Position numbers and translations under genes: made by a program. This document shows positions 1 through 27,425 of a stretch of 27,425 nt of DNA, piece after piece; within the stretch, counting starts at the first letter, position 1; the number at the start of each line of letters is the position of its first letter. The notes below the pieces were generated by a model, which was given only the letters and a program-made list of their open reading frames with translations, made no database searches and was not told where the DNA came from. Source of the DNA: Promethearchaeota archaeon (GTDB taxonomy: Archaea; Asgardarchaeota; Lokiarchaeia; Sigyniarchaeales; SOKP01); NCBI GenBank assembly GCA_016839745.1, contig JAEOTS010000076.1, positions 1 through 27,425 of the forward strand, in the 5' to 3' direction.

Positions 1-1874
1 TAGGATGTTAAGAAAGCAGGTTTATTTCGAAAGATAATATTTTTGTTATAGACTTCTAACCAAATTATGCTACCATCCTTGTGAATTCCTCGAGCTTCAT
101 AATATTGAAAACTATCTTTATTCTGCTTACCAATTTTAGCAGCAAATTCAATAATTTTTTTTTTATCCTCAGGATAGATAGTTTTAAAGAATTCTCCGGA
201 AGGCCAACCCAATAATTCATTTATTGAATATCCTAGAATATCCGCAAGTGTTTTATTGACATATTTTATCTTTTCATCTTGGATAATAGATATTCCCATT
301 AAAGATTGCTCAGTAATCGTACGGAACTGTTCTTCAGATTCTTTTATTCTTTCTTCAGCTTTAACCATCTCAGTAACGTCATGGACTATACTTCGCATGC
401 CTACAATTTTTGAATCCTTATAAATCGGAGTAGCATTAATAGTTCCGTAAAAAAGAGTCCCGTCTTTTTTTCTTAATTGCATAATACCCGGCTCGACAGT
501 TTTACCTCTAAATATCAGGCCAAGGTTCCTTATAGCTTCCTCTCTATCTTCTTCAAGTATGAAATCATTGGCACTTAATCCTTTTTTGAAGTCTTCATGA
601 GAATATCCGAATATTTCTGAAGCGATTGCATTGGTATAGACTAATTTAAAATTTAAATCAATTTCAAAGATAACTTCTGGCAATGAGTTTGCTAAATCTT
701 TATATTTCTTTTCAGACTCAACTAATTTTTGAGCAGCTTCCTTTCTTTCACTTATATCTCTTGAAATTGTGAGAACATAGTTTTTGCCATCTTGATTTTT
801 ATAGTAATCAGCAGTTGTTTCCATCCAGACATATTTACCATTATTATTTCTAATCCTTACTTCAATTGACTTATATCTGTCTTTTAATGCCCTAATGACT
901 AATTCTCGATCATCTGGATGAATAAGATCTAATGCTTTTGTACCTAATAAATCCTCTGAAGAATATCCCATCAATCTTTTATGAGCTTTTTCATTAATAT
1001 AATTTATTTTTAAGTGATTATCAACCACTGTTATTAAATCTTGGGCATTTTCTGATAATAATCTATATTTTTCTTTCGATTCTTTTATTTTTTCCTGAGT
1101 AATTTTCATCTCTGTAATGTCGTGAATTATACACCTGACTCCGATAACTCTTTTGTCTTTAAAAATTCGGCTTGCGTAAACATTAGCAAAAAAGGATGTT
1201 CCATCTTTTCTCTTTAAATTCAACATTAGTGGTTTTACATATTCTCCCCTAAAAATTTTCTTAGTTTGTTTTAGAACCAATTCTTTATCATTTGATGATA
1301 CGAATTGAAAAATATTCATGCCCTCTCTGAATTCTTCCTTTGTATACCCGAATTTTTTAGAAGCGACTAAATTGGTATAGGTTAAATTAAAAGCTAAGTC
1401 AATATCAAAAATAACCTCTGGAAGAGAATCCGCTAGAACTCGATATTTTTCTTCAGATTCTTTTACTTCTTGTTCTAAACTTTTACGTAGGCTTATGTCT
1501 TGTGTTAAGACTTGTATATAGCTATTTTTATCAAGCTCTATTTTCGATGCAACAACATTAACCCAAATAAGTTTTTTATCTTTGTTATAGATTTTAATAT
1601 CTTCCGGGCCAAATATACCTCCCTTGAATAAATGTGTGAAGACTTTTTTCATACGGACCATTTTCTCTTCGGGAACTGCGTAGAGTTCGGTAAATTTACG
1701 ACCAATTAAGATTTCTCTTTTAAATCCAAAAAGATTTAAAGTGGCAGAATTCACTTCCACAACTTGACCACTAATATCTATCAGTACAATAGAAATTGGA
1801 GTTTTGTCAAAAAGTAGTTTATAATTATCTTGAAGGAGGAAGGATTCCTCTGCTTCATTATTAGGGCTTGTCAA
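1..1874 (-). CDS. Multi-PAS/PAC sensor protein (at least 5 PAS domains), probably the N-terminal part of a sensor histidine kinase; runs off the window edge
   Basis: Not in the ORF track. Minus-strand frame starts at TTG 1874 (MTSPNNEAEESFLLQDNYKLLFDKTPISIVLID...), with an in-frame TAA just upstream. It has repeated ESEEKYR-type linkers (ESEEKYRVLADSLPEVIF, ESKEKYRLLSENAQDLI, ESEKKYKDLANSLPEVIF, ESEEQFRTITEQSLMGI) and PAC motifs (RKDG...HDITE). About 624 aa are visible and the output domain lies outside the window. Confidence 0.9.
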   Translation of the reverse strand, partial: MTSPNNEAEESFLLQDNYKLLFDKTPISIVLIDISGQVVEVNSATLNLFGFKREILIGRKFTELYAVPEEKMVRMKKVFTHLFKGGIFGPEDIKIYNKDKKLIWVNVVASKIELDKNSYIQVLTQDISLRKSLEQEVKESEEKYRVLADSLPEVIFDIDLAFNLTYTNLVASKKFGYTKEEFREGMNIFQFVSSNDKELVLKQTKKIFRGEYVKPLMLNLKRKDGTSFFANVYASRIFKDKRVIGVRCIIHDITEMKITQEKIKESKEKYRLLSENAQDLITVVDNHLKINYINEKAHKRLMGYSSEDLLGTKALDLIHPDDRELVIRALKDRYKSIEVRIRNNNGKYVWMETTADYYKNQDGKNYVLTISRDISERKEAAQKLVESEKKYKDLANSLPEVIFEIDLNFKLVYTNAIASEIFGYSHEDFKKGLSANDFILEEDREEAIRNLGLIFRGKTVEPGIMQLRKKDGTLFYGTINATPIYKDSKIVGMRSIVHDVTEMVKAEERIKESEEQFRTITEQSLMGISIIQDEKIKYVNKTLADILGYSINELLGWPSGEFFKTIYPEDKKKIIEFAAKIGKQNKDSFQYYEARGIHKDGSIIWLEVYNKNIIFRNKPAFLTS

Positions 1875-2004
1875 AATTCTTAATTAATAAGACTCTAATT
1901 CATTCTATTTTCAATTTATTAAATTAGTAAACTAATAAATTCAGTATTTTTTAATATTCACTTTATTCTCAATGTGCGTTCGACTATCTTAGAACGAAAA
2001 TTTT

Positions 2005-3528
2005 TTACGAATGTTCCTTCCGATATTCTGAATATTTATAAAGGATTTTCAAACATTTTGTAGGAGCATCCCAGAAGTCAAAAACTGGAATATCATGGGA
2101 CATAAATTTTTGAAACCAAGAAAATCTGTATGGGAATGGTCCACAGAAATAAACAGGAATAGAGAACTTCTTCATTAGCCGCTTTATAGGTTTTAATACC
2201 GATCTATCTAGCATTAAAGCCATATTTTTCATATTATCATCAATTATCATTCCAGAACTTTCAATTGTCTCTAGCACATCATTAAAGTCGAAAAGACCCC
2301 AGATGATAATGCTATCTACTTCTCCAGATTTCATCAATATCTTTGGAAATTTATAAAACAAGTTTAGAAAGTTTACATCGAAGGTAACATCTATAGGATT
2401 GTTTGCACTTGCGGTAAATGGTATTAACTCTGATATTTCAGCCTTCAACTGAGCAGAAAATTCTGGAACCTCTAATCCATACAATTCTGAGGTTTTTGCC
2501 ATCATTGAGCCGCTCCCTCCTGAGTCGGTAATAATTCCAACCCGTTTGTCTTTCATAAATACATTGTATTTTTGAGCGAACGATAATGTCCTCAAATAAT
2601 ATAAGAAGTCTGTAATTGAATTAGTTGGGATTATGCCAGTATCCTTGAAAACTGCATTATATATTTTCTGATTACCGCTTAAAGACCCTGTGTGACTTTT
2701 GATAGACCTGTTTGCTGCTTTAGTACCTCCAGTGTAAATTGCCACTATTGGTTTTTTAGGTGTGATTTCCTTTACTATTTTAATAAATTCCTTTCCTCGT
2801 TTGATTTCTTCAATATAAAGTCCTATTACTTCGGTAAAGGGGTCATTCTTAAAGTAGTGTAAAAAATCAACCATATCGATATTTCTTTCATTACCTATTG
2901 AAATCGATTTGCTAATATTTACACCCATTTCTTTAGCATGCCAGAAAGTTTGGGCCGCCACTGTACCTGATTGGCTTATTAACGAAATATTTCCCCTTTT
3001 TGGAGTAGCATATGGCCAAAATGTATTAATATAGGAACTTTCTTTTTCAGGAAACCCATACCACGCATTATAGATACCTAGACAATTAGGACCAATAAAA
3101 CGTATGTTATGTTTTCTTGCAATAGTGTCAATCTTTTCCGATAATTTAACTCCTTCGTCTCCAATCTCTCTAAATCCGCCAGAGGTAATTAATAGGTTTT
3201 TAATTCCCTTTTGTCCGCATTCTTCCATAACTTGAGGAACCGCTCTGGTAGGTAATATGAGGAAAGCAAGATCAGGTGTTATTGGGACATCCATTATTGA
3301 TTTATATGCCTTAAATCCTTGAATCGTTTCTAGTCGGGGATGCACGGGATAAATGTTATTAGTAAATCCTCCACCAGCTATAATGTTTCGCAGCTGCATT
3401 GAACCCATTGTTGTAAGTAAATTATTATTAGCTCCAAATACCGCAATACTCCTTGGATTGAGAAATGTATGCAGAAAATGATCCTTATTCAGTTCTTTTT
3501 CGTGGCTTTCAGTCAAATTTAAACTCAA
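2005..3528 (-). CDS. ADP-forming acyl/acetyl-CoA synthetase alpha subunit (CoA-binding and ligase domains, no ATP-grasp)
   Basis: Motifs LNPRSIAVFGA, YPVHP, ITSGGFRE, IGPNCLG, SQSG, SIGNE, the phospho-His motif SHTGSL and NPIDVT. TTG start. Confidence 0.88.
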   Translation of the reverse strand: MSLNLTESHEKELNKDHFLHTFLNPRSIAVFGANNNLLTTMGSMQLRNIIAGGGFTNNIYPVHPRLETIQGFKAYKSIMDVPITPDLAFLILPTRAVPQVMEECGQKGIKNLLITSGGFREIGDEGVKLSEKIDTIARKHNIRFIGPNCLGIYNAWYGFPEKESSYINTFWPYATPKRGNISLISQSGTVAAQTFWHAKEMGVNISKSISIGNERNIDMVDFLHYFKNDPFTEVIGLYIEEIKRGKEFIKIVKEITPKKPIVAIYTGGTKAANRSIKSHTGSLSGNQKIYNAVFKDTGIIPTNSITDFLYYLRTLSFAQKYNVFMKDKRVGIITDSGGSGSMMAKTSELYGLEVPEFSAQLKAEISELIPFTASANNPIDVTFDVNFLNLFYKFPKILMKSGEVDSIIIWGLFDFNDVLETIESSGMIIDDNMKNMALMLDRSVLKPIKRLMKKFSIPVYFCGPFPYRFSWFQKFMSHDIPVFDFWDAPTKCLKILYKYSEYRKEHS

Positions 3529-3697
3529 TTATATGAATTATTTTTATGCAAAATCAATTAATTTTATAAAATTACGCTTGAAATATGAGTTTTTTTTTTC
3601 GACTTTAATTTTGAATGAGTGTTATTTATATAGACCTAAAGTTGAGTTCTAAATTTTTATAATATTAAAAATAAGTAATGAATGTTTAACGGCAAAT

Positions 3698-3904
3698 TTA
3701 TCTCTTGAGTTCTATTTCAGCAGAATAGCCGGGAATAACACCCATATAGGACACATACTTTTTTTCTTTTAATTTCTTTAAAATCAATCTCACGCCTTCA
3801 AATTCTTCCTGACACAATGTTTGGAGTTCCTTGTAGTTCAATTTTCCACCATTTTCTTCTAACTTCTTGATGATGAATTCTTCTTCTATTGATAATTCTG
3901 ACAT
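3698..3904 (-). CDS. Small (68 aa) winged-helix-like hypothetical protein
   Basis: Helix-helix-helix-wing pattern (EEFIIKKLEENGGKLNYKELQ...VRLILKKLKEKKYVSY). Co-oriented just downstream of dut. Confidence 0.65.
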   Translation of the reverse strand: MSELSIEEEFIIKKLEENGGKLNYKELQTLCQEEFEGVRLILKKLKEKKYVSYMGVIPGYSAEIELKR

Positions 3905-3945
3905 AATATTAATGTTTAAGTCTAAGTATTAATATTTAATTCTTA

Positions 3946-4455
3946 TCACTTTTTACCAGTACTACCGAATCCTCCTAACCCACGCTCGGATTCTGGTAGC
4001 TCATCAGTTTCTACGAACTCGTATTGATGGATTTTACCTAGAATTATTTGACATATCCTTTCTCCCCGTCTTAAAGTAACATCTGCATTTGAAAGGTTAA
4101 CAACGATCGCCATCCATTCGTTTCTATACCCGGTATCAATCGTTCCGGGAGAGTTTACAATAGATAGCCCCTCCCACAAACCTAAACCACTACGAGGTAC
4201 GACTCTAAAGTAAAATCCTTCAGGGATAGCTGTTGCAAAACCTAATGAACACCCAATTCGCTCTAAAGGTTTAAGCGAATAGGTGTCAGAATTAACTTCT
4301 ATTAATTCTTTTCTGCCATTTTCGTTAATAATCTTCTTAAAACCCATTATATAGGCATCAGCACCAGCATCTCCTTTCTTTGACGGTTTAGGGACGATAG
4401 CTTCCTTGTTAATTTTCTTAAAAGGAATAGTCATTCTCTCTGAATCCTTTTTCAT
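3946..4455 (-). CDS. dut: Trimeric dUTP diphosphatase
   Basis: All five dUTPase motifs are present: AGAD, PRSG, GTIDTGYR, ERICQ, RGLGGFGSTG. Confidence 0.95.
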   Translation of the reverse strand: MKKDSERMTIPFKKINKEAIVPKPSKKGDAGADAYIMGFKKIINENGRKELIEVNSDTYSLKPLERIGCSLGFATAIPEGFYFRVVPRSGLGLWEGLSIVNSPGTIDTGYRNEWMAIVVNLSNADVTLRRGERICQIILGKIHQYEFVETDELPESERGLGGFGSTGKK

Positions 4456-4605
4456 CTTAATACATCATATATTTCAGAATATAAAAAAGAGTTTTTATTA
4501 AAGAATAATTAAAACTGATAAGAAAAAATATTATAAAACCAGTAATCATTAACAGAATTATCATTTGATGATTTGAGTATTGAAATTATTATTAAGTGAG
4601 AGAAT

Positions 4606-5061
4606 ATGATAGAAACTGATAGATACGACCCTCGATTAGATAGAGAAGCACTTAAAGAGATTTTTGAAGATTTTATTGAAAATAAGTCTTATTTCATATC
4701 AACTTGGAAGGAATTTGAAAAAGAATTAAATAAAAGAGTTTTGGACCTTCAATATCGTAATTCTATGATAGTTGCTAAAGTAGAAGGAGAAATTGTTGGT
4801 TGGGGGACCTATACCTTAATTGAAGATTACTTAGGTAATAAGAGAGCTCTTATCCACCAAATTCTAACTAAAAAGGAAAATTCCTATAGAAAGGGAATTG
4901 AAGAACAAATAATTCGAGAATTAAAATTATATATTAAAAGAACTCTTAATTTAGATAAGGTATTTTTAATTTGCCAAGATTCAGATAGCGCTTTAAGAAA
5001 TTTAGTTATGAAACTAGGTGCGAAAAAATCAAAGGATTTTTGGTATGAAAACGAAATCTGA
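4606..5061 (+). CDS. GNAT-fold N-acetyltransferase-like protein (degenerate motifs)
   Basis: Beta-strands IVAKVEGEIVGW and ALIHQI, a motif-A-like YRKGI and a C-terminal KLG motif. Confidence 0.7.
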   Translation: MIETDRYDPRLDREALKEIFEDFIENKSYFISTWKEFEKELNKRVLDLQYRNSMIVAKVEGEIVGWGTYTLIEDYLGNKRALIHQILTKKENSYRKGIEEQIIRELKLYIKRTLNLDKVFLICQDSDSALRNLVMKLGAKKSKDFWYENEI

Positions 5062-5071
5062 GTGAAAATTC

Positions 5072-5818
5072 TTGACTGATAAAGAAAAATTGATTGAAAA
5101 AGCGAGAGTCCTAATAAAAAATGAAGAATTCGAAAAGGCAATAAAGATTTTAGAAGAGTTTTATCAACAACAGCCTGATACCGACATTAAAAATAACCTA
5201 ATAGAAGCTTTTTTTACGTATGGTGGATACTTAAATGATGACTATGTTTTAGAGTACGAGAAATCAATTAATTTTTTCAAACGGATATTAGATCTCGACC
5301 CAGAAAACTATAGGACACATTATAATCTAGGGATTGCATATTTCAATTTAAGCCGCTTTGAAGAGGCTTTAAACTCTTTTAAAATTGCGATTTCGATCAA
5401 ACCTGATTATAAACATAGCTATTATAACATCGGTTTACTCTATGAAGCAACCGAAAATTTAGAGAGTGCTGTAGAAGCTTACGAGAAAGCTTTAGAAATT
5501 GATCCTAATTTTATTTACGCCATGCACGCACTAAAGGCAGTTAAATTGAATTTGGATAATTATGTGAAAACCAAAAGTAAAAACCAAGAGAATAAGGATA
5601 CTATTGAGAAATTGATATCTTTATTAAGTATGTCAAAGCGAGTAAGATTTGATATGATACAAGAAATCCTTAACGTGAATAAAGAAACTCTTTTAGAGAT
5701 TATTATTAATTGGGGAAAGAAAAATTACTGCGTAATCGATGGCGATTATCTAATTATAAATAAAGAATTCCAAACTCAATTTTTCGAGGACCTAAATCAA
5801 GGTGGCACAGGAATTTAA
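5072..5818 (+). CDS. TPR-repeat protein with a C-terminal small winged-helix-like domain
   Basis: TPR units (HYNLGIAYFNLSRFEEALNSFKIAISIKPDY; YYNIGLLYEATENLESAVEAYEKALEIDPNF), followed by RVRFDMIQEIL...W...IDGDYLII. TTG start 10 nt after the GNAT stop. Confidence 0.85.
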   Translation: MTDKEKLIEKARVLIKNEEFEKAIKILEEFYQQQPDTDIKNNLIEAFFTYGGYLNDDYVLEYEKSINFFKRILDLDPENYRTHYNLGIAYFNLSRFEEALNSFKIAISIKPDYKHSYYNIGLLYEATENLESAVEAYEKALEIDPNFIYAMHALKAVKLNLDNYVKTKSKNQENKDTIEKLISLLSMSKRVRFDMIQEILNVNKETLLEIIINWGKKNYCVIDGDYLIINKEFQTQFFEDLNQGGTGI

Positions 5819-5828
5819 CTCAATTAGA

Positions 5829-5936
5829 TTATTTTTTCAAGAGTTTATTGTTTATAACGCAACATGCGATAATAACAATTAAAGTTACAATTCCCGCGAC
5901 AATATACCCCCCGTAGGTATCTAAAAGCGCGTCCAT
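5829..5936 (-). CDS. Unannotated 35-aa single-pass membrane peptide
   Basis: ATG at 5936 to TAA at 5829 gives MDALLDTYGGYIVAGIVTLIVIIACCVINNKLLKK: one hydrophobic helix and a basic tail. The stretch is more GC-rich than the AT-rich intergenic DNA upstream of it. Confidence 0.6.
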   Translation of the reverse strand: MDALLDTYGGYIVAGIVTLIVIIACCVINNKLLKK

Positions 5937-6087
5937 AATATTTTCTTGGTTTTTTCAAATTTTGAAAATTTATTTTATATGAAAATCTAAGCCAAGAATG
6001 TTTTTAAAATTAATTTATAAAAATAATAGAATTTGGAATATATTAGCAGAAATAGAAAAAAAATAGAAAAAATAATTTATAAACTCT

Positions 6088-6294
6088 TTACCGCTCAATC
6101 TGGAAGTTAACTTGTACTCGAACTCTATATATGAGCTTGTCTTGATCTTCTTTTACCTTGACATCTGATTCGACAATTTGGATATTTCTTATACCACGAA
6201 GTGATTTTTTAGCTTCATCGAAAGCAACTCTTACCGCATCAGCCCAATTTTTATCGCTTGTAGCTACTAATTGAATACTTTTATATACTGTAAT
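6088..6294 (-). CDS. Dodecin family protein (calcium-dodecin/Rv0379-like), probable ATT start
   Basis: Not in the ORF track. Translation: (M)TVYKSIQLVATSDKNWADAVRVAFDEAKKSLRGIRNIQIVESDVKVKEDQDKLIYRVRVQVNFQIER. This matches the dodecin pattern VYK.I.L..TS...W..A...A...A..SLR...YRV...V.F. An AAGGTGA SD lies 6 nt upstream of ATT. Confidence 0.9.
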   Translation of the reverse strand: MTVYKSIQLVATSDKNWADAVRVAFDEAKKSLRGIRNIQIVESDVKVKEDQDKLIYRVRVQVNFQIER

Positions 6295-6300
6295 TATATT

Positions 6301-6307
6301 TCACCTT
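6301..6307 (-). promoter_or_regulatory. Shine-Dalgarno-like AAGGTGA of the dodecin gene
   Basis: The reverse complement of tcacctt matches the archaeal GGAGGTGA consensus and sits 6 nt before the ATT codon. Confidence 0.65.
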
Positions 6308-6455
6308 CTAATTATTATAATATTAATTTTATTGTAAAAATTATAGTAAGACTAATTGTTTTTTTTTATTATTTAAATATTTCTAGAATAAATTCTTAAA
6401 TAAATAAAAGAATAGAAAAAAAAAAGAAAAAGAATATTTATGTCGAAATTTTTAA

Positions 6456-7733
6456 TTAGGCATCAATATTTTCGATAATCGTTGCTACTCCCTGTCCTCC
6501 TCCTACACATGCGTTAGCGACCCCATATTTCGCTTTTTTATCTTTTAAGATTCGTGCTAAGGTTCCAGGTAATCTTATCATTGTAGCCCCTAATGGATGA
6601 CCAATAGCCGTGGAACCACCCATGACATTTACTTTTTCTTCAGGAATGTTAAAATGTTTCATGCAGTTTAAAGCAACTATAGTGAACGCTTCATTAATTT
6701 CCCAATAATCTATGTCATCAGCGGTCAATCCTGCGTGTTTTAGAGCCATTTCAGTTGCAGGCACTGGACCACGACCCATAACGCTAGGTTCAACACCAGC
6801 CCAACCAAGCGATACTATTCTTGCCATAGGTTCCAATCCTCGCTTTTTAGCTTCCTCAGCTTCCATCATAAGACAAGTAGTTGCACCTGCGTTCAATGGA
6901 GACGAATTTCCAGCGGTTATTACTCCCTCTGAAGTGCCTTCTCTTTCTTTGTAGCCTGCTCTGCCTCCATTCTTTTCCAAATAAAATGGTTTTGACAATC
7001 GCCGTAATCCAGCAACACTTTCAAGGGTTGATTTTCTCGCAGCTAAATCCTTCTCTACCATCATTGGTTCTTCAATATTACCATCCACATGGCCTTCAAT
7101 ACCTATAATTTCGCCTTTAAACCAACCAGCATCATGATTATCAACCGTTAAGTTATGGGATCTTACACCAAATTTGTCCATATCTTCTTTCGTGAAGTTA
7201 GGTATTTCCTCTTCATATAGTTTCTGAGCTGTTTGCAACATATTAATTGTTGTCATGATATCATATTGGGGTCGATACCATTTGTGCTTTTTATTTACCA
7301 TTCCTAAATTTGGATTAACATGGGTATTTTGCATGTCAACACGAGTCATATGTTCAACTCCTGCTGCTAAGCAGATTTTACTGTATCCTGTCATGATTTC
7401 CATAATCCCAACATGCATTCCACTTCCAGCGGAGCCGCATTGTCGATCAACAAACATGGCAGGTACTGTTACAGGAAATTCTGCTAGAAATAACGGAAGT
7501 CTACCCCCATAAGTCCAATTTTCATAAACTCCCATAGCGGTTCCTACGGTAAACTCATCAATATCCTTTTTTTCGATGCCTTTATCTGCTAATTTCTGAT
7601 CAAAAAACTTCATCAATAATGTAGCTAATAGTTCATCGCTTCTGATCTCACCAAAAACATCTCTCTCGGGTTGTTTTGGTCTAGACCTAGAAAAACCTGT
7701 TCGTGCGTAATCAATTAACCATACTTCTTTCAT
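6456..7733 (-). CDS. Thiolase (acetyl-CoA C-acyltransferase)
   Basis: Catalytic RQCGS, NEAF, GHPLGA and ACVGGGQG motifs, plus TAGNSS. Confidence 0.95.
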   Translation of the reverse strand: MKEVWLIDYARTGFSRSRPKQPERDVFGEIRSDELLATLLMKFFDQKLADKGIEKKDIDEFTVGTAMGVYENWTYGGRLPLFLAEFPVTVPAMFVDRQCGSAGSGMHVGIMEIMTGYSKICLAAGVEHMTRVDMQNTHVNPNLGMVNKKHKWYRPQYDIMTTINMLQTAQKLYEEEIPNFTKEDMDKFGVRSHNLTVDNHDAGWFKGEIIGIEGHVDGNIEEPMMVEKDLAARKSTLESVAGLRRLSKPFYLEKNGGRAGYKEREGTSEGVITAGNSSPLNAGATTCLMMEAEEAKKRGLEPMARIVSLGWAGVEPSVMGRGPVPATEMALKHAGLTADDIDYWEINEAFTIVALNCMKHFNIPEEKVNVMGGSTAIGHPLGATMIRLPGTLARILKDKKAKYGVANACVGGGQGVATIIENIDA

Positions 7734-7944
7734 ATTTTTGTATCCCTCATATTTTATAATATTTTTAAAACAAAATTTTCAATAATTTTTTTATATTAAA
7801 TTATGAAGGTTCAAAAATGTATTAAAGTTTTTGTTGATAAGTCTATGGAACTTTAAACATTCAATTACTCATTATGATAATTTAACTAAAAATTATTAAG
7901 ATTTTATTAGTATGATTTTTATTTTTGGAACATTTAGTTAAAAT

Positions 7945-8343
7945 ATGGCAGACACGATTGTATCAATCATTGCTGGATCTAAATCAGATAAAGATGTTTA
8001 CGAAAAAGCAGAAAAAGTATTGAAAGAAAATAACATCCCTTATGAACTTAAAATAATTTCTGCACACCGGGATCCAGACAAATTAGACGAATATTTAAAA
8101 AGGTGCCAATCCTTAGTATATATTACAGTTGCAGGATTGTCTGCAGCTTTACCCGGCGTTGTAGCTTCAAAAACAGATAAACCCGTTATCGGAGTGCCTG
8201 TTAGTGCTAAATTAGGGGGATTAGACGCGCTATTATCTATTGTCCAAATGCCTCCCAGAATCCCTGTGGCTTGCGTAGGAATAGATAGAGGTGAAAATGC
8301 AGCGTATTTAGCTATGAGGATTCTCAATTTGTCCAAGAAATAA
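7945..8343 (+). CDS. purE: PurE (AIR carboxylase / N5-CAIR mutase), short form
   Basis: Motifs [36 protein letters not shown] and NAA. Confidence 0.92.
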
Positions 8344-8347
8344 TACT

Positions 8348-9064
8348 TTGGTGGATATCGTGGATGAAAATTTAATCGAACTTGGAAAGAAGAACGCTGC
8401 TTTTAGGGCAGTTGAAGAAAATGTTAAAAAAAACATGATCTTGGGAATTGGGAGTGGTTCTACTGTTGTATATGCCGTGGACGCAATCGCGAAGATTGAT
8501 AAAAATAACAGTTTGAATCTAAAATGCATCCCAACTTCATTTCAATCACGCCAATTAATAGTGGAAAACGGACTTACTCTAGTTTCGCTAGACCAATATC
8601 CTGAGATTGATCTGGATATTGATGGAGCGGATGAAATTGACAAGTCTTTAAATTTAATTAAGGGTGGTGGAGGATGTTTAGTCCAAGAGAAAATTATAGC
8701 ATCTTCGTCAAAAAAATTTGTGGTTATTGCAGATTATACTAAAAAATCAGAATATCTCGGAGAGAATTGGAAAAAAGGAGTTCCAATTGAGGTCATTCCA
8801 TTAGCATATGTTCCTATTATGAAGAGATTAGGAAAATTGGGAGGTAAACCCATTTTGAGGATGGCTCAAGCAAAGGCAGGACCAGTTCTAAGTGACAACG
8901 GAAATTTTATTATCGATGTTGATTTTGGTAAAATCGAAAATCCCTCTGATCTTAACACTAAACTATTGCAAATTCCTGGAGTTGTTGATTCGGGACTTTT
9001 TGTGAGCATGGCGTCGAAAGCATATATTGGACTGAAGGATGGTAGGGTAGAAATACTTGATTAA
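8348..9064 (+). CDS. rpiA: Ribose-5-phosphate isomerase A
   Basis: Motifs GIGSGST, DGADE, IKGGGG...EK, DNGN and IPGVV. Probably co-transcribed with purE (4-nt gap). Confidence 0.96.
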   Translation: MVDIVDENLIELGKKNAAFRAVEENVKKNMILGIGSGSTVVYAVDAIAKIDKNNSLNLKCIPTSFQSRQLIVENGLTLVSLDQYPEIDLDIDGADEIDKSLNLIKGGGGCLVQEKIIASSSKKFVVIADYTKKSEYLGENWKKGVPIEVIPLAYVPIMKRLGKLGGKPILRMAQAKAGPVLSDNGNFIIDVDFGKIENPSDLNTKLLQIPGVVDSGLFVSMASKAYIGLKDGRVEILD

Positions 9065-9094
9065 ATATTTTAAAAAAAAAAAGGGAATACTGAT

Positions 9095-12000
9095 TTATTC
9101 TTGAAATTTTAAAGACTTACCGCAGGTTGGACAAAAATTTCTTTTAGAGGTTAACTGGACTCCACAATAAGGACAATAATACACAGATTCTAGATTGTAA
9201 TCGTATGACTCTTGAATAGAATCATCCCCATAATTTTGTTCGTAATATCCTCCAGTGGGAGTTAATAGATGAGACCTCCTCTTTTTTCTCAGATATAATG
9301 AAATACCAACAATTATTCCGATCACAACTACAACTCCAATTATAATTAAAACTAAGATTAAATCTAAAGCTATTGATGGTTGAATTAACAATGCAATTAT
9401 GAAGTCTTCAGATTCGCCTTCGCTATCAAAAGCAGTAATCATCAATATTGCTAAATAACCATCTTGAGAATTGGAATCGTATTGTGACGCTGTTGAAAGC
9501 TCTTTAGTTCCAGTTATAGATCGGAAGTTCATAGTATAAGGTATGATAAACCTTCCATTATGAGTGTTCGAGCTTGGCACATAAACCATTTCAGAATAGA
9601 TATAAGTTCTTGGGTCTATAGGTACGATTGTATTATCTTGTGAGATTGATACAATAAAGAGGTTAACAGATACCCTCATTTCTGAGCTGTCTTGATCCTC
9701 ATAACTAACTGAATCTGTTAAGTTTATTTCAAAATCTAGTTGATTTCCCTGGCTTACAGAAAACACATTTATATTATCTTCTGTGTGAGTATCATCAAAA
9801 GAGATCATTTCAGAAGTATCGATTATTAATACGCTTGAAGTTTCCTCAACGAACTTAGGTGGATTGTTTTTAATTTTTGAAAATAATCTTGGTGAATGAG
9901 GATTGTAATAATTAAAACTTGGATTGTAAGGCAGGACGTAAAAAGTAGCAAAACCAGATGGATCCGCAGAAGTTAGAGTATAACTATTTGAGTATTCAAA
10001 AAATGGGGGGAGAGAATTAGATAACATAATTGTTTTGTTAATTGTACCTTCTTCATTATAATAAGAAAAGGGCAATATTGACATGTATGCTAACACATCA
10101 TAACTAATTCCATCAAGTGTAGCATCAATATCTATCGAATCAAAGCCATTTCTTTCTAAACCAACTTCTAAACCAGTAGCATAAATACTCGAAATTTGTG
10201 GTACTTCATTAGAATCGAAATATAATATTTTAGAGATTTTATTGTAGGTTTTACCTCCATATGTTAAGTTTACTTTAATAAAATATGGCTTATCACTTGT
10301 GGTTGGCAGAGAAAATGTAGTATTGATGGAGATTCCGTCTGAGCTTGAGGTCATGTCTAAGATATCAAAATACCCATCATTTTCTATTGAAACATTTAAA
10401 TAAGCATTGAGATAAGCTGAATCAATAGGTACATCTCCAATTTGATCTTTGATAAAGAGAGAAATGTTAAGTTGAGAAGATGGTGTACTCTCAGAAGGTA
10501 GAATAATATCTATTGATACATTTTCAGTATCTAAGAAATAAGCCATTAGATTTCTTGTTAAGAATTGATGATCTTGACGGTAAGAAGTTGATTCGTATAA
10601 CTCACCAGCCCAATGTAGATCGCCAAAAGCCACGAAACGACCCCCTCCATTGGTTCTATTATCAAACGCTGCTGCAACTGCGTTCCCATTTGATGTTGCA
10701 ATTACCTCCGCAGATCCAGTAGCGGTAAATGTGCTTCCATAGTTCCATATAAATTTACTCACATCTTGAAATATCTGCGTATGGTTTAAATCCGTTATAG
10801 ATTGTGAGCTCACCGTTGTTCCAAGTCCGAGCCAAGTTTCTTCAGCAATATTTTCCTCATTTATTTCTATGCTTAAATTAAGAAACGAAAAAAGAGCGTT
10901 TAAATTATCGACACATAAATCTTGATATCTCGTTCCTAAAAATAAGATATTACCTCTATTGTCAAAATAATCCTTCAAATTTATAAATTCAAGAGGATTA
11001 AACGGTAGAATTGGATTTTGTAATACAACCAAATCGTATTGAGCTAATAGTTCTTCAGTTAAAATAGAATTACTCGTAGATCTATTATAATTGGGAGTCC
11101 AAAATTCTGCTAAATAATCAATAGATATATTTAAATCCGCAATATCTCTCATCCAGTTATAAAAGTTCATCTGGTAGAATGAAAGTCCTGAGAACCAATC
11201 ATTTAGTCCATGGTAAGATTCCATTAATATTTTATATTCTGGCAATCGAACTTCAAACGTAACTTCTATTTTATCGTATAACCTAAATCCAGAAGTGATA
11301 TTTATTTCAAATGTTCTTGTTCCTGGGGCAGCGTTCGATTCTATCTCTGCATTTACTGCTACGAAATCTACTGCAGCATCGGCAAAGATTATCTGAGATT
11401 TATCTAAAGATAAAGATATTCCATCTATATTATTTGGAAAATTGATATCTAATGTAATGTTTTTACCAGAGAGCACTGTTAAATTATAAACTTGGTGATC
11501 TCCTGGAAAGTGTATCAAATCATATGGTTCAATAGGGAGTTCATTAGGTGTGATTTTAGCTACATTGTTAACATCAGAATAATTCGCATTTAAATCCTCT
11601 AAATATATAAGTGAAGCGGTTACATTGATTATTCCATACCCAGACTTCATAAATTCAGCGTCCTCCTCATTAGAGAGAGCTTGAGCGCCTTCTAAAAGGG
11701 CAACTCTTGCAGCTTCAGGAGTTATGGAAGGATACGCTTGTTTTATAATCGCTAAGGCCCCTGCGACCATGGGACATGCCATACTCGTTCCACTCAGGGG
11801 TAAGTAATCCCCATCACCTGAAAAATCAAAATAATCTCCAACAAGACGATATTCATCCGAAAGTACTGAATTGGGCGCCTCAGCTGAAATGATGTTCACC
11901 CCAGGGGCAATTATATCTGGATAACTCAAATAGGACAATGAGGGCCCCCAACTACTAAAGGATGCTAGATCGTTATTACTATCACTAGCGCCTACTGAGA

Positions 12001-13069
12001 TAACATCAATACCAGATGCTGGAGAGCCACCAGAAATATATTCAGGACCAGAATTTCCAGCAGATGACACGCAAATTACGCCGAGTTCGGTAGCCGCAGC
12101 AAGAGCTAATGTTATACTATCGCTTGCGATTGGGTAGCTATCACCAAAACTCATAGAGATAATGTCAGCGTTGGTAGTATTAACGCTCCATTCGATCGCA
12201 CTAATAACATCGCCTTCTTCTAGACCGGAAAGACCACCCGATCTCGCGTTTATCAAAGATACTCCGGGTGCAACTCCTCTATACTTCCCCCCTGAAGCAC
12301 TCCCATCTCCCGCTATTATGCCTGCAACATGAGTTCCATGACCAACGTCATCATTATATTCAAAAGAAAATTCATCTGATACAAAATTTTGGTTTGCTAC
12401 GATGTCTAAATCGGGGTGTTCATATATACCAGTATCGATTACAGCAACCCTTACCCCAGAACCATCGTAGGCTAGGTTCTCGGCTCCGATTGCCAGTAAC
12501 CACCAATTAGGAAAAGAATTCGAATTCAAAGCACTTGATATTGGAAATTCCTCTTGGTAATAAGGAGATTCATAATTTCTTGATTTGAAAACCCTTTCTA
12601 TGGCGATATTTTCTTCCAATTTTTCTTTTTTAGAAAATAATTCATTAAGATCACACTTCAGATATACGGCCGGAATAATATCGTAATTATCTATTATTTC
12701 ATACTCATCTAAAATCGAAGCTATTACCTCGATTCGCTCTGACTTTGAAGTCTCTTCTTTAAAACGCATGATAATTTTTATTTCAGCATCATCAGATTCT
12801 TGGTGTAATTCTATGCTATTAATTAAGAGGTCTCCAAATAGACTATCATATTTATTTAATAATAATATTGAATCTGGATTTTCATTATTTAGATAGTCTG
12901 AATTAATAAACGACAAATCATCCACTTTCAATTCAATATTGCTAAGATTAGATCGATTCCCGCTTTTTATTATGCCTGTTCCCAGAACTGGGCTAATTAA
13001 TGAGTTAATTATCAAAAAACTAATTAAAACAAAATTAGTTTTGGTCCAAAGATTTTTCATAGTATTCAA
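9095..13069 (-). CDS. Membrane-anchored S8 subtilase with prodomain, GIFT/GldG-like domain, C-terminal TM helix and cytoplasmic double zinc ribbon (site-1-protease-like architecture)
   Basis: Signal peptide, then catalytic triad VAVIDTG / HGTHVAG / GTSMACP with oxyanion AGNSG. GIFT-like motifs KILMESYH, QYDLVVL and GGGRFVAFGD. TM helix LILVLIIIGVVVVIGIIVGISLYL followed by RKKRR, then CPYCG...CPTCG. Confidence 0.9.
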   Translation of the reverse strand: MNTMKNLWTKTNFVLISFLIINSLISPVLGTGIIKSGNRSNLSNIELKVDDLSFINSDYLNNENPDSILLLNKYDSLFGDLLINSIELHQESDDAEIKIIMRFKEETSKSERIEVIASILDEYEIIDNYDIIPAVYLKCDLNELFSKKEKLEENIAIERVFKSRNYESPYYQEEFPISSALNSNSFPNWWLLAIGAENLAYDGSGVRVAVIDTGIYEHPDLDIVANQNFVSDEFSFEYNDDVGHGTHVAGIIAGDGSASGGKYRGVAPGVSLINARSGGLSGLEEGDVISAIEWSVNTTNADIISMSFGDSYPIASDSITLALAAATELGVICVSSAGNSGPEYISGGSPASGIDVISVGASDSNNDLASFSSWGPSLSYLSYPDIIAPGVNIISAEAPNSVLSDEYRLVGDYFDFSGDGDYLPLSGTSMACPMVAGALAIIKQAYPSITPEAARVALLEGAQALSNEEDAEFMKSGYGIINVTASLIYLEDLNANYSDVNNVAKITPNELPIEPYDLIHFPGDHQVYNLTVLSGKNITLDINFPNNIDGISLSLDKSQIIFADAAVDFVAVNAEIESNAAPGTRTFEINITSGFRLYDKIEVTFEVRLPEYKILMESYHGLNDWFSGLSFYQMNFYNWMRDIADLNISIDYLAEFWTPNYNRSTSNSILTEELLAQYDLVVLQNPILPFNPLEFINLKDYFDNRGNILFLGTRYQDLCVDNLNALFSFLNLSIEINEENIAEETWLGLGTTVSSQSITDLNHTQIFQDVSKFIWNYGSTFTATGSAEVIATSNGNAVAAAFDNRTNGGGRFVAFGDLHWAGELYESTSYRQDHQFLTRNLMAYFLDTENVSIDIILPSESTPSSQLNISLFIKDQIGDVPIDSAYLNAYLNVSIENDGYFDILDMTSSSDGISINTTFSLPTTSDKPYFIKVNLTYGGKTYNKISKILYFDSNEVPQISSIYATGLEVGLERNGFDSIDIDATLDGISYDVLAYMSILPFSYYNEEGTINKTIMLSNSLPPFFEYSNSYTLTSADPSGFATFYVLPYNPSFNYYNPHSPRLFSKIKNNPPKFVEETSSVLIIDTSEMISFDDTHTEDNINVFSVSQGNQLDFEINLTDSVSYEDQDSSEMRVSVNLFIVSISQDNTIVPIDPRTYIYSEMVYVPSSNTHNGRFIIPYTMNFRSITGTKELSTASQYDSNSQDGYLAILMITAFDSEGESEDFIIALLIQPSIALDLILVLIIIGVVVVIGIIVGISLYLRKKRRSHLLTPTGGYYEQNYGDDSIQESYDYNLESVYYCPYCGVQLTSKRNFCPTCGKSLKFQE

Positions 13070-13205
13070 ATAACAAAATAGCTATTTATTTCTAACTTTA
13101 ATAGTTCAAAAACCATAATTTTTTTTAAAAATTGATTATTATTAAATTTACAGCTAACTTTCTTTATTTGTTCTGAAATGTTGACGTGTTGCTGATATTA
13201 ACATT

Positions 13206-13305
13206 GGGGCTGTGGATTAGTGGAAGATCGTTCGCTTGGCATGCGAAAGTTAAGGCACTTTTACTTAACCGTAAGAGGCCGGGGGTTCAATTCCCCCCAG
13301 CTCCA
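13206..13305 (+). tRNA. tRNA-Ala(GGC) with a 28-nt intron at non-canonical position 43/44 (intron 13248-13275); CCA not encoded
   Basis: Acceptor stem GGGGCTG/CAGCTCC with the G3:U70 Ala determinant. D-stem GATT/GATC. Anticodon stem TTCGC/GCGAA with GGC at 13238-13240. T-arm GGGGG-TTCAATT-CCCCC. A bulge-helix-bulge flanks the insert. Confidence 0.95.
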
Positions 13306-13315
13306 TTTTTTTTTT
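13306..13315 (+). terminator. Oligo-T terminator of the tRNA gene
   Basis: T10 directly follows the discriminator base. Archaeal intrinsic terminators are oligo-T. Confidence 0.65.
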
Positions 13316-13340
13316 ATAATTTAATTAGTAATTATATTTT

Positions 13341-13364
13341 TTCGTGAAATACCGATTTCACGAA
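13341..13364. repeat. Perfect 10-bp inverted repeat (TTCGTGAAAT-accg-ATTTCACGAA)
   Basis: The arms are exact reverse complements. It lies between the tRNA and the racemase gene. Confidence 0.8.
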
Positions 13365-13475
13365 GATTTTATGTATTTATAAGTCAAAAAATCTTAACGT
13401 AACTTGAAAGGAATGAAAAAATATCAAGATTAGAGAGCTTTAAATGAAATGAACGGGAACGGAGGTTCAATTAAG

Positions 13476-14162
13476 ATGAAAAGGATTGGAATATTAGGAG
13501 GTATGTCATATGAATCAACCATAAAATACTACGATTTGATTCTTCAGAAGTATTATGATAGATATCAAGATTACTATTATCCAGAAATTCTAATTTATAG
13601 CCTCAATTTTCAAAAATTAATCGATTGCGAATTGGGTGACGACGAGGGTATTTATGTGAACTATTTGATGACTGGTATTAATTCTTTACAAAATGGGGGA
13701 GTAAATTTTATACTTATGGCAGCAAATTCACCTCATGCTGTTTATGATAAATTAGTTCAAAAATCAAAAGTCCCAATACTAAGTATTGTAGAAGCCACAG
13801 CTAAAAAAGCGCAACAAGAGAATTTAAGAAAGCTTTTATTACTAGGTATAAAATTTACGATGCAGTCTTCATTCTACAAAGAATATTTTGCGAAATCAGA
13901 TATGGAAGTCATAACCCCTTTAGACTCAGAACAAGATATAGTAAACCAAATAATTTTTGATGAGTTAGTGATTGGTAAGTTTACAAAGGAGAGCAAACAA
14001 ATGCTCTTAAAAATCATAAATAACTACAATGTTGATGGTGTGATTCTTGGATGTACTGAACTGCCTTTAATACTCCAACAAAATGATACTGATGTAATAT
14101 TGCTCGATACAGTAGAACTTCATGTAGAAGCCGCACTACAATATTATTTAGATCAGAGTTGA
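13476..14162 (+). CDS. Aspartate/glutamate racemase family protein (RacX/YgeA-like)
   Basis: Motifs MKRIGILGGMSYEST, AANSPH, LLLG and VILGCTELP. ATG 13476 is preferred over 13449 because GGAGG precedes it and it gives the family-typical N-terminus. Confidence 0.9.
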   Translation: MKRIGILGGMSYESTIKYYDLILQKYYDRYQDYYYPEILIYSLNFQKLIDCELGDDEGIYVNYLMTGINSLQNGGVNFILMAANSPHAVYDKLVQKSKVPILSIVEATAKKAQQENLRKLLLLGIKFTMQSSFYKEYFAKSDMEVITPLDSEQDIVNQIIFDELVIGKFTKESKQMLLKIINNYNVDGVILGCTELPLILQQNDTDVILLDTVELHVEAALQYYLDQS

Positions 14163-14268
14163 ACTATGTAAATTTCATACTTTCCGAACTTTCTTTGTAT
14201 ATTTCTAGCTGTTTGAAAGCTTTTTTAATTCCCAACTGCTATTTAATAATTAACATAATAATGAATAG

Positions 14269-16551
14269 GTGGTAATTTCTATAGGAAGTTTTAAACTTAC
14301 AAGGATTAAAATAAAGGATTTAACTCCAATTATTTTAGTTATGTTATTATTGTTCGTTTCAATAGCATGCGCCAATATGCTAATTCCCAGTTATGGTGTT
14401 ATTCGATTTGAGTTTAACATTCCTGAAGCGCTCATAGCAATTCCAGATTCGCTTTTTTTGTTGACTAGTGCTACTTTTGCTTTAATTTGGGGATATTATA
14501 CTGACAGAATTGATAGAACCAAAGTAATAATAGCAGGTGCATTTTCTTGGACTTTTGGTATGATGCTAACGGGTTTTTCTACATCATTTTTAATAATCCT
14601 GATTTCAAGAATGATTAGTGGAGTCGGACTGGGATGTGTAATACCAGTTGGATATTCTATTATTTCCGATGCGATTCCGCCTGATGAAAGATCCGGATGG
14701 TTTGGTACACTCGCAATTTTGAGCTCAATTTCTAATGGTAGTGGTCAAGCCTTGTCTTCCTTTATAGGACCGATATTAGGTTGGAGATTTCCATTTTTTT
14801 TGTTATCGGGAATTAGTATTGTAATAGTAGGCGTTTTATTTTTTGTCAAAATCCCTCAAAGGGGTGCCAGTGAGAACGAGTTATTAGATCTCGTCGAATT
14901 GAATTTAGAATATAGTTATAAAATATCAAAAAAAGATTTAGGTAGTATCCTAAAAAAAAAGACAAATAAATATTTAATCATCCAGGGCTTTTTCGCGATA
15001 ATTCCAGGAACTCTTTTCGTTTACTTCATGACTTCTATGCTTTCAACTCATTATTTCGATATATTACCTATAGATATTAAGCTTCAAACCGCTGCAATAT
15101 TTGCTGGTCTTTTAGGGGTAGGTTATTTACTGGGAAATGCAATCATGTCATATGTCGGAGATATTTTATTTCGAAAAAACAAAAGGAATAGAACTCGATT
15201 AGCGACAGGTTGTATGCTACTCAGTATTCCATTTGTTCTTTTAATGTTATTTTCTATACAACCTATTAGCAGTGAAGTGGTTTCAAATTTAAATTATCCA
15301 GTTCCAATCCCTCCCGGAGAAACGATATCTTATGTGATTTTAACAATCATAGAGATTTTTAAAGTTTCTCCAAGTTATATTTATTATTTCATATTCGGAT
15401 TTATAGGGGCCGTCTTAAGCACGGGTTGGGTCTCAAATAAGAGTGCTGTTATGGTGGATGTTAATCTCCCTGAGCATAAAGGCACTTCTACCTCCTTCTT
15501 TAGTCTAGCAGAGCAAGTAGGAAAAGGAGTTACATTATTAATATCATTTTCTTTGATTTCATTCTTTGGGAGTGTATTTAATATGATGCTCTTTGCGGTA
15601 TTTCTATGGGTACCTTCTGCTTTACTGTGGTTCCTCGCAGGTAAATCTGTTGAAGTAGATATGGAAAATAAATCTACTATTCTTTCGGAACGAAAACAAG
15701 TCAATTTGTTGGATTTTATCTTTGAACTTGAAATTCAAATGGATAGAGCTACACAAAAAGTACAAGATTCAAAATACTACATCTTATCAGATCCGTTAAA
15801 ATTTAACAAATTGTTAAACGAAGCTATTACAATTTTAAGTTATTGTGAAAAGGAAGGAGAATTTAGGAGTATTACAAAAATAGAGAAAAGAGCTCACAAT
15901 TTGAATATTAGAGTAACCTCAATCAAAAATATGGCCAATCAAATATTTAAGATTCTTGAGTTAGAGGATTTAACTGCTAAAGAAATAGACATGCTTAATG
16001 AAGATTTAAGACAGATAATTCTTAAAATTGCGGAAGGAGAAAGAAGTACTTTTGGAGATCTCCAAATATATTATGAAGACGCTTATCTGAAGATAATCGA
16101 AGCTCGACTTTTAAGAAAAAATGATTTAATTAAAAGCAGGGGGAAAATCTTAGAAGCAATTAATATCTACCAAAGAGTAAAGAATCTACTGAATGAGCGT
16201 TTAGACATCATTTTAGATAATTCGGAGCTATCTGAGGAAGATAAATTTGTGTACGACATAGAGCAAGATCTTTCAGAAAAATGTTCTAAAGCTTTAATAG
16301 CAACAAATAAGTTAAAAGAAGAATTTGAAGGTATCTTCGAGAAATTAGAAGAAAAAGGGATTACTGAAAAAGACTTAAAAAAGATATCTGAATTAACCTT
16401 AGAATATAATGTTAACCTCTATAAAGTAATTGTAGAAACTTTAGGTCAAGATAAAAAGACTAAAGACACAATCCTGGAGGTCTTAAATGAAATAGATGCA
16501 ATTTTTAACGACTACGATAAGTTAAAGGAATTAGAATTGAAAGTGTTTTAA
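14269..16551 (+). CDS. MFS transporter fused to an approximately 300-aa C-terminal helical soluble domain
   Basis: About 12 hydrophobic segments, motif A WGYYTDRIDR, RMISGVG, SIISDAIPPDERS and DVNLPEHKG. A charged helical tail begins after about aa 460. The start codon is uncertain. Confidence 0.88.
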   Translation: MVISIGSFKLTRIKIKDLTPIILVMLLLFVSIACANMLIPSYGVIRFEFNIPEALIAIPDSLFLLTSATFALIWGYYTDRIDRTKVIIAGAFSWTFGMMLTGFSTSFLIILISRMISGVGLGCVIPVGYSIISDAIPPDERSGWFGTLAILSSISNGSGQALSSFIGPILGWRFPFFLLSGISIVIVGVLFFVKIPQRGASENELLDLVELNLEYSYKISKKDLGSILKKKTNKYLIIQGFFAIIPGTLFVYFMTSMLSTHYFDILPIDIKLQTAAIFAGLLGVGYLLGNAIMSYVGDILFRKNKRNRTRLATGCMLLSIPFVLLMLFSIQPISSEVVSNLNYPVPIPPGETISYVILTIIEIFKVSPSYIYYFIFGFIGAVLSTGWVSNKSAVMVDVNLPEHKGTSTSFFSLAEQVGKGVTLLISFSLISFFGSVFNMMLFAVFLWVPSALLWFLAGKSVEVDMENKSTILSERKQVNLLDFIFELEIQMDRATQKVQDSKYYILSDPLKFNKLLNEAITILSYCEKEGEFRSITKIEKRAHNLNIRVTSIKNMANQIFKILELEDLTAKEIDMLNEDLRQIILKIAEGERSTFGDLQIYYEDAYLKIIEARLLRKNDLIKSRGKILEAINIYQRVKNLLNERLDIILDNSELSEEDKFVYDIEQDLSEKCSKALIATNKLKEEFEGIFEKLEEKGITEKDLKKISELTLEYNVNLYKVIVETLGQDKKTKDTILEVLNEIDAIFNDYDKLKELELKVF

Positions 16552-16571
16552 AATTATTATCGCATACTTTG

Positions 16572-16874
16572 CTAGTTGTTTAAAAATTCCGATTTTAAAA
16601 TCTCTTTAAAAGCAGTTCTTTCGTTATTTACTAACTCCTGGGTGCTTTTTCCTCTTTGATTATAGTTATCAGGACTATCATTATTAGAGAATAAATTCAC
16701 AAGTAAAATTAAACAGTTTTTGAGTTCTAAATCGTTTGTTCTTCCCGAATTAAAGTTATTCATAATTTTAATAAGGAGATTGCTTAACCAAACTTTGTTA
16801 AATTGAGATAGGTCGATCTCCTCATCCTTAGATTTTCTGTTGTAAAAATCTAAGATATTAGCTATACAATCCAT
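16572..16874 (-). CDS. Hypothetical protein (100 aa, helical)
   Basis: ORF with ATG start and plausible composition filling the gap. No recognisable motif. Confidence 0.65.
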   Translation of the reverse strand: MDCIANILDFYNRKSKDEEIDLSQFNKVWLSNLLIKIMNNFNSGRTNDLELKNCLILLVNLFSNNDSPDNYNQRGKSTQELVNNERTAFKEILKSEFLNN

Positions 16875-17071
16875 TTTTAAGTTATTCCTATACCCTTATG
16901 AGAGTTCAAGCGTCACATAAATCTGTGCTCTTGAATACCTTTTAATCTTTCTTATTATGTTTACTGATACATGCTAATTCGAGTATAAAAATATTTTTGA
17001 CTAGATGTCGCAAGAGAAAAAAGAAGATAACTCAAAATTATATGAATAGCCTTAAATTAAAAAACTTTTAA

Positions 17072-17626
17072 TTATATGTCTACTTCGATGCTTTCTATAA
17101 AAGAATCGATAGCTTGTTCAAGATCGATTAAATCCTCTACTTCTTTTATATCAGAACTAGCAATTCTATTTAGAAATTCCTTTAGAAGCTTTTCTTTATC
17201 TTTATCGTGAGGAAATATTAAACTACTTTTATAATGTTCATAATCCAATATATTAGTAAACACTAAGAAGAGTATCTCAATATGGCTGTAATCTATCAAG
17301 CTAAGAAGTTTATCTTTCGTAATGAGCGTCTTTGTTTGGTCTTTGTAAAATCCTGAAAGATCGTTGTAATAATTAGTTATTCGAGCAATATTATCTAGCT
17401 GTACCCTTAACGCAGCTTGACTTATGGGACTATCATCACTGTACATAATCTCAAAATAGGCATTGATGAAATCTTTTAGTTTTTGGAGTTTTTGCTGAAA
17501 AACGCGTGTTTTAACAATTCTTGTAAACATCGGGCTCTCTTTATCTTTATAAAATCTTAATTCAAACTTAACAATAGCTAAGATATCGAGAAACAATTCC
17601 TTAATGTCAATATTATCTCTTTCCAT
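17072..17626 (-). CDS. Hypothetical protein (184 aa, all-helical, acidic C-terminus)
   Basis: Long ORF with ATG start in AT-rich DNA. No recognisable motif. Confidence 0.75.
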   Translation of the reverse strand: MERDNIDIKELFLDILAIVKFELRFYKDKESPMFTRIVKTRVFQQKLQKLKDFINAYFEIMYSDDSPISQAALRVQLDNIARITNYYNDLSGFYKDQTKTLITKDKLLSLIDYSHIEILFLVFTNILDYEHYKSSLIFPHDKDKEKLLKEFLNRIASSDIKEVEDLIDLEQAIDSFIESIEVDI

Positions 17627-17795
17627 TTTAATAGAACTAAATTATAAGTGAATTTTAATTTCTAATAACTAGTGTACCTTTGATAATATAAAAATATACT
17701 ATCTAAAGAATTCTAATACATCAATTAATATAATTTTTAAGTTTACTTATTTTCAACAAAGTTCAGATTGTATAAACTTATACTGTTACTCGTAG

Positions 17796-18788
17796 TTAAT
17801 AAGTCAATGGGAAAAATCTTTGCTCTTGTATCTGTTTTTTAGGTTCAGCTGGTTTTCTGCTTATTTTTCTTTTTGTCAACTTTCTATAGAGTATTGCTTT
17901 CACATGAATCCTTAAAATTCTAATAGGTGTATGTATCATAAACTTTAAATCGTTGAATGGATTTTGTCTTAGTTCGAGGAATCTTAAATAAAACCGTTCC
18001 GCTTTAATCTTTTTCTTAGGTTTTTCAAATGAAATAAAAGTTTTAACAATTTTATCTAGTAATTCTGAGTTTTCATAGCAATAATAGTTTGAGGCTTTTA
18101 ATGACCATTTAATGGCTTCTAATTGGTATTTTATAGAATCTAATTCCTTTCTAGGTCCGATCAATAAAGCAAAAAAGGAAATAAAAAGATTCATGACAGT
18201 ACTCCTAAACATTTCTCGAATAGATATTTTAATTTTTGGTCTAAGTTTGTTTCTTAGATCATCTCCATATAAAATAGTGCTATTCTGAATAACATTACCT
18301 AAGACAATGTTTCGAGGAGCAAATAATGCTGAAAAAACGCGATTTACCCGAAAAATCTTATAAAATATAGCTTGTTCCCAATATTTTTGCCTAGTCAGAA
18401 AATGGCTTACAAACATTCCTGTTGAACGCTGAATAACACTAAGAACATCGCGTGTTAGTTTTGAAGTTGGTTCTTTAAAATTATGCTTAATTTCTAGTGC
18501 CAGAAAATATCTCTCGATTTCTTTAATATGACGACTTGAGACTCGATTTTTAAAAATAAAAAGCAGATCACAATCAGAAACAATTGTATTTTCTGATTCT
18601 ACTTGTTGGCTTCCAAATAGAAGAAGAGATACAATTTTATTAATACCAATTTCCTTATTGATCAAAACCACAATATCTTTAATGTAATTACGTGATTGCT
18701 GATTTAATCCTTCTAAATTACTAGAGATATAGTGTTCTATTTTATCATTTGTTTCTTTAGGGTTACTCGAATCGATATCTTGCATCAT
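17796..18788 (-). CDS. Pol-beta superfamily nucleotidyltransferase with C-terminal helical domain
   Basis: hG[S]x(n)DxD signature LLFGSQQ...SDCDLLFIF, ILYGDD at the end of the NTase domain and a basic helical C-terminal half. Confidence 0.8.
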   Translation of the reverse strand: MMQDIDSSNPKETNDKIEHYISSNLEGLNQQSRNYIKDIVVLINKEIGINKIVSLLLFGSQQVESENTIVSDCDLLFIFKNRVSSRHIKEIERYFLALEIKHNFKEPTSKLTRDVLSVIQRSTGMFVSHFLTRQKYWEQAIFYKIFRVNRVFSALFAPRNIVLGNVIQNSTILYGDDLRNKLRPKIKISIREMFRSTVMNLFISFFALLIGPRKELDSIKYQLEAIKWSLKASNYYCYENSELLDKIVKTFISFEKPKKKIKAERFYLRFLELRQNPFNDLKFMIHTPIRILRIHVKAILYRKLTKRKISRKPAEPKKQIQEQRFFPLTY

Positions 18789-18851
18789 TACTTGAAATAA
18801 AATGTCCTATAATAAAGATACAAAATGAAAATTAAAAGTTGATTAAAAAAC

Positions 18852-20861
18852 TTAAATTCGATTACCGAGATTATATCCTCTACTAATAGCTTCCAAAACT
18901 GTTTGCGGTTTTTTAGCATCCCCGAGTTTTTCGACGGGTATTTTCAAAGATTTTATCTCTTTAAAGAGAGAATCGTTCGATTTAACACCTGTGGCATAAT
19001 AAACATAATCAACATCATTTATTTGTTGTTCAGTATCGTTAGCATCAATGTAAGACACGTAATCCTCTCCTATTTCAGTTACTTTTACACTAGTAAGTTT
19101 TTTCACTCCAAGATAATCACTTTTATCTAATAGCACCCATTTAGTGGTCTTACCTAATGCAGTTCCTAATTTTGGTAGTTGTTCTAGAACAGTCACTTTG
19201 TTTCTGCCTTCTTGCATCATTTTCAATGCTATTTCTGGTTCTAGTGCTTTATAGAGCGTGAGAAAATTAAACGAATCAATGTCCAATGCACCGTATTTTG
19301 CCATGTAAATTGCCAATTCTATACCTGTAGCACCCCCACCAATGATTACATTGTTTCTCCCTACTGGAGCATCTCCTCTAAATACATCGTTTGCCCAAAA
19401 TACATTATCTCTTTCAATTCCAGTAATATCAGGTTTAATTGGAGTGGAACCGGTAGCTACAAATACAATATCTGGATTTATTTCCTTAACTTTATCACTT
19501 GTTACTTCTTGTTGCAGGTGAACTTGAATGTTAAATTTTTGGATCCAGTACACATAACTTTCTATCATCCTCTTAAATTCATTCCTTCCTGGCGGTATCC
19601 ATATTATATTTAACAACCCACCAATTTTATCATCCTTTTCATATAAATGCACTTCATGACCTCTCATAGCTGCAACACGGGCTGCTTCTAATCCTGCAGG
19701 ACCGGCTCCAATTATCATGACTTTTTTCTTTGTTTCAAGTGGTTTTAACTCAGTCTTAGCTTCTTTTCCGGCTCTAGCATTTCGTAAACAAGTTACTGAT
19801 TGCATATTAAAGATAGCATCAAAACATCCTTGATTGCAGCCAATACAATTCATTATATCTCTTAATTCACCTCTCTTTGCTTTTTCAGGGAGGTAGGGAT
19901 CTGCGATTAAAGTTCGACCCATGCATACGGCATCAGCTTTTCCCGCCATCAGAATTTTCTCAGCTAATTCAGCTGTATTTATTCTATTGGAAGAAAATAC
20001 TGGTATAGAAACATGATTCTTAATATTTTCTGCTAAATATGAATAACATCCCTCTGGAACATCCATTGTTGTCTGAGGAATTTTAGTTTCATGCCATCCT
20101 CCAGTCACATTGAGATAATCTAGATAGTTAGAGAGTCTTTCAGCTATAACAGCTTTTTCTTTATAAGTATTACTATTAGGTACAAAATCGTCCCCTGATA
20201 TTCTATAACCAAGTGGAATATCCTCTAGCTTAGATTTCATTAACTCCAAGGTTTCTATAGGGAATCTTAGACGGTCTTCAAGATCGCCCCCATATTTATC
20301 AGTTCGTTTGTTAGTTTTTGGAGAAATAAATTGTGTCATTAAGTAGCCGGCATTAGCACAAATTTCGACTGCATCGAAACCTGCTTTTTTAGCACGTACC
20401 CCTGCGTCTGCAAATGCTTGTTGTTCGTTTTTAATGTCTTCTAGAGTCATTTCTCGTGGAGTAGTTTTACTAAATTTACTATATACTGCTGAAGGAGCAA
20501 TTGGTGCTCTACCAATAACTAAAGGCATAGAATATGCTCCACCATGGTACAGTTGTGCACAAACTTTTACACCTTCCCTTGCAACATGGACAGCTTTCGT
20601 AAGCTCAGTTAATTTAGGCAAAAATTCATCACTATCTATACCTATCATCATTGGAATCCCTTTTGCATAAAGGTCTACATAACATCCTCCTACAATAAGC
20701 ATGCCAGCACCACCCTTTGCTCTTTCAATATAAAAATCAATTAACTGTTGAGTTATATATCCATCACTAGCCATATTGAGATTTATTGCTGGCATAACTA
20801 TACGATTTGAAATACTCATTTGTTTAATCTTAAATGGGGTAAACAATTTGTAAAATTTCAT
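18852..20861 (-). CDS. Old-yellow-enzyme family NADH:flavin oxidoreductase (2,4-dienoyl-CoA reductase FadH-like; FMN, 4Fe-4S, FAD)
   Basis: Motifs NRIVMP, RAKGG, GFDAVE, GYL..QFISP..NKRTD.YGG and GGWHE. Fe-S motif CIGCNQGC-x11-C. Rossmann motifs GAGPAG and GGGATG. Confidence 0.92.
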   Translation of the reverse strand: MKFYKLFTPFKIKQMSISNRIVMPAINLNMASDGYITQQLIDFYIERAKGGAGMLIVGGCYVDLYAKGIPMMIGIDSDEFLPKLTELTKAVHVAREGVKVCAQLYHGGAYSMPLVIGRAPIAPSAVYSKFSKTTPREMTLEDIKNEQQAFADAGVRAKKAGFDAVEICANAGYLMTQFISPKTNKRTDKYGGDLEDRLRFPIETLELMKSKLEDIPLGYRISGDDFVPNSNTYKEKAVIAERLSNYLDYLNVTGGWHETKIPQTTMDVPEGCYSYLAENIKNHVSIPVFSSNRINTAELAEKILMAGKADAVCMGRTLIADPYLPEKAKRGELRDIMNCIGCNQGCFDAIFNMQSVTCLRNARAGKEAKTELKPLETKKKVMIIGAGPAGLEAARVAAMRGHEVHLYEKDDKIGGLLNIIWIPPGRNEFKRMIESYVYWIQKFNIQVHLQQEVTSDKVKEINPDIVFVATGSTPIKPDITGIERDNVFWANDVFRGDAPVGRNNVIIGGGATGIELAIYMAKYGALDIDSFNFLTLYKALEPEIALKMMQEGRNKVTVLEQLPKLGTALGKTTKWVLLDKSDYLGVKKLTSVKVTEIGEDYVSYIDANDTEQQINDVDYVYYATGVKSNDSLFKEIKSLKIPVEKLGDAKKPQTVLEAISRGYNLGNRI

Positions 20862-20971
20862 AATAGTCCTTTTTCACTGAATTTAATGTTATATAATTTA
20901 ATAAATTAAAAATATCCTTAACCAAATAAATTTTAACTTTTGGGTTATTAAAAAAAATTTTGAAGCAATAA

Positions 20972-21763
20972 TTAACGGAAATAAGAATCAGAACCACGAT
21001 CGTCTTGAGGTCCTTTCATAAATTGATTTGCTTGTTTTTTATATGTATCAAGAACGTGCTCCATTTCATCAATTTTTGAATTTAATTCATCGAAGTTCAT
21101 TTCAATATTAAAATATTTCTTTAAAATTACAAGTAATGCTTTAGATGCTCGGGGGTCTAATGCCATCATTGGTAGGGGCAATGTTTCTGCTAATAAACAT
21201 ACACCGGGTGCATAACCCTTCTGACCTGCCCAAGCGGGTAATATTCCATTTGCTCCAGCAATAACACCAACTTCCATTAGAATTGTATTCTCATATTTTA
21301 AAAATGAATCAACAATTTCTTGATTTGTCCCACAAACATGAACCATGGTCTGGTCTCTTATTTTTTCAGTTAACATGGCACCAGCACTGATATACATTTT
21401 AATTTTGCTTTCTGTTAACTTATCCATCTCTTCACAAAACTTTTGCGAAAACTCAAATACTCCTTGTGAGGTTTGAGGCTGATAATTCGCAGTTAAAATA
21501 AATAAGTCTGGTTTATTTTTTTGTTTTCTAGATTTAAAATAAACTTTAGCAGAAGGAAGTTCCATTTTCCCTTTTTCAACATTTGATTTTGGGGGAAAAT
21601 CGAAATACTCAATATCTAAAAACTCTTCGGCGTTTATCGAGTCTTTAATAGAAGTAATCGCTAAATGAGCAACTAAAGCAATTCCAGGCCAACCAATTAA
21701 TACAATTGGATCATTTAAATCGTCTGTATTTAATTCAAACTTTTGAGTTACATTTATATTCAT
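20972..21763 (-). CDS. PAC2-family proteasome assembly chaperone (Pba-like)
   Basis: Motifs PIVLIGWPGIALVA, YFDFPP, QP, IAGANG, GVCLLAET and DPRAS, with C-terminal SYFR. Confidence 0.85.
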   Translation of the reverse strand: MNINVTQKFELNTDDLNDPIVLIGWPGIALVAHLAITSIKDSINAEEFLDIEYFDFPPKSNVEKGKMELPSAKVYFKSRKQKNKPDLFILTANYQPQTSQGVFEFSQKFCEEMDKLTESKIKMYISAGAMLTEKIRDQTMVHVCGTNQEIVDSFLKYENTILMEVGVIAGANGILPAWAGQKGYAPGVCLLAETLPLPMMALDPRASKALLVILKKYFNIEMNFDELNSKIDEMEHVLDTYKKQANQFMKGPQDDRGSDSYFR

Positions 21764-21784
21764 CGTATTTCACTATTCTTTTAT

Positions 21785-22795
21785 TTATATCTCAAAATTT
21801 AATTTTTCCCCACAGTGTGGACAAAAATCGATCTTAACTTTCATAAATTTCCCACAGAATGGGCAATACATCCCAGAACCACTTGTAATTTTATTTCTGG
21901 GCGTTTCATAACTCTGAGGGGTTTTTTGGTAAGAAGTTTTGTACTTTAAGTATTGTTCATTTCTCATCTTTAAATACACATATAGAGAAGTTAGCAAGCA
22001 AATAAATAATGGTGTAAATAGAAATCGAACAATATTAGAAATGAGATCGTATACAATAATTGCCCCATAATTTCTGGTTGAAGGATTATACCATGAGGAG
22101 TTATATCCCGGAGTTAGGAAATTATCTATAATTAAGTGATAAACAGAATCACAAACGAAAATTATTAAAAAATTAATGATAAATATGCCGATAATTTTCC
22201 AGAATGCGCCTCTTGCCATATCTCGAGCATCCTTTATAGGATGTTCAGAATCATCTGAATGGTACGTAAATATATAAAATATATAAAATCCAAAGAGGAT
22301 GATGCTTGGTATAAAGAGCAAAATCATCCCCACAGAAATACCAACGCCTAATAAAAGAAAAACTAGTAGCATTCTCCCATTTAAAGCATTTTTTAATTCA
22401 AAGATTAGTTTTGTCTCGTTACCAATAAATTTGTTATATAAATAATTACTTACTAAACACATTGCTACTACATTGAATATTGTTGTAATAAAATCGTTTA
22501 AGAATAGGCTAGAAAATGTTATAACCAAGTATTCAAACATTAGATTAATATCTCCGGGGGTCATGGAAGATGGATCTTTTAGAATAATAGCTTCAATAGC
22601 AGGGGTCATTGTTAGCACCTGCCATTCAAGATCGACAACTAATAAATTTTTGATTATTAACGAAACTATAAAAAATAGACCTAAGGGTACAATTAGGGTC
22701 AACCAGTTTTTACCAAATAAAGAGAATCCTTCAGAAATAACATCGCTAAACCGTTTATTTGAAAATGTTTTCAGTTTAGGATAATCATCCGACAT
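21785..22795 (-). CDS. Multi-pass membrane protein with C-terminal double zinc ribbon
   Basis: About 5-6 hydrophobic segments, a DVISEGFSLF..NW N-terminus and a CPFCG...CPHCG tail. Confidence 0.8.
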   Translation of the reverse strand: MSDDYPKLKTFSNKRFSDVISEGFSLFGKNWLTLIVPLGLFFIVSLIIKNLLVVDLEWQVLTMTPAIEAIILKDPSSMTPGDINLMFEYLVITFSSLFLNDFITTIFNVVAMCLVSNYLYNKFIGNETKLIFELKNALNGRMLLVFLLLGVGISVGMILLFIPSIILFGFYIFYIFTYHSDDSEHPIKDARDMARGAFWKIIGIFIINFLIIFVCDSVYHLIIDNFLTPGYNSSWYNPSTRNYGAIIVYDLISNIVRFLFTPLFICLLTSLYVYLKMRNEQYLKYKTSYQKTPQSYETPRNKITSGSGMYCPFCGKFMKVKIDFCPHCGEKLNFEI

Positions 22796-22922
22796 AATTT
22801 CTATTATTTTTGTAATTATTTATAATTTTTTAAACGCATTTAATTATAAGGATATTTCATTAATTTAAAAGTAGGAATAGAAAAAAGTTTAATATGAAAT
22901 AATTATTATTTAAATACCGGTT

Positions 22923-24830
22923 ATGTACGCACAAAAACCACCAAGTCGCCACATTCCAGGAATTATATCGTACGTGGATTATTTTTCTACAAAAAAATCA
23001 GCATATGTATTATTCTTTAGCCTACCAGCTATTATTAGTTTTTTATCCTTTATTCTGAATTCATTATATACAAACATCTGGAATTTTTTTTACCTTTTTA
23101 ATGTATTACTTACAATTTATTCCACTTCTGGAGGAGGAGTAATAATATCGATTTTTTTTTTCTCTAAAAAATCACCTCTCCTATCTCCACCACCAAAAGG
23201 ATGGGCTTTTCAAATGAACTCTCTTTTTACTGGACTTATGGGACTTTCACTGTTAATTGGCCAAACTATTACTATTTTCCTTAGAAATGTAGCCTTTCAG
23301 GAAGTATTTCTTATCCTTGGCACAATTATTTCTTTCATCATTACATATGTCGTATATTATTCCTTCACGACCGTGGGAAAATATGGGAATTTTATCTTGG
23401 CATTTGTTCAACCCGCGATTGAAATTACTTTCTATAGTATTTTCGCATCACAACTCCCTTTTTTATTTTTCAGTAGAGCAATCTTATTTTTTACTATATG
23501 TGCTCTTATTTTTGCTATTCCTTATGCGAGAAGTTTATCTCGAGTAAGTAATGTATACAGGCAAGCAACTGGGATGGGGGGATATCCGTTTATTAGAGCA
23601 TTCGTGCTTTCCATGCTAACGGAAGGCAATGATGAACTATTGGAGAGTTTCTTTGATAAAGTTGGAGTTTATTCTAATATTAAAATCCAATATTTAGCAA
23701 TCAGGAGCCAAAAAACCAAAAAACTTAAAGGATTGTTCGTTATCCCGCAAGTTCATTTTGGACCTTTTAAAACTTGCGGTTCTTCTGATTTACCAGCTCA
23801 TATCTATAGTACCTTTAAACAAATTAAGGGTACAACCGTATATCATACAACCAATGATCACGCGCAGAATTTAACATCCCAGAAAGAACTTGAAAAAATT
23901 TTGAGTAAAATGAAAAGCGATGTAAACTATATCCAAGAGAATTCAAACATCAAATGGGAAAAAGAAGTAAATACAACATCGAGAAATATGTCCAATTCCG
24001 CTAAACTATTAGGTATAGAGATAAACAACATTGCAATTGTGTTTCTGACTAGGCATCCTTTACCTTCTGATGATATTCAGATTCAAGTTGGAGAAGAAAT
24101 TAGAAAAATAGCTAAAGAAAAAGGTTATCGTGAGATAATTATTATCGATTCGCATAATTCCATAATTGGGGACGAAGTCTTAATAAGAAATAATTCTATA
24201 GAAGCTAATGATCTCATCTCTGTTTCTAAAAAATTTTTAGTTTCTAATAAAAAAAGTGAGCTCTCTAACAAAATTGTAGTACAGTACGGAGTCGCAAAAG
24301 ATGCAATGCTCGAATATTCGGAGAAGGATGGAATTGGAACTGGTGGTTTAGTAGTTCATCTCTTTAAAGACATTGTATCAAATCAAAAAACAGTATTTAT
24401 CCACTTTGATGCTAATAATGCATATGTAGATATCCGTTCATTTGTACTAAACATGCTGCAGAATAGAGGAATAGAAAGAGGAGAAATAACAACTTCGGAT
24501 TCTCATACTGTTGCAAGGCTATTTTCACATAGGGGCTATAGCCCAATAGGTGATAAGATAACTTTAGAAACTATTTTAAAAAAGCTTGATACTCTAATTA
24601 TTGAAGCAGAGAATAATTTAGAAGAAGTTGAATTTTATTACCATGATTCTGTTGTCGAAAGAGTTAAAATTTGGGGGGATCCAAAATATTTCGAAGTTAT
24701 TATGAATACATTATTTAAATGCATAAAAGTTTCTCAAGGATTATTTACGTACAGTTTAATTATTCCTGCATTATTTTCAGTAATTCTACTTTTATTCTTT
24801 TATAACATTCCATTTAGTGCGATTTTGTAG
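22923..24830 (+). CDS. DUF2070-family membrane protein (N-terminal TM bundle plus putative metal-dependent hydrolase-like domain)
   Basis: About 6 N-terminal TM helices, then VHFGPF...GSSDLP, H...H..N, IIDSHN, DANN and TSDSH motifs, and a C-terminal TM helix. Confidence 0.8.
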   Translation: MYAQKPPSRHIPGIISYVDYFSTKKSAYVLFFSLPAIISFLSFILNSLYTNIWNFFYLFNVLLTIYSTSGGGVIISIFFFSKKSPLLSPPPKGWAFQMNSLFTGLMGLSLLIGQTITIFLRNVAFQEVFLILGTIISFIITYVVYYSFTTVGKYGNFILAFVQPAIEITFYSIFASQLPFLFFSRAILFFTICALIFAIPYARSLSRVSNVYRQATGMGGYPFIRAFVLSMLTEGNDELLESFFDKVGVYSNIKIQYLAIRSQKTKKLKGLFVIPQVHFGPFKTCGSSDLPAHIYSTFKQIKGTTVYHTTNDHAQNLTSQKELEKILSKMKSDVNYIQENSNIKWEKEVNTTSRNMSNSAKLLGIEINNIAIVFLTRHPLPSDDIQIQVGEEIRKIAKEKGYREIIIIDSHNSIIGDEVLIRNNSIEANDLISVSKKFLVSNKKSELSNKIVVQYGVAKDAMLEYSEKDGIGTGGLVVHLFKDIVSNQKTVFIHFDANNAYVDIRSFVLNMLQNRGIERGEITTSDSHTVARLFSHRGYSPIGDKITLETILKKLDTLIIEAENNLEEVEFYYHDSVVERVKIWGDPKYFEVIMNTLFKCIKVSQGLFTYSLIIPALFSVILLLFFYNIPFSAIL

Positions 24831-24841
24831 GGTAAGAGCTC

Positions 24842-24890
24842 TCACTTTTTTAACATATGATCTATATATTACAGAGATATATGTAAGTGA
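24842..24890. promoter_or_regulatory. Imperfect inverted repeat upstream of the GTPase operon (candidate operator or hairpin)
   Basis: TCACTT/AAGTGA, ACATAT/ATATGT and ATCT/AGAT pair, giving 16 bp with two bulges around an 11-nt centre. Confidence 0.4.
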
Positions 24891-24925
24891 TTTGACCTTT
24901 TTTCTTTAAAAATATTCTTTTCGTT

Positions 24926-25474
24926 ATGAAATATGAAATGTTGAGTTCAGAAATTTCAAAATTGATGAAGGTTACATTCATAGGTTCACCCGCAGTCGGA
25001 AAAACAACTATGCTAAGACTTCTTTCAAAGGATATGATTGACAGATTTTATTTTCCTACCCATGGTTTTGACTTAAAAACGATTAAATTAGATGAATATC
25101 ATATCCGTATATGGGATTTTGGAGGACAGCATAGTTATTTCAAAACTTATTCAAGAGATTATCTACTAGGATCAGATGTCATTTTTGTTGTAACTGATTC
25201 TACTCCAAGCAATGTTTTAAATTCTAGAGAGCTGATCAATTACGCTACACATTTTGTTGATACAGACTGTCCAATAGTTGCCATAGCAAACAAACAAGAT
25301 TTACACAAAAACGATGGTCGAATGACTCCCGAAAGAGTGGAAGAAATTCTTCATATTAAAACATACGGACTTACAGCAATAAACCCTACTGAAAGAAATA
25401 AATTAATGGAGATTATCAGAAAAGAATTAAACAAAATTGTAATTAGAAGGAGATCAAAAAAAGATGAACTTTAA
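24926..25474 (+). CDS. Ras-superfamily small GTPase, Arf-like (Asgard type)
   Basis: G1 GSPAVGKT, G2 PTHG, G3 WDFGGQ, G4 NKQD and G5 TA. WDxGGQ and NKQD are Arf-family hallmarks. Confidence 0.93.
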   Translation: MKYEMLSSEISKLMKVTFIGSPAVGKTTMLRLLSKDMIDRFYFPTHGFDLKTIKLDEYHIRIWDFGGQHSYFKTYSRDYLLGSDVIFVVTDSTPSNVLNSRELINYATHFVDTDCPIVAIANKQDLHKNDGRMTPERVEEILHIKTYGLTAINPTERNKLMEIIRKELNKIVIRRRSKKDEL

Positions 25475-26018
25475 TGAAGATGAACTTTTCGGCGCGGCTT
25501 TAATAGGTTTCGATATGATCGACGGCCCTTTCCTTAAATGGAAAAAAGAATATGGAAACCCTACAAATCTTATGAAATTAGATGATTTTGCTATGAATTT
25601 TTATTTGGCTTTTCGAGGAGGTAATGCTGGGAAAAAACCAAGAGCGATTTTGTACGATAAATTTTACATCGTAGCATTCCCAAACGACCTAGAACTCTGT
25701 TGTTTATTTATGAAACCACAAGGAATTGATAGAAATATTAAGCAGCTTAACAAGATTGCAACTAGAATTATTCACGAAATGGATGTGGACGAAGAAGAAA
25801 ATGATGTCCCAACTGTATCCAACGAGAACACAATTGAAGAAATGAAACGTTTAATTGTGAATCTATTGAGCGGTATAGAAATGCCTACTCCTGAGATAAA
25901 GAAATATTTCAAATTAAGTAACTCGCAGATATATAAGGTCATGGCTGACTTAGAAAATTCTCGAAAGGTAAAACGCGCAAGGAAAGAAGGTAGAACTATA
26001 TTATGGACAGCTAACTAG
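25464..26018 (+). CDS. Putative longin/uDENN-like domain fused to a C-terminal winged helix-turn-helix
   Basis: N-terminal hhhhFDxxxGP hairpin (GAALIGFDMIDGPFLKW), helix, strands FYIVAF and LCCLFM, then a helix. Acidic linker DVDEEEND. wHTH IVNLLSGIEMPTPEIKKYFKLSNSQIYKVMADLENSRKVKR...GRTILW. Overlaps the GTPase gene by 11 nt. Confidence 0.75.
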   Translation: MNFNEDELFGAALIGFDMIDGPFLKWKKEYGNPTNLMKLDDFAMNFYLAFRGGNAGKKPRAILYDKFYIVAFPNDLELCCLFMKPQGIDRNIKQLNKIATRIIHEMDVDEEENDVPTVSNENTIEEMKRLIVNLLSGIEMPTPEIKKYFKLSNSQIYKVMADLENSRKVKRARKEGRTILWTAN

Positions 26019-26054
26019 TTTTTTTTCTAATTTTTTATATTTTTAATAAATTAA

Positions 26055-26864
26055 TTACATAAGGTTATGTTTCCAGTTTTTCATTTTTGTATAATACCTC
26101 GAAAACATAATATAACAAATATCAGGCAATTCCTTATCTAGATTATTTAATATGATATATCGGAGAATATGATTGATTAGGAAAATACCCAGAAATTCCA
26201 TGTGATAACTACCTACTTTTTTAGAGAGTACTCCACCTGTATAAGCTATATTTAGTTTCTCCTGATTATCGTAGGTTAATTCAATAAAGATTCCTGGAAA
26301 AACTTCTTTTTTGAATCTCCATCCATTTTCTGTATTCCAGACTTTAGCACCCAAAAAGGAAGCGAGCTTTTTCTGATCTTTATCTTTTAATAAGGAAAAT
26401 GGCTCTAATCGTTGGATTAATACCTTTTTCATTAAATCTGTTTTTGTATCGTAAGATTTCTCAAAAGGTTCTTTATGATTAATCATTCTTTCTATAAAAT
26501 CAAAGATGATATCAACGAAGGTTATGCTATCTTCACCAGGTACGATTATCGCTCTTTCTCCGGAAAAATAACACTTAAATTCAGCTGTAATGCCATCTCC
26601 AAATTCATCTCCAAAATAAGAATAAGTTAAATGAATATTTACTTCAGGAAACATTTCTAATGTAATCGTCCAATCTTCGTTGAGACCAATATTTTCTATT
26701 TTGCCTCCAATATCCTCTGAAATTATCTTCTTTAGCGTATCCATATTTATATCAACGAAAAGTTGAAATTTAGCTTTGCTAATATCTTCTAATTCCTTAA
26801 CATGTGGGCCCGTTACCCCAGTGGCATCAATTTGTCCAACAGTCCAATATTTTGATCTAGTAAT
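26055..26864 (-). CDS. Hypothetical protein with two tandem DUF3786-like repeats; probable ATT start 40 codons upstream of the first ATG (26744)
   Basis: The frame is open from a TAG near 26894 with no ATG/GTG/TTG before 26744. An AGGTGG SD lies 8 nt before ATT 26864. Internal repeat GGKI...WTITLEMFPEVNIHLTY versus GAKV...WRFKKEVFPGIFIELTY. GDEF and PGED resemble DUF3786 motifs. Confidence 0.65.
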   Translation of the reverse strand: MTRSKYWTVGQIDATGVTGPHVKELEDISKAKFQLFVDINMDTLKKIISEDIGGKIENIGLNEDWTITLEMFPEVNIHLTYSYFGDEFGDGITAEFKCYFSGERAIIVPGEDSITFVDIIFDFIERMINHKEPFEKSYDTKTDLMKKVLIQRLEPFSLLKDKDQKKLASFLGAKVWNTENGWRFKKEVFPGIFIELTYDNQEKLNIAYTGGVLSKKVGSYHMEFLGIFLINHILRYIILNNLDKELPDICYIMFSRYYTKMKNWKHNLM

Positions 26865-26906
26865 TTTAACTCCACCTTCGAAAAAATTCTTCTAGTATTA
26901 TAGAAT

Positions 26907-27425
26907 TTATTTTTTTTTGAATTTTGCGATAAAAAATCCTTTTGTCTGATGGGTTGCTGGAAACAATCTTCCTGTTCCGGGAATATGCTGGTCTTCTATA
27001 CTATAGCTAGGAGAAAACCATTTTGGAAGCTCCATTGGTTTAAAATGGTTTAAAATTTTCAGAATTTGGTGCTCTCCTTCCTCTGGATAAAGACTACATG
27101 TAGAATAAACAAGAATTCCAGAAGGTTTTAATAGATTAGTTGCACTTTTAAGTAATTTCTCTTGGAGTAAAATATTTTGATGTAGAAATCCCTCATTTTG
27201 TCGCCATTTAAGTTCGGGATTTGTCGAAAATGTTCCACTTCCAGTACAAGGAGCGTCTAATAAAATCTTATCGAAAAAGTTGGTAAATCTTATGGGAAAT
27301 TTAATGCCATCTGAATTCATTAGATAAGTGTTTAATACATTTAAATTTCTTAAAAGCTGTCTCGTTACACTTATTCGCGGTTTGCTAAAGTCGTTGGCTA
27401 TAATTTTCGCCTGATTTTGAGATAA
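26907..27425 (-). CDS. RsmB/NOP2/NSUN family RNA m5C methyltransferase (C-terminal part; 5' end outside the window)
   Basis: The frame stays open to the window end (LSQNQAKIIANDFSKPR...). Motif IV FDKILLDAPCTG, motif VI VYSTCS...EEGE and GFFIAK are present. Confidence 0.93.
   Translation of the reverse strand, partial: LSQNQAKIIANDFSKPRISVTRQLLRNLNVLNTYLMNSDGIKFPIRFTNFFDKILLDAPCTGSGTFSTNPELKWRQNEGFLHQNILLQEKLLKSATNLLKPSGILVYSTCSLYPEEGEHQILKILNHFKPMELPKWFSPSYSIEDQHIPGTGRLFPATHQTKGFFIAKFKKK

Follow-up and report, generated by a model that had tools for sequence, protein, structure and literature searches.

Eukaryotic longin-domain GAPs, i.e., GATOR1, folliculin, and C9orf72-SMCR8, govern growth as well as lysosome signalling. 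On the prokaryotic side, MglB is a roadblock-domain GAP, one that acts on the small GTPase MglA.

The joining of a longin domain with a winged helix has precedent, as NPRL2 and NPRL3 consist of a longin domain followed by domains of the winged helix-turn-helix (wHTH) type (PMC3521125, PMC3747258). In C9orf72 there is a WDx3GP motif that is needed for ARF1 GAP activity (PMC12290439, PMC8213707). NPRL2-like and GP-motif longins have been described already in Asgard archaea (bioRxiv 10.1101/2020.10.19.343400; PMC12290439), with the client GTPases of the GP-motif longins openly stated to be unknown (PMC12290439). For Group 3 MglA, an operon has been predicted in which a small GTPase accompanies a REC-like plus wHTH protein (PMC4316618). 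An earlier note on the DNA considered here held that there is no characterised system in which a small GTPase is wired to a DNA-binding domain, and in this it overstated matters, since NPRL2/NPRL3, the Asgard GP-motif longins, and the Group 3 MglA operons all precede.

The locus in question lies within a window, that is, the whole 27,425-nucleotide stretch of lokiarchaeial DNA that was analysed. It consists of two genes, both on the + strand: that of an Arf-like small GTPase (open reading frame 24926..25474, 182 aa) and that of its partner (25464..26018, 184 aa). The stop of the former and the start of the latter overlap by 11 nt (25464..25474, +), as read directly from the reading frames, an arrangement which fits translational coupling. 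Within the GTPase gene, 11 nt 5' of the partner's ATG, there is also an AGGAG sequence (25448..25452, +) that may function as a Shine-Dalgarno-like site. Translation of the GTPase more likely begins at the conserved ATG at 24938, resulting in a protein of 178 aa, because other loci display an in-frame TAA two codons 5' of that ATG. A T-rich tract (26019..26050, +) follows the partner's stop codon and is a putative archaeal terminator, one which would end the two-gene unit; the next gene, at 26055-26744, is convergent. The description of this pair in the earlier note, i.e., a complete GTPase (G1-G5) overlapping a 184-aa gene by 11 nt, was therefore accurate, except that 24842-24925, which had been counted within the span, is promoter rather than gene.

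Members of the partner family were found in 182 of the 400 genomes searched and in Asgard archaea only, as a single copy per genome and under high constraint, with 70-93% identity across genera. The GTPase gene is positioned directly 5' of the partner gene in 79 of 80 related loci, with overlap or direct abutment retained. It is found directly upstream as well in all 11 of the distant wHTH-bearing relatives, where neighbours seen closer to home (DUF2070, a 229-aa protein, and RsmB) are gone. Even a longin-only relative, L105, has retained an upstream Arf-like GTPase, and the operon is present in cultured Lokiarchaeia relatives. Forms in which GTPase and longin are fused were sought among proteins of 323-2000 aa, and none were seen, which is weak evidence. 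The synteny across Asgard genomes that the earlier note had proposed as a check is thus a conserved one, and support for a coupling of the GTPase and partner genes is strong.

The first gene product is readily classified. It matches Pfam Arf (PF00025) at 67.2 bits, versus a cut-off of 22.3 (E 1.7e-18), and its closest solved relatives in the PDB are Arl3, Arl2, and Arf1. As counted from the conserved start, roughly 10 residues precede beta1. Across 88 distinct orthologues the GTPase motifs are invariant or nearly so, these being G1 (GxPxVGKT), switch I (YxPT45), G3 (W63-D64-x-G-G-Q68), G4 (ANKQD), and G5 (T-A151), with D64 of G3 invariant and Q68 representing the catalytic glutamine. R40 was considered as an intrinsic arginine and then rejected, as it varies among these same orthologues, and no other conserved intrinsic arginine was found among them.

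The partner's N-domain (aa 1-111; 25464..25796, +) is predicted to possess a longin-type beta-beta-alpha-beta-beta-beta-alpha order. In AF2 models, with pLDDT of about 81-82, its elements are strands at 8-17 and 21-29, a helix at 39-51, strands at 61-63, 68-74, and 77-83, and a helix at 88-111, with no N-terminal helix. Structural matches are nearly all to longin or roadblock proteins, including LAMTOR, MglB, AP sigma, COPI zeta, Mon1-Ccz1, C9orf72-SMCR8, and GATOR1, which are folds that serve as GTPase platforms, and have Z values of 7-8.6, which are 'middling' on the scale of the tool used and at which longin and roadblock subfamilies are unseparated. Residues F16-D17-M-I-D-G21-P22 (25509..25529, +) form an FDx3GP hairpin, i.e., a 'GP motif', between beta1 and beta2, and of these F16, D17, G21, and P22 are invariant across 40 family members, distant ones included. 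The placement of G21-P22 at the start of beta2 agrees with the GP motif as defined in PMC12290439, and the spacing of FDx3GP is that of the WDx3GP of C9orf72. A longin/uDENN-type N-domain, as had been anticipated, is consequently what the models point to, in the sense of a longin/roadblock fold bearing a GP hairpin.

Given such a hairpin, the partner might be viewed as a miniature NPRL2/3-like regulator, with its longin domain serving as GAP, GEF, or platform, and with its winged helix serving as a protein-protein or dimerisation module, all in membrane or nutrient signalling and without involvement of DNA. We consider this to be unlikely, though not without grounds. NPRL2 and NPRL3 themselves display the same succession of longin and then wHTH domains, Asgard archaea possess NPRL2-like longins in abundance, GATOR1 and SEA chains are found among the N-domain's structural matches, and the GP motif has been reported to be specific to GAP longins (PMC12290439). 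In the nearest ESM-Atlas cluster, which may be taken as a lead only, 19% of members carry Pfam NPR2 (score 0.77). Against this reading is that no NPR2 or Folliculin match was returned, whether by Pfam scans of 40 members (E up to 10), by profile search of PDB sequences, or by PF06218 and PF11704 searches of the genome, where the partner gene was not matched. A sequence link of the partner to NPR2/Folliculin accordingly was rejected. (PF11704 gave one weak match elsewhere in the genome, C113, E 0.007.) In addition, the partner's occurrence as a single copy per genome means that there is no evident heterodimer partner of the NPRL2/NPRL3 type, nor is an arginine finger conserved across the family. 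Particularly, no arginine or lysine of the longin domain is invariant among the 40 members, with R51 and R60 near-invariant among close relatives only. As the GTPase has no conserved intrinsic arginine either, an arginine-finger GAP mechanism is unsupported.

The partner's C-terminal portion bears on this same reading. An acidic linker (aa 104-125, pI 4.05; 25773..25838, +), of which residues 112-119 have pLDDT <50 and are disordered in the model, overlaps the end of the N-domain's long helix as well as the first helix in the winged-helix domain. There follows the basic wHTH domain (aa 121-184, pI 9.8; 25824..26018, +, including the stop codon), as recognised from its structural matches along with Pfam matches of relatives. 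Both features had been described in the earlier note, which expected in addition a wHTH of ArsR/MarR/TrmB type, and the modelled fold is indeed closest to prokaryotic DNA-binding regulators. Compared with NolR, PH1932, HlyU, and MarR, the winged helix has Z of 10-11 (VIA), with the best of these being NolR (Z 10.8, rmsd 1.4 over 60 residues) and PH1932 (Z 10.7), and Zalpha is matched at Z 10.5. Of the best 50 matches among re-examined Foldseek candidates, nearly all are winged helices that bind DNA or Z-DNA. A wide structure search returned ESCRT-II, cullin, and other winged helices too, at comparable Z; in NPRL2/3, ESCRT-II, and cullins the winged helix serves to bind protein, and folds of this sort came out at Z 8.7-8.8. 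No solved chain spanning both a longin and a winged-helix domain was present among the structural matches.

At the level of sequence, family members match the Pfam families HTH_11 at 7e-8, HTH_5 (ArsR-type) at 1e-7, and DeoR at 1e-7, with GntR reached as well. The protein of the window itself falls below Pfam's HTH cut-offs (HTH_27, 13.1 bits versus a cut-off of 22.2; TrmB, 11.9), and the family profile matches the Lrs14-like AbfR2 at E 0.003. Conserved polar or basic residues, i.e., N153, K158, R171, K174, and R177, lie in the recognition helix and wing. On models and alignments, then, the winged helix is of a predicted DNA-binding type, resembling ArsR, MarR, and Lrs14 binders, and its basic character along with its nearness to these prokaryotic proteins, rather than to NPRL C-terminal domains, speaks against the NPRL2-like reading.

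Upstream of the operon is a conserved control element of approximately 33 bp (24853..24886, +). This is a genus-specific version of a family consensus consisting of ATAATA-N6-TATTAT and then CnAGATTCATAT, and is built from ATATTAY-like units that are about 11 nt apart. In alignments of 22 and of about 100 upstream regions, this block is conserved and the flanking DNA has diverged. Closer to the gene, 23 nt 5' of the conserved ATG, is a TATA-box-like TTTAAAAATA (24906..24915, +), conserved across loci and putatively assigned from typical archaeal promoter spacing. That spacing, with the transcription start placed accordingly, would imply a leaderless or near-leaderless mRNA.

What is new here is that the approximately 33 bp element is common to the GTPase operon and to ftsZ1. 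For a PWM trained solely on promoters of the GTPase operon in other genera, the best intergenic match in this genome (15.1 bits) is a site on contig 94 (13698-13728), 52-82 nt upstream of ftsZ1, and no more than 15 matches genome-wide reach 7 bits. In the same taxonomic family, five further ftsZ1 promoters score 5-16 bits at -78 to -86, and related ATATTAY arrays exist at ftsZ2 and xerA. The top score overall, 21.7 bits, falls upstream of an RHH-ftsZ1 operon within an Asgard family in which 0 of 19 genomes possess the partner protein. A 19-mer pattern has 0-mismatch or 1-mismatch-and-in-context matches at the operon alone, with weak approximate matches only elsewhere in this genome and with totals equal to those of a reversed-pattern control. 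An exact 7-mer test, which is crude, indicated no enrichment at distant loci (3 of 12 versus a background of 28-33%). Other exact tandem ATATTAY sites (C157, C180) have no recognisable gene attached.

The element thus is probably not a private operator of the partner. Indeed, a private autoregulatory operator was rejected, as the PWM finds ftsZ1 promoters and, in a family without the protein, the RHH-ftsZ1 operon. As the element is common to ftsZ1 and is present without the protein, the operon instead probably belongs to a cell-division regulon and is not self-regulated through that site. The stretch 24831-24925, which had been suggested as an EMSA target, hence does hold a conserved element, though one that occurs also at ftsZ1 and in a lineage lacking the protein.

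It may be asked whether the partner's winged helix nevertheless binds such ATATTAY-type elements itself, at its own promoter as well as at ftsZ1, in which case a small GTPase would directly gate the transcription of a division gene in Lokiarchaeia. Consistent with this are that the element-to-start-codon distance is the same in both promoters (about -85 to -52), that the dyad ATAATA-N6-TATTAT would suit a dimeric wHTH, and that the upstream region of longin-only L105 has a low PWM score. An own-family PWM, moreover, favours distant GTPase-operon upstream regions over AT-matched promoter controls, which served as the null (Mann-Whitney p = 4e-5, 9 versus 56), with kinship among the loci causing such p-values to overstate the case. 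We regard this reading as very doubtful, however, since the top match is found where the protein is not, since no significant difference was seen between ftsZ1 promoters from genomes that have the protein and those from genomes that lack it (p = 0.30), and since the CdrS-like RHH proteins provide an obvious other candidate for the binder.

A further reading has the partner bind DNA with little sequence preference. Chromatin-bound RCC1 sets the state of Ran spatially, and by analogy the partner's winged helix could tether its longin platform to the chromosome, such that a nucleoid-anchored GTPase regulator would cue division or segregation spatially. A search for a regulon of the partner protein itself found none, as such anchoring would allow, and the basic winged helix resembles also structure-specific binders such as Zalpha. 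The sharing of a promoter element with ftsZ1, and of related arrays with ftsZ2 and xerA, would likewise be in keeping with it. Nonetheless this is quite improbable: the argument is purely inferential, a role in division does not follow from co-regulation with ftsZ, and the highly conserved polar residues of the recognition helix would suit sequence-specific binding too.

The reading that we favour, and this tentatively, as something just short of evenly balanced, is that of a dedicated two-protein switch in which the state of the GTPase is coupled, via its longin partner, to nucleic-acid binding, and which acts in or alongside cell division. The Arf-like GTPase would dock onto its co-translated partner at the longin domain, probably at the face bearing the invariant FDx3GP. 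As longin and roadblock proteins dimerise, so too, probably, does the partner, through its longin domain. The linker and basic winged helix would then couple nucleotide state to the binding of DNA, or of some other nucleic acid, with gene regulation the most likely output. The module most likely works in or beside cell division because the operon's promoter carries an ftsZ1 control element. The GTPase-gated transcription switch envisaged in the earlier note is supported in part: the coupling of the genes stands strongly and a winged helix of DNA-binding type is what sequence and model suggest, with DNA binding and its dependence on nucleotide as predicted steps. No arginine finger was seen to be conserved across the family.

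Gene context here supplies a candidate client for one family of GP-motif longins, in the form of a ready-matched Arf-like GTPase together with a longin that is both small and single-copy. The winged helix and ftsZ1-type element suggest that prior to eukaryotes a switch of this kind was wired not to membranes but to DNA and cell division, which bears on how NPRL2/3 gained winged helices. Going further, it may be imagined that in Lokiarchaeia the longin-wHTH protein either reads the ATATTAY element at ftsZ1 and its own promoter or anchors a GTPase regulator on the nucleoid, with the GTPase in either case directly gating division. This is a long shot, though if true it would represent a prokaryotic forerunner of chromatin-wired GTPase control, as seen with Ran-RCC1, rather than of membrane-wired control.

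How, then, does the locus compare with known systems? As in C9orf72-SMCR8 (for Arf), FLCN-FNIP, and the NPRL2-NPRL3 of GATOR1 (for Rag), there is a domain of longin type in which beta2 begins with a GP motif. As in C9orf72 specifically, that motif is preceded, at equal spacing, by an aromatic-polar pair, and as with C9orf72-SMCR8 the client, here nominated by gene context, would be an Arf-like GTPase. With NPRL2/NPRL3 the partner shares its domain order, i.e., a winged helix C-terminal to the longin, though it has only one winged helix and that one is best matched by prokaryotic regulators. It differs from the eukaryotic longin GAP complexes in being a mere 184 aa, lacking DENN, TINI, or INT parts, in sharing an operon with its GTPase, and in having no family-wide arginine finger. 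As the partner is single-copy, furthermore, any dimer would be a homodimer, unlike those complexes.

The partner is similar as well to the 'NPRL2-like' and 'FLCN/SMCR8-type' longins of Asgard archaea (Liu et al. 10.1101/2020.10.19.343400; PMC12290439), which also are small, Asgard-specific, and possess the GP motif. Neither a wHTH fusion nor an obligate pairing with an Arf-like GTPase was found for Asgard longins in the literature searched.

In MglA-MglB, too, a small GTPase gene adjoins that of a regulator of the roadblock/longin superfamily, with MglB matching the partner at Z 7.6 and 15% identity. MglA, however, is without the G3 aspartate (PMC4316618), whereas the GTPase here has an Arf-type WDxGGQ with D64 present, and the partner's platform, in contrast to MglB, has a longin topology and no N-terminal helix. 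The linking of a GTPase to a wHTH is shared with Group 3 MglA operons (PMC4316618), though in the partner the platform and the wHTH are found in one polypeptide.

Lastly, the partner's winged helix resembles those of ArsR/SmtB, MarR, and Lrs14 proteins, with Z of 9-11, rmsd of 1.4-2.8 over about 60 residues, and up to 26% identity (HlyU), along with agreement in the helix-turn-helix sequence pattern. Those regulators possess a metal- or ligand-sensing dimerisation helix, which the partner does not; in place of such a sensor it has instead a longin domain and, as a separate protein, a GTPase.

The Arf-like GTPase gene (24926-25474, forward strand; 182 aa, beginning MKYEM) and its longin-winged helix partner (25464-26018, forward strand; 184 aa) read in the same direction with an 11-nt overlap, just as the earlier note had seen them. 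Given this overlap, along with an AGGAG 11 nt ahead of the partner's start codon, a T-rich tract directly after its stop codon, and a convergent next gene (26055-26744, reverse strand; an ORF of 229 aa), the two thus constitute a two-gene operon. Alignment of approximately 100 related upstream regions indicates the ATG at 24938 as the conserved GTPase start, with an in-frame TAA found two codons 5' of the equivalent ATG at other loci. As a conserved TATA-like box, TTTAAAAATA (24906-24915, forward strand), lies 23 nt ahead of that ATG, i.e., at a distance fitting archaeal spacing, the operon's mRNA is probably leaderless, judging from sequence.

Named matches to the partner all are from Asgard archaea (467 proteins, E < 1e-3, 70-93% identity across genera), and its family comprises only 29 clusters at 50% identity. 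By profile search this family is present in 182 of 400 Asgard genomes; 122 of the 134 genomes from the window's own taxonomic family have it, near-universality extends to the corresponding order and class, and a few other Asgard lineages carry it also. In further Asgard classes the match is limited to the longin domain, in proteins of approximately 112-150 aa, and among proteins of 323-2000 aa no form fusing GTPase and longin was found.

Synteny across Asgard genomes bears out the pairing. The GTPase gene is immediately upstream of the partner in 79 of 80 loci, the remaining locus ending at a contig edge, and is upstream too in 11 of 11 distant winged helix-bearing relatives, which are without DUF2070, the 229-aa gene, or RsmB as neighbors. 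Because the GTPase stays upstream where these others have gone, the pairing is specific rather than a by-product of general synteny. Among longin-only relatives, one retains an upstream Arf-like GTPase and four others stand alone. The DUF2070 membrane protein (635 aa; 22923-24830), upstream of the pair on the same strand, keeps that synteny solely within the window's taxonomic family, and as the linkage is lost in more distant relatives it probably is outside of the module. The 229-aa protein is a conserved convergent neighbor within the family (55-90% identity), without Pfam or NCBIfam match. One locus labelled 'Candidatus Nanopelagicaceae bacterium' (L004; DATKTW010000082.1) carries DUF2070, GTPase, partner (85% identity), 229-aa gene, and RsmB, and probably is a mis-binned or mislabelled Asgard contig.

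The GTPase scores 67.2 bits against Pfam Arf (cut-off 22.3), its closest solved structures being Arl3, Arl2, and Arf1. Across 88 distinct orthologues little or no variation is seen in the P-loop, switch-I YxPT, WDxGGQ including its catalytic Gln, ANKQD, and G5 T-A. Every member of the same set has the G3 aspartate, and this rules out an MglA-type GTPase, as those are without it (PMC4316618). Switch-I R40 varies across these orthologues, and the GTPase thus is without an intrinsic arginine finger.

Against Pfam and NCBIfam the partner reaches no family at cut-off. Its AlphaFold2 model, built upon a 40-sequence alignment (mean pLDDT 82), consists of an N-domain (residues 8-111; beta-beta-alpha-beta-beta-beta-alpha), a disordered acidic stretch (residues 112-119; linker pI 4.05), and a C-terminal winged helix (residues 121-184; pI 9.8). 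The N-domain, which by itself models with pLDDT 81 and pTM 0.70, structurally matches almost exclusively longin/roadblock proteins (Z 7-8.6, Foldseek E from 3e-3), that is, COPI zeta/delta, LAMTOR2-5, dynein LC7, AP sigma, TRAPP, Mon1-Ccz1, BLOC-3, MglB, C9orf72-SMCR8, GATOR1, and Asgard roadblocks; such middling and all but equal scores settle the superfamily clearly, yet do not single out a subfamily. As modelled, the topology is of longin type, since the domain lacks an N-terminal helix, has a helix after beta5, and gives AP sigma alignments that run from chain residue 1. A longin-type N-domain with an FDxxxGP hairpin is what had been proposed, and F16-D17-x3-G21-P22 indeed is invariant, as are Y47, F50, G53, P59, and F67, even in members at 20-30% identity. 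G21-P22 opens beta2, the very position given for the GP motif of FLCN, NPRL2, SMCR8, and C9orf72 (PMC12290439), and F-D-x3-G-P is spaced just as is C9orf72 W33-D34...G38-P39, of which the WD pair is required for ARF1 GAP activity (PMC8213707). Across the partner family no Arg or Lys is invariant, R51 and R60 being conserved among close relatives only, and no NPR2 or Folliculin sequence match to the family was obtained. Protein P0141 (1617 aa) matches partner residues 62-94 (beta3-beta5) in nine separate stretches (E 8e-11), and by sequence may be a repeat protein made of this longin hairpin unit.

The C-terminal wHTH of the earlier note likewise is recovered. Structurally it resembles NolR (Z 10.8, rmsd 1.4 over 60 residues) and also PH1932, HlyU (26% identity), MarR, CadC/CzrA, and Zalpha; the family profile matches Lrs14-like AbfR2 (E 0.003), AdcR, and CzrA; members reach Pfam HTH_11 in 16 of 40 cases (best 7e-8), with HTH_5 (1e-7), DeoR (1e-7), and GntR also reached by individual members of those 40; and polar and basic residues are conserved in recognition helix and wing. 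On this structural, profile, Pfam, and conservation evidence the winged helix is predicted to be of nucleic-acid-binding kind. Protein-binding winged helices, of ESCRT-II and cullin, are further down the list (Z ~8.7-8.8). An NPRL2/3-like, DNA-free regulator of the GTPase, though NPRL2 and NPRL3 also unite a longin domain with winged helices (PMC3521125, PMC3747258), seems unlikely, and service of this winged helix as a nucleoid anchor more doubtful still.

Tentatively preferred, instead, is a coupling of GTPase to DNA. The GTPase would dock on its co-translated partner at the longin domain, with GTP/GDP state coupled across the acidic linker to the basic, DNA-binding-type winged helix. In this the longin domain may serve as GAP, GEF, or effector platform. 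The partner probably would be a homodimer, as its gene is single-copy in the window's own genome and as longin and roadblock domains form dimers.

Upstream of the TATA-like box, approximately 33 bp (24853-24886) stay conserved between diverging flanks. This element, reading ATAATA-N6-TATTAT then CnAGATTCATAT in most of the taxonomic family's genera, is built of ATATTAY-like units approximately 11 nt apart and has stringent matches at the GTPase operon only. With a weight matrix (PWM) from the taxonomic family, distant GTPase-operon upstream regions exceed AT-matched promoter controls (Mann-Whitney p = 4e-5, overstated as the loci compared are related to one another). A second PWM, built from other genera's GTPase-operon promoters only, yields just 15 matches of at least 7 bits genome-wide, the best intergenic one in the own genome (15.1 bits) being 52-82 nt upstream of ftsZ1 (contig 94, 13698-13728, reverse strand; ATG at 13646). 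Promoters of ftsZ1 in the taxonomic family (including loci L112, L114, and L121-L125) have TAATAT-N4-GATATTA...ATTCTAAT, like the GTPase operon and at an equal distance from the start codon. Besides that of the own genome, five ftsZ1 promoters of the taxonomic family reach 5-16 bits, at positions -78 to -86. The own genome holds only four exact pairs of ATATTAY at an 11-nt spacing, two directly upstream of ftsZ2 and xerA; sepF and actin upstream regions hold nothing convincing.

In other Asgard classes ftsZ1 is preceded by a ribbon-helix-helix (RHH) gene (loci L128-L140), its product resembling haloarchaeal CdrS. Outside of Lokiarchaeia this gene is small, directly adjoining, and has the motif YPNRSEAIR.A.RDLL (e.g., L135:214-378). 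The PWM reaches 21.7 bits at the start of an RHH-ftsZ1 operon in an Asgard family with the partner in 0 of 19 genomes, and the element therefore is read by a factor existing without the partner. Direct control of ftsZ by the partner, which the shared element might suggest, is for its part improbable given that lineage. The same lineage and the ftsZ1 promoters counter the element as a private operator, so that self-regulation of the GTPase operon through 24853-24886 is weakened, and the most economical reading is that this operon belongs to a cell-division regulon. The own genome has four RHH paralogues, none beside ftsZ1, the best (contig 115) with ATATTAT arrays upstream. In a distant lineage (G307, contig 5; ftsZ1 307807-308814, longin-winged helix gene 316464-317000), the pair is within approximately 8 kb of an RHH-ftsZ1 operon.

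Prokaryotes, Asgard archaea included, are known to encode small GTPases beside roadblock/longin regulators, as in MglA-MglB. Described for Asgard archaea are a LAMTOR1-like/Rab-like/DENN operon and NPRL2-like longins (10.1101/2020.10.19.343400), and GP-motif longins too (PMC12290439), while a GTPase-wHTH link was predicted earlier for Group 3 MglA (PMC4316618). The searchable literature, supplementary asCOG lists apart, yielded no GP-motif longin fused to a prokaryotic-type wHTH, no obligate pairing of such a protein with an Arf-like GTPase, and no promoter element of such an operon common to ftsZ1. The pair itself is a real and well-conserved feature, its mechanism predicted. The earlier note's remark that it knew of no characterised system of this type agrees with the searchable literature as to this specific longin-wHTH family but is overstated more broadly, as NPRL2/3 and Group 3 MglA precede it.
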